Part shown: positions 1 through 64,000 of the stretch, piece after piece
Numbering within the stretch: the first letter of the stretch is position 1
How the letters are laid out: each line of letters begins with the position of its first letter
Virus record (IMG/VR): IMGVR_UViG_3300017655_000001
Location: 23,439 to 87,438 of that record
From: a virus
Taxonomy: Duplodnaviria > Caudoviricetes
Reading direction: 5' to 3' (one strand)
Length of the DNA: 64,000 bases
Position numbers and translations under genes: made by a program
The notes under the pieces: generated by a model
The model's database searches: none
Told to the model about the DNA's origin: nothing
What the model saw: only the letters and a program-made list of their open reading frames with translations

Positions 1-10
1 GCTTAGGAAA

Positions 11-265
11 ATGAAGCCTAGGCGTTTTGTACTGCTAGGAATAACACATCAAAACTCAACAGAATATTTTACAGATTATGATGTTGTGTTTGCAGATAAC
101 TATTGCTATAAGATCCATAGGCTTTCTGGAGAAACAACTATACTTGATACACAGCTTTTTGGTAAAGATTGGAGTAAAGAAGTAGAAGGGCTTCCAGAAG
201 ATAAAGAAATCCAAGTACCTCTGCATGTGTATAAGAATTATTTAGAACAGGAGAAATTGATATGA
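11..265 (+). CDS. hypothetical protein (84 aa)
   Basis: ORF with AGGA RBS; first of a tightly overlapping + strand gene run. Confidence 0.75.
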   Translation: MKPRRFVLLGITHQNSTEYFTDYDVVFADNYCYKIHRLSGETTILDTQLFGKDWSKEVEGLPEDKEIQVPLHVYKNYLEQEKLI

Positions 266-495
266 AAATTAAGGGTAGTATTTCAGTAGATTGTGAAGTA
301 TCAGAAATTGATGTGGTAAATGCTGCTTACAGTGTTTGGAAAGAGTCAGTCAACCGAAAAGGATGGGCAGTCATTGGTGGATATTGGAAAACAGATACTG
401 AGTTTGGGATTAAGACTGAACAAATGAGCGCATCGGAAATTCTTATAGATGCGGAGTTTGATAAAATTATCGCCTTCATTCGGTGGATTAAATGA
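262..495 (+). CDS. hypothetical protein (77 aa)
   Basis: ATGA overlap with upstream stop. Confidence 0.75.
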   Translation: MKIKGSISVDCEVSEIDVVNAAYSVWKESVNRKGWAVIGGYWKTDTEFGIKTEQMSASEILIDAEFDKIIAFIRWIK

Positions 496-683
496 AAGAA
501 AATCTTAAATTTGTTGCCGGACTGATTATCCTAATCCTTCTAGGATTCTTAGCCTATTGTGCTGTAACAGGCTTTGGTGTTATGATTGGCTTCATCTTTG
601 TAATCTTCCCTGTGTGGCAGATTGTAGTGGGAACTGTTCTTGGTAGTGTTGGTGTATTGTTGTATTTAATGGAGAAGAAATAA
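492..683 (+). CDS. small membrane protein (63 aa)
   Basis: almost entirely hydrophobic, two likely TM helices; ATGA overlap. Confidence 0.7.
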   Translation: MKENLKFVAGLIILILLGFLAYCAVTGFGVMIGFIFVIFPVWQIVVGTVLGSVGVLLYLMEKK

Positions 684-895
684 TGAAGTTTAAATACAAA
701 CAACGAGATTGCGATTGGTGCACAAAAGAATGGGAAGGCTATGAAACAAAACCCGGACATGTGCAACACGTAGAAGATGGTCCTTGGGAAGTTTGTGGTG
801 TATGTGAAGGAACAGCATCAATTGACGATACTTGTTACTGTCATGCCCATTATAACGGAGAATGTTGCTGTGATTATCAAGGGTGGACAGAATGA
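683..895 (+). CDS. Cys-rich putative zinc-binding protein (70 aa)
   Basis: CDWC, CGVC and CYCHAH...ECCC motifs; TAATG overlap. Confidence 0.7.
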   Translation: MKFKYKQRDCDWCTKEWEGYETKPGHVQHVEDGPWEVCGVCEGTASIDDTCYCHAHYNGECCCDYQGWTE

Positions 896-1260
896 TTCTT
901 ATTACAGAAGAAATGAAACAAGCTGCACAGCAAGCTAAGAAAGACAAGATTGCTTATGCTAAAGAACATCTTGATTTAGATTGGGGTGATGATGAGAAGC
1001 ATTGGAAGGCTACAGCAAAGCTTTACGGTGTACGTCTGCCCGCTTATTACCATAGCAGTGAGGAAACTAAATATGCTCGTAGGTTTATTAATAAGCTAGG
1101 TGGAGATATGAATGAATATCTTGAATACTGTGGTTGCCGTACACTGAAAGAACTGGTAAACTTGAACCCAACACATAACGCTGTTGCTTTCTGCGGATTT
1201 ATTCTTGAATGGTGGCACGAGAAGCAAACAGAGACTATTGAATTTGAGGAAGACGAATAA
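892..1260 (+). CDS. hypothetical protein
   Basis: ORF 883-1260; ATG at 892 overlapping upstream TGA is the more likely start. Confidence 0.75.
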   Translation: MILITEEMKQAAQQAKKDKIAYAKEHLDLDWGDDEKHWKATAKLYGVRLPAYYHSSEETKYARRFINKLGGDMNEYLEYCGCRTLKELVNLNPTHNAVAFCGFILEWWHEKQTETIEFEEDE

Positions 1261-1586
1261 TGACAACAGTTCAAGTAGATCCTAAGAAGCTTTATGAGTT
1301 ATGTAAAGAATTCTTTGAAAGGGAAGATCAAAAACGTAAACAAGAAGTGGTGGAATGGCGTAAACAGTTATACTCTAAGCGCAGGATGTTTGGACTACTC
1401 CCACCAAAGTACACTAAAGAGGAGGTGGAGTCTTGGGAGGTTCCAGGTATTTATCAATCAATGGAATTTCAAACTATGTGGCCCCATCACCAACTGTACT
1501 CAGCCATGTTAGCTGCAAATGTGGCAATGAAATGCGATGTTCGGATTATTGATGTAGATGCAAGACTTTTTGCTGCTCTTAAATAA
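1260..1586 (+). CDS. hypothetical protein (108 aa)
   Basis: GAGGA RBS, TAATG overlap. Confidence 0.75.
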   Translation: MTTVQVDPKKLYELCKEFFEREDQKRKQEVVEWRKQLYSKRRMFGLLPPKYTKEEVESWEVPGIYQSMEFQTMWPHHQLYSAMLAANVAMKCDVRIIDVDARLFAALK

Positions 1587-1627
1587 CACATTACCACGGG
1601 AAATTCTGAATAAATAGACGTTTTCTC

Positions 1628-1656
1628 TTGTAAGACGGGAATATGTGTGCTATTAT
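1628..1656 (+). promoter_or_regulatory. sigma70-like promoter
   Basis: TTGTAA-17 nt-TATTAT in intergenic gap upstream of 1700. Confidence 0.6.
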
Positions 1657-1699
1657 GTGTTTCGTTTAAATTAATGCTATAAAATACGGGGTAATTGAT

Positions 1700-1927
1700 A
1701 TGGAAAAGTTAAAACCAACCATCAAAAGAGTTGAGTGTAGTCCTGAGCAATACGTATGTAAGTATTCAGAAGACCTTTATGTAGAAGTTCTTAATGCTTC
1801 TGAACAAGAGTTTTGGAATTATCTTTGTGTAGGCGTGGGTAAAACTCCAACAGAGGCTTACCAAGACTGGTTAAAGGATTGCGATACTTGGCACGAACAT
1901 AAAGGTCCTATCTTAGATGGTGAATAA
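1700..1927 (+). CDS. hypothetical protein (75 aa)
   Basis: ORF downstream of promoter. Confidence 0.7.
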   Translation: MEKLKPTIKRVECSPEQYVCKYSEDLYVEVLNASEQEFWNYLCVGVGKTPTEAYQDWLKDCDTWHEHKGPILDGE

Positions 1928-2217
1928 TGGAAAACTACGTAAAACCAAACGGCTGTTATGCCGAATCTGGCTATGACTTCTTTGAGCAACAAGTAAAGGA
2001 AGAGTTTGAAGAGTATTCTCTAAGAAAAGGCTATGATATTACACGAGACAAGGAATATAGTTTCTTCTATACTGATGGTAGAACAGAAGATGCTTGGAGA
2101 ATGTACCGTGTTGCTCATGTGAAGAGTATTGACATTGATTGGGATAAGGTAGAATATGTCTTGTATGACGATGTTCCTATGACACAAGAAATTGTTTTTG
2201 AATGGAAGGAGATTTAA
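1927..2217 (+). CDS. hypothetical acidic protein (96 aa)
   Basis: TAATG overlap. Confidence 0.7.
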   Translation: MENYVKPNGCYAESGYDFFEQQVKEEFEEYSLRKGYDITRDKEYSFFYTDGRTEDAWRMYRVAHVKSIDIDWDKVEYVLYDDVPMTQEIVFEWKEI

Positions 2218-2601
2218 ATGGAAAACGAAGAAGATTTTGTAAAACTCAGTGAGCTTAAGTCTGATTACTCTGGGCATGATACAAGAGAAGTTAGGGAATG
2301 GGAGTACATTCAAATTTCAGGGGACGAAGACTTTGGTACTCGCCTATATTGGTCAGCATTTAAAGACTCGTCTGGTTTTGAAGCCTTTATGTTGGAAGAT
2401 GTAGCAGATTTAGGAGATTATCAGCTAGTTACAGTGGTTATTCAGGTGAGCGCCATGTTTGACGGAGCTAGGCATATGTATTTTAACAGCGGTGTTGAGG
2501 ATATGGGATATCTATTTTATCCAAGCACAAAAGATTTGATTAAAGGTCTTGAGTTTATCCGGGAGCTAGAGTTAAAGTATTGCTGGGATTGTGACAAATG
2601 A
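2218..2601 (+). CDS. hypothetical acidic protein (127 aa)
   Basis: GGAG RBS, abuts upstream stop. Confidence 0.75.
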   Translation: MENEEDFVKLSELKSDYSGHDTREVREWEYIQISGDEDFGTRLYWSAFKDSSGFEAFMLEDVADLGDYQLVTVVIQVSAMFDGARHMYFNSGVEDMGYLFYPSTKDLIKGLEFIRELELKYCWDCDK

Positions 2602-2931
2602 ATATAGAAACTCTTAAAGCTTTGTACAGTCAGATGAAGAGCTATGAAGATAGGATGTGGATGCGTTTTGCTTCACAAAACATTCTTATTGCTAGAGAGG
2701 AGAGGAAATGAGCAGGAAAGAAGATTTTGAAAAGGCCATGTCAGAGTATTTTCCAAGTCTAAGTCTTAAACCGGGTAGGCTTAATGATTACAAAGATAGC
2801 CATGTTCAGATAGCCTGGTTCTTTTATGAAGAGGCGTTAGATCACGCAGAGAGGAAGAGGAAGCAAAAGTGATTGGATTTATAATGCTAGTTTTGATGAT
2901 GTTATTTATATACTTTGCATTTTACAAATAA

Positions 2932-2951
2932 GCCCTTTCGAGGGCCTTTTA
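2932..2951 (+). terminator. intrinsic terminator
   Basis: GCCCT-TTCG-AGGGC followed by CTTTT. Confidence 0.7.
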
Positions 2952-2967
2952 TCGTTTAGGAGAAAAT

Positions 2968-3168
2968 ATGGCTAAGAAGCTAGACTTTAACAAGGTTCCA
3001 GAGTACACAGAAAAGGATGGACTGCTTATGCAAGCAAACACAGACAACCTGATCAGTATGGGTGTAAAAGAATGGAAGAAACGAAAGAAGAATGGAGTAG
3101 CTGTTATGACGGAGGTTGAGCAGAATGAGATGTTGCGTAAGATTGAGGAAGAGATGCTAGATGGCTAG
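2968..3168 (+). CDS. hypothetical protein (66 aa)
   Basis: AGGAG RBS. Confidence 0.75.
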   Translation: MAKKLDFNKVPEYTEKDGLLMQANTDNLISMGVKEWKKRKKNGVAVMTEVEQNEMLRKIEEEMLDG

Positions 3169-3583
3169 AGGAAGGAAACCAATCATCTTGGTGAACGATA
3201 TTAAGGAACGCTTTACAGAAGAGTGGTGGGGAAGAGAAGACCTGGATATGTGGCCTTTATGGATTGATGATATTGTGTCTGGCGTAGCTAGACTTGATTG
3301 GTACGGAGACAGACCAAACCAAATTCCCCTTGCCACCACAAACATAATCAAATGCTTTGTTTTCTTAGATGAAATATCAACCGAAAATATCATGAAGCTT
3401 TTGGAATACAAGAAGAGTCAAGCAAAGCTATATTTGAAAGCTTGCCAACTGTGCTACCCTTTCTTCAAGCGTTCACTGGAAAACAAAGAAACCCTAAACA
3501 CAAGATACAGAAGAGAAAGTATTGTGAGCTATGAACAAGGACTGAAATATCACTATGATGTGCAGCACAGAAGTCATATTTAA
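3161..3583 (+). CDS. hypothetical protein (140 aa)
   Basis: 8-nt overlap with upstream gene. Confidence 0.75.
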   Translation: MARGRKPIILVNDIKERFTEEWWGREDLDMWPLWIDDIVSGVARLDWYGDRPNQIPLATTNIIKCFVFLDEISTENIMKLLEYKKSQAKLYLKACQLCYPFFKRSLENKETLNTRYRRESIVSYEQGLKYHYDVQHRSHI

Positions 3584-3598
3584 TTAAGGTAATTAGAT

Positions 3599-3622
3599 TT
3601 TAATTAAGCCGGTATAATAATA
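3599..3622 (+). repeat. copy 1 of 24-nt motif TTTAATTAAGCC-NNN-ATAATAATA
   Basis: 21/24 identical to 5738-5761. Confidence 0.8.
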
Positions 3623-3645
3623 TACAGTTAGGAGAAAAGTAGTAA

Positions 3646-4800
3646 ATGGAAGAGTGGAAAGTAGTACCAGAGTATTCTAAATACGAGGCATCAACAACAG
3701 GTGTTATTAGAGACTCACAAACAAAAGAGTTGCGTCCATTAACTTGGAATAATAATTTCCTGTGTACGAATATGCGTAGAGATGATGGTGTCAAGGTTTT
3801 GTGTAAAGTTCACAGGATTGTAGCTCTGACTTTCTTAGATAATCCTGAGCAGGCTCATAACGTAGTGCACATCAATGAGGATAGGTCTGACAACTCAGTA
3901 GGTAATCTGAAATGGAAACCAAAACTTGTTAAAGAGGTTGTTTCTAAAGAGATGCCAACACTAACCTTCCTAGGTAAGACATACACTTATGTGGAGTTTT
4001 GTGAACAGGCTAAGTGTGAAATATCTATGCTCAAACACAGGCTCAACAAGGCTGGTTGGAGTGTAAGAGAGTGTTTTACAGGTATTAAAGAGTTCACTGG
4101 AGATGGTTATTCCGGTGAGGGTATGTGGTTTACAAACAAGAAAGAGTATCAAGCTTGGATGTGGTTAAAAGAGCTTGAGAAAAGAGAACTAAAACGTAAG
4201 CAAAAGGAAGACGACAAACAACAACGAATTAAAGAACGTGCTGAGTATAAGAAGTATGGAGTAGGGGTATTTGAGAACTTTCCTGTGAAGGGGATCGTTG
4301 ATCGTATTACTACGAAAGCTTATAGAGCCTGGGATGCAATGTTAGGAAGATGCTATGCACCTAATAAGAAAAGCTACCAATCTTATGGTGCAAAAGGTGT
4401 TTACGTTTGCGACTCTTGGTTATATTTTCAGGAATATGTTAAATGGTATGACTCACAGTACAAAGAAGATGATTGGCATGTAGACAAGGACATCTTGGTA
4501 AAGGGTAATAAAATCTATTCTCCAGAGACTTGTGTAATGGTGCCTCCCGAAGTGAATACATTCTTTGCAAGTTTAACTAGAGATGGCGAGACAGTTAAGG
4601 GTTTTATTCAGAATGGTCCGGGATTCACATCAGGGGTGTACATTGAAGGAGAGAAGATTCAGAAGTATTTTAGAAGTGAGCAAGAAGCCTCTGAATACTA
4701 TTGGACTAATAAACGTCAAGCAGCTTACAATCTAACCCTTAAATACCCTAATATTGACCAAAGGGTTAAAGACAAACTGCTTAGACTGGAAATATCCTAA
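3646..4800 (+). CDS. chimeric homing-endonuclease-like protein: NUMOD4 + HNH + HTH-like + second HNH-type (DKDIL/YSPETC) domain (384 aa)
   Basis: EEWKVVPEYSKYEAS (NUMOD4-like); VHRIVALTF...HINEDRSDN..GNLKW (HNH); AWDAMLGRCY...HVDKDILVKGNKIYSPETC (second phage HNH family). Confidence 0.75.
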   Translation: MEEWKVVPEYSKYEASTTGVIRDSQTKELRPLTWNNNFLCTNMRRDDGVKVLCKVHRIVALTFLDNPEQAHNVVHINEDRSDNSVGNLKWKPKLVKEVVSKEMPTLTFLGKTYTYVEFCEQAKCEISMLKHRLNKAGWSVRECFTGIKEFTGDGYSGEGMWFTNKKEYQAWMWLKELEKRELKRKQKEDDKQQRIKERAEYKKYGVGVFENFPVKGIVDRITTKAYRAWDAMLGRCYAPNKKSYQSYGAKGVYVCDSWLYFQEYVKWYDSQYKEDDWHVDKDILVKGNKIYSPETCVMVPPEVNTFFASLTRDGETVKGFIQNGPGFTSGVYIEGEKIQKYFRSEQEASEYYWTNKRQAAYNLTLKYPNIDQRVKDKLLRLEIS

Positions 4801-4813
4801 CCCCCTATTTTTA

Positions 4814-4849
4814 ACCCTCTTAGGCTTTTCCTTTGAGGGTCTTTTTATT
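4814..4849 (+). terminator. intrinsic terminator
   Basis: ACCCTC...GAGGGT followed by CTTTTTATT, just after stop at 4800. Confidence 0.65.
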
Positions 4850-4888
4850 GGCTGAAAATATGCCTCTCGGGCTATGACCTTTTTAACA

Positions 4889-4917
4889 ACTCTACCACCC
4901 CACTACTATCCTGTCAA
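4889..4917 (-). promoter_or_regulatory. sigma70-like promoter pointing antisense into the nuclease gene
   Basis: TTGACA-17 nt-TAGAGT on - strand. Confidence 0.55.
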
Positions 4918-5057
4918 TTAGATTTCAAAATATCCTAATAATATATTTCTATCAAAGAAGGGTAATCGATAGAGAAAGTCTTAAACATAGTAGTTAAGAG
5001 AGAATGTATTAGAAGAGAAGAATTGATAGATGGAATCTATAGTTATGGGTATAAGAA

Positions 5058-5076
5058 AGCCCTCTTAGTGAGGGCT
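5058..5076 (-). terminator. intrinsic terminator of early - strand transcripts
   Basis: AGCCCTC/GAGGGCT stem, TTCTT tail on - strand. Confidence 0.65.
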
Positions 5077-5092
5077 GTTTGAGTAGGGATTG

Positions 5093-5317
5093 TTAAAACG
5101 GTTCACCCCACTTTTCTTGTACGTCCTGTTCTGCATTAATAAATACTTGATCTGTATATCTACCTTCCCCAATTTGCTTAGCCCAATAGTCTAAACGTTG
5201 GTTACGGTAAACTGCTACTTTCATGCCTGTCTCAATGCTGCCGTAACCTTTAGGTGGATTCTTCATGCTAGCGCAGTTAGTCATCAGTTTGTTTACGTTT
5301 GCTTTGGAAGCTTTCAT
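5093..5317 (-). CDS. hypothetical early protein (74 aa)
   Basis: GAGGA RBS; own promoter at 5356-5384. Confidence 0.75.
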   Translation of the reverse strand: MKASKANVNKLMTNCASMKNPPKGYGSIETGMKVAVYRNQRLDYWAKQIGEGRYTDQVFINAEQDVQEKWGEPF

Positions 5318-5355
5318 GGTAATTTCCTCTGAGGGTTTTCTGTTTCAGTACGCAC

Positions 5356-5384
5356 AGTTTAGCCATGTTTAGAGTGGTGCGCAA
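5356..5384 (-). promoter_or_regulatory. sigma70-like promoter
   Basis: TTGCGC-17-TAAACT. Confidence 0.5.
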
Positions 5385-5393
5385 GAGGTATTT

Positions 5394-5654
5394 TCAAATT
5401 TTCCAATCTTTTACATACTCGGCATTGATATAGAATTCCTCTAAGTAGTCTTTTAGATTCTCGAAATCTACCATAGTATTGATTTTCTGATTAACAGATT
5501 TCTCCCCATCGAGTTTGACTGTTATGTGTGCTGTATCTGTCCTTGCTTGGGAGGGTTTCTGTGAAAGTGTCAATACCCCCTTATGGCCATTAACAGACAA
5601 TTCCGCTAAAACAATTTTATAGTTTTCTGAAATCAGTTTAGTTTGAATATTCAT
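5394..5654 (-). CDS. hypothetical early protein (86 aa)
   Basis: AAGGAG RBS; own promoter at 5692-5720. Confidence 0.75.
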   Translation of the reverse strand: MNIQTKLISENYKIVLAELSVNGHKGVLTLSQKPSQARTDTAHITVKLDGEKSVNQKINTMVDFENLKDYLEEFYINAEYVKDWKI

Positions 5655-5691
5655 TTGGTTCTCCTTCAGGATTTGTGCCTTTCATGTATTC

Positions 5692-5720
5692 ACTATAGAC
5701 CGCTATAGAATCTCTGTCAA
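5692..5720 (-). promoter_or_regulatory. sigma70-like promoter
   Basis: TTGACA-17-TATAGT. Confidence 0.75.
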
Positions 5721-5737
5721 CGATATTTTCAAAGAAA

Positions 5738-5761
5738 TTTAATTAAGCCTGCATAATAATA
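5738..5761 (+). repeat. copy 2 of 24-nt motif TTTAATTAAGCC-NNN-ATAATAATA
   Basis: 21/24 identical to 3599-3622. Confidence 0.8.
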
Positions 5762-6043
5762 AGAATGTAATTTGAAAGAATGTAGAAAAGAGAAGTAATC
5801 TTTGTTTAATTGATTGTTTTCAGACGAATGGTAGAGGGAAATAGTAGAAAGTTGTTGACTTTTAAGGAGATATTGGCTATCCGGCTTAACATTCACTGAC
5901 GTTCTGTAAGCCTCCTTCAGCCAAGAATACTCTTAGTCAGGCACCAATAAAGAAGGATGTAGCAAGCATCCTGTAAGGGATAGGGTCTTTTAGGGATGTT
6001 CTTAATAAGGTCTTTATACTGGCTTGTAGGGAGTAACAAGAAA

Positions 6044-6063
6044 GGAGCCATTAATGGCTCCTA
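6044..6063 (-). terminator. palindromic (possibly bidirectional) terminator
   Basis: AGGAGCCATTAATGGCTCCT perfect palindrome; TTCTTGTT tail on - strand. Confidence 0.6.
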
Positions 6064-6120
6064 TTGTATACTAATAGTATATTATTCTTGTTGGTTATGT
6101 ATTATTCAGTGCACATGTGT

Positions 6121-6306
6121 TCACTCAGCAATGTAGCAGTCGCTCTCTTTGTAACCTTTCACTTTCATCCACTTCTCTTCTTGTTTAGCACATATGTCAA
6201 AAGCTACTTGAGCCTCTTTTGGTGTTGTAACAGACCAGCTAGCAGGTTCGTAATCATTGCAATTCCCGTTGATGCAAAGCTGTACATAGAGAATGATAGT
6301 GAACAT
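6121..6306 (-). CDS. small exported/membrane protein with Cys residues (61 aa)
   Basis: hydrophobic N-terminus, four Cys; AAGGA RBS. Confidence 0.6.
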   Translation of the reverse strand: MFTIILYVQLCINGNCNDYEPASWSVTTPKEAQVAFDICAKQEEKWMKVKGYKESDCYIAE

Positions 6307-6478
6307 GATAAGATTCCTTTGGTATCTGTGTAAAATTACTCAGAATTGTATTTGAGCAACAAGCCCAACAACACACATCACAACAACGGCTACACAAACG
6401 TATGTAAAAGCTTTAGATTTCATGTTTATTGCTCCTAGAGGCTGTTCTGAGACAGAATTTCTCTTCTGTATATCTAGA

Positions 6479-6507
6479 ATTGTAGGGGCTTTGCAGCCCC
6501 TTGTCAA
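6479..6507 (-). promoter_or_regulatory. sigma70-like promoter with inverted repeat in spacer
   Basis: TTGACA-17-TACAAT; spacer contains GGGGCT-GCAA-AGCCCC. Confidence 0.75.
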
Positions 6508-6510
6508 TGG

Positions 6511-6741
6511 TTAGATGTTAATTTTTAACAATGCTTTTAGTTTCTTTTCACATTCTACGGCTTCTTCGAGATTGTCAAACAAAGCCCATTCTGTAATAGC
6601 CCCATACGTATGGTTAGTTCCACCACTGCCAATACATCCAACTTTAGCTTCCCTTTGTGCAATCACATATTCGGTAGAGTAAAAATCAAGGGTCTCGTCA
6701 GATGATGTTACAACTACACGGTATTCTACATTAATGCTCAT
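6511..6741 (-). CDS. hypothetical protein
   Basis: ORF 6511-6768; AGGAG RBS favours ATG at 6741. Confidence 0.7.
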   Translation of the reverse strand: MSINVEYRVVVTSSDETLDFYSTEYVIAQREAKVGCIGSGGTNHTYGAITEWALFDNLEEAVECEKKLKALLKINI

Positions 6742-6788
6742 ATCATTTCTCCTATTAACAAGCTCCATTGCTTGTCTTCATGTTGATA

Positions 6789-6817
6789 ATTCTATCCCCA
6801 TCCCTCTCGCTTGTAAA
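6789..6817 (-). promoter_or_regulatory. sigma70-like promoter
   Basis: TTTACA-17-TAGAAT. Confidence 0.7.
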
Positions 6818-6902
6818 GCTATTTTTGTAGAAATTATTATTTAATTTATTAATGAAGGTTGAAGAGGGGATAGAGAATTTCTATTGATGTGTGTAAAAGG
6901 AA

Positions 6903-6918
6903 AGGGCCATAAGGCCCT
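6903..6918 (-). terminator. intrinsic terminator
   Basis: GGGCC-TTAT-GGCCC then TTTCCTTTT on - strand. Confidence 0.6.
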
Positions 6919-7112
6919 TAATGCTTAATACAAACAGCAGTAGTTAATATAGTCTGAAAATTACCATTTGGTATATTTTGTACTAAGTAAATCCTTTTTG
7001 CTTCTTCGCAAGACTCTAATGTTGTAAACCCATTTACAGACTCAATAGCTGGGCTACCGGCAGCACGAAAATCATGTGCATAGAGAATAATAGTGATAAT
7101 CAGTGTGTACAA
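6918..7112 (-). CDS. small exported/membrane two-Cys protein (64 aa)
   Basis: hydrophobic N-terminus, GFTTLESCEEA...AVC. Confidence 0.7.
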   Translation of the reverse strand: MYTLIITIILYAHDFRAAGSPAIESVNGFTTLESCEEAKRIYLVQNIPNGNFQTILTTAVCIKH

Positions 7113-7115
7113 TTT

Positions 7116-7409
7116 CTAATCTCCATAGAATCGAGCATAATCGACTGTTGATTGTTGTTGTTGCCTTTCCTTCCAAACATCATCACTACTAATCTTACTA
7201 AAGCCATATTGCATATCTACAGCATCGTAGCCATCGCCTGCCCATTTGTACAATCGTTCTTTCTTCCTATCATACTTCCATACATCTGGTGTTGTAATGT
7301 CTTGTTTAAGCCAAACAACATTACTTTCCACAAATGATACAGACAAGACAATGTAATTGAACCCGTCTAGATAAAGCTTGTATTGATCATTTTCTTTTGG
7401 ATTGTTCAT
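7116..7409 (-). CDS. hypothetical protein (97 aa)
   Basis: ATGA overlap with upstream gene. Confidence 0.7.
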   Translation of the reverse strand: MNNPKENDQYKLYLDGFNYIVLSVSFVESNVVWLKQDITTPDVWKYDRKKERLYKWAGDGYDAVDMQYGFSKISSDDVWKERQQQQSTVDYARFYGD

Positions 7410-7612
7410 ACATCACTCACCACGCAGATAGCTTTAGTTCTAATCTGGTTCCAATCGTAAGAAGGTAGACGATTAGCCAAAACCTTGTTACCAGCGTTAT
7501 TGCAAGCTTGTTGTGTTGTGAATCCCGGTACAATATAACTAGTCAAGGCTGTAGGGCTTTTCTGAAAATCATAGCCTGCGCTTATCATCACTATTAGCGT
7601 CCAAGTAACCAT
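7406..7612 (-). CDS. small exported/membrane two-Cys protein (68 aa)
   Basis: hydrophobic N-terminus, GFTTQQACNNA...AIC; paralogous to 6918-7112. Confidence 0.7.
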   Translation of the reverse strand: MVTWTLIVMISAGYDFQKSPTALTSYIVPGFTTQQACNNAGNKVLANRLPSYDWNQIRTKAICVVSDV

Positions 7613-7760
7613 TTTTACATTTCTCCCATATAACGCTTACTCTCACGAACATTCTTACGTTCTTGTCGCCAATGTTGACTAGTGGAGTCTTTCTCTTTGT
7701 GTGTTGAGCTTTCCTTTTTACGAGAGAATTTCTCAAATGTAATGTTTTCGTAGTAGTGGT

Positions 7761-7991
7761 TCATTTATCTTCTTCCATTTCTTGATAGGCAGCTTCTAAG
7801 GCATCGATAAACTTACGTGTAAACTCTTTACCAAACAAAGCTACACGAATGTCTCCATAATACTCTTTACTTTCTTTATTGGTGGTACGAATTTCAATTC
7901 CACCAAGAGCATCACTGTCAGGACCAATCTCAATATAGACGCCTTCAGCGTCGTTGTACACTCGTCGAATTGTTTCAATACTGTAAGTCAT
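7761..7991 (-). CDS. hypothetical protein (76 aa)
   Basis: GGAG RBS. Confidence 0.7.
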   Translation of the reverse strand: MTYSIETIRRVYNDAEGVYIEIGPDSDALGGIEIRTTNKESKEYYGDIRVALFGKEFTRKFIDALEAAYQEMEEDK

Positions 7992-8258
7992 TTCGCATCT
8001 CCATTAATCTTGCATTTCCACTTTCCGTCTTCTTTCCACAATTTAAAAGAAGAATAGCCAGAGGATTGCCAATTACCTATTGTAGCAAGGCATTTGCTTA
8101 GGCTGCTCATACAATCTTACTCCCAACAGTTATTAGATTAAGTATTACTGCCAAAATGTTAAGATAGAAAAGCCAATTGAAATTCTTTTCTCCCGCAAGA
8201 TGACCAGCAAGGAAACTATTTACAACAATAAAAGTTAGGTTCAGCATTTTGTTTCTCC

Positions 8259-8873
8259 TTAAAAAATGATTTGTGTTCCGATGAAGAGAATAATACTAGC
8301 TAAAGTGAAAGTTGCCCAATCATTTTTAGCTAAGAACTCTGCCACTTTTGATAGGGATTTTCTATCATGTTTAACGTTTTCTGCCTTAACCTTAGGCTCT
8401 TTAGCTTTCAAAGCCGAACGCTTGTTTTCACTAAGAATTTCCCGTGATAATGCCTTCTTTTGGTTGGGTTTCTCTTGTTCCCATCCTCTAGCTTTCTCAA
8501 TTAGCTGCCATTGCCTTGACAATTTTCTTTCAAGCAAGATACGAAGCTCTGAATACTCCTCAAAAGTCATCAGATGCTTGTTCTTTTCAAGCTGTGTAAG
8601 CTTAGCTTCAAGATTAGCATAGCGCTTTTCTTGAGGGATGATGCTTTCGACAAGAGATTGTTTGGTGATGGGTTTGTCAACTTTCTGTTTTGCTTTAGGT
8701 TTACGTGCTTTGATAGCTTCATCAGAGAATGCACCAACACGAGCACGACCTTGTTTGTCAAACGTGGCAATGTCAGCGGATTTGTCACCAAGATATTGAC
8801 CGTTACCACCTGACCATTGATTGTGATCGCTGGCTGCATCGATCCACGAAGGTTGTATGTACATACGTGTCAT
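8259..8873 (-). CDS. Lys-rich coiled-coil protein with C-terminal membrane anchor (204 aa)
   Basis: basic/coiled-coil body; ends in WATFTLASIILFIGTQIIF; own promoter. Confidence 0.75.
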   Translation of the reverse strand: MTRMYIQPSWIDAASDHNQWSGGNGQYLGDKSADIATFDKQGRARVGAFSDEAIKARKPKAKQKVDKPITKQSLVESIIPQEKRYANLEAKLTQLEKNKHLMTFEEYSELRILLERKLSRQWQLIEKARGWEQEKPNQKKALSREILSENKRSALKAKEPKVKAENVKHDRKSLSKVAEFLAKNDWATFTLASIILFIGTQIIF

Positions 8874-8908
8874 AGCAAAAATCCCCTAAACCATACTTCA
8901 ATGAGTAC

Positions 8909-8937
8909 AGAATAGAGGATTTCAGAGATACTGTCAA
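8909..8937 (-). promoter_or_regulatory. sigma70-like promoter
   Basis: TTGACA-17-TATTCT. Confidence 0.7.
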
Positions 8938-8940
8938 GCT

Positions 8941-9372
8941 TTATTTTAGAGATTTTGGGGTAACTGCTTCGATGACAGATTCACTGTCTGCTTTCACATC
9001 CACATCAGGGATAATCACCTGTGGTTTGAAGATAACACGGTAATGATAAACGCTAACATCAGTGCCTTGAAGCTGTTCGCTAAAGTATGTCACATTATCA
9101 CTAAGACCTAGGGAATGTTTCTTGTACTCCTTTGGACCTGTTTTGCATGTAACATCAAGCTTTCGTGCTGTGCTAGCATCAAAAGAACAACGACCTTCAA
9201 GAGACAGCATGTAATCTCCAGTGATACCGTTATAGAACACAATACGACGATTCACTTCAAAGTTATCAGCAGCTTGTGAGAGATTGCGTGAAGCCACACG
9301 AGCATCATTATCACAACCAGCTAGGAAAGCTACAGACAGCGCTAGAATACAAGCTGTTAGGTTTTGTTTCAT
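8941..9372 (-). CDS. phage lipoprotein (143 aa)
   Basis: signal peptide with lipobox FLAG-C; RRIVFYNGITG motif I recall from a widespread phage lipoprotein family. Confidence 0.8.
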   Translation of the reverse strand: MKQNLTACILALSVAFLAGCDNDARVASRNLSQAADNFEVNRRIVFYNGITGDYMLSLEGRCSFDASTARKLDVTCKTGPKEYKKHSLGLSDNVTYFSEQLQGTDVSVYHYRVIFKPQVIIPDVDVKADSESVIEAVTPKSLK

Positions 9373-9554
9373 TATTTGCTCTCCTCAAATTCAGGCATCA
9401 TTTCAATTGCATAATTCAAAGCTTCCTGTTTTGCTGCCCTCCAACGAGCACCTTCCGTAAAAGGGTCCATGCCGAAAGGACATTGCATAGGGTCATCATA
9501 ATCACGAATAGCTTTTTCAAGAAGCTCTTTATAGTCTTTCATTCCGTATTTCAT
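9372..9554 (-). CDS. hypothetical protein (60 aa)
   Basis: AAGGAG RBS; TAATG overlap. Confidence 0.65.
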   Translation of the reverse strand: MKYGMKDYKELLEKAIRDYDDPMQCPFGMDPFTEGARWRAAKQEALNYAIEMMPEFEESK

Positions 9555-9572
9555 CTTATTTCTCCTTAATAA

Positions 9573-9797
9573 TTAAATTTCTTTCTTTGAAATCTCATCA
9601 ACACAGCAATGATACAGAGCTTCGACCTCTTGTTCAAGATCTTTTTGCATCTCGTAAGAAATACTTCCATCCAAACCAAAAGCTTCTATAAGCGTTAAAG
9701 AACGAATTTTAGCAACATATAGCCAATTGACACAAGACTTTGATAGCATGTGCTGGTATGTGTTTCGGATGTAGGTTATCTTGTCGTCAGTGGTCAT
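9573..9797 (-). CDS. hypothetical protein (74 aa)
   Basis: ATGA overlap. Confidence 0.65.
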   Translation of the reverse strand: MTTDDKITYIRNTYQHMLSKSCVNWLYVAKIRSLTLIEAFGLDGSISYEMQKDLEQEVEALYHCCVDEISKKEI

Positions 9798-10114
9798 TTC
9801 AAGCTCTCTTTAATAAGCCTCAACTCTTCTTCTGTGAGCTTATTTAAGGCTTTTTTGAGATTCTCCACCTTCTGCTTTTCTCGAATCTCTTCAACATCTT
9901 TGAACTGCATCGGAGTGGTAGACTCCATGACGTAGACGTAATCTTCATGAATAATGGCATTCTTTGCCATGATACGTCCTGCACCACCATACCAACCCTT
10001 GCCGATAGATTCAAGCTCAGCGTCAGCCTTATTACGACAAACGCTTACAAGCTTACCAAGGCGTCCATATTCGTCGAGTGTTTCATACACAACCCAAACG
10101 GATTCAATCTTCAT
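9794..10114 (-). CDS. hypothetical protein (106 aa)
   Basis: GAGGAG RBS. Confidence 0.75.
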   Translation of the reverse strand: MKIESVWVVYETLDEYGRLGKLVSVCRNKADAELESIGKGWYGGAGRIMAKNAIIHEDYVYVMESTTPMQFKDVEEIREKQKVENLKKALNKLTEEELRLIKESLK

Positions 10115-10323
10115 TTAATCAACTCCTCTAAAATCTTACGGCTATTCTCGCTCAATCCGCTGTCTGTGTCAAGGATGTGTTGCACTAGAAGCTTTTGACC
10201 GTCATGGATCTTAATTCCCTTTGATTGAGCTTCATAATAACCTTGAGCGGCTGAATATTCGTCAATCTGGTCACGCTCAGACCAAGTTAAGTCGTAATAC
10301 CACTTATCGAAATCGTCCATCAC
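10111..10323 (-). CDS. hypothetical protein (70 aa)
   Basis: AAGGAG RBS, GTGA overlap. Confidence 0.7.
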   Translation of the reverse strand: MMDDFDKWYYDLTWSERDQIDEYSAAQGYYEAQSKGIKIHDGQKLLVQHILDTDSGLSENSRKILEELIK

Positions 10324-10730
10324 ACAATCTCCTTAAGATTCCCTAAGACACGATGATAAGCCCCAGCACGTCCTAGGTCAAGATAGCAGTTGCCGATTCG
10401 AAGGAAATTTCCTCCGTAAACCTCTTCTTTTTGAATCGTCTTGCGCTGGCCTGTGTCTTGACACTCGTAAGTCTTACCTAACCACATCAGTTCCATCCAA
10501 CGTCTCTCAAAACGGGGTGTCCATTGGTCGAACCGTTCGTCGTATGTAAAGCCCCAGAGGCTACTAAGTGTTGTGTTGGCAGATCGAACAAGATCACGAG
10601 CTTCTTGATAATCTACCTCAAGAGTGTAACTTGAAATAAGCTTTTCTAATAGCTTATGTAAACTGTTTATAGCTTCGATGTTTTCTTGGCTAATGCCGCG
10701 TTGCTTGGCGAGTTCTAGGTTTGCAGACAT
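10320..10730 (-). CDS. hypothetical protein (MSANLELAK...)
   Basis: ORF 10320-10787; TAATG overlap favours ATG at 10730. Confidence 0.75.
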   Translation of the reverse strand: MSANLELAKQRGISQENIEAINSLHKLLEKLISSYTLEVDYQEARDLVRSANTTLSSLWGFTYDERFDQWTPRFERRWMELMWLGKTYECQDTGQRKTIQKEEVYGGNFLRIGNCYLDLGRAGAYHRVLGNLKEIV

Positions 10731-10960
10731 TATACAAGCTCCGAATTGTCTGTCAATTTGTTCCACATGTCCTCTGTGACAATACAAAGCTTAGGCTTAT
10801 CGTAAGTGTCCCAGCCGTGAGGACTGCGTGGACGATTATTAAGCTCTGTAACTTTGGCTTGCAAAAACTCTTTATTCAAGCAAACAATATAACCATCGGG
10901 ACGAACACCCCAACCCGGCTCGTATTCAGTGCAGGCGCTGTAGTAGGCAACGTTAGTCAT
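10730..10960 (-). CDS. hypothetical protein (76 aa)
   Basis: AAGGAG RBS; EYEPGWGVRPDG motif. Confidence 0.75.
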   Translation of the reverse strand: MTNVAYYSACTEYEPGWGVRPDGYIVCLNKEFLQAKVTELNNRPRSPHGWDTYDKPKLCIVTEDMWNKLTDNSELV

Positions 10961-10971
10961 TCTGTTTCTCC

Positions 10972-11268
10972 TTAGTCTTCAAATTCATAATCTGCATCAC
11001 CACAAGTGACACGCTTCAGGGTTTCAAGGTTACAATTTAACCATCCTTTCTTGTTAATGTCAACACAAGAGTAGTAATTGGGTTTGTGAGCTACAGTGCT
11101 CTTGTGTGCCTTAGAAGAATGACCTTCAGAAAACATGGCATGCTGCATGTGCTGTACGGTGGCTACACGAAGGGTCTTGTCAGCCTTGGTAAACTCAATA
11201 TGGATGAACTTGCCCTTGAACGAATCGAGCAGTTCACGCTTCTGTTGAATAGTCATTTTGCAACGCAT
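10972..11268 (-). CDS. WYL-like/SH3-barrel protein (98 aa)
   Basis: FTKADKTLR...DINKKGW pattern resembles phage WYL_2-type proteins; own promoter. Confidence 0.5.
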   Translation of the reverse strand: MRCKMTIQQKRELLDSFKGKFIHIEFTKADKTLRVATVQHMQHAMFSEGHSSKAHKSTVAHKPNYYSCVDINKKGWLNCNLETLKRVTCGDADYEFED

Positions 11269-11296
11269 GATGTGGCTCCTCTGTCTGTATGGCTAA

Positions 11297-11325
11297 ATCA
11301 TAGCTGCTTCAATTCCACCCGGCAA
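11297..11325 (-). promoter_or_regulatory. sigma70-like promoter
   Basis: TTGCCG-17-TATGAT. Confidence 0.6.
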
Positions 11326-11349
11326 GCATATTTTTAAGAAATTTTAGAC

Positions 11350-11378
11350 AAAAAGAAAGGAGCCGAAAGGCTCCTTAT
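11350..11378 (-). terminator. intrinsic terminator after methyltransferase
   Basis: AAGGAGCC-CTTTC-GGCTCCTT then TCTTTTT. Confidence 0.7.
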
Positions 11379-12061
11379 AAAAACTCCTTAATCAATCTTG
11401 AAAATGCAACTGCTGCCACGATTGGAACTTGCCCATTTCCAGCGGCGCGATTGCGTTCCATCCGAAAGGCCATCCCATCAGATACTCCATGCTCCATGGG
11501 GTTACTTTTCCAAAAACCGTTACATAATTTTGGCAAGATTTGTGTTTCTGCATCGATGGTGCTGCAAAGTTTGCCATAGTGGTTGGTGTATGCAAGTAGC
11601 CAAAATCTTTTCCGTGAGTGGTCTGCACCCAAGTCTTTCGCTGATAACTGGACATATTTACATTCATATCCGACACTTTCAAGATCTTGCTTTGCTTTGA
11701 GGATCGGCTTTTCGGATACGTTTTCTGCAAAGACAAGTGTAGGGCAAACTTCTCGTACAATCCTGTACATTTCTCCCCATAAATCTTTTTCAGCAACATT
11801 TCTTCCTCTTGCTGCATTAGAAAACGCTTGACAGGGGAATCCGCCAGAAACCAAGTCCACAGTTCCTTTCCATGGTCTTCCATCAAAAGTGCATACATCG
11901 TCCCAAATCGGGAAACTTGGGATAATTCTATCGTTCTGCCTTTGCACAAGAACATTTTGACACCACTCATCTCGTTCAACAGCGCATACAATACTGTTTC
12001 CGAGGAGGTGGCTTGCAAGTAATCCTCCACCAGCGCCCGCGAATAGATGAAGCTCATTCAT
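11375..12061 (-). CDS. DNA (cytosine-5)-methyltransferase, catalytic (alpha) polypeptide (228 aa)
   Basis: motif I FAGAGG, IV GGFPCQ, VI ENV, VIII RKRFW, X GNGQVP; only ~45 aa between VIII and X, so no room for TRD/motif IX. Confidence 0.92.
   Translation of the reverse strand: MNELHLFAGAGGGLLASHLLGNSIVCAVERDEWCQNVLVQRQNDRIIPSFPIWDDVCTFDGRPWKGTVDLVSGGFPCQAFSNAARGRNVAEKDLWGEMYRIVREVCPTLVFAENVSEKPILKAKQDLESVGYECKYVQLSAKDLGADHSRKRFWLLAYTNHYGKLCSTIDAETQILPKLCNGFWKSNPMEHGVSDGMAFRMERNRAAGNGQVPIVAAVAFSRLIKEFL
11392..12057 (-). CDS. putative methyltransferase beta polypeptide encoded in an overlapping frame (221 aa)
   Basis: ATG 4 nt downstream of alpha ATG; open for 221 codons; HTPT and MEYLMGWPFGW (motif IX-like) near C-terminus. 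Confidence 0.75.
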   Translation of the reverse strand: MSFIYSRALVEDYLQATSSETVLYALLNEMSGVKMFLCKGRTIELSQVSRFGTMYALLMEDHGKELWTWFLADSPVKRFLMQQEEEMLLKKIYGEKCTGLYEKFALHLSLQKTYPKSRSSKQSKILKVSDMNVNMSSYQRKTWVQTTHGKDFGYLHTPTTMANFAAPSMQKHKSCQNYVTVFGKVTPWSMEYLMGWPFGWNAIAPLEMGKFQSWQQLHFQD

Positions 12062-12079
12062 TTGGTTTCCTTTTAAAAT

Positions 12080-12280
12080 TTAAGAGATTTTCCAAGTCAT
12101 GCCTTGGCAGTGCTCATCATAACCAAGTGAGTTAATGACCATCAAATGACGACCTTTATTTACCACAAATGCGTCAAGACCATTTAGAGTGCTTTTGGTC
12201 TTTCCTAGTAATTCATAACCCTTAGAGATTCGATATTCAATCACAACTTTCTGCTCATTCGTTAAGAAATTCATTTTCAT
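12080..12280 (-). CDS. hypothetical protein (MKMNFLTNEQ...)
   Basis: start placed downstream of promoter 12308-12336, with AAGGA RBS. Confidence 0.65.
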   Translation of the reverse strand: MKMNFLTNEQKVVIEYRISKGYELLGKTKSTLNGLDAFVVNKGRHLMVINSLGYDEHCQGMTWKIS

Positions 12281-12307
12281 ATCCTTGGTTAACTTGACTG
12301 TGTGATG

Positions 12308-12336
12308 ATTATCCAACAGGATGTCGCTACTGTCAA
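12308..12336 (-). promoter_or_regulatory. sigma70-like promoter
   Basis: TTGACA-17-GATAAT. Confidence 0.75.
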
Positions 12337-12596
12337 GTAAATTCTTTACACGAAAACACACCAGCTTCTGTTAGTACATTATGAATGCTATGCAATGCAG
12401 CCCAATATTGTTTCATATCGTTGTCTGCGTGTTCAGGAATGTCAGCCCATATTGACAAATGAGAAGAGTAGGCTATTAAAGCAAGAGATAACGCATAGCT
12501 TAAGTCGTCACACGCGACTATGTAGTTTTCATCGTTGTTGTTCTGTTCTTTCAAGGCTTGGATGATACCAAGCGCTTTAGGTTTATCGTAGCTCAT
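12333..12596 (-). CDS. hypothetical protein (87 aa)
   Basis: ATGA overlap. Confidence 0.7.
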   Translation of the reverse strand: MSYDKPKALGIIQALKEQNNNDENYIVACDDLSYALSLALIAYSSHLSIWADIPEHADNDMKQYWAALHSIHNVLTEAGVFSCKEFT

Positions 12597-12952
12597 GTTG
12601 AAAACTCCACAACTTTAATATTCTCAAATGATTTTAAAACTTCAATACACGTTACACAAGGTTGGCTCAAACAAGGGTTGTCTTTTGCGTCCAACCTAAC
12701 AACCGTAAGTCGGTAGCCTTTTCTGTACCTGTCTTTTAGCAAAGCTGCAACCTCCGCACAAATGCATTGTTTCTCGGGTTTTCCTGCACGTTTAGAGGCT
12801 TTAGCTGTGAGTGGATGGGTCTTATGATAACTGTTCCTTCCTTCGCTAATTAGCTTCCCTTTCTTCGTAGAAATCACACAAAAATGACGACTATACCCGC
12901 GCCTGTATGGCGTCTCTTTGCATTTCTCTAGTGCGTAGTCAAACGGAGACAT
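12593..12952 (-). CDS. cytidine/deoxycytidylate deaminase-fold protein
   Basis: EGRNS, CAEVAAL (HAE-equivalent), SQPCVTC; TGATG coupling favours start 12952. Confidence 0.7.
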   Translation of the reverse strand: MSPFDYALEKCKETPYRRGYSRHFCVISTKKGKLISEGRNSYHKTHPLTAKASKRAGKPEKQCICAEVAALLKDRYRKGYRLTVVRLDAKDNPCLSQPCVTCIEVLKSFENIKVVEFST

Positions 12953-13117
12953 CAGTAATACCAAGAATTATAAGTATTCTGGGCATCCTCCTGTGCATAT
13001 TCGTCATACTCTTGCTGAAGTTCACGCATAGCTTGACGATATTCTTTATCAGTCAAGTTGCCGTTTTCATGTTCTTCACAAATCTCTTGTTCGGCTTTGT
13101 CGTACCAAGTTTTCATT

Positions 13118-13312
13118 TTACTCTACTCCCAATTCTTTATGTGCTTTCATTAACAAATCACCAAGTGCTTTCGATTGCATAATAAAGCCATTTACATTCT
13201 TAGCTTCAGAGGCATTCATATAAAGCTTGTAATGAGACGTAGTCTCACACTTCTGAATGTGAAACCCTGCTTGGGTAAGTTGTGATTGGATTCGTGAACT
13301 GAAGGTTTTCAT
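13118..13312 (-). CDS. hypothetical protein, weakly HicA-like (64 aa)
   Basis: L..AGF......SHYKL pattern. Confidence 0.6.
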   Translation of the reverse strand: MKTFSSRIQSQLTQAGFHIQKCETTSHYKLYMNASEAKNVNGFIMQSKALGDLLMKAHKELGVE

Positions 13313-13704
13313 TGCCCGAACTCTTTCTTCAAAGCTTCGAATTGCCTACGTCGCTCTTCTTTTTGTTTCTTTGCTTCTGCATTCTTTGCAGCGTTACGTT
13401 TATTGAAGATGATTTCCCAATCTTTCAAATCTTCCTTTTCATTCTTGATACGTCCTTGCATTTCTTCGTCATCTTCCCAAACTTCGTACCTAATAAAATA
13501 GTGGCAATCCTCATAACCTGTCCACTCGTATTGAAGTGACCATGAGATATACTTACCATATTTTTCCTCAAGCTCTTCAAGATATTTCTTAAGCTCAACC
13601 AGATTACCTTCTGGCCAATCTGTTCCTTCTTCTTTTGTAAGGATTTTACGAGTTGTGTTTACAACAGGCTTTTTATTCTCGTCAAAGTTATATTCAGTAA
13701 TCAT
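13309..13704 (-). CDS. hypothetical protein (131 aa)
   Basis: AGGAGAG RBS downstream of promoter. Confidence 0.75.
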   Translation of the reverse strand: MITEYNFDENKKPVVNTTRKILTKEEGTDWPEGNLVELKKYLEELEEKYGKYISWSLQYEWTGYEDCHYFIRYEVWEDDEEMQGRIKNEKEDLKDWEIIFNKRNAAKNAEAKKQKEERRRQFEALKKEFGQ

Positions 13705-13742
13705 GCAATCTCTCCTTAAAGCATTTCTGTTTTGTTAAATGG

Positions 13743-13771
13743 ATTATGGCGCACAAACAAAAGCCTGTCAA
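13743..13771 (-). promoter_or_regulatory. sigma70-like promoter
   Basis: TTGACA-17-CATAAT. Confidence 0.75.
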
Positions 13772-13822
13772 GAAATAAATTCATTAAAAGAATCTATAAG
13801 AAGACAGGCTTTGATAGTGATT

Positions 13823-14212
13823 TTAATCACATTCTTTCTTTGTGAATGTGCGAACAACTACAAGCTTTTCTTCCTCTTTACACTCTAGATCGTAAGCATA
13901 TTCAATCCAATCAATCTCCTCTGCATTGCCATGTTTTCCGCCGCCATACCAATAAACCCAACCAACCCATTCGCCGTTGGGTAGTTGTGCTGCTACAGAC
14001 TGCGACTCATAGTGTCGTGAATAAGGAGCTTCTACGTCTGTTTGCACCTCACCTTCTCGAAATTCGTACAGATAATCGTAAAGCTCATCGCTGTATTCAT
14101 CCCAAAGCTCTTCTACTTCATCTTGTGTAAGAGTTGGTGAAATGTCTTCTTCTTTCTCTACACCCCAATATTGTGCAAGAATACAATACTTAATTTTAAA
14201 TTCTGATTTCAT
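13823..14212 (-). CDS. acidic hypothetical protein (129 aa)
   Basis: SRHYES...WVGWVYWYGGGKHG motif I recall from other phages. Confidence 0.8.
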   Translation of the reverse strand: MKSEFKIKYCILAQYWGVEKEEDISPTLTQDEVEELWDEYSDELYDYLYEFREGEVQTDVEAPYSRHYESQSVAAQLPNGEWVGWVYWYGGGKHGNAEEIDWIEYAYDLECKEEEKLVVVRTFTKKECD

Positions 14213-14475
14213 TTATAAACTACCTTTGTAGTGACTACTTGTTCTTCATAACGACGAAGCCCTTCTTGTTGCACTTCAATATCCATACGACCGTTATCGT
14301 AATCTGAATACCAACTCACGAGGGCGTAAGTGTCATCATCCTTTTTGAAATAAGAGCTTACATTAGCACCACGTTTAAATACTTCCTCCTCACGATCATA
14401 CTCTGTGTCTGAGTCGTAACCATTATCTTCTGCCCAATCATACCACTTACTATTGCTGTCAAGATAAATGCTCAT
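14209..14475 (-). CDS. acidic hypothetical protein (88 aa)
   Basis: ATGA overlap. Confidence 0.75.
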   Translation of the reverse strand: MSIYLDSNSKWYDWAEDNGYDSDTEYDREEEVFKRGANVSSYFKKDDDTYALVSWYSDYDNGRMDIEVQQEGLRRYEEQVVTTKVVYK

Positions 14476-14627
14476 TCTTCTTCTCCTATATCAAATTCAA
14501 GATGTTCAATAATAGTTTCAATTTCATCTGTCACTGAATAATCATATTGCAATTCTTTCTCCAACAGATGTTTGGCGTTTTGTAGCAGTTGAATTGTGTT
14601 TTCAATAATTTGCTTGCGTTGGCTCAT
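14472..14627 (-). CDS. hypothetical protein (MSQRKQII...)
   Basis: ATGA overlap at 14627. Confidence 0.6.
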   Translation of the reverse strand: MSQRKQIIENTIQLLQNAKHLLEKELQYDYSVTDEIETIIEHLEFDIGEEE

Positions 14628-14851
14628 ACGAATTTGTCCTTTGGAATATCGACAAACAAAGCAGGGAAAGTTCCTACATCTTCCATCCATTCTCCGCTCA
14701 CTTCAAACTCCTCTACTTCTGTAATGCCCTGCATTTTGATATAATCAAGCCAGTCGTTAACGGCAACAGAATGTCCTTCTAAATCTAGCTTACCGTCGAT
14801 GTAAACACCACACCATTCCCCATATTCGTTTGTAACGTAAGTTAGCTTCAT
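14624..14851 (-). CDS. hypothetical protein (75 aa)
   Basis: GAGGA RBS, ATGA overlap. Confidence 0.7.
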   Translation of the reverse strand: MKLTYVTNEYGEWCGVYIDGKLDLEGHSVAVNDWLDYIKMQGITEVEEFEVSGEWMEDVGTFPALFVDIPKDKFV

Positions 14852-15123
14852 TCTTCCTCTTCTCCATAATATTCTGTCAGAAGTTCATCCATGCAATTAG
14901 TACACATATAGAACTTACCCCAATGACTGCGATCTACAAAAGCTTTCTCGAAATAAGCAAAGCTCCCAACAGGAATATTGTGTGGTGTTTTACCCGGAGC
15001 TAGTGATAACCAGCATTCATGCTCTTTACGTGTCTTCACGATTTTCTTTGTTTGACAACTGATTTCAGATTCATCGCCTTGAAACCAATCTTCATTAAGG
15101 TAATCTTCGTGTGTAAACTTCAC
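14848..15123 (-). CDS. hypothetical protein, possible Zn-binding (91 aa)
   Basis: HECW...CTNC; GTGA overlap. Confidence 0.7.
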   Translation of the reverse strand: MKFTHEDYLNEDWFQGDESEISCQTKKIVKTRKEHECWLSLAPGKTPHNIPVGSFAYFEKAFVDRSHWGKFYMCTNCMDELLTEYYGEEEE

Positions 15124-15371
15124 TTCTTAATCTCCTTCAAGATATTCTCCAAAATCTTACTCTGCTTCTCATTCTCAATCAAGATGCTATGAATAAGGAT
15201 GTAATAACCACTCATCAAGCTTGCGACAACAATTCCAGCAATCAAGAATACAATTCCTTGCCATACACTGCCCGCCATAATTGTAATACCAGAAAAGCAT
15301 AGAACAATCACAAATAGAGCGATGATAAGGAAATTGTTTGTTTTTAGTACAATGTTTTTAATTTCGTTCAT
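15120..15371 (-). CDS. membrane protein (MNEIKNIV...)
   Basis: two hydrophobic helices; AAGGAG RBS. Confidence 0.7.
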   Translation of the reverse strand: MNEIKNIVLKTNNFLIIALFVIVLCFSGITIMAGSVWQGIVFLIAGIVVASLMSGYYILIHSILIENEKQSKILENILKEIKK

Positions 15372-15372
15372 T

Positions 15373-15774
15373 TTATTTCTCCTTATTTTCCCATTTAGCG
15401 TCATACTGTTCGAGCAGATGACAACGAAGGTTTGCATCCATCCAATCAAAATCATCTTCAATGTTCAAGATTGTTTTTGTAGCACCAACATCTTCAATCT
15501 CATCCTTTTCTTCTTGAGACAGCATAGCATAGGATTCAAAATTTACAAATACAATTTCGTCAGCCCACCAAATTAAAGCTTGTGTAATTGGAATAAGAGC
15601 AAATTCTTTATCTGCTCCTACAGCCCTTGTATTGAATCCGTATTTGATATGCAAGCAATTGGCCAGGGTCGGAGATCTTAAAAGACCAGCAGAACAAACA
15701 CACAAAACTTTCTTTGCTTTGGTTTGAAACCTGTTCCCTACGTTAGCAAGTTGATTCTTCTTCCCTTTAATCAT
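15373..15774 (-). CDS. low-molecular-weight protein-tyrosine-phosphatase-like (CX5R) protein (133 aa)
   Basis: VLCVCSAGLLRSPT P-loop and downstream IEDD. Confidence 0.8.
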   Translation of the reverse strand: MIKGKKNQLANVGNRFQTKAKKVLCVCSAGLLRSPTLANCLHIKYGFNTRAVGADKEFALIPITQALIWWADEIVFVNFESYAMLSQEEKDEIEDVGATKTILNIEDDFDWMDANLRCHLLEQYDAKWENKEK

Positions 15775-17100
15775 TTACTTCTCCTCAACTTTACAAAACT
15801 TAATTGAACCGAGCTGTTTGTACCAAGCATTAATCATAAACTGCTTAACCTGATCTTTAGCCGACTTCTTGCACATCAGCCCATCGTGCCAAGGTAGTAG
15901 CACCTCGTTGATAGCCAATGTGTCACAGATTACCTTATCCATAATCTCGCTGTCAACAAATTGTAGATAAACACCACAATCAGAGAAAAACTTATCTGAA
16001 ATCAATGAGTTATGCTTTTGCACGGACTCCATAACCTGCTTGAAGTCAACCTCATATAGGCCATAATACTTAGATTTGTTTTCATCTGCCGTGTTCCACA
16101 GCGTTCTATCTTGGCCAAATTTCTGTGAGAGTGCGTTAGCAGCCTCCTTAATACTAACAGCATTCAGCCCAATCATAACAGCCATTTTGATGAGGTTGCG
16201 TGCTGGATCATATTTTTGCTTACCGTGGCGCATCTTAAACATCTCAACAGCGGATGGGTCAACATGGTATTCCCATAAGTCCACTCCATATGGATCAAAG
16301 CCTTCTGGTAGTTGTGCATTGATCTGCTCATAACAAACGTTAGCATGCATTGCAGAGAAATCAAGGGTTGCTAACTCTTCACCATCAATTTCTAAGAATG
16401 GCTGCAAGCTACTCTCCATGGTTTGGATACCGCCTACTGTATTGTACCAACGCCCACCAGTGGTCAGATTGTTAATGAACACGCGCTTATAGTTCTGGTC
16501 TGGTAGATCGATACCTTTCAGCGAAATTCGAGATTCAATCAAAGCAGTATTAAACATTTCAATTGTGTTTTTCATCTGACCAACTCCGCTTACGCCTTGG
16601 GTATTCATAAGTTTCTTAGTTCCTCGCTCTTTAATTTCTAAGTCAGCATCAACTTTAGACGACAAAACCTTATGTAAATCAATATCTTCAAACAGATGTA
16701 TTAACTTCTCTTTTACCTCTGTGATCGATGTTTCAAATTCTTCTGCTTGTCCATGTACATACTTCTTAACACCGCCTATATACAAATCAACGTAACCATC
16801 TTGTTCAAGCTTATCCAAAATTCGCATCATTCGGATATAAGAGATTTCTTGTGGGTTATGGTTATATGTGTTCTTATTCCTTGGAACCTTAATACCCTTA
16901 GCCCCGATCTTCAACATCCTAGCTGTGTTGGTGACTAAAGACCTTATTTCTTTTTCTTCCTTTTTACCATAGATTGATAGTAGATGCAATACTATTTTCT
17001 CTAAGCTTCTTGGTTTGTTGTAATAAATATTGAAATGAGTGGATGTTACCTCCTTCCACATCATCTCTTGTTCATCTACATCTTTAATGTTAATCTTCAA
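15775..17100 (-). CDS. divergent Pol A / T7-RNAP superfamily polymerase domain protein lacking exonuclease (441 aa)
   Basis: GGRWY, LDFSAMH (motif A Asp), RNLIKMAVMIGLNA (motif B R-x3-K), LQFVDS, LPWHDG (motif C HD); TTG start with GAGGA RBS. Confidence 0.7.
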   Translation of the reverse strand: MKINIKDVDEQEMMWKEVTSTHFNIYYNKPRSLEKIVLHLLSIYGKKEEKEIRSLVTNTARMLKIGAKGIKVPRNKNTYNHNPQEISYIRMMRILDKLEQDGYVDLYIGGVKKYVHGQAEEFETSITEVKEKLIHLFEDIDLHKVLSSKVDADLEIKERGTKKLMNTQGVSGVGQMKNTIEMFNTALIESRISLKGIDLPDQNYKRVFINNLTTGGRWYNTVGGIQTMESSLQPFLEIDGEELATLDFSAMHANVCYEQINAQLPEGFDPYGVDLWEYHVDPSAVEMFKMRHGKQKYDPARNLIKMAVMIGLNAVSIKEAANALSQKFGQDRTLWNTADENKSKYYGLYEVDFKQVMESVQKHNSLISDKFFSDCGVYLQFVDSEIMDKVICDTLAINEVLLPWHDGLMCKKSAKDQVKQFMINAWYKQLGSIKFCKVEEK

Positions 17101-17401
17101 TACTCTTACATCCTCTGATGATAGATAATAATAATGGTTAGTGATAGGTATGTAGTGCTATATAAGATATAATCCCGTAAAAACAGTTAAACCCTTGCAG
17201 GAGTAAGGCTGTAGCGATTCTGACCCCTGAAAAGGTTGCTTGTAAAGCAGAGATATGTCCATCTATTCTACTACAATACGCACAACAGTCTAATTCAATC
17301 TCTCTATCATTCTCACACAATTCAATAGAAACATTCTATTTGTATTCCTTGGTAAATGTGTTAAATTGGTGTCTATCGAAACAAATCAAAGGAAACACAT
17401 C

Positions 17402-17647
17402 ATGTCTGATTTACTGCGTATGGATTTTATCAACAGTCTTCCACAACCTCTGTGGGTGAGGCAATGGGGCAGAGAATCGTTTGACTGGCCTGTTTACGAC
17501 ATTTGTGTAGAAACAGGTCTTATCCGAATCGACGTATGCGGTAAACTGGGCAAGCTTCACATCTGCGATGTTGCGCAATTCAAAGACGATTACGGCACTG
17601 TTTATGATTCAGATGTGTTCTACAGCGATTACGAAGAAAATCCTTGA
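17402..17647 (+). CDS. hypothetical protein (MSDLLRMDFINSLPQP...)
   Basis: AAGGA RBS at ATG 17402; first gene of + strand block. Confidence 0.75.
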   Translation: MSDLLRMDFINSLPQPLWVRQWGRESFDWPVYDICVETGLIRIDVCGKLGKLHICDVAQFKDDYGTVYDSDVFYSDYEENP

Positions 17648-17672
17648 CAGACACAGCCGAATGGTGTTTAAT
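17644..17672 (+). promoter_or_regulatory. sigma70-like promoter
   Basis: TTGACA-17-TTTAAT. Confidence 0.6.
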
Positions 17673-17715
17673 TAACACATAGGCAGACAAACACAAGCTC
17701 TCGGAATCATCGGAG

Positions 17716-17952
17716 ATGAACATCATGGAATACACGATTTCTATTGACAACCTCATCATCACAGCAGACGTACACGCTTACGAAACATCTAGTGGTTATA
17801 AAGAGATTGAATATACAATCGAACGTGTATTGGAGCTTGACGAGGATGACATTCCTTATGCACTTGACAGCAAAGAAAGTGATGATATTCTGTGTGGGCT
17901 TGAGGATGTTGTGAAAACTAAATTGATTGAAGCTATTGAAAAGGGGGAATGA
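17716..17952 (+). CDS. highly acidic small protein (78 aa)
   Basis: about 21 D/E versus 6 K/R by hand count; GGAG RBS. Confidence 0.7.
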   Translation: MNIMEYTISIDNLIITADVHAYETSSGYKEIEYTIERVLELDEDDIPYALDSKESDDILCGLEDVVKTKLIEAIEKGE

Positions 17953-17955
17953 ATT

Positions 17956-18222
17956 GTGAAAGAGCTTTATGCAGAGATTGAGCGATTCCAAAAACTGAAA
18001 GAACGTACAGGTACAAACAAGAGCAGTAGCTATTCTGTGCTATTCCGATTTGATCCGTGGTCTGATAATGTAACAATCGAACTTGGTGGTTACGATGTGG
18101 GTAGCTGGCCACGACATGTTTATGTTGACTCGACTAAAGAGACTCTTCTCCAAGATTTGAAAGCTAAAGTAGATGAAGCTTATCTTGTTGTGGAAGAAGA
18201 TGAAAAGGAGAGTGAATTGTGA
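17956..18222 (+). CDS. hypothetical protein (88 aa)
   Basis: GTG start, GGGGG RBS. Confidence 0.7.
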   Translation: MKELYAEIERFQKLKERTGTNKSSSYSVLFRFDPWSDNVTIELGGYDVGSWPRHVYVDSTKETLLQDLKAKVDEAYLVVEEDEKESEL

Positions 18223-18446
18223 GCATGAACCTTGCACTCAAGAAAGGTAAGATTGTAGATCACGTCATCTTGTACCAAACTCCTACATGGGTCACTAATG
18301 AAGCATTAGAATCCAGTAACACGTTTGAATATTACAAGAATTGGGTTCTTGAAGGGCGTCAGGGTAGGTTTTATGACGCAACACTTGAACACTTTGCTGT
18401 TGTTCAAGAACTGCTGGACGATGGTTGGAAGTTTATAATGGTTTAA
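18219..18446 (+). CDS. hypothetical protein (75 aa)
   Basis: GTGA overlap, AAGGAG RBS. Confidence 0.65.
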   Translation: MSMNLALKKGKIVDHVILYQTPTWVTNEALESSNTFEYYKNWVLEGRQGRFYDATLEHFAVVQELLDDGWKFIMV

Positions 18447-18561
18447 AACCTCCGTTCCGCGCCCAAAAACGTACATAGAAACGTTTTCTTGAAGAATCTG
18501 TGTACGTAGTAGGGAAGAGAGGAAAACGTTTTAAATAGGCTGTTTTACTAAGGAGAATTTT

Positions 18562-18849
18562 ATGGATTTGCATGCAGAAATTATGAATATTCCGGCAAAC
18601 ATTGTACTGACTGGACCCGAAGGTGTTGGTAACGTACACTCAAACCCCTACATCGCCTATAAAGAGGGTCATAGGGATGCACGACATGATGCTGCTGAAT
18701 TGGCTTTGAAAGCACAAGCTAGGATTGAGGAGCTTGAGGACATTTTAGCAGCTTTTGTAAACTGGCAGACAGACGCAGAAGGTAAGCTGTCAATGCTAGA
18801 CGATGATGAGCTTTGGCTGAAAGCTGAAGATGTTCTGAATAAGAAATGA
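18562..18849 (+). CDS. hypothetical protein (95 aa)
   Basis: AAGGAG RBS; YKEGHRDARH motif. Confidence 0.75.
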   Translation: MDLHAEIMNIPANIVLTGPEGVGNVHSNPYIAYKEGHRDARHDAAELALKAQARIEELEDILAAFVNWQTDAEGKLSMLDDDELWLKAEDVLNKK

Positions 18850-18969
18850 TAACCGTCATCAGCTACATCGCATTGCGTTATTTCTTTGACTCTGATTGGA
18901 GTGGTATGCTATTGTTGTTGCCAATCTTCTTGGACTTGACTATTTTGAATAAATTTTGAGGGGTGTTTT

Positions 18970-19194
18970 ATGGCTAGAATTAAATTGCAGTACTTTAAGT
19001 CTTCAGGTAAGTGGGGTTACGAAGGCGAACTTGAGTGGGCAGACGATAAATCAATGTACGGTCTTATTGATCACGTTAAAGACCTAAATCGAAATCGTAA
19101 ACTGCCAGGTTTGGCTTCTGGTTCTTGGGACGGCCCTATTTACTTAAATACTGACGAACACCCTATGGGTTATCCTCTCCTGATTTTGGAGTAA
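18970..19194 (+). CDS. hypothetical protein (74 aa)
   Basis: GAGGGG RBS. Confidence 0.75.
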   Translation: MARIKLQYFKSSGKWGYEGELEWADDKSMYGLIDHVKDLNRNRKLPGLASGSWDGPIYLNTDEHPMGYPLLILE

Positions 19195-19198
19195 ATCA

Positions 19199-19465
19199 AT
19201 GACTGACAACAATTGGTTTGACATTAAAGTAAAAGCACAATACGATCATATTCAAGAGTTGGAAGCAACTGTTCGGGAATATGAAAAGTCTGAAGAATGC
19301 TGGAATGCTTTGCTTTCCTATGTCCTCGGTCAAGGGTACACTGAAGAGCCTCTTCAATTCCTGCGCTGCTGGAATGAAGGTGACTTTGATGCATTGCGTG
19401 AAGAATGGCCTGATGCACCTAAAGAGATTTATTATGCAGATCCTTTGAATGAGGAACAGAAATGA
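19199..19465 (+). CDS. hypothetical protein (88 aa)
   Basis: GGAG RBS. Confidence 0.75.
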   Translation: MTDNNWFDIKVKAQYDHIQELEATVREYEKSEECWNALLSYVLGQGYTEEPLQFLRCWNEGDFDALREEWPDAPKEIYYADPLNEEQK

Positions 19466-19792
19466 ACCAAACAGAACACAAAAGCATTACAGCTTTGATG
19501 AAAGCTATTAAGAAAGATATGGAAAGCGGAATTACACAAATTGCTGTGATTGTTGAAGAAGGCGAAGATAAAGTAGAGAAGAAGTATATTTATAGTCGTC
19601 CGTTTGTTAATGAAATTAAGGGAGAAGAGTGATGGCTCATATTTATGAGATTTATTATGAGAATAAACAAGGTGATATTGTACACTGTCAAGATGTATAT
19701 GATGAGCAAGAAGCCCTTCATGAAATTACATCTCTTACAAACGAGTTCCCAGAGAATGAGTACTGGTATGAGACTATTTTTGAGGATGAGCA

Positions 19793-20041
19793 GTGACGTT
19801 TACAATTAACATAGAAAATGGAACAAGCCTATATACAGCAGAAGACCTTATTCGCTATAATGATGCAGGCTTGCTTTATTGTGGGGATGTTTGTCTAAGT
19901 AGTGTGATTGATAAGATTGTTGAGTATTATGAAGAGAAGCTTTCTGAGATGAAAGAGAGTGAGGGTGAGACTTATTCGGATTATCAAGAAGGCTATCAAG
20001 CGGCTGTAAGTGAAATTCGTGGATTTGTTGATAATATGTGA
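19793..20041 (+). CDS. hypothetical protein (82 aa)
   Basis: GAGGA RBS, GTG start. Confidence 0.65.
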   Translation: MTFTINIENGTSLYTAEDLIRYNDAGLLYCGDVCLSSVIDKIVEYYEEKLSEMKESEGETYSDYQEGYQAAVSEIRGFVDNM

Positions 20042-21780
20042 GGGGAGAAGTGTTGAGTAAGGATTATGTAATTGGAAAGAATCCTTGCCCTCGCTGTCGG
20101 CGCAGGGGGCAAGACAGGGCAGGCAATAACTTCCACTTCTATGGAGAAGGTCTTGGGGGTTATTGCCATGCTTGTGAATACACTGTTCCTAGCGATGATT
20201 GGCTAGCAGAACATGGTGAAATTAAAGAAGATGAAGAGGAGTTTGAAGTAGTGGGTAGTTATTTTGATAAAGAAGTGAATGAAAAGATTAAGAAGCAAAC
20301 CGGGGTGGACAGTAAAAATTATCGCGGAATTCGTACTGAAATTTCACGACCATTCGGGGTTCGTTATGCCTATTCTGAAGAAGACGGCAGTGTAGTTTCT
20401 ACTTATTATCCAACCACGCATGAATATGAGATTTCAGGGTATAAAGTTCGTCACCATCCTAAGCGGTTTGAAGGGATTGGGGAGACTGGTAAGGATTGTG
20501 AACTATTCGGGCAATTTCGTTTTAAAACGAATTCGGGAACTGTATTGATTTGTGGTGGAGAGCATGATACCCTGGCTGCTTTTCAGATGCTTTCTGATGC
20601 ACAAAAGAATAAACAGTATGATCCTGTAGCTGTTGTTAGTCCTACTATTGGTGAATCTGGAGCTTATAAACAAATTCAGAAACAATACAACTTCTTCCAG
20701 CAAGCTAAGAAGATTGTTGTAGCAATGGATTCCGATAAGGCTGGCGAAGAAGCAGCAGAAAAGATTGTTAAGGTTCTTCCTCGGGGCAAAGTTTTCATTA
20801 TGAAGATGCGCCTAAAAGATCCTAATCAATATGTAGTGGAAGGCCGGGAACAAGATTTTATTAATGATTTCTGGCAAGCAAAGCCATATAGCCCAGCAGG
20901 TGTTCACGCATCAAGTGGACTTCTGGCAGCAGCTATGGAATACGCGAACTTAAATCAGCTTACGCTTCCCCCTTTCATGGCAAAAGCACAAGCAATGTTT
21001 GGTGGCGGTTTGGTTAAAAACGAGCTAACTTGCTGTTTTGCAAAGACCTCTGTAGGTAAAAGCTTGTTTGTAGACTCTATGGTGGTTCATTGGGTTTTGA
21101 ATGAACCAACTGAAGTCGTAGGTGTCTTATCTCTTGAAGCTACCAAGGATAAATGGGCAACAAATATCCTTTCAAACTACCTTGGCGTGCGACTGATTAA
21201 CTTGAAGGGCGAAGAACGGAAGGAGTATCTGTCTCGTGAGGATGTGAAAGCCAAAGCTGAACCGTTCTTAATGAAAGAGGATGGTACTCCACGTTTTTGG
21301 GTTTGCGATGAACGTGGCGCGTCTGTTGATGTAGTCAAGGAAAAAATCCTTGAAATGATTATTCAACTGGGCGTGACTATCCTTGTTGCAGACGTATATT
21401 CAGACTTAATGGCAGGCCTCAGTCTGGAGGCGCAAGAGGAGTTGGTAGCTTGGTTTAAAAAACTTATCAAAGAATACCCACAAGTAAGTGTAATTCTTGT
21501 TTGTCACACTCGGAAAACTGACAACAACTCCCAGTTGACTGAAACTGATATTATTGGCACAAGTACAATCATGAAGTCTGCTGCACAAACATTCAGTCTT
21601 GAGCGAGACAAGCTTGCAGAAGATGAGATGACACGTAATTGTACCCGTGTTACAATTCACAAGAATCGTCACTTTTCAGATACTGGACCTGCTGGGGTGG
21701 TTTATTTTGATAAGGACACCAGTCGGCTGTATGATCTTGATGAATATATGCAACAACATCCAGAAATTTCGGAGTTTTAA
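20038..21780 (+). CDS. T7 gp4-like DNA primase-helicase (about 580 aa)
   Basis: Zn-binding CPRC...CHAC; TOPRIM (CGGEHD, MDSDKAG, KDPN); DnaB-type Walker A KTSVGKS; true start may be TTG at 20053. Confidence 0.92.
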   Translation: MRGEVLSKDYVIGKNPCPRCRRRGQDRAGNNFHFYGEGLGGYCHACEYTVPSDDWLAEHGEIKEDEEEFEVVGSYFDKEVNEKIKKQTGVDSKNYRGIRTEISRPFGVRYAYSEEDGSVVSTYYPTTHEYEISGYKVRHHPKRFEGIGETGKDCELFGQFRFKTNSGTVLICGGEHDTLAAFQMLSDAQKNKQYDPVAVVSPTIGESGAYKQIQKQYNFFQQAKKIVVAMDSDKAGEEAAEKIVKVLPRGKVFIMKMRLKDPNQYVVEGREQDFINDFWQAKPYSPAGVHASSGLLAAAMEYANLNQLTLPPFMAKAQAMFGGGLVKNELTCCFAKTSVGKSLFVDSMVVHWVLNEPTEVVGVLSLEATKDKWATNILSNYLGVRLINLKGEERKEYLSREDVKAKAEPFLMKEDGTPRFWVCDERGASVDVVKEKILEMIIQLGVTILVADVYSDLMAGLSLEAQEELVAWFKKLIKEYPQVSVILVCHTRKTDNNSQLTETDIIGTSTIMKSAAQTFSLERDKLAEDEMTRNCTRVTIHKNRHFSDTGPAGVVYFDKDTSRLYDLDEYMQQHPEISEF

Positions 21781-22326
21781 ATGGTCGATTGGCGTGAAAG
21801 AGTCGAGTATTCAGAGGATAGTCCTTCTGGATTAATTTGGAAAACGAGTGGCCGTAATAGCAAAGTAGGAACTTCCGTAGGATACATCAGGACATCGAAA
21901 AGGGGAGTCCAAAGATGGCAAACCATGATCGGCAGCAAATCATACTTGTGCCATAGACTTGTATGGGAACTTTTCCATGGCCCTATTGAAGATGGTCTTA
22001 CGATTGATCATTTTGATAGAAATCCTTTAAATAATAGGATTGAGAATCTAAGATGCGTTCCAAATGAAATCAATGTAAGGAATAAAGGGGCCTATAGAAA
22101 TTCAAAATCTGGAATAACAGGCATATGCTTTTGGACGAGCAGGAATGGGGATGAATACGTTACTGCTCAGTGGCAGGATTTAGAAGGGAATAGAAAAGGT
22201 AAAAGGTTTCAAATAAAGAAACATGGAAAAGAAGAGGCAATCCGATTAGCTATTGAATATCGGAATGAGCAAATTAGGTTGCTGAATTTAGAGGGTGCCG
22301 GATATACTGAAGCCCACGGAACATAA
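21781..22326 (+). CDS. HNH homing endonuclease with AP2-like C-terminal domain (181 aa)
   Basis: CHRLVWEL...IDHFDRNPLNNRIENLR; SGITGI...AIRLAIEYR. Confidence 0.85.
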   Translation: MVDWRERVEYSEDSPSGLIWKTSGRNSKVGTSVGYIRTSKRGVQRWQTMIGSKSYLCHRLVWELFHGPIEDGLTIDHFDRNPLNNRIENLRCVPNEINVRNKGAYRNSKSGITGICFWTSRNGDEYVTAQWQDLEGNRKGKRFQIKKHGKEEAIRLAIEYRNEQIRLLNLEGAGYTEAHGT

Positions 22327-22340
22327 TTTAGGAGTAGGAA

Positions 22341-24449
22341 ATGCTAGGTGAAAATGAGATTACGCTAGACATCGAGGCTGATGGCTTTATTTTCGAATCG
22401 ACAAAAGTTTGGACTGTCTGTGCAACTAATCAGCAGACTGGAGAAAAGATTAAAGTCAATCCTTTTAAAGATCCATCCGCCAAAGCAAAGCTAATCTCAT
22501 TTCTTTTTAAGAAAGAAAATCCCACGATTAGCTTTCACTTCGGTCTAGGCTATGATATGTTTGTATTGCAAAACCTTCTGGACATAAAGTTTACAGTTGG
22601 CAGAGACACAATTGAAGGAAAGCCAGTCCAGTTCATTGATACTCTTTATTTGTCAATGTTCCTTAATCCAGACCGTCAGGGACACAGCATCGAAGCTTTT
22701 GGTGAAATGCTTGGACTTCCAAAGATTGATTGGCGTGAAAAGGCTATCGAACTAGGACTGATCGAGAAGAATGCACCCGATGGTGCCGAGTTCATGCAGT
22801 GGCATCCAGAGATGGATGTTTATTGCGAGCGAGATGTTGATGTAAACGTTCTGGTATATGAGTACCTTAAAAAAGAATGGCGGGAAGTATATGGCAAGGA
22901 TTTTACAATTACTGATGCCTTTAAGTGTGGGCAAAAGTCTTTCTATCTTATGTCCTGTCAAGAATTGTCAGGCTTCAAATTTGATATTCAAGGCGGTAAA
23001 AAGCTGGCTGAACGTATTGAACAAATGATGGAAGAAATTCGTGCTGAGGTTGAACCACAACTTCCACCACGGCCTTTGAAGAAGTCAGAAGAAAAGTATT
23101 ATGCAATGCCAGCTAAGCCATTCAAGAAGAATGGAGACTACTCAAGTTCTTGGACTAATTTTGTAGAAAAACATCAAGGAAAAGAGGTAGACGGTGGTTG
23201 GGAATTCTACGGTAAAGTTTATACTGTAGAAGCTGGAAAAATGCTTGATGTAAAAATGCCCATGGAGATGGCAAACCAAGACCAGATGAAGGATTGGTTC
23301 TTGGAAAATGGATGGGAACCCACGCTTTGGAACTACAAACGCGGTCCTGATAACAAGCCATTGCGTGACCCACAAACACGGCAATTGATTCCAACCAGCC
23401 CAAAGATTCAGGAACAAGGTAAAATCTGTAAAAACCTTGAAAAGATGGAAGGTGAAATTGTAAAGAAAGTGGTTAAGTGGCTTAGTCTCCGTAACCGACA
23501 ATCTGTTCTTAATGGCTGGCTAGAGAACCCACGCCTTCAGATGGATGGCCGTATTGGTGCTGGACGTACAGGCATTGCAGCGACACACCGACAAAAGCAT
23601 AAAACCGTAGTTAACGTGCCTAAAGCATCAGAAAAGGTTCTATTAGGTAAAGAGTTTCGTTCACTTTGGATTTCTGAAGACGGCTTCCTTATTGCAGCAG
23701 GGGACGCAGCAGCACTAGAGGGTCGAGTACAAGGGCACTATTGCTACAAATACGATAACGGAGCTACAGCAGAAGAACTTCTAAAGGGCGATGTACACTC
23801 TAAGAATGCTCGGTTTGCTTTCTATGACCATGTACCTGAAGTCCGTAAATTTGACATTGCAGCACCTGAATTTAGTAAAGATGACCCTGTGTTCAAACCT
23901 TATCGGGATTGGAGTAAGAACGGATATTATGCCTGTATGTATGGTTGTGCGGGGCCTAAGCTTGCTGCTACATTGGGTATTCCAGTAAAATTAGGCACCC
24001 AGAAGCTTGAAGCATTTTGGGATGCAAACCCAGCCACAAAAGCTTTAAAAGAAAATCTTGAAAAATACTGGGCAACCGTTGGCCGTGAGAAGTATCTTCC
24101 TGCTATTGATGGGCGTATGCTTTGCACTCGAAAGAAATCAGCTTTGCTGAACACCATCTTCCAAAGCTGTGGCGGGATTACTATGGATTATGCTGGGTGC
24201 TTTATGGATTCTTGGCTCGGGGGGTTGAAGTGGAAAGACCGTAAACCATACTATCTATACAAAGGATACGTTGTTCGGCGGATCGCCTATCAACATGACG
24301 AATACGAATTTGAAGCTGAGGAACCTATTGCAGAAGAAATTGCACGAATGATTGAAAAGGCTATTGAAAAAGCAGGTGAATACCTTAAACTGAAGGTTCC
24401 CCTAGCCGGTGAGGGCAAGGTTGGCAAGTCTTGGAAAGAAGTTCACTAA
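22341..24449 (+). CDS. family A DNA polymerase with 3'-5' exonuclease (702 aa)
   Basis: ExoI DIEAD; motif A GDAAALE; motif B R..SKNGYYACMYG (Tyr at the E. coli 762-equivalent site, as in T7); motif C QHDE. Confidence 0.95.
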   Translation: MLGENEITLDIEADGFIFESTKVWTVCATNQQTGEKIKVNPFKDPSAKAKLISFLFKKENPTISFHFGLGYDMFVLQNLLDIKFTVGRDTIEGKPVQFIDTLYLSMFLNPDRQGHSIEAFGEMLGLPKIDWREKAIELGLIEKNAPDGAEFMQWHPEMDVYCERDVDVNVLVYEYLKKEWREVYGKDFTITDAFKCGQKSFYLMSCQELSGFKFDIQGGKKLAERIEQMMEEIRAEVEPQLPPRPLKKSEEKYYAMPAKPFKKNGDYSSSWTNFVEKHQGKEVDGGWEFYGKVYTVEAGKMLDVKMPMEMANQDQMKDWFLENGWEPTLWNYKRGPDNKPLRDPQTRQLIPTSPKIQEQGKICKNLEKMEGEIVKKVVKWLSLRNRQSVLNGWLENPRLQMDGRIGAGRTGIAATHRQKHKTVVNVPKASEKVLLGKEFRSLWISEDGFLIAAGDAAALEGRVQGHYCYKYDNGATAEELLKGDVHSKNARFAFYDHVPEVRKFDIAAPEFSKDDPVFKPYRDWSKNGYYACMYGCAGPKLAATLGIPVKLGTQKLEAFWDANPATKALKENLEKYWATVGREKYLPAIDGRMLCTRKKSALLNTIFQSCGGITMDYAGCFMDSWLGGLKWKDRKPYYLYKGYVVRRIAYQHDEYEFEAEEPIAEEIARMIEKAIEKAGEYLKLKVPLAGEGKVGKSWKEVH

Positions 24450-24465
24450 TTTCTGAAAATAAAGC

Positions 24466-24493
24466 TTTACATCCTCACAGATTCGTGTAAAAT
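24466..24493 (+). promoter_or_regulatory. sigma70-like promoter
   Basis: TTTACA-16-TAAAAT. Confidence 0.55.
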
Positions 24494-24694
24494 AGATGGG
24501 GTAGGGTTTTAAAGATAAGGAGAAAAGATGGAAAAAGTAAAAACACTAGACACAGATTTTGTAATCAACCTACAAAAAGAAACTCTAGTATTTACACAAG
24601 ACGACGATCAGTGTAATCTCTCACTGGATTGTCTTTCAGAACTAATTGACACATTGATTGATATTGAAGTTAAAATGAAGAAGGAGAAACAACA

Positions 24695-24880
24695 ATGAAA
24701 TATGCAATGATTGGTTTGATGTTAGCCGCTCTTTCAGGCTGTGGTGCTGTAGACCGGACAGTGTCTAAATTTACGGGTAAAGGTTCTGAGGTATGCCAAG
24801 ACGGCGTCGTATATCTCCAGTTCACATCGGGTACTAGCGTTAAATATGATAAGTTTGGTAAGATTGTAACTTGCAATTAA
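24695..24880 (+). CDS. small lipoprotein (61 aa)
   Basis: signal peptide, lipobox LSG-C. Confidence 0.75.
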   Translation: MKYAMIGLMLAALSGCGAVDRTVSKFTGKGSEVCQDGVVYLQFTSGTSVKYDKFGKIVTCN

Positions 24881-24894
24881 TAGGAGAAACAACA

Positions 24895-25074
24895 ATGAGC
24901 AAAACCATCTACACTTATGAAATCACTGATCCACAAGTAGGGGCAATTGTTACTGACTTGGAATCAAGGTCAATTGCTCGTGAAGAGCTACAGCTTGTAA
25001 AGAAACAAGGATTCCCTAAAGCAACCATCCAGCAAAAGAAATATGTACTTGAGACTGTCCGTCAAGTACGCTAA
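24895..25074 (+). CDS. hypothetical protein (MSKTIYTY...)
   Basis: AGGAG RBS at ATG 24895. Confidence 0.7.
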   Translation: MSKTIYTYEITDPQVGAIVTDLESRSIAREELQLVKKQGFPKATIQQKKYVLETVRQVR

Positions 25075-25154
25075 AGAATTCTAGCGAAAGCTTGAATAAT
25101 AGCCTCAAAAGTAACGCGATAAAATTAGACGCAATTAAATAGAGAGAAATAAAT

Positions 25155-25844
25155 ATGACTAAGCAAAAAGTAGAAGTGATTGTCCGTGACCTGCCAAAGA
25201 AAAGTGACTTTGAAACTCTGAACATCTATCTGAAGAATGTTCCTGTGTTCTACCCTGTAGTACACGAAGCGAAAAAGAAGTATCAGAGTGAAGATCGCGA
25301 GTTTAGCGTAACTGCTTTCGTTGACGAAGCTGCTAAAGACCGGTTGTTGGACGAGGTAATGGTTAACAAGACCTTCGCAGAAGTAGGTGTTTCGAAAACC
25401 AGCAAGCCACCTAGGAAGATTAAATACCCACTCTCTTCACAAGTTGAAGAAGGTAAAGCTAATTACGATCTGGTAGATGGTCTGTGGGGCTTTAGTGTTG
25501 CTAAGGCTGAATTTAGTAAACAAGGTAATCCAATGAGCGTTAATGTGATTGACCTTGAAGGTAAACCTTTCACTGAGAACGTTGGTAATGGTTCTATTGT
25601 TAACCTGAAGCTGTTTGGTTATAAGAATCGTGATAACCAAGTTGTTGTGCAGCTAGACACTGTTCAAGTTGTAGAGCACGTAGCCTTTGAATCTCGTGGC
25701 TCTTCTGACTCAGTAGAGGATGATGTACTTGGTGTCAGTTACAGTGTTAAGAAAGCTGATAAGCCTGTAGCTCAGCAACCAGCACCACAGTCCGCTCCAG
25801 TTGTTGAGGAAGATGAAGGTTTCGACGACACGGTGCCGTTTTAA
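25155..25844 (+). CDS. single-stranded DNA-binding protein, T7 gp2.5-like (229 aa)
   Basis: VGNGSIVN...LDTVQVVEH pattern; acidic tail ending EEDEGFDDTVPF; position after polymerase. Confidence 0.75.
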   Translation: MTKQKVEVIVRDLPKKSDFETLNIYLKNVPVFYPVVHEAKKKYQSEDREFSVTAFVDEAAKDRLLDEVMVNKTFAEVGVSKTSKPPRKIKYPLSSQVEEGKANYDLVDGLWGFSVAKAEFSKQGNPMSVNVIDLEGKPFTENVGNGSIVNLKLFGYKNRDNQVVVQLDTVQVVEHVAFESRGSSDSVEDDVLGVSYSVKKADKPVAQQPAPQSAPVVEEDEGFDDTVPF

Positions 25845-25891
25845 GGTATAATTAAGCCGCAAGGACGCGGCAACATTTAAAGGAGAAATTA

Positions 25892-26281
25892 ATGAGTTTT
25901 GAACGTGATGCTACAGTAAGTGCTTATCTTACTGCGCATAAACTAGGTCTTCCGGGTTGTAAAACAGAACTAGACACCTATACGGCTCTAGCTAAAGACT
26001 TGCAACGACAGCTTCAAGCTTACCAAGAAACCGCAGCATTAACTGCAAAAGAAGTAATTAATCAAATGTTTGCTGCTCCACAAGAACAAGCTTGTTGGCA
26101 TTTACAACTGACTAAAGACGAATACTACTATCTATCCTGCATTCTGGGCCATTTAGTTCCTGCTGGTAAGATTAGTAAGAGTTTGCTTGATAAAGTGAGT
26201 TTGGATGAGCTTGATTGTGAAGACTTTGATAAGGTGTTGCTAAGCACTACTGAAATTAAACTAAATGAGGAGAATGTATAA
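25892..26281 (+). CDS. hypothetical protein (129 aa)
   Basis: AAGGAG RBS. Confidence 0.75.
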   Translation: MSFERDATVSAYLTAHKLGLPGCKTELDTYTALAKDLQRQLQAYQETAALTAKEVINQMFAAPQEQACWHLQLTKDEYYYLSCILGHLVPAGKISKSLLDKVSLDELDCEDFDKVLLSTTEIKLNEENV

Positions 26282-26547
26282 TGTCAAAACAAAATGAACT
26301 GTATGAACGAGCTAAAGCCCTGTACCAAGAAGTTGTAACCCTTGAACAAGATATTGAAGCACTGGCTCAAGACTTCACTTTTGTAAAAGAAGAAAACGAG
26401 TCAGGCATTGATAAGAAACTTGTGAAATCAACGCTTAAGGCCGCTGAAACCTATGTTCGCAACAATGTGGATAAGGTTGAAGATAAGATTGCCAAAGAAC
26501 AAGAGTTTTTAGAGCTTTATAAAGAGCTTACTGGCGAATACAACTAA
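26281..26547 (+). CDS. small helical DNA-binding protein, T4 DsbA/GapR-like (88 aa)
   Basis: size and GIDKKLV...EFLELYKEL pattern resemble T4 DsbA. Confidence 0.5.
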   Translation: MSKQNELYERAKALYQEVVTLEQDIEALAQDFTFVKEENESGIDKKLVKSTLKAAETYVRNNVDKVEDKIAKEQEFLELYKELTGEYN

Positions 26548-26558
26548 AAAATACAATT

Positions 26559-26581
26559 AGCCTCGGAAACGGGGCTTTTTA
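26559..26581 (+). terminator. intrinsic terminator
   Basis: AGCCTCG-GAAA-CGGGGCT then TTTT. Confidence 0.75.
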
Positions 26582-26598
26582 GTACAAAGGAGGTTAGT

Positions 26599-26808
26599 AT
26601 GGGTTGGTCAGGTGGAACACGAGTATTTGATACTGTAGTTGAAGCACTACGAAAAGCTAAGGTTACAGATAAGCAGTTTAAAACTGTGATTGTAGATTTG
26701 AATGAAGTTTTGGAATGCCTAGATTGGGACAATCTTTGTGAGTCAGATTATTATGAAGACCCTCAAATCAAAGATATTTTTGATCTTTGGGAATATGAGG
26801 AGGATTAA
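26599..26808 (+). CDS. hypothetical protein (69 aa)
   Basis: GGAGG RBS. Confidence 0.75.
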   Translation: MGWSGGTRVFDTVVEALRKAKVTDKQFKTVIVDLNEVLECLDWDNLCESDYYEDPQIKDIFDLWEYEED

Positions 26809-27806
26809 TGACGGAACTAACATCAATAATTGATCTTGATTACGTAAAGTATGCCTCAGCATCTGTTGGTGAAAAACGCAGTATTGTCGTTACACACAAA
26901 TCCTCTGGTAGGCAAAAAGAGTTCGCCACACGCACAGAGTTTTGGGGTAGAGATAAAGCCCATAGCGGCGGATGGCTTGGTGATCTAAACTCAAAACGTG
27001 AAAGCCCATTTGCTGTAGATGAGTTTGAAATTGTAGACCTACAAACACCAGAGCCTATTGACCATGTTCTGCACATTGCTAAAACACAAGTTGAGAATGA
27101 TTTAAAACGTTTAGGGACAGATAAGTACAAGGCATTTTTAGGTAAGGGTGAGAGCTTTCGTGTTGAATTATCAACTTTATTGAAGTATAAAGACAATCGA
27201 AAAGAGATGCTTCGTCCTCTTCATATGGATGCTGTTACAGAGTATCTTGAACGTAAGTTTAAAGCTGAGATTGTGACTTCTATTGAAGCGGATGATGCTT
27301 GTGTGATTGAGTGTCAAGACAGTAAGAGTGCTGTTATTCAAGGGCTAGATAAAGATTACTACGGGCAAAATTGTAGATTCTTTAACGTCAATAGACCAGA
27401 TGAGGGGATTCAAGAGTGCAATCAATTTGGCAGGCTCTGGTTAGACGATAAGAACGATGTTCGTGGTATTGGGAGGATGCATCTCTATTGGCAAATCTGC
27501 TCTAACGACACTTCAGACAACTATGCAGCCAATTGTTTTTCAGATAAGAAGTGGGCAGGTAAATCAGCTTACAAAGCTTTGGTAGATTGTAAGAATGATG
27601 TAGAAGCTTGGAATAAAATGAAAGAGGTTTTCCAACTGCTCTACCCTGAACCTAAAACTGTAATAGGCTGGCGCAACGATCCTATTCAAATTACATGGGA
27701 TTATGTGTTGAATGAAATGTTTATGATGGCTAGAATGCTTAAGTTTGAAGGTGAGAACTTGAATGCTTATGATGTGATGGATAAGATGGGAATTGGTTAC
27801 CCATGA
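26808..27806 (+). CDS. 5'-3' exonuclease (T7 gp6/RNase H-like, 332 aa)
   Basis: IIDLD, YKDNRK, IEADDA, DKDY, NDTSDNY acidic motifs. Confidence 0.85.
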   Translation: MTELTSIIDLDYVKYASASVGEKRSIVVTHKSSGRQKEFATRTEFWGRDKAHSGGWLGDLNSKRESPFAVDEFEIVDLQTPEPIDHVLHIAKTQVENDLKRLGTDKYKAFLGKGESFRVELSTLLKYKDNRKEMLRPLHMDAVTEYLERKFKAEIVTSIEADDACVIECQDSKSAVIQGLDKDYYGQNCRFFNVNRPDEGIQECNQFGRLWLDDKNDVRGIGRMHLYWQICSNDTSDNYAANCFSDKKWAGKSAYKALVDCKNDVEAWNKMKEVFQLLYPEPKTVIGWRNDPIQITWDYVLNEMFMMARMLKFEGENLNAYDVMDKMGIGYP

Positions 27807-28432
27807 CAATTCCAACACAAGCGGACATTAAAAAGAGGAAGACAAACCGAGATAAGCTAGCAAAGAAAATCACCGATGATGGTCATCTAAAAGAGCAAGA
27901 GTTAGTTCGTATCGTTCGCAAGGCTATCGACTCTGCATGGATGACAGCAGCACATAAGTTAGTCTTCCTAGAAGATAGGGTCGTTCCTGATATGGATGAT
28001 TCAACTAGAACCAAATGGCTTATTCAGTGTAACATCTGTAAAGGAATGTTCAAGCTGACAGACGTAAACGTCGATCATCGTATTGGTGAGTTTCCTTGTA
28101 CAAATCGTGAGGAATTTCAATCTTACTTGTTGTCAAGGCTTGATGTAGGGTTTGATGATTTGCAGGTTTTGTGTGTTGATATTCCTAAGAAAAACCACAT
28201 TGGGTGCCATCAAATCAAGACTCTTGGGGAACGATTCGGTTTGAGTTTTGAGGATGCAAAGGTTGAAAAACAAGTGATTGAAATCATGAAGAAAAAAGCT
28301 TCTGAAACCGATGCATGGTTGCTTGACAAAGGTGTGAAAGTAAGCAAAAATAAGGATGCTAGGCGTGATGCAGTGAGAGAGATTATTAGACAAGAGTCTT
28401 TGACTCAAGCGGAGAAAGAGAATGAACGATAA
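27803..28432 (+). CDS. HNH-type endonuclease, possible junction resolvase (209 aa)
   Basis: CNIC...VDHR...LQVLC...CHQIKT. Confidence 0.7.
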   Translation: MTIPTQADIKKRKTNRDKLAKKITDDGHLKEQELVRIVRKAIDSAWMTAAHKLVFLEDRVVPDMDDSTRTKWLIQCNICKGMFKLTDVNVDHRIGEFPCTNREEFQSYLLSRLDVGFDDLQVLCVDIPKKNHIGCHQIKTLGERFGLSFEDAKVEKQVIEIMKKKASETDAWLLDKGVKVSKNKDARRDAVREIIRQESLTQAEKENER

Positions 28433-28772
28433 AATCACTAAACAACACATTTACTCAGAACTAGTTATCCGTCTTGATAAGCTGGAATACATGCTTGAGA
28501 AAGTTCTAACTTCTTTGGAAAGTAAGACTGTTAATAATGTTTCTGTATCAGTAACTGGAGATTGCTCACCTGATGCAATTGCAGATGAAATAGGGAAGAT
28601 TATGATTTGTACTGCTTGCATGCTTGGTGGAGATAGAGAACACTCTAAAGAATATTGCTCTAAGCGACCACCACAATGGCCTAATGAATCATATATCGAT
28701 TACATGAAACGTATTGGTGAACTAAACACTGCACAATCAGACGAAGAAGCTTTCAGAGAGGAATGTAAATGA
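28422..28772 (+). CDS. hypothetical protein with Zn-knuckle-like motif (116 aa)
   Basis: CTAC...H...C. Confidence 0.7.
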   Translation: MNDKITKQHIYSELVIRLDKLEYMLEKVLTSLESKTVNNVSVSVTGDCSPDAIADEIGKIMICTACMLGGDREHSKEYCSKRPPQWPNESYIDYMKRIGELNTAQSDEEAFREECK

Positions 28773-28945
28773 AGACTTATGAATTCAAACTCACAATTCA
28801 CGAAGGTAATGATGAATTTTGGGAAGAACTTGAAAACAAGTCTGGTTGTGATGAGGTAAAGGAATTACTTCTTTCAATGCTTGCTGAGTTCGGATTTTAT
28901 GATGACAACTCTTCTCTTACACTTACCAAGTTTACGGAGGAATAA
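28769..28945 (+). CDS. hypothetical acidic protein (58 aa, below ORF-track cutoff)
   Basis: GAGGA RBS, ATGA overlap; MKTYEFKLTIHEGNDEFWEEL... Confidence 0.6.
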   Translation: MKTYEFKLTIHEGNDEFWEELENKSGCDEVKELLLSMLAEFGFYDDNSSLTLTKFTEE

Positions 28946-29035
28946 ATGAATTATTGGACAGCTTATTTTACAGCGTCATTTATTGAATATTCAACTTTCT
29001 TCTATGTATTCACAAATCAATTGGGAATCTAGACC

Positions 29036-29260
29036 ATGAAAGATGATAAAGTGATATCACTTTTCCCGACCAAAGATAAGAAATTCTTGAATGTTGAGAA
29101 GTTGAATGATGTGGATATTCAGAAATTTCTAGATATTCTTGATGAGAGTTTAGAAAGCTTCATGACGATGTCGCCACATGAGAAATATAATCTTTATGCT
29201 AGCTTGGTAGGCTTTACGCACACAAGTCTTGGTATTTATATTAAAGGAGAGAAGGTTTGA
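29036..29260 (+). CDS. hypothetical protein (74 aa)
   Basis: ORF overlapping next gene. Confidence 0.6.
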   Translation: MKDDKVISLFPTKDKKFLNVEKLNDVDIQKFLDILDESLESFMTMSPHEKYNLYASLVGFTHTSLGIYIKGEKV

Positions 29261-30177
29261 TTAGTAAAGAGTGGCATAACACAGCATTAGAACTACATGA
29301 ACAAGGTTTGTCGGGACGTGCAATTGCAAACCTAATTGGTAAGTCTAAGACACAAGTAAATGATTTCTTTAAGTTTGTAAGTGAAAAGAAAGAGCAGCAA
29401 GCTGAGAAGAGAGGTCCACGTATTCTTCTTTATGATATTGAGACTGCACCCTTGAAAGCCCACCTATGGTCAATGTGGCAACAAGGGGTAGGTCTTAATC
29501 AGATTGAAAGTGACTGGCATCTGCTGTCATTTTGTGCTAAATGGCTTGGAGAAGATGAGATTTTCTATTATGACCAAAGAAATGCCGAACATATTGAAGA
29601 CGACCGAGAGATTCTTGGGTATCTTTGGGAATTATTAAATCAAGCAGATGTTGTAATCGGACAGAATAGTAAGAAATTTGATACCCGCAAGGTTAACTCC
29701 AGGTTCATTTTGAATGGATTCCCCAAGCCCTCTACTTTCCGACAGATCGACACAATGGAAATTGCTAAGCAGGAGTTTGGGTTTACATCTAATCGCTTGG
29801 AATACATGACTGATAAACTTTGCACCAATCATAAGAAGAGTAAACACAAGAAATTCCATGGTCATGAATTGTGGTCAGAGTGTTTAAAAGGTAATATGGA
29901 AGCTTGGGAAGAAATGGAATCGTACAATCGGGACGATGTCTTGTCTCTTGAAGAGCTTTATAATATCCTCAGTTCATGGTCTAGTAAGCTCCCTAATTTT
30001 GATATTTATGTGGATGAATTACTGGATATGAGTGAATGGGAAAAGGATGGATTCCACTACACTAATTTTGGTAAATATCAGAAATATCGTAACAAAAAGA
30101 CTGGCGTTCAGCGCAGAAGCCGTGTAAACTTACTTTCTAAAGAAAAGCGGGAAAGTTTGCTAGTCAATATTGTTTAA
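29257..30177 (+). CDS. DEDD 3'-5' exonuclease (RNase H-like) with N-terminal HTH (306 aa)
   Basis: LYDIETAP, GQNSKKFD, YNRDDV; N-terminal GLSGRAIANLIGKSKTQV. Confidence 0.85.
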   Translation: MISKEWHNTALELHEQGLSGRAIANLIGKSKTQVNDFFKFVSEKKEQQAEKRGPRILLYDIETAPLKAHLWSMWQQGVGLNQIESDWHLLSFCAKWLGEDEIFYYDQRNAEHIEDDREILGYLWELLNQADVVIGQNSKKFDTRKVNSRFILNGFPKPSTFRQIDTMEIAKQEFGFTSNRLEYMTDKLCTNHKKSKHKKFHGHELWSECLKGNMEAWEEMESYNRDDVLSLEELYNILSSWSSKLPNFDIYVDELLDMSEWEKDGFHYTNFGKYQKYRNKKTGVQRRSRVNLLSKEKRESLLVNIV

Positions 30178-30186
30178 GGGGTAAAT

Positions 30187-30861
30187 ATGAAAGTCGGAGA
30201 CACTGTTAAACTAAAGCCTGCAATGTGGCAGGGAATTAAACCAGAGAGTTATGGTCTTAGCTTTACTGGAGAGTATATTATTGACCGGTATGTAAGTGGC
30301 GACTATCCAAATATCTGGTTAAAGGGGTTTAGTGGGATCTGGGATGTTGAAGCTTTTCAAGTTGTAATTAAAGAAAAGGAGAAAGATTTGGGATCTAAAT
30401 TTAAAGCAGGTGATGTTGTCTATCTTTCCCAGTCCGCAATCGATCAATTTTCACCTAACGATTGGGGTAAATATCACCTGCCACTAGCTTTGTATAACGG
30501 AGCTAAAGGTGTTGTTGAGCTAGTTGAAAAACTGGGACACGAAGAAAGTGCCCGTGTTCATGTTAACATTGTAGGTTATGGTCATTGCTTCTTTATGGAG
30601 GAAGATTTAGAGCTGACTCCCATTAAAGAGGTTCTTCGGGATGCAGTACATAGTCCTAAACACTACGCTGTCTTTGCTGATGTGGAAGCAATTGAAATCA
30701 TTGCTCGTTCAATGACAAAGGAAATGTTTAAAGGTTATTGCTTTGGTAATCTGTTGAAGTATCGACTTCGTGCTGGTAATAAAGACGATGTTAAACAAGA
30801 GTTGGGTAAAGCTGATAAATACAAAGAGCTTTATGAAAAGTACAAGGATCTTTGCCAATGA
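30187..30861 (+). CDS. DUF3310-like protein with N-terminal KOW-like repeats (224 aa)
   Basis: DAVHSPKHY...EAIEII...GYCFGNLLKYRLRAGNK; MKVGDTVKL / FKAGDVVYL. Confidence 0.8.
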   Translation: MKVGDTVKLKPAMWQGIKPESYGLSFTGEYIIDRYVSGDYPNIWLKGFSGIWDVEAFQVVIKEKEKDLGSKFKAGDVVYLSQSAIDQFSPNDWGKYHLPLALYNGAKGVVELVEKLGHEESARVHVNIVGYGHCFFMEEDLELTPIKEVLRDAVHSPKHYAVFADVEAIEIIARSMTKEMFKGYCFGNLLKYRLRAGNKDDVKQELGKADKYKELYEKYKDLCQ

Positions 30862-31292
30862 GATTAATTGCTGTTGACGTAGACGGGGTTGTGGTTGATA
30901 CCCACAGCCTCTACAAAGAAGCTTCAAAACACTTAGAAGATCCTCTTGATTTCTGGCGTTCTGAGGATCTTTATGATAATCTTGAACCTATGCCCGATGC
31001 TGTAGAAAAGCTTGAACAACTCAGTCAGTATTTTGGTATTGTGTTCGTAAGCCGTTTGAAAGGGAATCATCACCGCTCTAAAGTGTATTTCTGTAAGAAA
31101 TGGTTTCCTTTCATGCAGGGCTTTATTGGTAGTCACGAAAAATGGTTGATGAATGATTCTGTTGTTGCTATGATTGATGACCTAGAGTCAAATCTAATAA
31201 AGTTTGATGCGCATAAACGAGTTTTGTTTGGCGTTGATGTTAAAGATTGGGAAGACTTCAATGTGAAGGCTTTCTGTGATGAATATCTATAA
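30858..31292 (+). CDS. HAD-family 5'(3')-deoxyribonucleotidase-like protein
   Basis: AVDVDGVVVD, MIDD; ATGA overlap at 30858. Confidence 0.8.
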   Translation: MRLIAVDVDGVVVDTHSLYKEASKHLEDPLDFWRSEDLYDNLEPMPDAVEKLEQLSQYFGIVFVSRLKGNHHRSKVYFCKKWFPFMQGFIGSHEKWLMNDSVVAMIDDLESNLIKFDAHKRVLFGVDVKDWEDFNVKAFCDEYL

Positions 31293-31309
31293 TTAAATAA
31301 GGAAAACAA

Positions 31310-31804
31310 GTGAACAATCTGCAAGACTTCTACAATCAAATTATCGACTGGAATAAAAAGGCTGGTGTGAAAGACCACGAATTTGGTACATTAGACTGGG
31401 AACGTGCTGTTGAGCTTCAATCGAAGCTGCTTGTAGAAGAAGCAAATGAAACAATTTCTGCAATCACTCATGGACATATGATTGAATTACTTGACGGTGC
31501 AGTAGACACCTTCGTAATTCTTTCTAAACTGTTTGATATGCTAGAGAAAGCTGGATTTGATGTTGAAGGAGCAATTCAGCAAATCATTGACAACAATCAA
31601 AAGAAAGTATTTAACTCTTTCTATGAGGCTTGTGATGCTAAGGAGAAGCTTGAAGCTCGTGATGATAAAGAGTATTATGTAGAAACTGCAACACTAAACG
31701 GTCTAGCTTTCTATACGGTACGTCGAGAAGATGGTAAGATTGCAAAGCCTGTTGATTTTGTTGCTGTTGAATTGAATGAGTTTGTACCAAAGGAGAGTTA
31801 TTAA
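31310..31804 (+). CDS. MazG/PRA-PH-like all-alpha NTP pyrophosphohydrolase (164 aa)
   Basis: LLVEEANE...LLDGAVDTFV...NNQKK...GKIAKP. Confidence 0.8.
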   Translation: MNNLQDFYNQIIDWNKKAGVKDHEFGTLDWERAVELQSKLLVEEANETISAITHGHMIELLDGAVDTFVILSKLFDMLEKAGFDVEGAIQQIIDNNQKKVFNSFYEACDAKEKLEARDDKEYYVETATLNGLAFYTVRREDGKIAKPVDFVAVELNEFVPKESY

Positions 31805-32415
31805 TGAGCCAGATTAAAGTAGAAGTGCTAGATTCGATGGGAAATGACCTTGCTGTTGTTCAAGCAGCACTTTTGTCTAAGGTTTCTCGTAGGTGTTTGG
31901 AGTCTTTAAGTCGGGGATACTACGTCACCGATGAAGGTGAAGTATTCGGCCCAAAGGGTAAGCTTTCGCTTAACTCCAAGAATCAAAACGGTTATCCTAT
32001 GTATTCAACTAATTGGGAGGGGGAAGTTTTTGGTGTGCCTATGCACAAGTTGGCAGCAGTGTGTTTTTATGGAGCCAAAGTTTTTGAAGAAGGTGTCCAT
32101 GTTCGTCACCTAGACGGAGATAAGTTTAATCTAAGTAAAACTAACATCGTTCTTGGTACAGCATCTGAAAATGAACTCGATAAACCTGAAGAGCAACGTT
32201 CAGCTACAGCTAAAATTGCAAGAGCTGCTCAAGGGTTCACACCAACCAACGCTAAGCTTACACCAGAACAAGTATTAGAGGTAAGAGACTTTTATAAAAG
32301 TCTCGACGGTAAAAAGGCTGGGAACGGAGTAGTAAAAGCTTTATGTGAGAAGTTGGGTGTTTCTCGAACAGTACTGTGTAACATTAAGAATGGGGAGTAT
32401 TATACAAATGTCTAA
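31804..32415 (+). CDS. HNH homing endonuclease with ThyX-like N-terminal 25 aa and C-terminal HTH (203 aa)
   Basis: MHKLAAVCF, VRHLDGDKFN...NIVLGTASEN, AKLTPEQV...LGVSRT. Confidence 0.85.
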   Translation: MSQIKVEVLDSMGNDLAVVQAALLSKVSRRCLESLSRGYYVTDEGEVFGPKGKLSLNSKNQNGYPMYSTNWEGEVFGVPMHKLAAVCFYGAKVFEEGVHVRHLDGDKFNLSKTNIVLGTASENELDKPEEQRSATAKIARAAQGFTPTNAKLTPEQVLEVRDFYKSLDGKKAGNGVVKALCEKLGVSRTVLCNIKNGEYYTNV

Positions 32416-33145
32416 GATTAAAGTTGAACTTGTGGATTATTGTGGATCTGACTTGAGTGTATGCAACGCTGCGAGGACTTCTTTTGATAAGGAAAGTGAT
32501 TGGGAAGAGCGAATCAGCATCCTTACTACGAAATGGGAAGAACGTGACCTGTGGTTAAGCACCCATCAAGAAAAGGACGGTTGTTATGTCAAACTAAAAG
32601 AGTCAGATGTAAAACTGATTAATTACCTTGCATCACACAAACATTACTCACCATTTAATCACAGCTTTATTAGCGTTCGCGTAAAGGCTCCTGTATTTGT
32701 TGCACGACAGCTTGTTAAACACAAATTTATGCCTTGGAATGAAGTAAGCCGTCGTTATGTGAAAGATAAGCCAGAGTTCTACCGGCCAGATTCTTGGCGT
32801 ATGGCTGCGGATAATGTAAAACAAGGCTCTGCTGGTGATGCGGAAGAGTTGTTGAACTCCCAAGCAATGGTAATCCTCTCAAGTAACAATCTTGATGCAC
32901 TTGAAAAGTATGACTGGTTGATTGAGAAAGGTATTTGTGCTGAAGAAGCCCGTATGATTCTTCCTCAAAATATGATGACGACTTGGGTTTGGAGTGGAAC
33001 ACTGGGAGCTTTCTGTGACATGCTTAAGCTTCGTCTTGATCCACACACTCAATATGAGACACGGCTAGTCGCACAAGAAGTTGCAAAGATTGTTGAAGAG
33101 CTGTTCCCTGTTTCTTGGCAAGCTCTAGTAGGAGAAGTAAAATGA
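32408..33145 (+). CDS. thyX: flavin-dependent thymidylate synthase
   Basis: MSKIKVELVDYCGSDLSVCNAAR, HYSPF, ARQLVKH, NEVSRRY, EEARMILPQ; ATG 32408 with GGGGAG RBS. Confidence 0.93.
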   Translation: MSKIKVELVDYCGSDLSVCNAARTSFDKESDWEERISILTTKWEERDLWLSTHQEKDGCYVKLKESDVKLINYLASHKHYSPFNHSFISVRVKAPVFVARQLVKHKFMPWNEVSRRYVKDKPEFYRPDSWRMAADNVKQGSAGDAEELLNSQAMVILSSNNLDALEKYDWLIEKGICAEEARMILPQNMMTTWVWSGTLGAFCDMLKLRLDPHTQYETRLVAQEVAKIVEELFPVSWQALVGEVK

Positions 33146-33339
33146 AAGAAGTAGATTACAGCTTTTGTGGTTACCTAGATGAATTGTGGAACCTTTATCA
33201 AGTACGTGGCGGATTTACTAGCGCAAATGCCGCTAGGCACATTATGGATATTCGTGAAGAAATCTACGTATCTTGGCTTGAAGATCAACCAGCACAAGAA
33301 TTTTATCTAGAAGATGCGGTATGGGACGATGAAGAATGA
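33142..33339 (+). CDS. hypothetical protein (MKEVDYS...)
   Basis: AGGAG RBS, ATGA overlap. Confidence 0.7.
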   Translation: MKEVDYSFCGYLDELWNLYQVRGGFTSANAARHIMDIREEIYVSWLEDQPAQEFYLEDAVWDDEE

Positions 33340-33740
33340 GTGAAATTGCACGTAACATTAGCTTCTACCTGCTAATGCAAGACAAAGAAGCTAAAGCAGT
33401 AATTGAATCTGGTGATGAAAAGAAGTTTAAAGATATTCTATACAAATGGGGTTGTGATGTTTACAACCAACCTTACGAAGTAGTGTCTTGTGAGCATCGA
33501 CCAGTAGAAGGTAAACCATTTGTGTTCAATGGCCCTTTGGTTGTAAGCAGTGAACGTCTCGATTCTGAATGGCTTGCAAGTGGCTTTGCATCATTCAATG
33601 CTAAAGTAGCAAGTACTGGCGATATTGGGCTTAAACTACAGCTTGAACAGATGAGTAAACAAGGTAGTAGTGAGAAAGCGTTTACATCGAAATCAGCAGG
33701 AAAACGTGCAGTAAAAGAAGAAAAACATAAGGAGATTTAA
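33336..33740 (+). CDS. hypothetical protein (134 aa)
   Basis: ATGA overlap; abuts nrdA. Confidence 0.8.
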   Translation: MSEIARNISFYLLMQDKEAKAVIESGDEKKFKDILYKWGCDVYNQPYEVVSCEHRPVEGKPFVFNGPLVVSSERLDSEWLASGFASFNAKVASTGDIGLKLQLEQMSKQGSSEKAFTSKSAGKRAVKEEKHKEI

Positions 33741-35915
33741 GTGAAAGTAACAAAGCGTGACGGTAGTTTAGAGAATTTTGAAGTAGAGAAAATTAAACAA
33801 GTTGTGGAATGGGCATGTGAGGGTTTGGATGCTAACCCTCTAGCTCTTGAGTCTAAGTTTGATGAATTTCTTTATGATGGTATCAGCACTACAACCCTAC
33901 AGCAAAATCTGATTGAGCATTCTAAAGCTCTTGTGTCGCCCCAAGAATCTGATTGGGTGTTTGTAGCTGGTCGCCTAAAGACTATGAATCGCTGGGCAGA
34001 TACTCGGTCTTATAACATCAGCTTTAAAGAGTTTGTTAAGGAACAAGTAGAACTTGGGGTTTGGAAGCATCCTGCATTCACCTCATATTCTGACGAAGAA
34101 CTTGATGAAATTGATACATGGATTGATGAGTCCTATGACCTTAATCATTCATACGCTTCTGTAGTAACAGCAGAGAGTAAGTATCTGATGCAGAATGAAT
34201 GCCTACAGCATATGTTTGCAGGCGAAGCTATGATCCTTGCTTATGTAGAGAAGAAAGAAGATAGAATGAAGTGGTGTAAAGTCTTCTTTGATAAGATCCG
34301 TATTCGTCGGCAAAGCTTAGCTAGTCCATGGCTTTCGAACCTACGGGCTAATGGTAACATTAGTAGCTGCTTTATTATTGCTCCAAAAGATGATTTATCA
34401 AGCATTTTTGACAACAATAAGAACGCTGCGATGATTAGTAAGGCTGGGGGTGGTCTTGGTTATTATCTCGGTTTCTTGCGTGCTGCTGGCTCTGATTTGA
34501 TGGGCAATAAAGGAGCTGCAACTGGTGTTATTGGTTGGGTGAAGATTCTTAACGACATTGCTGTGTTTGTAAACCAAGGCGGTAAACGTGCAGGTGCCAT
34601 CACTCCAGCACTTCCCGTTTGGCATGCAGACATTTCAGAGTTCCTTGATCTTCAAACTGAAGCTGGCGATCAGCGACGTAAGGCACATGATGTAATGCTC
34701 CAAGTTTGCGTTCCTGATAAATTCATGGAACTGAAAGACGATCCTCTTGCTACATGGTACACTTTCTGTCCTTATGAAGTTAAACAAAAACTAGATATTG
34801 ATTTACCTGAGTGTTACGATGTTCAGTTTGAAGAAGCTTACAACACTTGCGTAGAAGCTGCTGATCGTGGATTGCTGAAGGTAGTTCGTAAGTACAATGC
34901 GAAAGAATTGTTTAAGAAACTGATGAAAGTAGCTTTTGAAACTGGTCTCCCTTATCTTGCATTTACTGATGAAATTAACCGTAATAACCCAAACAAACAC
35001 GAAGGTAATATCTATTGCGTTAACCTGTGTGTTGAATCGTTTAGTGTCATGAAGCCAGATGAGTACGCACACACTTGCAACTTACTGTCCTTGGTTACTG
35101 GGCGTATTCCGATGGAAGAACTTTCAAACGAAGCTGAAGTTGCTGTACGAATGCTGGACAATGGTATTGAATTAACAGCGCCTCCCGTGAAGGAAAGTGC
35201 TAATCACAACTCCCGTTATCGTACAGTTGGCGTAGGAATTTTAGGTCTTCACGACATCATTGCACGAGAAGGTGTATCATTCCTGAACACTAAGTTTGTA
35301 ACTGAAGTTGCAGAAAGGATTATGTATGGTTGTGTGAAAGGTAGTATTGAACTGGCTAAAGAGCGTGGTCCATATCCTGCCTTCAAAGGTAGTATGTGGG
35401 ATACAGGAGAGATGATTTCCAAGTTCAATAAAGAGAGTGTTTGTGATGATTTAGACTGGCTTGCGTTGCAGAAAGAGATTGACCAGTACGGTATTCGTAA
35501 TAGTCAAATGACGAGCCCAGCGCCTAATACTACAACTGCTTTGTTTATGGATGCTGGTCCTAGCTGGACCCCTGTATATTCAGCAATGTACTTTGAAGAT
35601 AATAAAGATGGTCCTATGCCCGTAGTTGCAATGTATTTGAAAGATAATCCTCTTTCTTACGCACGTAACGTTACTAAGTACAAACCGTGGGAACTTACCT
35701 CTGTTGTATCCGCATTGCAGAAGTTTACAGATACTGGTATTAGTGCTGAGTATCTGATGGATAAGAACCAAGAAGGCTTTAAGGCTAAGTGGTTGTGGGA
35801 TACTTGGGATCAGGCTTGGAAAAAGAAAACAAAGGCTGTATACTATATCCGAACCATCAAGAAAGGTGAGGAACTTGTTAAAGATAATGGTGCTTGTGTT
35901 GGTTGCGCTGGATAA
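33741..35915 (+). CDS. nrdA: ribonucleotide reductase class I alpha subunit with ATP cone (724 aa)
   Basis: VTKRDG ATP cone; ISSCF; NLCVE; SPAPNTT; VYYIR; C-terminal CVGC; no intein. Confidence 0.95.
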   Translation: MKVTKRDGSLENFEVEKIKQVVEWACEGLDANPLALESKFDEFLYDGISTTTLQQNLIEHSKALVSPQESDWVFVAGRLKTMNRWADTRSYNISFKEFVKEQVELGVWKHPAFTSYSDEELDEIDTWIDESYDLNHSYASVVTAESKYLMQNECLQHMFAGEAMILAYVEKKEDRMKWCKVFFDKIRIRRQSLASPWLSNLRANGNISSCFIIAPKDDLSSIFDNNKNAAMISKAGGGLGYYLGFLRAAGSDLMGNKGAATGVIGWVKILNDIAVFVNQGGKRAGAITPALPVWHADISEFLDLQTEAGDQRRKAHDVMLQVCVPDKFMELKDDPLATWYTFCPYEVKQKLDIDLPECYDVQFEEAYNTCVEAADRGLLKVVRKYNAKELFKKLMKVAFETGLPYLAFTDEINRNNPNKHEGNIYCVNLCVESFSVMKPDEYAHTCNLLSLVTGRIPMEELSNEAEVAVRMLDNGIELTAPPVKESANHNSRYRTVGVGILGLHDIIAREGVSFLNTKFVTEVAERIMYGCVKGSIELAKERGPYPAFKGSMWDTGEMISKFNKESVCDDLDWLALQKEIDQYGIRNSQMTSPAPNTTTALFMDAGPSWTPVYSAMYFEDNKDGPMPVVAMYLKDNPLSYARNVTKYKPWELTSVVSALQKFTDTGISAEYLMDKNQEGFKAKWLWDTWDQAWKKKTKAVYYIRTIKKGEELVKDNGACVGCAG

Positions 35916-35926
35916 GGAGATTGATT

Positions 35927-36934
35927 TTGCTAGAACGTGTAAAACTTTTTAACGAGCTTGGAGGAGACTCGTTCTCCGACCAAGCTTTGTTTGGTGGTAA
36001 TCCTACAGGTATTGCTAACCTTAACAACATTCGATATGGCTGGGTAAACCCTCTTTACCGCACTATGGTGGGCAACTTCTGGCTTCCTCAAAAGGTAAGC
36101 TTAGTAGAAGACAAGATTAGCGTAAAAACACTTACAGAAGATGAAGACAAGGCAGTACGAGATACACTATCCTTTCTTATCTTCCTTGACAGTTTCCAAG
36201 TAAACAACCTGCCAAATATTGCGGATTACGTTACTAACCCTGCTGTTAAGAATCTTCTCACTATTCAAGCTTTCCAAGAAGTTATTCATAGTGAAACTTA
36301 TCAGTATATTATGGAAGCTTTGTATCCAAGTGAAGATCGAGATGCTATTTATAACCGGTGGCGTAACAATGAAGCACTGAAACAGCGTAATAAGTTTGTA
36401 GCAAGTATTGCTGAAGAGTTCGCAGAACACAAGACAACTGAAAATCTTCATAAAATCTTGGTTGCTAACTTGGTGCTTGAAGGTGTTTATTTTTACCAAG
36501 GATTTAATCTGTTTGACCAGCTCGCACACCGAGGGAAGATTGTAGGTACGGCTAAAGAGATTGATTATATTCGCCGTGATGAGCTTACTCATGTAGGCTT
36601 GTTCATGAATATGATTAAAGAAGTTAAACCTTCTGTTGAAATCGTCCACTCTATTTTTGACGAAGGAGTGAAGCAAGAGATTGCTCACTGTAAAACAACC
36701 TACGGTAATCGTATTCTAGGTATCTCTGAAACCAGCAGCGAGAAGTATGTTAAATGGCTAGGTAATGATCGACTTGCTCGGATTGGATACCCTCCTTTGT
36801 ACGAGAACGTAGAAGATCCCTATAAACATCTAACGCAGTCTAACAAGGAAGGCAATAAGAAAGAAAACTTCTTTGAAACGAGCGTCACCAGCTATGACAT
36901 GGCTGATTCTGTGGATGGCTGGGATGAGCTATGA
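35927..36934 (+). CDS. nrdB: ribonucleotide reductase class I beta subunit
   Basis: FLDS, QEVIHSETY, LEGVYF, RDELTH metal/radical ligands; AAGGAG RBS favours TTG 35927. Confidence 0.93.
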   Translation: MLERVKLFNELGGDSFSDQALFGGNPTGIANLNNIRYGWVNPLYRTMVGNFWLPQKVSLVEDKISVKTLTEDEDKAVRDTLSFLIFLDSFQVNNLPNIADYVTNPAVKNLLTIQAFQEVIHSETYQYIMEALYPSEDRDAIYNRWRNNEALKQRNKFVASIAEEFAEHKTTENLHKILVANLVLEGVYFYQGFNLFDQLAHRGKIVGTAKEIDYIRRDELTHVGLFMNMIKEVKPSVEIVHSIFDEGVKQEIAHCKTTYGNRILGISETSSEKYVKWLGNDRLARIGYPPLYENVEDPYKHLTQSNKEGNKKENFFETSVTSYDMADSVDGWDEL

Positions 36935-36941
36935 AATCTGC

Positions 36942-36970
36942 TTGACACACCCTAAAATCTAATCTATCAT
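36942..36970 (+). promoter_or_regulatory. sigma70-like promoter
   Basis: TTGACA-17-TATCAT. Confidence 0.7.
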
Positions 36971-37024
36971 TGAGGCATGTTCTGAAAAGGACATTGCCTC
37001 TTTCTTTTTGTTTGGAGAAACGAA

Positions 37025-37216
37025 ATGATGAATGAACTCAACTTTTGGTCTGTGGTATTTCTAATCGTTGCTGTACCAACTGGTTTAGTCTATTGGTGGA
37101 TGACCTCCTCTTGTGCTGAGCGAGGAGAGATGGAAGGGTACGCAATCACTAAAACTGTTGCTACTAAATGCTATGGTAGCAATGACGGTAAAGATTGGCA
37201 TAAAATTTGGTACTGA
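37025..37216 (+). CDS. small membrane protein (63 aa)
   Basis: N-terminal TM helix; GGAG RBS. Confidence 0.7.
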   Translation: MMNELNFWSVVFLIVAVPTGLVYWWMTSSCAERGEMEGYAITKTVATKCYGSNDGKDWHKIWY

Positions 37217-37434
37217 GGGCTACAGAAGTGACTTGGAACTACAGACTAGCTAAAAATAAAGATGGATTTTATGGGATTGTTGAAGTATATTACGACAAGG
37301 AGGGAGAAGTGACAGCTTGGACACAAGATTTTATTGATCCAAATCATTGGGAAAACCCTGAAGATGTGAAGAACACATTACAAAAGATGTTAGAGGCTTT
37401 TGATAAACCTTTGTTTGAGGAGATTATTCGATGA
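37207..37434 (+). CDS. hypothetical protein (up to 75 aa)
   Basis: WNYRL...IVEVYYD motif; start uncertain. Confidence 0.7.
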   Translation: MVLRATEVTWNYRLAKNKDGFYGIVEVYYDKEGEVTAWTQDFIDPNHWENPEDVKNTLQKMLEAFDKPLFEEIIR

Positions 37435-37597
37435 AAATTATGACTAAGGTATTACTATCTTCGCTTGGCTTTGTAGTTCTGGGCGCTATTTTGATTTGCA
37501 TTCCTAGTACAATGCCCGCCGGTATTGTTTCTCTTTGTGTGGGTACAGTCGGTTTTATGATGGCACCGCTGATCAGCATGGGAATTGAGGACTCAAA

Positions 37598-37789
37598 ATG
37601 AGAGGAAATCCATTCGTAAATCTTGTTGCAATCCTTGTAATGCTTATCTCTATTCTTACAGCAGGGAAAGTGTGGATTGATTGGAAAGTTAGTAAAGGAG
37701 AACCTGTAAGGAAAGAGGTTGTTGTTCCTCAGAAACCTCAGTATGATAAAAGTAAATTTGAAACAAGTGTGAAGGAAACTAAAGAATGA
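37598..37789 (+). CDS. small membrane protein (63 aa)
   Basis: GAGGA RBS; TM helix. Confidence 0.65.
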   Translation: MRGNPFVNLVAILVMLISILTAGKVWIDWKVSKGEPVRKEVVVPQKPQYDKSKFETSVKETKE

Positions 37790-37983
37790 TTATGAATTTT
37801 GACGAGATCGAGCGGAGAAGTATTAAAGAATTGAAACAGACAATGGAGCGGCTTACTGATCTTAATGGTAAAACTTACGACTACTACTTTAAAGTCTATC
37901 CCGGCTCAATCGGACCGACTATTAAATTTGTATGTGAAGAGCTTGACATAGAAAAAGATATCACCAACTATAATAATTGGTAA
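37786..37983 (+). CDS. hypothetical protein (65 aa)
   Basis: ATGA overlap; last gene before convergence. Confidence 0.7.
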   Translation: MIMNFDEIERRSIKELKQTMERLTDLNGKTYDYYFKVYPGSIGPTIKFVCEELDIEKDITNYNNW

Positions 37984-37995
37984 ATTCCAGACATA

Positions 37996-38030
37996 AAGAA
38001 AACGCCCAACCAATCAAGGAAGGGCGTTCT
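37996..38030 (-). terminator. terminator of late/lysis operon
   Basis: AACGCCC/GGGCGTT stem with TTCTTT tail on - strand. Confidence 0.6.
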
Positions 38031-38088
38031 AGGAAAGATGTTGGCTAACATCGAATATAGGGCTTTTAGGGCTTCTTGTATTTGTTCT

Positions 38089-38448
38089 TTACTTCTCAAT
38101 ATTAACTGTGTTATTGAGTAAGTTATTATTTATATTTTTCGGTTGACTCTTAAGGGTTTTATTCTCAAGCTCTAAAGCTTTAACTTTCCCTTCTAAAATA
38201 TCCTGCCTAGTTGACATACTAGACTGATAATCATCTACATTACGAGAAAGCCTGTTCAGGCGCCCTTCATAGTAGTTTAGGTTATCAGTCATAGATTTGT
38301 CTATCTGTTCTTTAAGAACATTGAATCCATTCTCAAAATCAAACGATTTGTTATTGTTTACAGAACCAGTCCAAAGGATAGTTGTCATAACAATTGCAAG
38401 GAGTAAGAAACTGAGGTCTACAAGTCTTTTGACAACTTCCCAAAACAT
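38089..38448 (-). CDS. membrane-anchored coiled-coil protein in lysis cassette (119 aa)
   Basis: N-terminal TM then coiled coil; GGGAG RBS. Confidence 0.7.
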   Translation of the reverse strand: MFWEVVKRLVDLSFLLLAIVMTTILWTGSVNNNKSFDFENGFNVLKEQIDKSMTDNLNYYEGRLNRLSRNVDDYQSSMSTRQDILEGKVKALELENKTLKSQPKNINNNLLNNTVNIEK

Positions 38449-38457
38449 ACCTACTCC

Positions 38458-38739
38458 CTATTTGTTCTGATTCTTTATGCTTCCAAAGTAAAGATCTAAG
38501 CGTGCAATAAGATCACTCTTCATAGCTGAAATAGAGGCATTGATTTCTTCCTTAAACTCTTTAAGATCGCCTCTATCCACTTTGCTAGTCTGTAGCACAA
38601 CAACTTTGTTTTCAAGATCCTTAATACGCTCTTGCTGTCCATTGTAAAGCATAGTCATAAAACCGATAACAACAGTTAGCAGACCAATTGCAGCACGTTC
38701 AGTTAGATTAGCGATCTTCCCGTTAGCATCATTTGACAT
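38458..38739 (-). CDS. single-TM coiled-coil protein, holin/antiholin-like (MSNDANGK...)
   Basis: AAIGLLTVVIGFMTMLY TM; AGAAGG RBS at ATG 38739. Confidence 0.65.
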   Translation of the reverse strand: MSNDANGKIANLTERAAIGLLTVVIGFMTMLYNGQQERIKDLENKVVVLQTSKVDRGDLKEFKEEINASISAMKSDLIARLDLYFGSIKNQNK

Positions 38740-38986
38740 TGTACAGTTCCTTCTGTTTATCGCGGTTCTGTCTGATTTTCTCAACCTGTGCTTTATACTT
38801 TGCAATACAAGATGTGTTCTTGTTGTAAGCAATAGCAAGTTCAATTAAGCTTTGACCAGCAGGAACAGCTTTACACGGATGAATTAATAAAGAATCAGGG
38901 GGCGAGACATAGGTTATCTGTTGGCTCTGTGTTACAATAGGACTGTTTGAGCAAGCCGACAAGTTCAGGGCTAAGTAACCCATCAT
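38729..38986 (-). CDS. o-spanin (Rz1-like lipoprotein)
   Basis: lipobox LSA-C, Pro-rich PPDSLLIHPC; start embedded in 3' end of i-spanin gene in another frame. Confidence 0.8.
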   Translation of the reverse strand: MMGYLALNLSACSNSPIVTQSQQITYVSPPDSLLIHPCKAVPAGQSLIELAIAYNKNTSCIAKYKAQVEKIRQNRDKQKELYNVK

Positions 38987-39305
38987 CAGGCAAATAAACG
39001 TCTTTTTGAATGACATTGTTTTTATCCTTTGGTTTGGATGGGAGTTTGTTCAGTTCTTGTGTGATGCTTTCAGCTTTATCTGCAATTACATTCTTTTCAG
39101 CATCAAGCTCTACTACAGAAGCATCATCTTGTTTACACGAAGAATCTTTAGTTTCTAGGGCTTTTTTAGATGATTCTAGAGCTTTCTGAGCGCTGGTAAG
39201 GGCAACACCAAAGGTAGCCTTTTCCTCGCTTAAATCATATGTTTTATAGCCTAGAAAATAACATAGAAGGACAAGAACAGCTATGATTCCAAGCAAGAAT
39301 TTCAT
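38895..39305 (-). CDS. i-spanin (Rz-like, 136 aa)
   Basis: N-terminal TM + coiled coil + C-terminal Cys pair; follows holin. Confidence 0.8.
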   Translation of the reverse strand: MKFLLGIIAVLVLLCYFLGYKTYDLSEEKATFGVALTSAQKALESSKKALETKDSSCKQDDASVVELDAEKNVIADKAESITQELNKLPSKPKDKNNVIQKDVYLPDDGLLSPELVGLLKQSYCNTEPTDNLCLAP

Positions 39306-39583
39306 GGTTTATCTTCCTTCTCTTGTTCTAGCGGCTCTGGTGCAGGATAAGACCATAACTTACGCTGTTGAATGAAACGTGCACAAACACCAAGAAGGTT
39401 CAAAGAGAACACAATTACAGCGTATGTTGTCCCTGTCATTACAGGCTCCAATAAGCCCATTAGAGGTAGGATCTGTTCAACAAAGGTAAGTACAATAGCA
39501 CTAAGATAAAACCAGAAAGAATATGTCTTTAGGACAGTTCGCCAATGAGGTACAACTTTAACTTTCTTTACTAAATTTTTCAT
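39302..39583 (-). CDS. holin (93 aa)
   Basis: HWRTVLKTYSFW, two TM helices, charged tail; between endolysin and spanins. Confidence 0.75.
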   Translation of the reverse strand: MKNLVKKVKVVPHWRTVLKTYSFWFYLSAIVLTFVEQILPLMGLLEPVMTGTTYAVIVFSLNLLGVCARFIQQRKLWSYPAPEPLEQEKEDKP

Positions 39584-40139
39584 AGGCTTCTTTCATCTTA
39601 ATATGATAATTATTCTTTTGGTACGCAGGTCCATTGTAGATCCTACTGAACGTCACCCAGTCTTTTTCTTGTAAAGCTTTCACAAGTCTTTTATCCGCTT
39701 TGATAAACTTAACAAAAGCTTCTAATTGACCTTGCTCAGAGTACATAGTATTTACGAAAGCTTGAACAGACAGGTAACCGAGGGCTTTCCAGTGGTAGCC
39801 CATAATTTGAAACTGTCCCCATGAAGCAGATTCTAAAGCTGTATTACGATCAATTAGTACTGCTCTTTGAAGCCTTTCGTGCTCACTTAAACCGCCCTTG
39901 TAACCGCCAGCTTTTGGGTTTACAATATCTGGGTATTTAACAGCCATGTCAGCAGATTTAATTGGCGTGTAGTCACGCAAGCGTTGGAACATAATATGAC
40001 GTTCAAAAAGAATCTTAGGGACAAGATTTCCTTGAGTGTCTTTGGTCAGTCCAGCGCCGTTTGACTCAACTGAAGCAATAGCTTTTACAGAAGCCTCTTC
40101 TACACCAAGATAACTTGCTGCTTTTTTATAATCAACCAT
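39558..40139 (-). CDS. endolysin, N-acetylmuramidase (DUF3380-type)
   Basis: AIASVES, ILFERH, ESASWGQFQIMG, YNGP; GAGGG RBS at ATG 40139. Confidence 0.9.
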   Translation of the reverse strand: MVDYKKAASYLGVEEASVKAIASVESNGAGLTKDTQGNLVPKILFERHIMFQRLRDYTPIKSADMAVKYPDIVNPKAGGYKGGLSEHERLQRAVLIDRNTALESASWGQFQIMGYHWKALGYLSVQAFVNTMYSEQGQLEAFVKFIKADKRLVKALQEKDWVTFSRIYNGPAYQKNNYHIKMKEAYEKFSKES

Positions 40140-40180
40140 AATTCCCTCTTTAAATAAAGCACATCCTTGTGCTATTTTTG

Positions 40181-42421
40181 TCATCCGTTATCCGCAAAAG
40201 ATCGCATCACCCACAAAGCACTGCCGGCGGCCCATTCCAAGGATATCCTATCGAGAGAGCTACTGAGCACCCTATCTGACCCGCAGCGGATGTTGCCGGT
40301 ACCATTTTTTACTGTGATAGTGGCGTTTCCGATTCGAAGGTCGAGAATCTGCCTATCGGAGACGCCAGCAGCAATATTAACAAGGTCGTCCGCCACGCCG
40401 CCTTCGCCGTTTATTACATGCTGATAGGTTGTTGGTGTGATCGATCCTGAAGAAATAGTTAGAACTGCACCCGCCTGCGGGGCGGTAAGTTTTGGAACAA
40501 AGACACCTTGTGGTGTTGCAGAAAATATTTCTACTCCGGTATGCCAAAGTCTTATAGTGTCTTCAGAAATATCATAACCAAATGCAAATCCATTGTTTTC
40601 TGATGCCAGGTCAGATGTGAACTGTATGCCCACGTCGCCAACACCGCGCCCAATACCCACCTTCATTGCAGAAAAACCGCCTGCAACGTTTGGGTTTACC
40701 TTGGAATAAATAGCAGAAGCGTTACCCGCAATGCCACCGCTTATCCTGAAAGGTATTCTTCCTGCAAATTCAGGATGGAAGAAGGCGCCGAGTTCAGCAA
40801 CTCGCATTTCGTCAATCACCACGCCTGGACCTGTATTTAGGTTTGCAAGCCATTTCGTGGTATTTGAACCAGGCACTCCATAATTACCGCTTTCCAATAT
40901 TCCTGCCAAGAATTTAACACTTGAGCAGTATCCAAGTTCTACTGGGTAGTTAATAGCAGACCTGAAAATCACGCTGGAGAAAAATTGCCCAGCCAGATCT
41001 ACAGTATTTACGCTCACATCGCCATCGATGTAAAGGCATCGCCATTTTTCTGCGTCAGCGTTTACATAATAGTCAGCAACAGTAAGGCCGCCAACGTTGG
41101 CTACGCGGGAGTTGTTATCTTTTGATCCAATGGTCGTTCCGTAAATCATAGTCCCCGACAACCCTTGGGATTGGGACGATGGCGAACTGGCACCAAGAAG
41201 AGAAATCCCATGACGACCGGAATACATGCCCCGGTCAATTATGTTCCCGTCCGGGTCATCATTGCCCGGCTGTGACCAAATCGTCGTGCCTGATTTATCG
41301 AAATATCCCCATACGGTCATGTCCTGCTGTAGATTTCGTGGGGAGTCCATATTAAAAATTCCCATATCGTAATCTGTTGCAGTATTCTGATCGTATAGAG
41401 GTGTGTAATTTCCATCTTCGTCAAAACAGTCGTTGTCTTGAACTACCGCAAAGTTTATAAGCTCATTGCTATTTGACTTTAGGCATATACATGGCTTAAC
41501 TGTGGCGTAGTCGTCCGTTCTGTTTGTTAAGTTGTACGTTGTTACGGGCCCGCCGTTTTTAAATATGAGGGTTGCGCCGGGAATTTTATCTTTAAACAGA
41601 ATACCATCTGTATCGGTCCCCCTTCGCAACCACCGCTTATCGTCAAATGTTTGATAGTGCATCTTTGCCACAGCGCCCCGACCTTTAAAAGCTATAGGCC
41701 TATCTGAAACCTCGATGCTACCTACAATACCATAAACCCCGATTTCATCAAAAGAAGCGTTGAAAGTTTGTGCGTATTCTAGCGCATCGATTAGTGCAGG
41801 TCTACTATCAAACGCATAGGTGCGCTTTCCTCCAAACATAACAATGGTTATTCTATCAGCTTTTATTAGCCACCACGCCCCATCGGCAGATTGCTTATGC
41901 CACGGTTTAATTGTAGATGGCGTTGCAATGCGAATAAGGGCTTGTGCACCACCATCATTTGGTGTATGATAGCCTCTTAAATATATTGAATTCACAGTTA
42001 TTGGTACTGTTGCAGCTAATAACTGTGCCATTGTATCGTAAGTTTGATTTAATAGAACCTCTAACTCGTTTTCTGCAGTAGTTAATCTTGAGTTAATAGA
42101 GGAAACAGTGGGTATTTGGACCGCCACACTACCGTCAAACTGATACTGCTCACCGGTTGTCCTTACAACAAAGACAAACCACTTAGGGCACGGTGAAGAG
42201 TAGTAAGTTCCATCAACAACAAAATAGAATCTATTATCTACTGTGTTGAAATAAGCTTGACCATTTACGGCAGGAGGCAGACTAGATACAATTCCATCTA
42301 CGTTCCTATCGAACATGTAGGAAAACTTAAGCCAGTTTTCATCAGCACCAGTGTTCCAACTTCCCTCGCCTAGGTTCCAGCCCCATTTGCCTTCTAGGAA
42401 GGGACTCGTTTTTTGTGGCAT
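40181..42421 (-). CDS. tailspike / putative depolymerase receptor-binding protein (746 aa)
   Basis: N-terminal anchor (WGWNLGE..W), YLRGYHTPNDGGA head, FGGK...DS..AL pectate-lyase-type entry, beta-rich body. Confidence 0.8.
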   Translation of the reverse strand: MPQKTSPFLEGKWGWNLGEGSWNTGADENWLKFSYMFDRNVDGIVSSLPPAVNGQAYFNTVDNRFYFVVDGTYYSSPCPKWFVFVVRTTGEQYQFDGSVAVQIPTVSSINSRLTTAENELEVLLNQTYDTMAQLLAATVPITVNSIYLRGYHTPNDGGAQALIRIATPSTIKPWHKQSADGAWWLIKADRITIVMFGGKRTYAFDSRPALIDALEYAQTFNASFDEIGVYGIVGSIEVSDRPIAFKGRGAVAKMHYQTFDDKRWLRRGTDTDGILFKDKIPGATLIFKNGGPVTTYNLTNRTDDYATVKPCICLKSNSNELINFAVVQDNDCFDEDGNYTPLYDQNTATDYDMGIFNMDSPRNLQQDMTVWGYFDKSGTTIWSQPGNDDPDGNIIDRGMYSGRHGISLLGASSPSSQSQGLSGTMIYGTTIGSKDNNSRVANVGGLTVADYYVNADAEKWRCLYIDGDVSVNTVDLAGQFFSSVIFRSAINYPVELGYCSSVKFLAGILESGNYGVPGSNTTKWLANLNTGPGVVIDEMRVAELGAFFHPEFAGRIPFRISGGIAGNASAIYSKVNPNVAGGFSAMKVGIGRGVGDVGIQFTSDLASENNGFAFGYDISEDTIRLWHTGVEIFSATPQGVFVPKLTAPQAGAVLTISSGSITPTTYQHVINGEGGVADDLVNIAAGVSDRQILDLRIGNATITVKNGTGNIRCGSDRVLSSSLDRISLEWAAGSALWVMRSFADNG

Positions 42422-42431
42422 AAATAATTCC

Positions 42432-42854
42432 CTAAGATTTAGGATAAGCTAGTTTAATTTCTTCTTTTCTAGCTAAACCTTTTTGTTTAAGTTCTTTAAC
42501 TTCAACAGAAGATGCGGTGTAGCCATCAGCTTGAAGAGCCAAAGCTTCTGCAAAATACCTATCACTACCATTAATAGGGTCTGCATATGCTATTAAACGT
42601 AGTGTGGTATAATCTTCTTGGTGGCTAGGTTTATTTTCTTTCAGAGGCTCACTGAAAATCGCATTCTTAAATTCCCAACCTTGTTTTGGAATTTCATCTC
42701 TAGGAACCTCTACACATTGTTTAACAAAATCTTCGGTGAAGACCTTATGTAATGGAATTTCATCACCTTTATCGTCCCTAGGCGTCTGAATAAGTTCAAA
42801 CACAACCCCGTCTACGACTCTTGCATAAATCTTGTCCATTATGCATACTCCCAA
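42432..42854 (-). CDS. tail fibre assembly/chaperone-like protein (140 aa)
   Basis: YARVVDGVVFE...GWEF motif; follows fibre gene; start may be second Met. Confidence 0.65.
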   Translation of the reverse strand: MGVCIMDKIYARVVDGVVFELIQTPRDDKGDEIPLHKVFTEDFVKQCVEVPRDEIPKQGWEFKNAIFSEPLKENKPSHQEDYTTLRLIAYADPINGSDRYFAEALALQADGYTASSVEVKELKQKGLARKEEIKLAYPKS

Positions 42855-43804
42855 ACAATTACCAATCCATTACCACCGTTCCCGCCCAATTGAGCAGTGC
42901 CACCAGCTTGCGAGATAGCTCCGCTACCACCAGCACCTAGTACGCCTGAAACTCCAGAGCCTGTGTTAATTGCACGCGCTGCGCCTTGGGAGAGATAGCT
43001 AGCACCCCCACCACCGGAAATACTATTACCTACTGTTGTAACAGTGGCTGGTAGTCCTGTAGCGCCGGGTGAATTAAGTAACGAACCCCCGGAACTAGTC
43101 CCTTGGTTGCCTCCCGCATTTTGTACGGGAATAGATGCTGTAGGTACTAAAGAGATTCCTCCACCTCCCCCAGTAGCTGTTAATACACCACCGAACGATG
43201 ATGAACCACCATTACCCCCGTTAGTAACTCCGCCCCCGCCAGTACCGCCAACCCCAACTACGATAGCAGCGCCTGAGAAACCAGATGTCAGCAAGCCTTT
43301 TGTATAGCCGCCAGCACCTCCACCAGATCCAACCGAAACTTGGGTAGCACCTGTTGCACCTGCACCTGCACCTCCCCCGCCAGCACCTTGTACTTCTACT
43401 ATAATACTACGAGTTCCTGGCGTAGGCGTGTATGTAGTATTCGAGGTAAACCTTTGAACATTCAGTAAACCCCCAGAAGCATATTTAGTCCAATTTATGT
43501 ATGTAGTATCTGTTACAGGGTTTACATTTGTATGAGTAGTGCGAGCTTTGTAAATAAAACCATCACTACCTTGGACATAACTCTTACCTGCTTGATATTC
43601 GATTGTTGAAGACCATACACTAATACCATGCTGTGCAATATGTGCGATAGCTTGATCTTGACGATTATCTAGCCAGTTAAACCATTGTCTCGGAGGTATT
43701 TCCGGGGCCCAGCCTTGTTGTATTTTTGTGTCTGAGGGTTTTAAGATATCCCCCGAACTGGCCCACTGAAGATTCAAATCAGGGGGTAGAATGTATTCAG
43801 CCAT
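42839..43804 (-). CDS. tail fibre protein with Gly-rich C-terminal domain (321 aa)
   Basis: PPRQWFNW, WSSTIEY, VQRFT...YTPTPG, GGGAGGY repeats. Confidence 0.85.
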   Translation of the reverse strand: MAEYILPPDLNLQWASSGDILKPSDTKIQQGWAPEIPPRQWFNWLDNRQDQAIAHIAQHGISVWSSTIEYQAGKSYVQGSDGFIYKARTTHTNVNPVTDTTYINWTKYASGGLLNVQRFTSNTTYTPTPGTRSIIVEVQGAGGGGAGAGATGATQVSVGSGGGAGGYTKGLLTSGFSGAAIVVGVGGTGGGGVTNGGNGGSSSFGGVLTATGGGGGISLVPTASIPVQNAGGNQGTSSGGSLLNSPGATGLPATVTTVGNSISGGGGASYLSQGAARAINTGSGVSGVLGAGGSGAISQAGGTAQLGGNGGNGLVIVWEYA

Positions 43805-43815
43805 ATGTTTTCCTA

Positions 43816-44610
43816 TTAATAAATTGAAGCAAATGTGCCACCATTTATGATAACATAGTCACTGTCACCATAATGACCACCATAATCTAACCCATAACCA
43901 TAAGTTCCTGACTCTTCACCAAATCCTAGGGCACCAGGGCTATCTTGGAAACCAAAATACTGGTTAGGTAAAAATTCACCGAAATTAATTCTCACACCAA
44001 CAGTCTTAGGGATTAATCTAGACGGATATCCTTGAGAGTAGGAGCTATAAGTAAGTAAAACTCTCTGAAATGGTGTTAATTGTCCACCCAATAAGACTAT
44101 TGCAACACCATCACCATCTTGTATAATCGCAACTTTATCTAAATTGAAGATAAGCTTGATAGCTTGAATGAATTGCTCTGGTGTAGAGTTTGTTGTATTT
44201 TTAAAGATTTTAGCTCTAATGAATGTCCTGTATGTCTCATCATCAAGCTCAACATTACCACCAAGATCAATACCGTAACTGTAGAAAATGCCACCAATAT
44301 TAGGATCTGTAATATCACCCATTGGAAATGCATTCAAAGCACCCTGCATCCCAAAAAAGTCATACAGGTCTGCCGCAATAAGCTCCCTATCTTGACCTAC
44401 AATACGACCGATGATGTCTAATTGTGCGCCGGTTGCAGTGTCAATGTCACGGAGCTGTAAAAGATCCCTGAAAGTGTTTTCTAAATCAATCTGAGCTTTA
44501 GTCAGAAGCTGTACATACCGATCAAAAACGGGTTGTTCTTTAAATTGTTCGGTTACTCTGGTTCTAGCTTCTTCAGTGTAATCTATGACTGTAAAATTTG
44601 GACTTGTCAT
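43816..44610 (-). CDS. baseplate wedge protein (DUF2612-like, 264 aa)
   Basis: DIDTATGAQLDIIGRIVG, LDDETYRTFIRAKI. Confidence 0.85.
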   Translation of the reverse strand: MTSPNFTVIDYTEEARTRVTEQFKEQPVFDRYVQLLTKAQIDLENTFRDLLQLRDIDTATGAQLDIIGRIVGQDRELIAADLYDFFGMQGALNAFPMGDITDPNIGGIFYSYGIDLGGNVELDDETYRTFIRAKIFKNTTNSTPEQFIQAIKLIFNLDKVAIIQDGDGVAIVLLGGQLTPFQRVLLTYSSYSQGYPSRLIPKTVGVRINFGEFLPNQYFGFQDSPGALGFGEESGTYGYGLDYGGHYGDSDYVIINGGTFASIY

Positions 44611-44620
44611 AAACTACCTC

Positions 44621-46066
44621 TTAGGTTTTAGTAATTAGAATGTTATTTGATTCGAGTGTGGCGATAGCGTTGAAGGCTACAACAATATTTGTTGTAATCC
44701 AAGTAGTTCCATTTAAACTAATTTCAAGACTATTAACAGCATGACCCGGAACGCTGTTGATTGGTGTGTATAACCGTGAATAAATTACGTCATCACCAAT
44801 GCCAAAATTAGTTCCAAAATAGGTTGCAAGATTTGACTTAATTAAGTCATCACCGTTTTGAGGATAATTAGTATCAGTGGTAAGATTCATTCGGATATAA
44901 ACATCTACAGGATTTGGTCTTTCAAACCCAATTTCATGAATAAACCCTTGACTATCAAAAATGGTTTGAATGGTATTCCCGTATGAACGAATACCAAGTG
45001 GTTTATTTTCCCAAATGCTTTCAGCAATATCTAATGGGTCGCCACCTAAAATGATAGGAAGGAAACTGTGAGCAGGAACGCCATTAGCATCTGTTACATC
45101 CGTATCGTTCTCATAAATCTGAACTTCTGTGACATTAGGAAGGCTGATCAAATCTGAATATAAAGCCTCAAGAATGTTTGTAGCTCTGATGTACTTACTC
45201 TGACGGAATCTTTCTCTAAGCTCTTCATCAGTCTCAACATCCTCTCCGGGCACAACAGCACTTGGGTTTGTTACAGTATCCCATCCAATCTTAGGTGTTT
45301 GAATCGAGGTAATTGTGTTGGCTTCACCTGTAACAGGCCCTGCGTTTACCGCTGTAAGGCTTCCAATCTTTCTCGACTTTACAATACCAATGTTTGCACT
45401 GGATGTGAAATTAACAACATCAAAAACACTCACCCTGTCGATATAGAGGATATTACCATCAATAACTGCTGACAGACTCGGATGACTTCCTGCAACGATA
45501 GCTTGAATCCCAGAAAGAATAGAAGATGCTGTAGCACCAACCCCGCTAGTGTAATTAATTGTGTTTGTTGTAGTTGCTGTTTGATAGCTGATGGTGTAGA
45601 GTGTGCTATCTGCAATGACAAGGGGTTGTACACCAATTCCTGATGCGCCTGTTGCGTTTAGGGTAACAGAGGCTCTTACAGTGTAATCTTCACCTGTTGT
45701 TGTACCACGAACAGTAAGTCCAGCATCAATCAGAGTACCAACGTCACCACTAAATAGTGCTTGTGCTGTAGAGAATGTTTGTTCTCCTCGAACCAATCCA
45801 CCGTAAGCCACAAGGTTATCTAGTGCAATACCTGTAGCGGAATTTGGATCAAAGGCAAGATAAACTTGCTGTGCCACTTCCCATAGGTCAGCTAGAGATG
45901 GAATATGAAGACCAATCAATCGACCAATAGCAGTATCTGGTGTGGTTCCTACAATGTCACCGGGAGCAACAAGGTCTTGGAAAAGTTGTACGGCTAATGC
46001 TTCATCTTCGGCTTTTAGGTCAGCCAACCTTTTTATTTCAAAGCCTTGGTTGCTTAATCCAGCCAT
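44621..46066 (-). CDS. baseplate J-like protein (481 aa)
   Basis: ATGIALD, ETDEELRER, NGVPAHS. Confidence 0.9.
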   Translation of the reverse strand: MAGLSNQGFEIKRLADLKAEDEALAVQLFQDLVAPGDIVGTTPDTAIGRLIGLHIPSLADLWEVAQQVYLAFDPNSATGIALDNLVAYGGLVRGEQTFSTAQALFSGDVGTLIDAGLTVRGTTTGEDYTVRASVTLNATGASGIGVQPLVIADSTLYTISYQTATTTNTINYTSGVGATASSILSGIQAIVAGSHPSLSAVIDGNILYIDRVSVFDVVNFTSSANIGIVKSRKIGSLTAVNAGPVTGEANTITSIQTPKIGWDTVTNPSAVVPGEDVETDEELRERFRQSKYIRATNILEALYSDLISLPNVTEVQIYENDTDVTDANGVPAHSFLPIILGGDPLDIAESIWENKPLGIRSYGNTIQTIFDSQGFIHEIGFERPNPVDVYIRMNLTTDTNYPQNGDDLIKSNLATYFGTNFGIGDDVIYSRLYTPINSVPGHAVNSLEISLNGTTWITTNIVVAFNAIATLESNNILITKT

Positions 46067-46077
46067 TGGGGTATCCT

Positions 46078-46446
46078 TTAGATGAGCGGAGTGATTGTTA
46101 TTGTCTCTGTTTCTTCACCTGTTGTAACTCTTACTCTAAACTGTGCAGAGTATTGTCTGTTTACAAGTGTTGAACTAAAATAAGTAATCTCTTTTACACC
46201 AAGTGTCGCTAGAATTTCTTGTTGTAAAGTTGTATCAATTCTTTGTTTAGGAACTTTACGACCTAGCCAATCAAAATAGGGGATGCCGTGTGCTAAGTCT
46301 AGAAACCATTCTGTTTCAATAGTTCTTAATAGTATGAAAAGCCTCTGTGCTACTGTTTGAACAAATGGTTGTGTTGTGTATTCTTTTGTAAGGCTCCCGT
46401 TGTGAAAAATCAGGTCGCCGCCGTTCATATCAAGAAGTAAATCCAT
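46078..46446 (-). CDS. baseplate wedge gp25/W-like protein (122 aa)
   Basis: EWFLDLAHGIPY motif; position upstream of baseplate J. Confidence 0.8.
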   Translation of the reverse strand: MDLLLDMNGGDLIFHNGSLTKEYTTQPFVQTVAQRLFILLRTIETEWFLDLAHGIPYFDWLGRKVPKQRIDTTLQQEILATLGVKEITYFSSTLVNRQYSAQFRVRVTTGEETETITITPLI

Positions 46447-46455
46447 TATCCCTCC

Positions 46456-47184
46456 TTAGGGGTTGCTTGGAGGAGTAGTACCCGGAGTATGTCTGTGGGA
46501 GCTGAAAATGACCCCATTGAAGCTGAATACCCCCGTGTGAGTTACATTACCAGTCCACGTACAATCACCAATCCAAGTTGTATTTTGCGCATTAATGGAA
46601 AGGTTTGGTGTAGTGATAGATGCAGATGTGTTAGCCGTAACGTCAGCTTCATCACACTCAACAATCACTTTTTGTTGGGTCTTCAGAACAATGTCACCAT
46701 TCTGTTTAATCCTAACTTCAGCTTCATTTCCGCCAAGCCCATTAAACATTACAGCATCTTCAATACTGTGATCGTAAATGTGCTTGCTTGGGTTGTTTAC
46801 AGCCACACCTTGAGTCTGGATACCGGGAATGAACATGGCGTCATTCTTATCCATCTTGGCATAGTTTAAAGGTGTCGAAGGATAGCCATCAGATGTTTTC
46901 CAAGCCTCCAAAGATCGCATAGAGAAGATAGCAATACCTGTATCTCCAGGCTTAATAGGGAATGTAAAACCAGCACTTTTAGAGACAGGAAAAGATACAG
47001 GAACTGATTGAATTACAGGACGCTCTTTAACACCACCATCTTTCATCTTCTGATTGATTGCCGGTTGGATGTTCACAGAAGAAGGTCCTGCAACTGAAAC
47101 TACTACACAAGGAATAGCTGTATATACATTATTCATTTGCGATTGAAAGGCAGCAGTAAGAACATCTTGCATTTCATTAATCAT
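46456..47184 (-). CDS. baseplate central spike (Gp138/gpV-like, 242 aa)
   Basis: VPVSFP...FPIKPGD, DAMFIPG, C-terminal HRH iron-binding motif. Confidence 0.88.
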   Translation of the reverse strand: MINEMQDVLTAAFQSQMNNVYTAIPCVVVSVAGPSSVNIQPAINQKMKDGGVKERPVIQSVPVSFPVSKSAGFTFPIKPGDTGIAIFSMRSLEAWKTSDGYPSTPLNYAKMDKNDAMFIPGIQTQGVAVNNPSKHIYDHSIEDAVMFNGLGGNEAEVRIKQNGDIVLKTQQKVIVECDEADVTANTSASITTPNLSINAQNTTWIGDCTWTGNVTHTGVFSFNGVIFSSHRHTPGTTPPSNP

Positions 47185-47185
47185 T

Positions 47186-48082
47186 TTATTTATCCTTAAC
47201 TACTTTCTCTAAGCTGCTGCCCTTTATCTCAGTGAACCAATTATCCCCACGCCAAGAACCAGAGTGACGAATGGAGTCAACTTTATACCAACCTTTAAGA
47301 AGACCTTCTTCGATTTGAATAATGTCCCCAGCTTTGATTTCTGGATTCAAAAGAATTTTCATTTGAACACCGGGCTTTTTAACCTTATCCTTCTTAGACC
47401 TTCTTCTGTCACCAGAAACACGATAGGGGCGCTCAATTAGCCCTGTAAATGGGGAAATCACATAAGCCAATTGGAACTGCTCTGTTGCTGCCCTATCGTT
47501 ATCGTGCACATAAAGAACGCCGTCGTCTAACTGCCAATCAAGCTGGTACTTCTCTGCAAGCTCATCTAGCATCTCTTTTGGTGTACCAGATAACGGATAA
47601 CCATAGATAATTTCGTTATTAAGATTTGTACCATTGTAAACACCACGATCAGCACCAATCCCTTTACGAAGCTTTTCAATAGCATCCTTAACGTTATTGC
47701 CTGGAGGAACTAAATCACTCAGTGTCTCGTGGTTCAAATTCACGTAGCCGCTACCCATAGTAATCTGACAGACCACGTCCGTTCCAGATTTTCTAGTAGA
47801 GACGTTAGTGACTTGACCGGCAAATAATCTTTTAGGTCCACCTGTATCAAGATAGCCTGCTTCAAAAACAGCAGCGGGGTAGTCTGTATCTAGAATTTTA
47901 AGACTTTCTTCACTAAGGTTAGTAATTTCTATAGTAGCACTGTTAGTCCTATTTTTATTATTAGTACTTTTACTTATATCAAAAGTAACCTGCAAATCCT
48001 CTACTAGAATCCCATTACCATTTTTGAAGTCGCCAATGATTAGTCTATACTGACGATTCATTTGCAATATAGGATTAGTCAT
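47186..48082 (-). CDS. baseplate hub protein (298 aa)
   Basis: FDISKS...ATIEITNL, LLNPEIKAGD, HSGSWRG. Confidence 0.85.
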   Translation of the reverse strand: MTNPILQMNRQYRLIIGDFKNGNGILVEDLQVTFDISKSTNNKNRTNSATIEITNLSEESLKILDTDYPAAVFEAGYLDTGGPKRLFAGQVTNVSTRKSGTDVVCQITMGSGYVNLNHETLSDLVPPGNNVKDAIEKLRKGIGADRGVYNGTNLNNEIIYGYPLSGTPKEMLDELAEKYQLDWQLDDGVLYVHDNDRAATEQFQLAYVISPFTGLIERPYRVSGDRRRSKKDKVKKPGVQMKILLNPEIKAGDIIQIEEGLLKGWYKVDSIRHSGSWRGDNWFTEIKGSSLEKVVKDK

Positions 48083-48815
48083 CTTCTCTCACCTCCCATA
48101 ACATAAGACTTTCATAGACTCTAGGATCGATCAGTTGTTTCCATTGATTCGCAACCTTGCGGATTTCTGCTTCTTTTGTACTCTTATAGGACAAAAAGGC
48201 CTCTAAAGGGTCATTGAAAACACCCACCTCCACTTGTCTATTGTCTATTCTGCAAGAAGCAATGAAGAGATTTCTTACTTTATTGAAGGAGACTCCTATA
48301 GGAAACTCACCCCTACAAGACCTATTACTAATGATAAGATTGTTAATAGAGGATGGTACAAACGCGCATGTATCGGGTCCGTATTCTTTATTTCCCCTTA
48401 AGATAATATCTTTATCAAGATTCCAACCTTCATTTTTAAAACCAACGGAATTGTTACACCATTCGGCAAAATTTTGAAAATTGTGAAAGTAAGGGTTTAC
48501 ATAGTTTTCTGTGTAAGTCGGGTGTCGTTGTAGAAATTTAGGGTCATAACAACGCTGTAGAACGGATCTCCAAACTACGCTTTCTTTCGTAAGCAGTTTG
48601 TTTTTACTAGTCACAAAAATCCCTTCTCCTATATAGCCAACGCCTTGCACGGATGGATGGTAAGGATTTTTCACATTTCCAACTCTTAAGGAGTCAGCAC
48701 GCACGATTTTCCTATACCCATCTGAAAATTCCACCAGCACTTCTGTGCAACTTTTGTATTCTAAGACTACACAAGAGCCACTGGTTTTAGTGACAAACTT
48801 AGTACCAACTTCCAC
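48075..48815 (-). CDS. HNH-type homing endonuclease (DKDI family, 246 aa)
   Basis: WRSVLQRCY, FQNFAEW, LDKDIILRGNKEYGPDTC; GTG start with GGAGG RBS. Confidence 0.85.
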   Translation of the reverse strand: MEVGTKFVTKTSGSCVVLEYKSCTEVLVEFSDGYRKIVRADSLRVGNVKNPYHPSVQGVGYIGEGIFVTSKNKLLTKESVVWRSVLQRCYDPKFLQRHPTYTENYVNPYFHNFQNFAEWCNNSVGFKNEGWNLDKDIILRGNKEYGPDTCAFVPSSINNLIISNRSCRGEFPIGVSFNKVRNLFIASCRIDNRQVEVGVFNDPLEAFLSYKSTKEAEIRKVANQWKQLIDPRVYESLMLWEVREDD

Positions 48816-48847
48816 AATAGACCTCCAAAATAATCTGTAAGCCTACT

Positions 48848-48876
48848 ATTTTACAGGAATCCTTAAGAAAATGCAA
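48848..48876 (-). promoter_or_regulatory. sigma70-like promoter of HNH gene
   Basis: TTGCAT-17-TAAAAT. Confidence 0.6.
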
Positions 48877-48894
48877 GTCCTAGAGGATCATGAG

Positions 48895-49230
48895 TTATTC
48901 TTCCGTTTCGTACACATAAACAAGCTCATAGTACTCATTAATATTTTCTGGATATACTTTATAAGGTTTGCTCAAAAGATTAGCTTTCTCATACATATAG
49001 AAATAACCAGTAAGGGGATACAAAGCATATTCAAGGAACATTGGGTAATTTGGTACTAAAGCTTCACCCATAACAATTGGAACTAAATCAGCATCTAAAA
49101 GAGAGATGGTGTAAAGTTGCATTCTCTCATTGTAGATAAACCTGAGCACATATGATTCACCTTGAAGGGCAACACCATACTCATAATAAGCATCTGAAAA
49201 CAGAGGTAAAGATACATATTTTTTAGCCAT
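48895..49230 (-). CDS. baseplate plug-like protein (111 aa)
   Basis: YVLRFIYNER motif; position after Dit-like gene. Confidence 0.75.
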   Translation of the reverse strand: MAKKYVSLPLFSDAYYEYGVALQGESYVLRFIYNERMQLYTISLLDADLVPIVMGEALVPNYPMFLEYALYPLTGYFYMYEKANLLSKPYKVYPENINEYYELVYVYETEE

Positions 49231-50011
49231 TGCCTACCGCCTGTCTTGCTGGATCAATATCAGGAGCAGCTTCTACTTTTGCATTATTTGAAGCATCTTG
49301 AACTGTACTGTCTTGTTTGCCTTTGCTGGCCTTAGAGCTTGCTTTCTTTTTAAGACTGCTCTGAACGTCTTGAGGTATTTCTGCCTTCTTGAGTGTTGCA
49401 AACGTAACTTGTTCAAAAGAGAAGTCGCAATACAAAGCATAGCCTGTATCAGGTGTTTCTCTGAAAGTTACGTTAGTCATTACAAGTCTATTAACTACAC
49501 GGGTGATGTTGTAGCCATCATATTCATAAAGATCAATCAACTGTATATTAGGATTGTATCTTCCTGTGTTCTTATCTAGGATAACTCCAGAGGTTAGAGA
49601 AATTAAAGCTTCTCTAATCTGTTCTGTGAGGTCTGTATCCTCTAGATTACTAACAACATCTGGAGTAGAGTCAGAAAGAAACTGACCAATACTGCTCGGA
49701 ATAAACTTACGAAGAACGCTGTTATCTGTAGAGTTAACAGACACTTCTGGCGGAGCTTGTCTAGCGTTGTATGGTGAGTTTCCTTCATTATCCTTAACTA
49801 AATAAGTACCTGTCGAAATATCGATACCTGATATCACAGCACCTATTTTGTATTTAGCGTTTGCTTTGACGAAGTGGTCAGTGATTACACCACCTACGTC
49901 TATAGGGTGAGAGGTAGTCTTCCCACTATGATCTTGAGTATACAGGGAGACAGCATCTAAATAGATGAAGCCTCCACCATTCTGATCATTCCATTTTAGA
50001 GCTAATGACAT
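49223..50011 (-). CDS. Dit-like / baseplate-tail tube initiator protein (262 aa)
   Basis: TSHPIDVG..ITDH, FSFEQV; follows tape measure. Confidence 0.8.
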   Translation of the reverse strand: MSLALKWNDQNGGGFIYLDAVSLYTQDHSGKTTSHPIDVGGVITDHFVKANAKYKIGAVISGIDISTGTYLVKDNEGNSPYNARQAPPEVSVNSTDNSVLRKFIPSSIGQFLSDSTPDVVSNLEDTDLTEQIREALISLTSGVILDKNTGRYNPNIQLIDLYEYDGYNITRVVNRLVMTNVTFRETPDTGYALYCDFSFEQVTFATLKKAEIPQDVQSSLKKKASSKASKGKQDSTVQDASNNAKVEAAPDIDPARQAVGNG

Positions 50012-50013
50012 AA

Positions 50014-51960
50014 TTACTCCTTCTGAGGGAAGAACACAGCCACTTGTTCTAAATTAGTTGCAAATGCTTGTGCTAGCTGTTGTGCTTGAACTTCAATATC
50101 AATACCACCAAGCGTTGCTGCATCTACTGTTAGACTAATGTTAAACTCATTGGTAGTGGTGTTAGTTATTTCTCTTGCATCGGCTCCAGTGAAACTTCTA
50201 TCAAACTGATTGGCAGGAAGTCCGTAATCGAAACCTGCTGGTTGCTGACCAAAAGCATTACTCTCTTTAGGACCAAGAGCATCTTTTGAGAACAACCCAA
50301 ACCTAGTACTGTCACCAGAAGCAGGATTATTACCTAGTCCATAGGAGTCTATTAAAGATTGGGGTGTAAAAGTACTACTAGCTCCGCCGAAGATTGTACC
50401 ACTAAATTGTGGCATATCTGTTTCAAATAAGTTAGCGGCAACTCTAAGTGCATAATTAGGTAGTTGTACACCTCTTTCAACAATACTGTCATATCTAGAG
50501 TTTACAAAAGTTCTGAGCGTATCACCAAAACCGGTGAAATCACCACTAATAAGCTTCGCGACTAGTTCTAATTGGCTGGCAATATCTTTACTAACTGTTT
50601 GAAGACTTGGTAGCCACGAAGGGCCTGAAGTATTAGATATCGTACTAAATGCGTCTGAAATCTTTTTCCAATCTTCTTGCAGTTGTTTAGTAGCATCAAC
50701 ACCAAGCCAATCTGCTACAATAGAGTCTCTACCTTCCAACGCACGTACAAAAGACTGTGGGAATAGAAGCAGATCATCAGCGAATTTAGTAGCATCATTG
50801 AAGCCTCTTGCAAGACTCTCGACTAGGCCATTTGATTCGCTCAAACCTGCGTTTAGGGTGCGGAAAATCCTTGCAAAACCTTCCTCTACACCTGCGTTTG
50901 AAGCCACTACTGCAAGATCGTTTACTGTGTTCTGGTATCGTGCTTGCTCTGCTTGAGATGCTGTACTGGCAGCAGCTAGTGATGGGGCTGCTTGTTGTGA
51001 AGCTAAAGCGCCAGCGAAGTTAAGAACACCAGCATTAACTTGGCCCTTCTTGGTTGCTGCAAATAAAGCAGAAATCGCCTCTTGCCCTGTCAGACTACCG
51101 CCGATCTGTTGCTGATAGGCTCTAGCAAATAAAGATACTGCACCCGGAAGACTCTCTGCTAGCTGACCAGTAAGTTCTTCTGCTTGGAGCTTACCTTTAC
51201 CAGCTACTTGACTTAAGGCTCTAAATACACGCTGTTGTTGAACCCTATCTAACTTGTTTACACGGGCTAATTCTGCAAACCCCGTATATACTTGTTGACC
51301 TTGTTGGATACTAAACCCAGCGCCGGTCAAACCAGAAAGAAGTTTGTTATAATCTGGAGAAGCATCGAGATAGTTAAAACCTACTCGCTGTGCTTGTTGT
51401 CTTAAGAATTCAAAGGACTGTTGTCCTTGCTCTACTGTACCACCAGCTTGTTGTACAACTGCTTGTGATTGGAGTTGGGCAGATACTACCTCTTGGTTAC
51501 GTCTATTAAGAGCACCAAGACCATAACCACCACCAATCAAAGCAAGCCCTGCTGTCCCTAATCTTCCTAAGCCAAAGCTGCCAAAAGCTGCCCCTGTAGC
51601 TGCTGCTCTTGCAATTGAACCTGTTGCATTAGGTCTTACGTTGACAGTGGCTGCTGCAACTCTGGAAGCTTCAGCTAGTGATCTTGTAAGTTGCCTATTT
51701 AAAGAGCTTTGATCGATATTAAATCTACTTACCTGAAATACGTTTCTTGTAGATGCAACATCTAAAGCATTACCAAGAGCAATGTTCAACCTTCTTTGAT
51801 CAACAGTGAACCTATTAATATCAAGATTTAAAGTGGTGTTTAATCTTTTTTGAAAAGCTTTTAGTCTATTCTCAATAGAGTTTAATGCCCTATCAACTTG
51901 TTGTACATCTCTTGTACTTACTTGAAACCCTATGGACGCATAGTATTTTGCGATGTTCAA
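50014..51960 (-). CDS. tape measure protein (648 aa)
   Basis: Ala/Gly/Gln-rich helical, LSQVAGKGKLQAEELTGQLAESLPG tape-measure motif; follows chaperones. Confidence 0.9.
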   Translation of the reverse strand: MNIAKYYASIGFQVSTRDVQQVDRALNSIENRLKAFQKRLNTTLNLDINRFTVDQRRLNIALGNALDVASTRNVFQVSRFNIDQSSLNRQLTRSLAEASRVAAATVNVRPNATGSIARAAATGAAFGSFGLGRLGTAGLALIGGGYGLGALNRRNQEVVSAQLQSQAVVQQAGGTVEQGQQSFEFLRQQAQRVGFNYLDASPDYNKLLSGLTGAGFSIQQGQQVYTGFAELARVNKLDRVQQQRVFRALSQVAGKGKLQAEELTGQLAESLPGAVSLFARAYQQQIGGSLTGQEAISALFAATKKGQVNAGVLNFAGALASQQAAPSLAAASTASQAEQARYQNTVNDLAVVASNAGVEEGFARIFRTLNAGLSESNGLVESLARGFNDATKFADDLLLFPQSFVRALEGRDSIVADWLGVDATKQLQEDWKKISDAFSTISNTSGPSWLPSLQTVSKDIASQLELVAKLISGDFTGFGDTLRTFVNSRYDSIVERGVQLPNYALRVAANLFETDMPQFSGTIFGGASSTFTPQSLIDSYGLGNNPASGDSTRFGLFSKDALGPKESNAFGQQPAGFDYGLPANQFDRSFTGADAREITNTTTNEFNISLTVDAATLGGIDIEVQAQQLAQAFATNLEQVAVFFPQKE

Positions 51961-51963
51961 TAA

Positions 51964-52224
51964 TTATTCTCCTTGAGTCTTTTTAATTTTAGCCTTCTCT
52001 TGCTCAAGAAGAGCATCATATACATCTAGCATTTCCAAAACATCATACATCTGTTTGGCAGAATAGCAACTACTCATTTTAAGAGCTAATTCCATGCCGC
52101 CTTTAGGATGCATAGCTATTCTGTATATCTGCCAGTGCTGGGAGAACTTTTCAGATATCTCTTTTTCAAGCTTAGTTTCATTACCCGACGCAGACTTATT
52201 TATTTTTCTGTATCGGGTTCCTGA
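51964..52224 (-). CDS. C-terminal extension of tail assembly chaperone GT (reached by -1 frameshift)
   Basis: open -1 frame from GGGTTTT to TAA at 51964; TGA just upstream in this frame, so no upstream start. Confidence 0.7.
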   Translation of the reverse strand, partial: SGTRYRKINKSASGNETKLEKEISEKFSQHWQIYRIAMHPKGGMELALKMSSCYSAKQMYDVLEMLDVYDALLEQEKAKIKKTQGE

Positions 52225-52523
52225 AAACCCTCTTCTTCTTCAGGGAAGTTGAAGTCAAGAATTTCTCGATAAAGCTTAGACATCTGTTTAATTTTACGAG
52301 CAAAGTGAGTATTGAATTTCTTCTCATCAATCACCATACTACCAAGCGTGGCATATTTACAAATAACTTGTTTCATTACAGCAAGGTCAGACTTACCTGA
52401 TTCTGAAATTGATCGGTTTTCTTCCAACCACTTAAGCCCTTCGGTTGCGGGCATAGCAGTTACGGTATATGTATAATCACCTACAGTGATTTCTGTTTGT
52501 TCTAAAAGGTCAAGCTTAGCCAT
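52200..52523 (-). CDS. tail assembly chaperone (G, 107 aa)
   Basis: position between tube genes and tape measure; slippery site. Confidence 0.8.
   Translation of the reverse strand: MAKLDLLEQTEITVGDYTYTVTAMPATEGLKWLEENRSISESGKSDLAVMKQVICKYATLGSMVIDEKKFNTHFARKIKQMSKLYREILDFNFPEEEEGFQEPDTEK
52224..52230 (-). other. programmed -1 frameshift slippery heptamer G GGT TTT
   Basis: X XXY YYZ-type site near 3' end of chaperone gene, directly upstream of tape measure. Confidence 0.75.
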
Positions 52524-52553
52524 TTTGTTTTCCTAAAATTTAAATGTCCACAA

Positions 52554-53066
52554 TCAAAGGATACCAGAAACAAATGATGTAATCTCATTGATTGCAGAGT
52601 CTAACAAACTGTTTTGTGGTCTTACGTTACTTCCCACATTGTAAGTATTAGTGGTCTGACAGAAGATTCTCCATTCTCTTGTACCGAAGTCAGCAGTGTA
52701 CTCTACATTTGCAAAACTTATGATATAAGCTTCTTTTGATGAGAATACACTAGTACCACTCTCGTCTTTAAGGGTCAGGGAAATCCTTGCTGTACCTTGT
52801 ACAATATCTTGACTGTGTATTTCACTAAGAACATCGTTTGCTTGCGATTCTTGACTAAGAGTTATGGAGATGAAGCAGGAAGAATCATTAGTGTTTTTTC
52901 CCCCACTTCTAACTCTTGTATGCTTACCTCTAATACCATAAATAGGTTTAAAGCTGTCTGTTCTTCTGCTGATAGAAATTCTATCCCAACCTGAGAGCGT
53001 ATAACCGCCCATGGTGAGAGAAACTTCTGAAGGGCTGTATGTAGCTACTGTAAAACTATTAGCCAT
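52554..53066 (-). CDS. tail tube-fold protein 3 (170 aa)
   Basis: TYSPSEVSL...; paralogous to the two upstream genes. Confidence 0.75.
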   Translation of the reverse strand: MANSFTVATYSPSEVSLTMGGYTLSGWDRISISRRTDSFKPIYGIRGKHTRVRSGGKNTNDSSCFISITLSQESQANDVLSEIHSQDIVQGTARISLTLKDESGTSVFSSKEAYIISFANVEYTADFGTREWRIFCQTTNTYNVGSNVRPQNSLLDSAINEITSFVSGIL

Positions 53067-53569
53067 TATAGGATGCCCTCAATTGCAGGAAGTGCTGAAG
53101 ATGCAATATTAATCAAGTCCTCAACCAAACTAGACTCTCCATTGTTACTACCAAAGTTGATAACAGCAGAGGAGCATTTAATGCGCCAAGTCCTTGTGTC
53201 TACAGTATTACTCTTACTTAAGGTAGGTAGTCCTTCAATCCAAGATGTAGCTGAGAAAAATAAATCACTGCCGCTACCATCTTTAATTAAAATGGGGAAC
53301 TTGCCCCTTTGACTAATCTCATCAAGTTGCAAAAGCTTAGTGAGGAAAGTATTTGCTGAAGACCCATTATGAACTGTTAAGGTAACTGTGTAGTTTTGAC
53401 TATTAGCATAGATCCTAATAGGTCTACCATCAGCTGTTGTACGTGACCTGTAGGGCATGACATCCTTGTCAATAGAGATGAATGTACCATCTACAAACCC
53501 CTCAATGGGCATAATCCCTGCAAGCAGGACATTCACCTCTGATGGTATATAGTTAAAGAGGGTTGTCAT
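53066..53569 (-). CDS. tail tube-fold protein 2 (167 aa)
   Basis: NYIPSEVNV...GFVDGTFI. Confidence 0.75.
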   Translation of the reverse strand: MTTLFNYIPSEVNVLLAGIMPIEGFVDGTFISIDKDVMPYRSRTTADGRPIRIYANSQNYTVTLTVHNGSSANTFLTKLLQLDEISQRGKFPILIKDGSGSDLFFSATSWIEGLPTLSKSNTVDTRTWRIKCSSAVINFGSNNGESSLVEDLINIASSALPAIEGIL

Positions 53570-53582
53570 GCTTTACTCCGTA

Positions 53583-54110
53583 CTATTGGATCTTCCACCG
53601 ATCATCAACAACACCACCAAGAGCTTCAACATTATTAACCATTTCAGCATCTAGTTGAGTATTACCACCAATATAGCTATCACAATTGAACATGAAAAGT
53701 GTCCAATCACGCGTTTCGGTAGTGCTTGACAAAGTTGCGTCTGGAGTACTTGCAATAATAGTTTGATTAGAGAAGAATAGGGTTTGACCGCTATTGTCCT
53801 TTATTGTGCAAGCTGCCACAAACGTATTACCGCTATCTTCTTCATCGGCACGTTGAAGCTGTTGCAAAAAAGTATTTGAAGCGGCATATTGATGAAGACT
53901 CAGCGTAACGTTAGTTGAGCGGTTACGTCGCTTAACCCTACCACCACTAAGATCGCTGCCGATATATGGCTCTGATGCTGCTACTAATCTCGTAGCAGTC
54001 AGGAATGTACCATCTGCAAAGCCTGTAATTTGTTGGGAAACATCGCCTGCTGAAATCGTAACAGTCACTTCTTCAGGGCTGTAGTTCCCAATTAGGATGT
54101 CACTAGCCAT
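53583..54110 (-). CDS. tail tube protein (DUF3277-like, 175 aa)
   Basis: NYSPEEVTV...GFADGTF; first tube gene after sheath. Confidence 0.8.
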   Translation of the reverse strand: MASDILIGNYSPEEVTVTISAGDVSQQITGFADGTFLTATRLVAASEPYIGSDLSGGRVKRRNRSTNVTLSLHQYAASNTFLQQLQRADEEDSGNTFVAACTIKDNSGQTLFFSNQTIIASTPDATLSSTTETRDWTLFMFNCDSYIGGNTQLDAEMVNNVEALGGVVDDRWKIQ

Positions 54111-55011
54111 CTAATACCTCATTATAAAGGGAAATTCCCTGTGTTTTGTTTGGTCGGATACCATGAATACTTTCATAAGCATCGTCGTAAGCTTTTGCGG
54201 CTTCTTCCTCTGTGTCAAAAGAAGCTCTTAATATGATTTCTTTATTGTGAACAAGGACAGCCCTGTATTTATTGCCAGACTCTCTCCTATTTACACCAAT
54301 AGGTTTCGACATACCTTTGGTTTTCTTTTTCGTACCCACTTTTAACAAGCATTGTTCAATATCATCTTCCCTGATAAGGCGCTGTAAAAACTCTTTTTCT
54401 TTCTTTAGTACAGCACTTGCTTGGATTAAAGTAGGGAACCAAAATCCTAAAACATATTTTGGAGAATGGGATACGGACAAACTATAAGGTACACAAACAT
54501 CGCCTAAAACTCCGTCTTTCCTACGACGATAGAAAGTTTTCTCATTCCAGCCCAAAATTTCAATTGCCTTGTTTTTAGAAGGAAACCAGAATCCTGAAAC
54601 AAAACAACTAATCATCTTGGTCTCACGTGGCTTCCTATTCTCTTTTAGATAATTAGGATTTTCTTGATAAAACTTTAGAAGAGATTCAGACATTTTTCTT
54701 CTAGTTTCTTCAGGCATCGATACTCCGATTTGATTCGGATGACCGTAAAGAATGTTATAACCATTGGAAATAGAATCATATAGATCAATTGCTTTGAACT
54801 CTAGATCGATAATATAGTCTTCCAATCCACAACAAAGAACTACAAACTCAAAGTTTTCTCTGCCGTGTTTATCCATGGCATTACGCAGCTTAGAGCATTT
54901 TGAGTTTTTACTAAAATGCTCTCTTTTACGTTCTTTGAGCCTGGATGTTACACCAACATAAACTTTATCATTAACAGAATTTACTATTTTATACAAATAA
55001 AACAATTTCAA
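54103..55011 (-). CDS. GIY-YIG homing endonuclease with NUMOD3, two repeated modules and AP2-like domain (302 aa)
   Basis: YLYKIVN...VYVGVT; EETRRKMSESL; GFWFPS/GFWFPT; GVNRRE...FDTEEEAAKAYD; TTG start. Confidence 0.88.
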   Translation of the reverse strand: MKLFYLYKIVNSVNDKVYVGVTSRLKERKREHFSKNSKCSKLRNAMDKHGRENFEFVVLCCGLEDYIIDLEFKAIDLYDSISNGYNILYGHPNQIGVSMPEETRRKMSESLLKFYQENPNYLKENRKPRETKMISCFVSGFWFPSKNKAIEILGWNEKTFYRRRKDGVLGDVCVPYSLSVSHSPKYVLGFWFPTLIQASAVLKKEKEFLQRLIREDDIEQCLLKVGTKKKTKGMSKPIGVNRRESGNKYRAVLVHNKEIILRASFDTEEEAAKAYDDAYESIHGIRPNKTQGISLYNEVLDG

Positions 55012-55041
55012 AAGAGTTTCTCCAAAAATTAGTGGAAGAAT

Positions 55042-55070
55042 ATTTTACTCTTTTTATGCTTACTTGTAAA
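55042..55070 (-). promoter_or_regulatory. sigma70-like promoter of GIY-YIG gene
   Basis: TTTACA-17-TAAAAT. Confidence 0.65.
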
Positions 55071-55073
55071 GAA

Positions 55074-56354
55074 TCATAGAGACAAGAACCCGTTAATGAT
55101 AACCTTTCTCACTGAGCCTTGTAGCCTTGCTCTAAACACGAAAGTACCAGCAGTTCGTTGTGCCCTGAGTGCAGGGGCTATGCTCAGTACATCGGGGGTA
55201 GAGACGTTCCATCCCCTGTCGATACCACCATTAGTCTCAGCTTGAGAGAGCACAGAACGGATTTCGTTTTCAATGCGTAGTAAGCCCGGATTTGTAAACG
55301 GTACTTTGAGACTATTAGCTAGACGGAAGAAAATACCTTCTTGTAGTCGAGCATAAAGCCAGTCGATAAACACAATTTCATCAATTGGCGTACCATCAGA
55401 CATATTACCATCTTGGAACATATTCAGTCCAGCAACAGTTGTGTACATATTACCGTTAATTGCACGAATATTAGTACGTTGGTTGTCTGTGATATTACTT
55501 ACAGTGACTCCAGCAGCACGCTTAAAGTCCCAGTCATTAGAGCCGGGGGTGTACGGCAGTTGAGCACCAATCCATGCAGCTTCTGGATAATCCGTATCTG
55601 CTTGAGCAAGATAAACCCAGAAAGTACGATTCAGGGAATCAGCATCAAGTTGTGCGCCAATGTGGGTTGGGGATGTAAATGCGTTGTCGGTAGTGGAAGT
55701 ACCAAAGATTTTGCGTCTAGCTTGGATAGCGTTTGCCAGCCCCATTACATCAGCAGCAACGTGGGTATCAGCAACCAAAGCATACCAAACATCATTAACT
55801 ACTGTAACAGCAGCTAGGGCATCTACATAGGTTTCAGTAGGTGTGGTTGCAACTGAAGTCAAATTACTTGAAGTAGTAATACTCCAACCGGTTCCCGGAG
55901 TTGTGACTTCGACTGTTAGAGTACCTGTGTTATCCGTTACAGTGATACCTGTCGGGGTGCCGATAGCGGTATCAAGACCAGCCGTAATCTCAGCAGCAGT
56001 TGCGTCAGCGTCTGAAGTGTAAGTGTAGGAAGTACCATTAATCGTAACTGTATAAACAGTATTGTTTGCGACGGTTGGTGTGATAGTTACTTCATCAACC
56101 TGACGACGACCAATTACAATAGATGGTGGGACAGCACCGACAGTAGACTGACCGAAGAGCTTTTCAGCAATAATATAGGCTTGGTCAGTAGTTTTAAAAT
56201 CTTCAGCTACAGAAGTAATACTTGTGTAAGTACGTGCCCGTTCAGAGAAACGTGTATGGGTAGAGAGAACTAGGGGTATCTGGAAACTTGCAGTTGCAAT
56301 TGCAGCAGTTTCCCGAGTAATTGTAATTTGTACAATATTGTCTAACTCGGACAT
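55074..56354 (-). CDS. tail sheath protein (DUF3383-like, 426 aa)
   Basis: IVQITITRE N-terminus, YPEAAW, IDEIVFIDWL; contractile tail module. Confidence 0.88.
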   Translation of the reverse strand: MSELDNIVQITITRETAAIATASFQIPLVLSTHTRFSERARTYTSITSVAEDFKTTDQAYIIAEKLFGQSTVGAVPPSIVIGRRQVDEVTITPTVANNTVYTVTINGTSYTYTSDADATAAEITAGLDTAIGTPTGITVTDNTGTLTVEVTTPGTGWSITTSSNLTSVATTPTETYVDALAAVTVVNDVWYALVADTHVAADVMGLANAIQARRKIFGTSTTDNAFTSPTHIGAQLDADSLNRTFWVYLAQADTDYPEAAWIGAQLPYTPGSNDWDFKRAAGVTVSNITDNQRTNIRAINGNMYTTVAGLNMFQDGNMSDGTPIDEIVFIDWLYARLQEGIFFRLANSLKVPFTNPGLLRIENEIRSVLSQAETNGGIDRGWNVSTPDVLSIAPALRAQRTAGTFVFRARLQGSVRKVIINGFLSL

Positions 56355-56368
56355 TAGCTATTCCTTTG

Positions 56369-56377
56369 TTATTTATT
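56369..56377 (-). promoter_or_regulatory. possible late promoter variant AATAAATAA
   Basis: just upstream of sheath RBS; resembles TATAAATA sites. Confidence 0.3.
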
Positions 56378-56382
56378 AAGAA

Positions 56383-56943
56383 TTACGGAATTGGTATGCC
56401 CGGAGGAACTGTGAAAGTCTCTGACGGGTCAATTATTTTATTTTCAAGAACTACAGAATCAATCCAATCAACTACTTGAGTTGTTCTGATAATATAAGAG
56501 AACACAACATCTTGATTGAAATACTCAACCCATTGTGTATCTCTTTTTTGTGGTGCTCTGCGAAGGTTCGATTTCCTCAAAACACCTAGCTTTTCTTTTC
56601 TAGTTGCATCTAATGAAAGAACACTATTGTTAACTCTTTGAGTAAAACTCTGTGCCATGTCTCCAGCCGTAGAGCCACAAAAGCTAAACTGAACATTCAC
56701 TTCGTATGCAACTTGATGAATTAATTCAAACTGTTCGTTTGTGGTAGAAGCTGTTTGAGTATGACCTTGTTGTTCAACCCCAAGAATGTTAATGACAACA
56801 AAAGGGTTAGCGGGCTCCGTTCCCCCCGAATGTGAGAAGAATATGTAATCATTTTGTTCTTGGGTTGTAGGGAAATATTCAATAAGAGACTGAATAACAG
56901 CACGTCTAATAGCTTTACGAACTTCACTATATGCTCCAACCAT
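56383..56943 (-). CDS. neck/tail terminator protein (186 aa)
   Basis: position before sheath; VNVQFSF beta-strand pattern. Confidence 0.7.
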   Translation of the reverse strand: MVGAYSEVRKAIRRAVIQSLIEYFPTTQEQNDYIFFSHSGGTEPANPFVVINILGVEQQGHTQTASTTNEQFELIHQVAYEVNVQFSFCGSTAGDMAQSFTQRVNNSVLSLDATRKEKLGVLRKSNLRRAPQKRDTQWVEYFNQDVVFSYIIRTTQVVDWIDSVVLENKIIDPSETFTVPPGIPIP

Positions 56944-57419
56944 TAATCATTCCCTCTTTCTACTTTAAAGTCTACAGACTCAAGCATCTTACCTGTGTCT
57001 ATCAACGGATCATTGAAGCCTTTCTCTGCAATAGTTCTTGCACTGTTTGGTGGAGTATCCCAACCAATAATTTCGTTCTGTAATCCCTTAACAAGAACTG
57101 GACCCATCTTTGTGTAAGCTTGTTTGAATGTGGCTTTGCCTTCTAAAACAGAAGTGATTGCATTCTGGAACAAAGGGATATATTCAGCAGTTTTCAGTCT
57201 TGGTAAGAAGCCAACTCGGATGAAAGGTCTTGGTGGGTATTTTACAGGATCACCTTCTTCCATCCATTGAGCGACTTGAGCGACTTGAAGATTTTCATTC
57301 TCAGGACCATATCTTGAGTCCTCGAAGAAACCTACTTTTAAAGATTCTTGATTGGCTTGTAGGAGGTTCTTCTTAATCTTTTCCCAACCAGATTTGTCTA
57401 CTGTAATTTTAACTGACAT
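56943..57419 (-). CDS. neck protein / tail completion (HK97 gp10-like, 158 aa)
   Basis: PPRPFIR, PPNSARTIAEKGFNDPLIDTGKM. Confidence 0.8.
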   Translation of the reverse strand: MSVKITVDKSGWEKIKKNLLQANQESLKVGFFEDSRYGPENENLQVAQVAQWMEEGDPVKYPPRPFIRVGFLPRLKTAEYIPLFQNAITSVLEGKATFKQAYTKMGPVLVKGLQNEIIGWDTPPNSARTIAEKGFNDPLIDTGKMLESVDFKVERGND

Positions 57420-57429
57420 GAGACATTCC

Positions 57430-57804
57430 TTAGTTTGGGGTAATCTCTACGCGAACTGCTTTACAACGAACGTGCTCTAAGATCCCCATCCCATTGGTCC
57501 AATCCTCAACAGCCATTATTCGGTAAAGATCGCCCTTCCAAATAAACTCATCGGCATCCCACCCTGAATCGCCCTCCTTTTCAGTACGAAGAACTTCAGC
57601 AGAAAAGACTTGCCACCAAGATCTTGTTCTTTCAGCCTCTGGCATCATCATGATTTCGTAAGGTTTTAGAGGTTGAATATTGACATCAATAGTTAACGTT
57701 GAAGTTGTACCATCAATCCAATCACCTTCTTCAAAATGACCTCGTTCTTTACGGGTAATTTCAACTGGTATTTTATTAGTAAGGAGAAATTGTGGCTTTA
57801 ACAT
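57430..57804 (-). CDS. head-closure (stopper) protein (124 aa)
   Basis: VNIQPL...LPE-like, D.FIWKG..YRI. Confidence 0.75.
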   Translation of the reverse strand: MLKPQFLLTNKIPVEITRKERGHFEEGDWIDGTTSTLTIDVNIQPLKPYEIMMMPEAERTRSWWQVFSAEVLRTEKEGDSGWDADEFIWKGDLYRIMAVEDWTNGMGILEHVRCKAVRVEITPN

Positions 57805-57813
57805 AACTACTCC

Positions 57814-58242
57814 TTAAAAGGTTGGTCCTGCTGTACAGTTACAAGCACATCCTGTGTCGCATGCACATTCACAAGCTTCTTTACAATTATCCCCATCACA
57901 AACTTCGATAGACATTAGCTTGCTTCCACAAGTGTTGGCAGACCATGGGAAAAGTCCTGAAGGAATCAAGGTTCCAGGGTTATTAATTAGATAGTCGAGA
58001 GCTTTTAAATATTGTGTTGCAAGAGAAGACCACACCTCGATTTGTCCGGTACGCTCTCTCGTGCTCCACCCAGCTAACTGAAAAGAAGCTGAGATAGCAG
58101 CAAGTTTTGCAGCAGCATAAACATCTTGATTTGTCATATCCAGAAAAGCTTGGATTTCACTGTCTTCAAATAGCTTGTAGAACGGACTTCCTTCAACATC
58201 GCCTATGAGCAGGCGAACCTGCTCAACTGGTGTAAGTGCCAT
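57814..58242 (-). CDS. head-tail adaptor with Cys-rich C-terminal tail (142 aa)
   Basis: VRLLIGD...FEDSEI adaptor motif; 9 Cys in last ~40 aa. Confidence 0.75.
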   Translation of the reverse strand: MALTPVEQVRLLIGDVEGSPFYKLFEDSEIQAFLDMTNQDVYAAAKLAAISASFQLAGWSTRERTGQIEVWSSLATQYLKALDYLINNPGTLIPSGLFPWSANTCGSKLMSIEVCDGDNCKEACECACDTGCACNCTAGPTF

Positions 58243-59182
58243 AGTATTTCTCCAAATAGATTTTATACTTTCTAGACAATTTATAATTAGAATCTCTATA
58301 GAGTTCGTCTAGAACTAATTTAGAGTATACTTTACTACACAAACTTACTACATGCAGCTTTCCCTTAGTATAAAACTTAGGTTTTGCTTCGGGGAATAGA
58401 GAGACTACATAGTCACCAAAACTATGAGCAATCTCTTCACTACCGACTAGGCTTATTTCATTAGAAGACTTTGAAATACATCCGTCGCCTTCTAGCATAC
58501 CTCTCCAGAAATGCCTATCAAATGCAAAAGGAGTAGGGCAAACCTCTTTAGCAGACTTTCTTTCCACCATACCTAAAGATCTTAGGCGAGCATTTATATC
58601 ATCATCTTTAAATGAAAATGAACTCCTCAGATACTTTTTATCAGTACGGCCATCTACTTTACTTTCACCTAGATGAATATTATTAGAACTCCCAACATAG
58701 TTCTTTAAATTTTCAAGAATTTCAATATCTTTAGGATGAACTGCTAATATGATTCTTTCATTTGAAATACAACCATCACTTAAAAGCCAGCCGTAGAAGT
58801 AGGCAGATTCTTCTGTTTGCAAATCAGCAAAAGCATTTTTATTTACATAAAGTTCTCTATAAAATTTAAAATCTCTTGGCTTCAAATCGTATTTTTGGAA
58901 AACTTTTCTTATTTGGTGAACGGTGTACCCAAACTCTTGACGGATAGCGTTTAAGGACTTTCCGTTCTCGTACCAACTTACAACATTTTGCTCTTCACTA
59001 AGACTCAGATCAGACGCTCTTTTTTGATAGATTGAAAAACCAAAGGCTTTTAACTTATCATAGAGTTTTCTAGGATTAATCCCAAGAATTTCAGCAACTT
59101 CTTTCTTTAGTTTACCTGAGTTGTAAAGCTCGACCGCGAACTCACAAAGTTCAGTATCATTTTTGAATTGTGGTAAATTCAT
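58223..59182 (-). CDS. free-standing LAGLIDADG homing endonuclease with N-terminal HTH repeats
   Basis: YFYGWLLSDGCI and FWRGMLEGDGCI; AGGAGG RBS at ATG 59182. Confidence 0.85.
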   Translation of the reverse strand: MNLPQFKNDTELCEFAVELYNSGKLKKEVAEILGINPRKLYDKLKAFGFSIYQKRASDLSLSEEQNVVSWYENGKSLNAIRQEFGYTVHQIRKVFQKYDLKPRDFKFYRELYVNKNAFADLQTEESAYFYGWLLSDGCISNERIILAVHPKDIEILENLKNYVGSSNNIHLGESKVDGRTDKKYLRSSFSFKDDDINARLRSLGMVERKSAKEVCPTPFAFDRHFWRGMLEGDGCISKSSNEISLVGSEEIAHSFGDYVVSLFPEAKPKFYTKGKLHVVSLCSKVYSKLVLDELYRDSNYKLSRKYKIYLEKYYGTYTS

Positions 59183-59208
59183 AAAACCTCCTAATTGATG
59201 AAAGGTAT

Positions 59209-59237
59209 ATTCTACCACACTTTAAGGAGGTTTTCAA
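59209..59237 (-). promoter_or_regulatory. sigma70-like promoter of LAGLIDADG gene
   Basis: TTGAAA-17-TAGAAT; spacer holds the anti-SD arm. Confidence 0.65.
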
Positions 59238-59238
59238 T

Positions 59239-59433
59239 TTAAGGATATACGTCTTCGTATTCAGGGCTGAATCTAACGCTCACCAAATCGACACCGCTTG
59301 GCTTGTTATCTACAGCCCACTGCTCAACTGTTGCCAGATCGAAGGCTTTGGCCGTACCTGATGTTGATTGTTCTACTGTCAAAGTTACAGTACCAGTAGT
59401 TCCTGAATAAAAAATTAGCGCTCTAGCTGCCAT
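59239..59433 (-). CDS. hypothetical virion-module protein (64 aa, MAARALIF...)
   Basis: AAGGA RBS favours ATG 59433. Confidence 0.65.
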   Translation of the reverse strand: MAARALIFYSGTTGTVTLTVEQSTSGTAKAFDLATVEQWAVDNKPSGVDLVSVRFSPEYEDVYP

Positions 59434-59446
59434 TCTAAAATTCCTT

Positions 59447-59623
59447 TTAAGCCTTAAGGGCGGCAATAATAGCGTTCACCGCTTCTGCTACATCTTCTGC
59501 TGTTGCTGTTGAAGGGTCTGCAATTGGGGTAAGTGCAACTACTTCAGCTTTAGTTGAAACGTCAAGACCGGAGGCTAGCTGTCGTACAGCATAGATCCAA
59601 CCTGCTTTTACTTCTACGTCCAT
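59447..59623 (-). CDS. head fibre/decoration-like protein (58 aa, missing from ORF track)
   Basis: GAGGA RBS; MDVEVKAGWIY...ATAEDVAEAVNAIIAALKA. Confidence 0.7.
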   Translation of the reverse strand: MDVEVKAGWIYAVRQLASGLDVSTKAEVVALTPIADPSTATAEDVAEAVNAIIAALKA

Positions 59624-59636
59624 ATTCTTTTCCTCT

Positions 59637-59644
59637 TATTTATA
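59637..59644 (-). promoter_or_regulatory. putative late promoter TATAAATA
   Basis: exact T4-late-type octamer upstream of RBS, after MCP hairpin. Confidence 0.4.
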
Positions 59645-59650
59645 AATATT

Positions 59651-59672
59651 GGGAGCCGTATTTCAGACTCCC
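59651..59672 (-). terminator. hairpin after major capsid gene
   Basis: GGGAG-TCTGAAATACGG-CTCCC; weak U tract. Confidence 0.45.
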
Positions 59673-59686
59673 TTGTTCCTAACTTA

Positions 59687-60757
59687 TTAAGTCAAGGACA
59701 GACGGAGGATTGCACCTGGGTTCAGAACAGCGTTCAGGAAGTTCTGTTCGGTCATGATTTCGATGATGTCATCTTTTTCATTCAGGTACTCGAAGAAGTA
59801 GCTACCCTGAGCGCGACGGTTAACAGTGTTCATGCGATTAGCAGGAGCATAGTAAGTCTTCAGGAAGTTTCGGATACCAACAGGCATCATGTAAGCATCG
59901 CCTTCTGGGATAAACGGTACGAAAGCCCCTGTTACAGGATCATCGTAACCAGCAGCACCAGCATTGATGAAGGTGATACCAAAGACACTCATCATTTCAA
60001 AGCGAGCATCTAGGCCCGGAACATCAGCACCGCCAGCACCCAGAAGAATGCGAGTAGCTTGACCTTGGTCCACATACTTGAAGGCATCAGTTACATAAGC
60101 GTTCTGTTGCAGAGCGTTGTAATAGCTATCAGAGCACAGTACAACCCATGAACGTACAGTACCGGCTTGGCCGTCACGCAGGGAGTTACGAGCAGCTTTC
60201 TTAGCTTCATTGTAAACAGCGCGTGGGTCAGCAGCAGCAGACAAATCAGTAACGATTTCAGTACGAGTAACACCAAACTCGGTGTAGTAGTTAGTTACGA
60301 TGGTGCCACGAGGAGCGTAAGCAGTACCAGTAGTAATCAGTTGCATACGAGCAGCTTCAAGGGTCAGGCCATGAGCTTCACGAATGGCGATCATTTTGTC
60401 GGCACGAACAGATGCAACGGTTTCTAGTTCTGCAAATTCAGCCAGAGAACCGGCTTGAACAATACCATCAATATCGTTAGGGGTAATTGCATCATCCAGA
60501 GGGACATGCGGGATTTTCAGCAAGAGGCTATCTTGCTCACGACCAGCGATAGTTTGGTTACGTTCGTCCCAGTTACGATCTTCGAGCAGATGGGATTTAC
60601 GAGTGGTACGGGTGATTTCGATAGTTTTCTGGGTTGAGTAGGTGTCTTCAAACAGACCCAGAGCATTAGTAATACCGACAGTGTTTGGAATAACGATTAG
60701 GGAATCGGTACGGTCAACAACTTTACCGGAGTTCTGACGATCTAGTACAATAGCCAT
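59687..60757 (-). CDS. major capsid protein (lambda gpE-like family, 356 aa)
   Basis: size, position after decoration gene, YYAPAN...EIMTEQNFL...PGA pattern. Confidence 0.9.
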   Translation of the reverse strand: MAIVLDRQNSGKVVDRTDSLIVIPNTVGITNALGLFEDTYSTQKTIEITRTTRKSHLLEDRNWDERNQTIAGREQDSLLLKIPHVPLDDAITPNDIDGIVQAGSLAEFAELETVASVRADKMIAIREAHGLTLEAARMQLITTGTAYAPRGTIVTNYYTEFGVTRTEIVTDLSAAADPRAVYNEAKKAARNSLRDGQAGTVRSWVVLCSDSYYNALQQNAYVTDAFKYVDQGQATRILLGAGGADVPGLDARFEMMSVFGITFINAGAAGYDDPVTGAFVPFIPEGDAYMMPVGIRNFLKTYYAPANRMNTVNRRAQGSYFFEYLNEKDDIIEIMTEQNFLNAVLNPGAILRLSLT

Positions 60758-60780
60758 ATGATTTAATTATCCTTGTTTCT

Positions 60781-60788
60781 TATTTATA
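60781..60788 (-). promoter_or_regulatory. putative late promoter TATAAATA
   Basis: exact octamer upstream of MCP RBS. Confidence 0.4.
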
Positions 60789-60806
60789 TGTTATTAAAAG
60801 ACTGTC

Positions 60807-61271
60807 TTAAACAGTCTTCAGAACTTGAATGCCTTGTTGTTCCAGCAGACCTTTCAGGGTTTCAACCTGAGCATCGGTCAGGGCAGCGCCGCCCTCAAGG
60901 ACTGGAGATTTGGCAACTTGTTTGATGTAGTATTCTTTCAGTTGCAGAGCACCAGAAGTGCCAACAAAACCTACTGCGTTATACTGGTTAGCAGCAATAG
61001 CACGAGGAGTGAAAGAAGGGTTGAAGCTGAAATGATCGCCGTAAACAACAGCGAATTCATTGGTCAGGACCAGAGGAGTAGCTGAAGCAAGGACAGTCCA
61101 TGCAGCAGTTAGATCAGCTGATTTAGCACGGTATACAACAGTACCCAGCTTAACTGGAACAGAGCCTGGGGTGACGTTCAGATCACGACGGCTGTAGCCA
61201 ACAGATGGGTCTAGCTCATGTACAACAAGATCAGAGAAACGAGCTTGGTAGGTTTCGGTAACGAATGGCAT
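60807..61271 (-). CDS. head decoration protein (154 aa)
   Basis: FSDLVVHE...LGTVV pattern; between protease and MCP. Confidence 0.8.
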   Translation of the reverse strand: MPFVTETYQARFSDLVVHELDPSVGYSRRDLNVTPGSVPVKLGTVVYRAKSADLTAAWTVLASATPLVLTNEFAVVYGDHFSFNPSFTPRAIAANQYNAVGFVGTSGALQLKEYYIKQVAKSPVLEGGAALTDAQVETLKGLLEQQGIQVLKTV

Positions 61272-61318
61272 ATTCTTATTATCCTTTTATATAACTTAAA
61301 TTAAGCGAGGGAGAAGGG

Positions 61319-61783
61319 TTACTTCAGTCCAAGTTTTTGCTTAAGGAGGGTTTCAGTAGTTAGACGGGCTTTGTCTTCTTCTTGGGATTCGGCTTTTACT
61401 TCACCGCCTTCACCACCAAGCTCTTGCATAAGCTCTGAAGCCTCTAGTGCTTGCTTCTGTTGAGCAAAACCAGCTAGGACAGTTTCAAAAGCTTGATCAT
61501 CGAGAGTTGAAAGGCTAGCTTGTACAGCCTCAACTTTATCAGCAGCCATAACAGCAGAGAGTTTGTCTTTACGTGCTTGGGCTTTCATTTGTTCTTTAAC
61601 AGCTTCCATCTGCTTAACTTGCTCAAGGGCTTCAGCCAGAGCAGTTTCTTTTTCAGCGAAAGCGGCTTGTAGAGTAGCCATTGCTTCTTTAGTGGAAGCT
61701 AGTTCAGCTACAGCCAGTTGTGCAGTTGATAGCTCAGTGGTTAGAGCTTCAAGTTGTGCTTGCATATCGGCAAGTTGGGTCAT
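61319..61783 (-). CDS. nested in-frame scaffolding protein (154 aa)
   Basis: internal GAGGA RBS before ATG 61783; Ala/Glu coiled coil. Confidence 0.6.
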   Translation of the reverse strand: MTQLADMQAQLEALTTELSTAQLAVAELASTKEAMATLQAAFAEKETALAEALEQVKQMEAVKEQMKAQARKDKLSAVMAADKVEAVQASLSTLDDQAFETVLAGFAQQKQALEASELMQELGGEGGEVKAESQEEDKARLTTETLLKQKLGLK

Positions 61784-62689
61784 TTCGTTATTGTCCTCTT
61801 TAGACAGAGAGAAAAGTTTATTTTTCAACACAGAATTATTACTTCCTTTATTAGCCTGAGCAGTGTCAGCCAAGTACATGTAAAAGTCCTCAACGGACAT
61901 AACTTTATCTGCTAGACCAAGTTGCAAGGCTTTCTCAGGAAGGAAAGTTTTCGCCTCTGTTGATCTAACTTTATCTACCGACATATTGCGATGTTCTGCA
62001 ACAAAACCAGTAAATTCTTCATACAAGACATCTACCTTATCTTGAATGTCTTCAAGGAATTCTTTACGAAATTCCCCATCTTCCCCAAAGGGAACCTTAC
62101 TAGCACCAGCCTTAATGAATGTACGTTGATAGCCATTCATCTCCAGTGCTTTGCTGTCGTTCATCAACCTCACAACTACACCAATCGAACCTACTTCAGC
62201 ACTTGGTGCCATAATGATTTCATCAGAGATGGAAGCAAGGCCGTACATTGCGCTGGCGGCCAATCCATCCACGTAGGTTATAATCTTTACACCGTTTGCA
62301 TCTGCAAGCTTACGAATATACGATGCTGTTGGGAAAAGCTGGAAAGCTTCACCGCCCGGTGAGTCAGCATTGAAAGCAACCGTCTTAACACCTTGCTCTA
62401 CAAGATATGTAAAGTCTTCTTTAAGTGTTTGATAGCTAGCTCCACCACAATCCATACCCATAAAGGTGATTGGTTTATAAGTGAGCGGACCTTCAATATC
62501 CATCACAGCTACTTGCATATCTGGATTATAAGAGTAACGAGAATTGCTTTCAGAAGGACCACCGCCAGATTCAATATCTTCTTCGCAACGTGCGTTTAGA
62601 TATTCAACAATAGATTCAAACTGACTTACTTGCATGAGTTGAGGAGTATTAAACACCTTACTCCGCAATCTAAATAGAGTATGTGACAT
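61319..62689 (-). CDS. S49-family prohead protease with C-terminal scaffolding domain
   Basis: DSPGG, AASAMY, GSIGV, K.PF; AAGGAG RBS at ATG 62689. Confidence 0.9.
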   Translation of the reverse strand: MSHTLFRLRSKVFNTPQLMQVSQFESIVEYLNARCEEDIESGGGPSESNSRYSYNPDMQVAVMDIEGPLTYKPITFMGMDCGGASYQTLKEDFTYLVEQGVKTVAFNADSPGGEAFQLFPTASYIRKLADANGVKIITYVDGLAASAMYGLASISDEIIMAPSAEVGSIGVVVRLMNDSKALEMNGYQRTFIKAGASKVPFGEDGEFRKEFLEDIQDKVDVLYEEFTGFVAEHRNMSVDKVRSTEAKTFLPEKALQLGLADKVMSVEDFYMYLADTAQANKGSNNSVLKNKLFSLSKEDNNEMTQLADMQAQLEALTTELSTAQLAVAELASTKEAMATLQAAFAEKETALAEALEQVKQMEAVKEQMKAQARKDKLSAVMAADKVEAVQASLSTLDDQAFETVLAGFAQQKQALEASELMQELGGEGGEVKAESQEEDKARLTTETLLKQKLGLK

Positions 62690-62700
62690 TAACACTCCTT

Positions 62701-64000
62701 TTACGTGTTTTCATTATTTGATGTTGAGCTATCGCCTGATGATCCGGTGTTATTACCAGTTCCAGAAGGAAGACCTGAAGCCATACCTTCTCCGGCACCA
62801 GTTGTAACAGGACTAAGCTCTTCAGCTAATTCTTCTGATGATTTATCTTCATCTACCGCGTATGGGATATCTGCTTGACGCATTACCCAGTTAACAGTTT
62901 CTGGAACCTTTGGCATCATACCAACTGCTGTTACACGCTGGACAAACTTGCCAATCTCATCAAGAGACTCTTTAGATACGCTACCGTAATCAAAATATGG
63001 CATGACATCTGTTGACCAACCGTTTAGCTCAAACAATTGCTTAAGTAAGTCATGGTTAAGTTGTGCTTTGATTTCCATTAATTTAGATTCAATAGCCATT
63101 TCAACAACACTTACTTTTGTCTCAGCAAGACTAAACGAACCTGAACCATTAGAACCAAGTGACAAGAAATCAGCAAACAGGCAGGTTAGAATCTCAGCAT
63201 TATAGTGATCAATAATCTCTTTTGTATTATAAGATTTTTGACCCGTAACACTCTTAATATCAAACTCAAACATCTTTTGACCAGACTGGTCTACAATCAG
63301 AGGGAGAATGATGCCTGATTGCTTAGCTTGATGCATGTTCGCCATAATCTTTTGATATTCAGCGAACACGGCTTTATCTTGCTCTGTTGCATCAGCTTTA
63401 AGGTATTGGGGAGGAAGGTAAAGAACTTTGAATCCGTTAGCATCTTGTGCTACTGCAATTGCAAGGCTTTCTTCGTAAGCTTTCTTGTATTTCCAAGCTT
63501 GCCAACATCCGTTAAGAGGTGAAATACCAACTGGCGACTCTTTCAACGGGTTGTTACGGAAAAGCATAAATTTCTTACGAGGGATAAACTTTCTTACAGT
63601 CTCTTCACCGTATACAAAATCCCAACCTTGGTAGTCTTCTGGTTGACCGGGAACAACTACGTTCTGGTAAAGACCGGCAAGCTCACGACCTTTGTTCTTC
63701 CATTTCCAACCGTCAATCGAGTCTTGAGAACGGATAGGAAGCTTTTTGATTCCTACAAGACCATCATTGTATTTGCTACCTTTTTCTTTTCGGCGATATC
63801 GGTAAACTTTTTCGATGGTACAGAAGCCGTAACGGTTAAAGCTTACAACTTGTTTAATAAATGACTGGAAGTCATGTTCCATATCATTGATGCACTGCCT
63901 AACAAAATTTGCCTTTTCAGCAAGCTCTTCCTCATATCCTTCGGGGATCTTGATAGTCCATGGAACTCGTGCAATCATCATCTCAACAAGTTCGAGGGCA
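62701..64000 (-). CDS. portal protein (5' end beyond window)
   Basis: GFCTIEKVY, P.GISPLNGC..AW.YK, IIDHYNAEIL; frame runs off window edge. Confidence 0.85.
   Translation of the reverse strand, partial: ALELVEMMIARVPWTIKIPEGYEEELAEKANFVRQCINDMEHDFQSFIKQVVSFNRYGFCTIEKVYRYRRKEKGSKYNDGLVGIKKLPIRSQDSIDGWKWKNKGRELAGLYQNVVVPGQPEDYQGWDFVYGEETVRKFIPRKKFMLFRNNPLKESPVGISPLNGCWQAWKYKKAYEESLAIAVAQDANGFKVLYLPPQYLKADATEQDKAVFAEYQKIMANMHQAKQSGIILPLIVDQSGQKMFEFDIKSVTGQKSYNTKEIIDHYNAEILTCLFADFLSLGSNGSGSFSLAETKVSVVEMAIESKLMEIKAQLNHDLLKQLFELNGWSTDVMPYFDYGSVSKESLDEIGKFVQRVTAVGMMPKVPETVNWVMRQADIPYAVDEDKSSEELAEELSPVTTGAGEGMASGLPSGTGNNTGSSGDSSTSNNENT

Follow-up and report, generated by a model that had tools for sequence, protein, structure and literature searches.

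Overlapping reading frames of a phage gene may encode both chains of a split orphan C5 DNA methyltransferase

Results

Two overlapping reading frames at the methyltransferase locus

The window, i.e. the whole stretch of 64,000 nucleotides that was analysed, belongs to a complete virus genome of 87,438 bp with direct terminal repeats. Its minus strand carries two open reading frames, termed alpha and beta, together with a putative ribosome-binding site and a putative terminator:

11375..12061, minus strand: ORF alpha, 228 aa plus stop; predicted large (catalytic) domain of a C5 DNA methyltransferase with motifs I, IV, VI, VIII and X
11392..12057, minus strand: ORF beta, 221 aa plus stop; +1 frame of alpha, open in nearly all relatives
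12066..12072, minus strand: Shine-Dalgarno-like AAGGAAA, aligned spacing of about 4 nt to the alpha ATG and 8 nt to the beta ATG
12053..12061, minus strand: dual start box ATG-A-ATG-AG, with the alpha start at 12059-12061 and the beta ATG at 12055-12057
11357..11376, minus strand: terminator-like hairpin AAGGAGCC-TTTC-GGCTCCTT, then TCTTTTT; begins at the alpha stop codon

An earlier note on this DNA had described two same-strand ORFs of 228 and 221 aa with starts 4 nt apart, and both are present exactly so. Within the start context aaaaggaaaccaaATGAATGAGCTT, the beta ATG is located 4 nt downstream of the alpha ATG, which places beta in the +1 frame of alpha. The dual start box also contains two TGA triplets, one in the beta frame and one in the third frame. 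Since the small phage genes neighbouring alpha and beta are devoid of a nuclease signature, the methyltransferase is considered to be an orphan.

The alpha chain resembles the catalytic domain of C5 methyltransferases

All motifs previously ascribed to alpha could be located, namely motif I (LFAGAGGG, residues 6-13), which aligns to motif I of M.HhaI, motif IV (GGFPCQ, residues 73-78, with the catalytic Cys in PCQ), motif VI (ENV, residues 113-115), motif VIII of the QxRxR type (HSRKRFWLLA, residues 148-157) and motif X (GNGQVP, residues 208-213, positions 11423-11440), which closes the large domain. The short gap proposed between motifs VIII and X was found as well and measures about 50 residues. 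Among 48 relatives, the invariant residues of alpha include F7, G9, G11 and G12 of motif I, C77, E113, N114, R150 and R152 of motifs IV, VI and VIII, and G208, G210 and Q211 of motif X. Alpha matched the Pfam family PF00145 with an E-value of 1.8e-26, albeit over residues 3-165 only, and phrog_363 with an E-value of 9e-48; the alpha family profile matched M.HhaI with an E-value of 2.6e-23.

The AF2 model of alpha, calculated from the 48-sequence alignment, reached a pTM of 0.70 and was confident at residues 1-160 and 208-228. The latter stretch, with pLDDT values above 80, includes a C-terminal helix (residues 213-227), and residues 163-207 were modelled as a disordered linker (pLDDT 32-48). 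In Foldseek searches, the model resembled M.HaeIII (E 7e-12, about 174 aligned columns), M.HhaI and a prophage methyltransferase, the similarity being confined to the large domain (about 174 columns). Neither a target-recognition region (TRD) nor motif IX was found between motifs VIII and X of alpha, where there are approximately 50 non-conserved residues, and both the PF00145 and the PDB matches stop at about residue 170. The absence of these two elements from alpha, which the earlier note had deduced, is thus borne out by the non-conserved and disordered linker and by the end of the PF00145 match at residue 165. Because the linker between motifs VIII and X is non-conserved and predicted to be disordered, alpha has no evident means of reading a DNA sequence. 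Taken together, alpha is predicted to be the catalytic large domain of a C5 methyltransferase that lacks a target-recognition region and motif IX.

Both reading frames are kept open by selection

Inside alpha, the +1 frame contains no stop codon from codon 2 to the stop of beta itself, compared to 14 stop codons in the +2 frame. The 39 other long ORFs of the window have 3.4-8.5 stops per 100 codons in their +1 frames, and none is continuously open in this frame over more than 49% of its length, versus 97% in alpha. With stops at a rate of about 6 per 100 codons, a run of 219 codons would remain open with a probability of approximately 1e-6, and synonymous-codon shuffling of alpha yielded a mean of 6.0 stops, with zero stops in 0.02% of 5000 shuffles. 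The chance probability of below 1e-6 that had been estimated for the open second frame therefore holds.

For comparison with relatives, we used 80 viral loci chosen by alpha similarity alone (35-73% identity, GC content 43-61%). The +1 frame of these loci had 0-3 stops, mostly that of beta only, compared to 5-28 stops in the +2 frame and to a mean of 2.5-10 +1-frame stops upon synonymous shuffling. From codon 2 through motif VIII, a total of 3 beta-frame stops was counted in 54 non-redundant loci, when 174.7 were expected from synonymous shuffles; thus, stops are not common in the beta frame of homologues, one of the points on which the earlier note had wanted its proposal to be judged. The alpha frame is likewise open across the interval between motifs VIII and X, with no stop in 53 loci, a count that is slightly biased as motif X had to be found in the alpha frame. 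In forms in which this interval spans 137-213 codons, beta-synonymous shuffles yield 4-7 alpha-frame stops and none was observed. Beta varies from 207 to 405 codons, and in most loci its stop is located within approximately 40 nt of the alpha stop, whatever the length of the gene. The two frames are swapped in two of the long forms, L039 and L042. These results demonstrate that both frames are held open by selection and that the layout is not due to chance; the second frame, conserved and open across relatives, is real and not a fortuitous ORF, as had been proposed.

The dual start box is nearly invariant

Among relatives, the start box NTG-A-ATG-AG hardly varies. In 71 unique contexts, the alpha start codon is ATG (39), GTG (26) or TTG (6), and the beta start codon is ATG in 69 cases and GTG in the remaining 2. 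Codon 2 of alpha is AAT in 68 of these contexts, CGT in 2, CAT in 1 and never AAC. The CGT and CAT variants alter the alpha residue, and beta still gets a GTG or an ATG in place. At a few loci, the beta ATG comes first and is followed by a TTG for alpha 5 nt later. Where a Shine-Dalgarno-like sequence was present in related contexts, the match was 3-5 nt from the alpha start and 7-9 nt from the beta ATG in 37 out of 45 cases. Because both of these spacings fall in the usual working range, a single Shine-Dalgarno site can serve both starts and, if anything, would favour beta.

Amino-acid selection alternates between the two frames

The frame under selection was assigned from codon-position variability, for which codons were threaded onto alignments of 49 non-redundant short forms, and from pN/pS ratios computed among the 15 closest sequences. 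According to codon-position variability, the gene is divided into three segments:

11594..12049, minus strand: alpha-frame-selected segment with motifs I-VIII (alpha codons ~5-156); alpha position 3 most variable over codons 1-153
11450..11602, minus strand: beta-frame-selected segment (alpha codons ~154-204, beta codons ~153-203); alpha position 1, which is beta position 3, most variable
11378..11449, minus strand: dual-selected end with motif X and the C-terminal helix (alpha codons 205-228); alpha periodicity returns

The corresponding pN/pS ratios were:

Alpha codons 5-150: 0.35 in the alpha frame, 1.13 in the beta frame
Alpha codons 158-203: 0.96 in the alpha frame, 0.36 in the beta frame
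Alpha codons 206-226: 0.57 in the alpha frame, 0.58 in the beta frame

The segment 11450..11602, whose alpha reading is the non-conserved linker, carries in beta a TRD-like HTPT...SMQK element and a motif IX-like block, and the conserved tail of beta, PLEMGKFQSW, overlaps the motif X region of alpha at 11378..11449. Comparing selection in both frames across homologues, a check suggested in the earlier note, thus resulted in a crossover of pN/pS from 0.35/1.13 to 0.96/0.36 (alpha/beta). Amino-acid selection is interleaved, with the selected frame switching at the motif VIII/TRD border and at the IX/X border. The proposal that almost every base codes twice is therefore correct in a formal sense only: as judged from pN/pS and codon positions, each stretch is selected in one frame, with the exception of the last ~20 codons and the junction between motif VIII and HTPT. 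Amino-acid selection on beta is confined to a part that coincides with the place that the TRD and motif IX occupy in a one-chain enzyme.

The first ~150 residues of beta are subject to stop avoidance only and show no detectable amino-acid selection, since their pN/pS is 1.13 and the synonymous rate of alpha equals that of its flanks (alpha synonymous divergence of 0.292 over codons 5-150 in close pairs versus 0.285 in flanking genes, the latter based on few ORFs). We thus dropped the idea that beta is a selected protein over its whole length, given this ratio for the N-terminal 150 residues and the lack of any extra synonymous constraint in alpha. The conserved beta blocks MSWLFSRAL, SRFG and ELLTW..DSPAK overlie motifs I, IV and VIII of alpha and are imposed by them. 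Over its entire length, beta shares 30% identity with its relatives, barely more than the 26% of the untranslated +2 frame, because the ~150-residue leader is only kept stop-free.

The C-terminal module of beta is a candidate for the missing TRD and motif IX

In beta, HTPT comprises residues 156-159 and EYLMGWPFGW residues 191-200 (positions 11458-11487). Written as patterns, the TRD-like element reads G-Y-L-H-T-P-T...S-M-Q-K and the motif IX-like element E-Y-L-M-G-W-P-x-G-W. EYLMGWPFGW resembles the motif IX pattern (R)LxGFPxxF, a short pattern without a significant Pfam or PDB match. Along the DNA, the elements are arranged in the canonical order: motifs I-VIII in frame 0, the TRD-like and IX-like elements in frame +1 and motif X again in frame 0.

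The C-terminus of beta matched two PHROGs (E ~2e-7) whose members are 68-71 aa long and have no known function. Searches of Pfam with beta, all 87 family members and the long forms gave no match to known domains, and neither did searches of NCBIfam and PDB sequence profiles with beta and its relatives. The AF2 model of beta, based on the 87-sequence alignment, had a mean pLDDT of 50, with values below 50 for residues 1-135 and a small helical C-terminal module at residues ~140-215 (pLDDT 54-79). No structural neighbours of this model were detected by Foldseek against the PDB or by VIA; the best Foldseek matches were catalytic domains of DNMT3, over 28-33 columns and with non-significant E-values of 5-9. 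The predicted structures of alpha and beta are complementary, in agreement with the selection pattern. The proposition that HTPT...EYLMGWPFGW may represent the TRD and motif IX missing from alpha thus draws good support from its position, its context and selection in the beta frame, but none from significant homology, the bridging matches via phage Samy being weak (E 0.2; 17 columns). We regard the beta module as a candidate TRD plus motif IX.

The two-frame layout recurs in phages of diverse hosts

The beta family profile retrieved 9,807 protein clusters (50% identity) at E<=1e-3 and 970 at E<=1e-30; gene callers therefore often choose the beta frame. In the GenBank phages that we examined, one of the two frames is annotated and never both. 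Beta is recorded as "hypothetical protein" in the Pseudomonas phages phPA-G and Shamal and in Ralstonia phage Gerry, and alpha is recorded as methyltransferase in Salmonella phage S9-5 and Acinetobacter phage ABMM1 and, in a truncated form, in Klebsiella phage BUCT711. Standard annotation was expected to miss the second chain, and indeed a single frame is recorded, which is alpha or beta depending on the phage. The layout thus appears to be common to thousands of phage genes, for which one frame only is annotated.

In longer relatives, the additional length resides in the interval between motifs VIII and IX, where the beta frame consists of 3-6 xPTPxxxD modules; across relatives, 1 to 6 such modules occur per beta chain. 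The alpha reading of the DNA encoding these modules is low-complexity filler. Such variation in length in the beta frame would be expected for a target-recognition region. Burkholderia phage phi1026b has the co-start form, and several distant phage relatives have nested beta frames of 161-236 codons that start 20-65 codons into alpha. The latter phages infect Stenotrophomonas, Mycobacterium, Synechococcus, Bacillus, Porphyromonas, Paenibacillus and Nodularia.

Two relatives are organized differently. The enzyme of Vibrio phage 1.233.A is of the canonical one-frame type: motifs IX and X follow in the same frame, and the +1 frame stays open over 119 codons only. In Streptomyces phage Samy, alpha ends after motif VIII and the +1 frame consists of PTP repeats, EWLMGLPDGW and GNGVVP, the last two sharing one chain at the canonical distance between motifs IX and X. 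This IX-X stretch matched the C-terminal end of PF00145 weakly (E 0.2) and the beta profile with an hhalign E-value of 3.4e-4 over 17 columns. A search among longer proteins with words from the window itself revealed no in-frame fusion of catalytic domain and beta module. The respective search with the family profile retrieved a single protein, P0277, which hops between both frames and has no motif I; it is probably a broken or misassembled copy.

Alternative explanations for the second frame

One alternative is that there is no second product and that the +1 frame owes its openness to the composition of alpha or to a constraint at the nucleic-acid level. The identity of beta between relatives, only slightly higher than that of the +2 frame, is in line with this idea. 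It leaves unexplained, however, why shuffles preserving protein and codon usage give 175 stops versus 3 observed, why the pattern persists from 43 to 61% GC, why periodicity and pN/pS move to the beta frame at codons 157-204, why the beta start codon is nearly invariant (ATG 69, GTG 2) and why the canonical relative from Vibrio phage 1.233.A is without a long +1 ORF. We consider this explanation highly improbable and close to refuted. If beta is translated, it could act as something other than a methyltransferase subunit, e.g. as a DNA-binding or regulatory protein or by tuning the expression of alpha, and alpha would then function alone or with a host factor. The lack of significant similarity to known domains and the predicted disorder of most of beta would fit such a role, and some small C5 enzymes function with very short variable regions. 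Against it stand the linker of alpha, which is non-conserved, predicted to be disordered and without evident capacity for reading a DNA sequence, the location of the selected module at the TRD/IX position and the joining of the same module in frame to motif X in phage Samy; a purely regulatory beta would, in addition, leave the amino-acid selection on residues 153-203 unexplained. We thus regard a function of beta outside the enzyme as unlikely.

An even less probable scenario, to which we assign a small chance, is that recoding yields one chain: a +1 shift after motif VIII would take ribosomes through the beta-frame TRD and motif IX, and a -1 shift would return them to motif X. In a variant with a single shift, the product would be a I-VIII-TRD-IX or a TRD-IX-X fusion. 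Recoding would produce a canonical methyltransferase. The selected segments are ordered frame 0, +1, 0, exactly as in a one-chain enzyme, and the database protein P0277 hops between frames likewise, but the latter lacks motif I and looks broken or misassembled. Recoding would also render superfluous both the open alpha frame across the TRD and, despite their strong conservation, the beta ATG and the open beta frame over codons 1-150. Moreover, we found no conserved slippery heptamer: X_XXY_YYZ occurred in the last 50 beta codons of 6 out of 49 sequences, all different and at background rate, and the nucleotides at both borders are conserved no further than coding demands. The locus also departs from a programmed ribosomal frameshift gene, in which a conserved slippery site marks the junction and the downstream frame opens only past the shift: no such site is conserved here, and beta, with a conserved start codon of its own, is free of stops from codon 2 onwards.

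Discussion

In our opinion, the locus probably encodes a two-chain orphan methyltransferase in which alpha is the catalytic chain and beta supplies target recognition and motif IX, an interpretation that draws on sequence comparison, structure prediction and the analogy to known split enzymes. One gene would give rise to two polypeptides from start codons 4 nt apart behind a single Shine-Dalgarno site. Alpha would consist of motifs I-VIII, a passive linker of ~45 residues and the motif X helix. Beta would comprise a translated but unstructured leader of ~150 residues, representing the +1 reading of the alpha motifs, and a module of ~70 residues that would provide a minimal target-recognition element as well as the motif IX absent from alpha. 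The two chains would assemble into one active phage methyltransferase that marks the phage DNA, and the shared ribosome-binding site would set the alpha:beta ratio. We infer that beta is translated from its own ATG, that it forms a heterodimer with alpha and that the enzyme has a protective, anti-restriction role.

A module of ~70 residues preceded by an unselected leader of 150 residues is odd; an initiation site within the gene, like that of M.EcoHK31I, would appear to be the simpler solution. We speculate that the shared 5' start may be the sole route to the second frame in a heavily translated gene and, at the same time, a means to fix the ratio of the two chains.

We also lean, albeit with less conviction than for the locus itself, towards the view that the design is widespread: a split enzyme encoded by two interleaved frames, in each of which selected modules alternate with stop-free spacers, with one ribosome-binding site setting the ratio. 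Beta would then represent an unrecognised family of specificity subunits (~9,800 clusters at 50% identity) with 1-6 xPTP modules that set the targets, possibly several per enzyme.

Should both chains be produced and required, the label "DNA cytosine methyltransferase", attached to thousands of genes in phages and prophages, describes half an enzyme, the other half being the corresponding "hypothetical proteins". Expression of the annotated ORF alone, or of a codon-optimised copy in which the second frame is destroyed, would then be expected to yield an inactive or unspecific enzyme. The genes would also constitute an unusually clean case of long same-strand dual coding, over 220-400 codons and in phages of several bacterial phyla; selection that can be dissected segment by segment would make them a benchmark for detectors of overlapping genes, and they would provide a model, open to testing, for the control of a subunit ratio by a single ribosome-binding site. 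Finally, the variable xPTP modules would provide a handle on the target choice of orphan phage methylases and on the restriction systems that they defeat.

Comparison with known systems

A published description of this dual-frame layout was not found in a literature search covering mainly openly accessible journals. A two-subunit methyltransferase of Stx phage was considered as a match and rejected, as it is an unrelated enzyme encoded by two genes. With the one-chain enzymes M.HhaI and M.HaeIII (PF00145), alpha shares the catalytic motifs, the fold of the large domain and the order of the elements, but it differs from them in the absence of the small domain (TRD and motif IX), PF00145 covering residues 3-165 only. 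A phage methylase gene that is read in a second frame has a parallel in actinophages (ShiLan domain, Pacc40), in which methylase genes harbour out-of-frame inserts of HNH endonucleases and the methylase frame stays free of stops (PMC11855218). Those inserts are local and encode a selfish homing nuclease, whereas here the second frame extends over the whole gene and apparently encodes a part of the enzyme; no beta chain is described in that publication.

M.AquI (CYCGRG) is a C5 methyltransferase split into two genes (PMC3404938). As in the layout proposed here, the division is located in or next to the variable region and separates a catalytic chain (motifs I-VIII) from a recognition chain. The Samy relative is divided in just this way, with alpha ending after motif VIII and a second chain consisting of TRD, IX and X. 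Unlike M.AquI, the gene in the window retains motif X in alpha and encodes both chains in the same DNA instead of in adjacent genes.

The closest analogue is M.EcoHK31I from E. coli HK31 (YGGCCR; Lee, Kam and Shaw 1995), compared here by description. The passages on this enzyme in PMC2836561 and PMC3404938 portray an alpha/beta C5 methyltransferase that needs both chains and whose beta chain, read out of frame from within alpha, is translated from an internal start and supplies motif IX only. The analogy to M.EcoHK31I drawn in the earlier note is apt: like M.EcoHK31I, the phage gene would give two polypeptides, the second of them from an alternative reading frame of alpha, and this arrangement is conserved in its relatives. 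The alpha chain of M.EcoHK31I, however, retains the TRD, whereas the phage alpha is without one and the TRD-like part is in beta. Its beta chain has an internal start, while the phage beta starts 4 nt after alpha and spans the whole gene, and M.EcoHK31I is part of a restriction-modification system in contrast to the orphan phage gene. The principle of encoding a beta chain out of frame within alpha has thus been known since 1995 for one enzyme; the phage genes differ from M.EcoHK31I in the putative recognition part, beyond motif IX, in the second frame, the full-length overlap with starts 4 nt apart, the interleaved selection and the very wide spread.

Start site and surroundings of the dual-frame methyltransferase gene

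The start codons of alpha, the catalytic C5 methyltransferase chain, and beta, the chain encoded in the +1 frame, lie in a conserved 9-mer, NTGAATGAG, which is located at window positions 12053-12061 on the (-) strand and is also found in the related viral loci L085 and L001. Frame 0 of this box contributes a start, frame +1 a TGA followed by an ATG, and frame +2 a TGA, so that an upstream gene read in either of the last two frames terminates at the dual start. The box looks like a translational-coupling junction. The stop of an upstream adenine methylase lies within GTGA in Salmonella phage S9-5, and that of an upstream ORF within ATGA in Klebsiella phage BUCT711.

Two further features of the window lie close to the dual-frame gene:

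12593-12964, (-) strand: ORF of 123 aa with a PF00383 match (E 1.8e-5, 25.0 bits)
11357-11376, (-) strand: strong terminator-like hairpin with an 8-bp stem, 5 of its pairs GC, and a T-rich tail

The 123-aa ORF shares the strand of the methyltransferase gene and lies two genes upstream of it. Its match, with a score just at the cut-off, is to the zinc-binding region of cytidine/deoxycytidylate deaminases, and it contains CAE and PCxxC motifs; it is a predicted nucleotide-metabolism or editing-type gene near the methyltransferase. Since the hairpin begins at the stop codon of alpha, the dual-frame gene appears to be the last of its transcription unit.

Duplicated, extended and apparently broken copies

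Locus L011 carries a tandem pair of dual-frame methyltransferase genes (675-1430 and 1501-2194). Both have a NTGAATGAG start and a beta frame of their own, of 216 codons in the first and 230 in the second. As the beta tails of the two genes are unlike, the pair presumably represents two specificities. The beta chain of L047 (1505-2698), which starts with GTG in the context ATGCGTGAG, overruns alpha's stop by 169 nt and ends in a Cys-rich tail (CECCGEECGACYG...CDDC) that may be an added zinc-binding module.

Other copies look broken or have swapped frames. An indel near the 3' end exchanges the frames in the 3' part of L039 and L042; in both, the beta frame as a result closes with alpha's motif X, and motif IX is lost. 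In L020 (1505-2125), a beta-frame stop falls within motif IX (LNPQWVE*). Decay of the copy or a sequencing error is the likely cause in all three. The predicted protein P0277 (622 aa), encoded on a metagenome contig of 52 kb, runs from the beta frame through alpha motifs IV-VIII and the beta motif EWFMGWPIGW into PDDEXK (PF12705) and DUF2800 domains. It is a chimera that hops between the frames, the product of a broken gene or of faulty assembly.

Two further phage relatives

Two loci of named phages have an extended second frame or a split gene:

1109-2929: Burkholderia phage phi1026b (L095, NC_005284), beta frame start at GTGAATGGTG
1327-2668: Streptomyces phage Samy (L097, OR263580), alpha frame stop after motif VIII

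In phi1026b, the beta frame is open for 607 codons and continuous into the downstream gene annotated as ParB-like. The +1 frame of Samy contains five xPTP modules (the repeats between motifs VIII and IX of longer relatives), EWLMGLPDGW and motif X (GNGVVP), and annotation splits the locus into two genes (phrog_116 and phrog_1008). The locus represents an M.AquI-like form within the same clade.

Follow-up and report, generated by a model that had tools for sequence, protein, structure and literature searches.

A thumbless polymerase of the divPolA2 family encoded beside a strand switch in a Caudoviricetes phage genome

The locus and its genome setting

The stretch of DNA analysed here (the window) comprises 64,000 nucleotides, positions 23,439 to 87,438 of the virus record IMGVR_UViG_3300017655_000001, and derives from a complete phage genome of 87,438 bp with 123-bp terminal repeats. 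Sequencing runs that carry matching sequence are soil and freshwater metagenomes, with no RNA run among those listed. The gene under study is a minus-strand open reading frame of 441 codons without an internal stop (Table 1), and GAGGA is found 11 nt upstream of its TTG start. This start is credible because the ATG codons of orthologues fall at the same aligned position and the N-terminal residues match. The first plus-strand gene begins with ATG 17402 and has a good ribosome-binding site ahead of it; the polymerase gene is therefore the first one to the left of the strand switch, as a preliminary description of the locus had claimed, and the divergent intergenic region between the two genes measures 300 bp. 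The 441-aa reading frame and all of the motif strings given in that description were likewise present at the expected places in the list of open reading frames and in the translation.

The same description had placed a separate, complete family A replicase at 22341-24449. Indeed, the product of this gene, a T7-DNAP-like PolA, aligns over residues 10-701 with T7 DNA polymerase, exonuclease domain included, and matches Pfam DNA_pol_A. A Toprim-DnaB primase-helicase gene is located at 20038-21780, and a gene for an HNH-AP2 homing endonuclease lies between the two. The 441-aa protein is not the replicase of this phage, given that genes for a T7-type PolA and for a primase-helicase of the Toprim-DnaB type are found 3-7 kb away.

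A second paralogue is encoded outside the window, on the minus strand at positions 8892-10244 of the genome. Its product (450 aa) is 29% identical to the 441-aa protein and keeps every catalytic residue, and the gene also heads a leftward operon at a strand switch. Five related phages of approx. 90-104 kb, four of which are complete, have one or two copies each, and some of these copies form a third lineage that is only approx. 22% identical. The gene is absent from many related phages, and its copy number varies.

Table 1. Features of the polymerase gene, its product and the region upstream (window coordinates; residue numbers refer to the 441-aa protein)
Feature	Position	Strand	Remarks
divPolA2-family polymerase gene	15775..17100	-	441 aa, TTG start; stop codon 15775-15777
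Sigma70-type promoter candidate (TAGACT, 16 nt, TAGAAT)	17265..17292	-	9/12 matches; ~165 nt upstream of start codon
Conserved upstream/leader block (CAACCTTTTNNGGGG ... TATCT), 74 nt	17165..17238	-	26 invariant columns in 8 orthologous loci
N-terminal winged-helix-like domain, residues ~28-147	16660..17019	-	~120 aa; from structure search
Polymerase core (palm and fingers, no thumb), residues 165-441	15778..16608	-	~275 aa
Motif 2-like hairpin GGRWYNTVGGIQT (R217, Q226)	16420..16458	-	strands 215-222 in model
Motif A, LDFSAMH, residues 246-252	16345..16365	-	catalytic D247; His252 = steric-gate position
D-P-Y271, fingers Tyr	16288..16296	-	Y271 invariant in 133 representatives
Motif B (O-helix) RNLIKMAVMIGLNA, residues 301-314	16159..16200	-	R301, K305, M309, N313
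LQFVDSEI, residues 379-386 (Q380, D383)	15943..15966	-	resembles Pol I Q849 region, by motif only
Motif C, LPWHDG, residues 402-407	15880..15897	-	H405 and catalytic D406 at beta turn
Residue position 252			His in 181/188 relatives
Residue position 309			Leu 116, Met 66 of 188 relatives; Met309 in the 441-aa protein
Residue position 313			Asn 171, Tyr 9, Phe 5 of 188 relatives
Residue position 407			Ser 130, Gly 41, Ala 9, Glu 5 of 188 relatives; H-D-Gly in the 441-aa protein

Polymerase core and N-terminal domain

An AlphaFold2 model of the 441-aa protein, built on 24 homologues, has a mean pLDDT of 88.8 and a pTM of 0.79, and its palm strands exceed a pLDDT of 90. Foldseek assigned this model to the family A fold, and motifs A, B and C follow one another in the expected sequence, which agrees with the earlier view of a right-hand palm and fingers without an exonuclease. 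At the top of the PDB matches, every entry is a family A DNA polymerase: Aquifex Pol I leads (E 9e-7), followed by the apicoplast Pol and KlenTaq, each with a probability of 1.0. It should be noted, however, that the fold alone cannot separate a DNA from an RNA polymerase because both branches of the superfamily score about equally. In the model, strand 241-248 ends with D247, and the turn that joins strands 401-404 and 407-411 holds H405-D406; this predicted placement of motifs A and C is the textbook one. The polymerase alignments begin at model residues 148-170 and cover 277 residues, as compared with approx. 395 in the Pol I polymerase domain, and the N-terminal domain is separated from the motif 2 hairpin by a single helix (173-189). 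Thus, both the thumb of approx. 100 residues and the exonuclease domain are absent from the modelled protein.

The string GGRWY...IQT occupies residues 215-227, and R217 precedes D247 by 30 residues; this spacing is Pol I-like, as had been proposed, given that motifs 2 and A are 37 residues apart in Klenow (R668-D705) and 112 apart in T7 RNAP (R425-D537). The span from motif B to motif C (K305 to D406) is 101 residues, compared with 181 in T7 RNAP, and that from motif A to motif C is 157. The fingers are thus Pol I-sized, and a T7-type specificity loop would not fit. Among 133 representatives of the family, with a mean identity of 20%, R217, D247, K305, H405, D406 and Y271 are invariant, and G216, Q226, H252, R301, N313 and D383 are conserved in at least 90%. 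Since R217, D247, K305, H405 and D406 do not vary at such a low level of identity, the motifs cannot be attributed to chance.

In the whole-protein structure search, residues 28-147 matched only winged-helix proteins. When residues 1-165 were modelled separately (pLDDT 87.8), all of the best 50 VIA matches were winged-helix domains, among them those of Nse1/3, ribosomal eS10, ADAR1 Z-beta, kleisin, MarR/SarA/CodY/CAP/Fur, ORC/Cdc6 and TFE-alpha; the Foldseek matches of this model were weak (E>=0.03). The order of elements (helix, strand, helix, helix and a beta-hairpin wing) fits a winged helix. The N-terminal domain is therefore regarded, with moderate confidence and on the basis of the models, as winged-helix-like. 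It is as conserved as the catalytic core, given that G109 in the wing is invariant in the 133 representatives.

The residues that select the sugar were compared in 188 family sequences aligned to the family HMM (Table 1). Positions 252, 309, 313 and 407 correspond to Glu710 (the steric gate), Phe762, Tyr766 and Glu883 in Klenow and to Gly542, Met635, Tyr639 and Ser813 in T7 RNAP, these equivalences being those of a motif alignment and not of a superposition. The preliminary description was right that Asn stands at the Tyr position of motif B, i.e., N313 in this protein, and the same state prevails among its relatives. The residues of DNA-polymerase specificity (the steric-gate Glu, Phe/Tyr together with Tyr in motif B, and HDE in motif C) were not found in the 441-aa protein. 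Y271 of the D-P-Y string may be equivalent to Y571 of D569-I-Y571 in T7 RNAP, the T7 sequence having been checked; the Pol I counterpart of the T7 RNAP D-I-Y is D-I-H. AUR84708, which served as the modelled representative when divPolA2 was described, is atypical in this respect and has the DNA-polymerase states Glu, Tyr and F-D-E. Taken at face value, these residues suggest that most of the family has departed from the dNTP-specific state. It appears that the sugar-selecting positions no longer show the DNA-polymerase state and have shifted in part to that of T7 RNAP; ribonucleotides are thus probably accepted.

Family, distribution and upstream region

The 441-aa protein is a member of divPolA2, a family that was already named and described in 2024 (PMC11348598). 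That study (Virol J 2024, 'DNA polymerase swapping in Caudoviricetes bacteriophages') defines divPolA2 by computation only, as an additional, divergent PolA that was initially recognised in 110 barbaviruses and later also in further phages, any one genome having 1-3 paralogues; its palm is apparently active, its thumb and exonuclease are absent, and it was suggested to act either as a DNA polymerase in repair or as an RNA polymerase (PMC11348598). The name has been used only in that paper and its preprint, both without an assay. Alignment of the 441-aa protein with AUR84708 by hhalign (98.6%, E 1.4e-15, 318 columns) is matched by a structural similarity to a Barba31A barbavirus protein (Foldseek against BFVD, E 7e-24) and to an Aeromonas phage homologue (TM 0.89). 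A tblastn search returned 240 phage records, which include 115 Rheinheimera phage (barbavirus) records, Vibrio phages such as ICP1, and Aeromonas, Pseudoalteromonas, Shewanella and Pseudomonas phages. The family comprises 1916 representative clusters at E<=1e-3 (clusters at 50% identity), and in PHROGs it corresponds to family 4756 ('unknown function'; E 6e-82).

Kinship to known polymerases is not apparent at the level of sequence. No match to the 441-aa protein was obtained in Pfam (E<=10), NCBIfam or PADLOC; phmmer and hmmsearch of PDB sequences, with the single protein and with family profiles, found no polymerase; and when the family profiles were compared by hhalign with the PolA of this phage, used as a single sequence or as a 14-row profile, the probability was below 1%. 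The relationship is visible only in the fold and the motifs. Pfam detected no additional domain in ten longer family members (493-562 aa), a search for longer fused forms of the family found none (weak evidence in itself), and a scan of genome contigs with one chosen pattern found no relative.

The homologue in the cholera phage ICP1 is ORF100, which has the family domain in its C-terminal half. Its read counts are substantial from 4 min after infection (PMC7567579, supplement), and it maps to 56.0-57.7 kb of the reference used in that study. The coverage peak of ICP1 theta replication is located 'near 60 kb', and no RNA polymerase is predicted to be encoded by this phage (PMC7145576). ORF100 would therefore lie within a few kb of the theta-replication peak, which is a lead of low precision.

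The position of the gene is conserved among close relatives. In all eight orthologous loci (53-86% protein identity), it directly follows a strand switch as the first gene, and the region upstream measures 300-370 nt; the homologue in Pseudomonas phage M1 is also first, that in Barba9A is nearly so, and more distant homologues are mostly found within approx. 2 kb of a strand switch. Only two places align in the upstream regions of the eight loci, i.e., the promoter and a block of 74 nt. At the position of the promoter candidate, the orthologues have TTGnnn, a spacer of 16-17 nt and TGnTAnnAT. The preliminary description had called the operon early as well; it may be so, to judge from two observations, namely the conserved sigma70-type promoter and the early expression of the ICP1 homologue. 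The two paralogues are preceded by the 8-mer TAGAATAG, which is found nowhere else and fits a shared -10 element, although its count is close to chance expectation.

Each locus has a single copy of the 74-nt block, which invariably precedes the start codon by 110-140 nt, and no further copy exists in the 87-kb genome. Its sole match in Rfam is far below threshold, and its consensus fold is weak (-4.1 kcal/mol, with compensatory change in only 3 of 9 pairs). Since there is no Rfam family and only a weak consensus fold, the conservation of the block looks more like that of a protein-binding or start site than like that of an RNA structure. A search for iterons or strong repeats in 16900-19200 gave only short two-copy matches. 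In the 87-kb genome, no 14-mer occurs three or more times, as would be seen with a T7-style promoter set, and the most frequent 10- to 12-mers contain the ribosome-binding site and otherwise no promoter-like motif.

No shared partner gene was recognised downstream. The genes that follow in 20 loci are dissimilar, with the exception of one marginal pair; the 133-aa protein encoded downstream in the window is unlike its counterpart in a 60%-identical orthologue and gave no SSB signal.

Possible functions and comparison with known systems

The reading preferred here, although it falls short of an even chance and is offered tentatively, is that the 441-aa protein is a site-tethered or site-directed initiator polymerase that makes short products, i.e., a primer or a transcript, probably of RNA, at an origin-like site. 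Host RNA polymerase would transcribe the gene early in infection from the conserved sigma70-type promoter. Lacking a thumb, the enzyme would make only short products, and the winged-helix domain might substitute for the thumb by holding it at one specific place on the DNA. To judge from the sugar-selecting positions, ribonucleotides would be tolerated or even preferred. At the phage origin or a similar site, the enzyme would then synthesise a short primer or transcript, of RNA or mixed, for extension by the T7-type replisome, and the two paralogues might serve two different sites. An initiator role of this kind is filled by T7 RNA polymerase at the T7 primary origin. A comparable priming role is filled by CCPol-MP for SCCmec (PMC7581432). 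Several facts, however, speak against the initiator reading: the phage already has a Toprim primase, the copy number of this accessory gene varies, and the upstream region is devoid of iterons. In a narrower form, divPolA2 would be an origin-specific initiator whose winged helix docks the thumbless, ribonucleotide-tuned active site on a unique site next to its own gene, in this phage the 74-nt block at 17165-17238; the first primer would be made there for a T7-type replisome without a T7 RNA polymerase, each paralogue having its own origin. As it stands, this version is unlikely; if true, it would represent a third route of origin priming, besides host-RNAP R-loops and DnaG/AEP primases.

Other activities have to be weighed against that of a site-directed initiator. 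One alternative is a distributive and error-prone DNA-dependent DNA polymerase that is specialised in repair, gap filling or lesion bypass and would work beside the proofreading T7-type replicase. However, the steric-gate Glu (replaced by His in 181 of 188 relatives), the O-helix Tyr and the motif C Glu have all been replaced, no repair genes were found to be conserved beside the gene in the loci examined, and a place at the head of an early operon, together with divergent paralogues bearing divergent winged-helix domains, fits such a role poorly; a repair function is therefore considered improbable. The protein could instead be a minimal single-subunit RNA polymerase for middle or late phage genes, similar to N4 RNAPII or T7 RNAP, with the winged helix recognising promoters and the paralogues assigned to different gene classes. 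This proposal is doubtful as well. The genome has no repeated promoter motif, the short distance between motifs B and C (101 vs. 181 residues) excludes a specificity loop, the thumb needed for processive transcription is absent, Pfam RNA_pol is not matched, and many related phages do without the gene or differ in the number of copies.

The accessory nature, variable copy number and fast divergence of the gene, as well as its leading place in operons rich in small early genes, a setting in which anti-defence genes are frequent, would suit a template-independent or self-templating nucleotidyltransferase engaged in phage-host conflict, which might produce a decoy or signalling polynucleotide or tail nucleic acids. 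A template would also be gripped less firmly where the template-stacking Tyr is replaced (N313) and the thumb is missing. Nonetheless, the residues that contact the minor groove of a primer-template (R217, Q226 and Q380) are conserved, PADLOC gave no match, and no family A fold is known to have such an activity, except for the terminal transferase side activity of Pol theta; this function would thus be distinctly improbable. Least of all can it be assumed that the polymerase fold is catalytically dead and retained for DNA binding or scaffolding. Pol-like RRM proteins encoded near CCPol-type loci offer a precedent, their catalytic Asp residues being absent (PMC10061031). However, D247, H405, D406, R217 and K305 are invariant and R301 is conserved in at least 90% of the 133 representatives, and such constancy of catalytic residues at 20% mean identity indicates selection on catalysis.

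The question of function deserves attention because divPolA2 amounts to approx. 1900 clusters at 50% identity and includes a gene of the well-studied cholera phage ICP1. The family represents the smallest version of the Pol I/T7 RNAP active site seen so far, and where DNA and RNA synthesis are told apart its residues match neither the DNA-polymerase set nor the complete RNA-polymerase set; its substrate would reveal how far this fold can shrink and how sugar choice evolves. Moreover, divPolA2 could explain how replication starts in phages that have a T7-type replisome but no T7 RNA polymerase.

Compared with the established branches of the superfamily, the protein stands apart. It has no profile similarity to Klenow, Taq and T7 DNA polymerases (PF00476) and lacks their thumb and exonuclease, and the Klenow-type steric-gate Glu, Phe/Tyr762, Tyr766 and Glu883 are all replaced. 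T7 RNAP and N4 RNAPII are at least twice as large and possess a thumb, and there is no room in the 441-aa protein for their specificity loop and promoter-binding N-terminal domain; moreover, Y639, which discriminates the sugar in T7 RNAP, is Asn here. Assignment to the class of T7-like single-subunit RNA polymerases was rejected on the grounds that Pfam RNA_pol is not matched, repeated promoters are absent, and the N-terminal domain is winged-helix-like rather than T7-like.

Two other groups of family A enzymes are closer in some respects. TV-Pol shares the Arg hairpin, the two catalytic Asp residues and the fingers RxxxK, which correspond to R217, D247, D406 and R301-x3-K305. However, TV-Pol has a thumb of two antiparallel coiled-coil helices (PMC2579912), which is absent from the model of the 441-aa protein, and inspection of the window and of related loci revealed no linkage to a D5-like helicase, resolvase, integrase or transposase. 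Membership in TV-Pol as described by Iyer, Abhiman and Aravind (2008), which the preliminary description had raised without claiming it, is therefore not supported, given that neither the coiled-coil thumb nor the D5-helicase/recombinase neighbourhood is present. CCPol-MP of SCCmec is likewise a family A polymerase with a missing or reduced exonuclease that resides on a mobile element and coexists with the normal replicase, and it is a proven case of de novo priming by this fold (PMC7581432). Nevertheless, CCPol keeps a shortened thumb and a partial exonuclease domain, whereas the 441-aa protein has neither; it requires an adjacent OB-fold partner and is linked to a helicase, neither of which was found at this locus, and CCPol-MP uses dNTPs. 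A Pol-SSB pair of the CCPol-MP type was also rejected, there being no exonuclease remnant and no conserved small partner in the 20 loci.

The best agreement is with divPolA2 itself, with which the protein shares its fold, length, motifs, globular N-terminal domain, lack of a thumb and exonuclease, and the presence of a regular DNA polymerase alongside. That regular polymerase is a T7-type PolA in this phage and not a PolB. The clade described here, as well as most of the family, has His, Asn and HD-Ser/Gly at the signature positions, in contrast to Glu, Tyr and F-D-E in the representative of the published study. No similarity was found for the N-terminal domain in that study, whereas a weak winged-helix likeness was detected here; similarly, the neighbourhood was described as variable (PMC11348598), whereas the operon-head position and the upstream block are conserved among the orthologues of this gene. 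Thus, the second paralogue, the signature residues, the winged-helix-like domain, the position at the head of the operon and the 74-nt block are added to what was known of the family (PMC11348598).

Features discussed in this part (G000:C1, complete genome of the same phage; L027, stretch of that genome; L002, ICP1_2006_E; L028, Vibrio phage 1.063.O; L035, an orthologous locus)
Feature	Location	Strand	Remark
133-aa gene	window 15373-15774	-	adjoins polymerase stop codon
Y271, Tyr of D-P-Y	window 16288-16296	-	conserved residue of the window's polymerase
74-nt block, CAACCTTTTNNGGGG...TATCT	window 17165-17238	-	conserved 5' of polymerase gene
Second divPolA2 paralogue	G000:C1:8892-10244 = L027:1498-2850	-	outside window, same phage
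UvrD-type helicase gene	L035:2087-2726	+	right after polymerase in one orthologous locus
ICP1_2006_E ORF100	L002:5086-6753	+	divPolA2 homologue
AUR84708 gene	L028:25469-26761	-	divPolA2 representative

Surroundings of the polymerase gene

The 74-nt block upstream of the polymerase gene is common to eight orthologous loci and occurs as a single copy in the whole phage genome; it has a weak consensus fold and matches no Rfam family. Downstream, no family could be assigned to the 133-aa protein, for which Atlas provided only a weak lead (low-molecular-weight phosphatase, 44% of one cluster), and its gene is not kept 3' of the polymerase in orthologues. The UvrD-type helicase of one orthologous locus (L035) is the sole replication- or repair-type gene seen immediately 3' of the polymerase.

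Elsewhere in the window, a free-standing homing endonuclease gene (HNH_3 + AP2; 21781-22326, plus strand) lies between the primase-helicase and PolA genes. Furthermore, a 228-aa ORF (11375-12061, minus strand) matches only the first half of the C-5 cytosine DNA methylase profile (profile positions 3-168 of 324) and may be truncated or split.

Paralogue and ICP1 homologue

The second divPolA2 paralogue (450 aa, 29% identity to the window's polymerase) has all catalytic residues and, like the window copy, heads an operon that runs leftward from a strand switch. ICP1 ORF100 differs in its N-terminal region, which is approx. 290 aa long. Its transcripts are found from 4 min post-infection onwards (PMC7567579), and the mapped ICP1 theta-replication peak is a few kb away (PMC7145576).

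Signature residues of the family

AUR84708, the representative modelled in the study that defined divPolA2 (PMC11348598), retains DNA-polymerase-like states, i.e., the steric-gate Glu, the motif B Tyr, and F-D-E, whereas His, Asn, and H-D-Ser/Gly occupy the corresponding positions in approx. 95% of 188 relatives. Judged by sequence, AUR84708 is unrepresentative of the family in these residues. Y271, like the catalytic Asp residues, does not vary among the 133 representatives, and its counterpart may be Y571 of T7 RNAP or H734 of Pol I.
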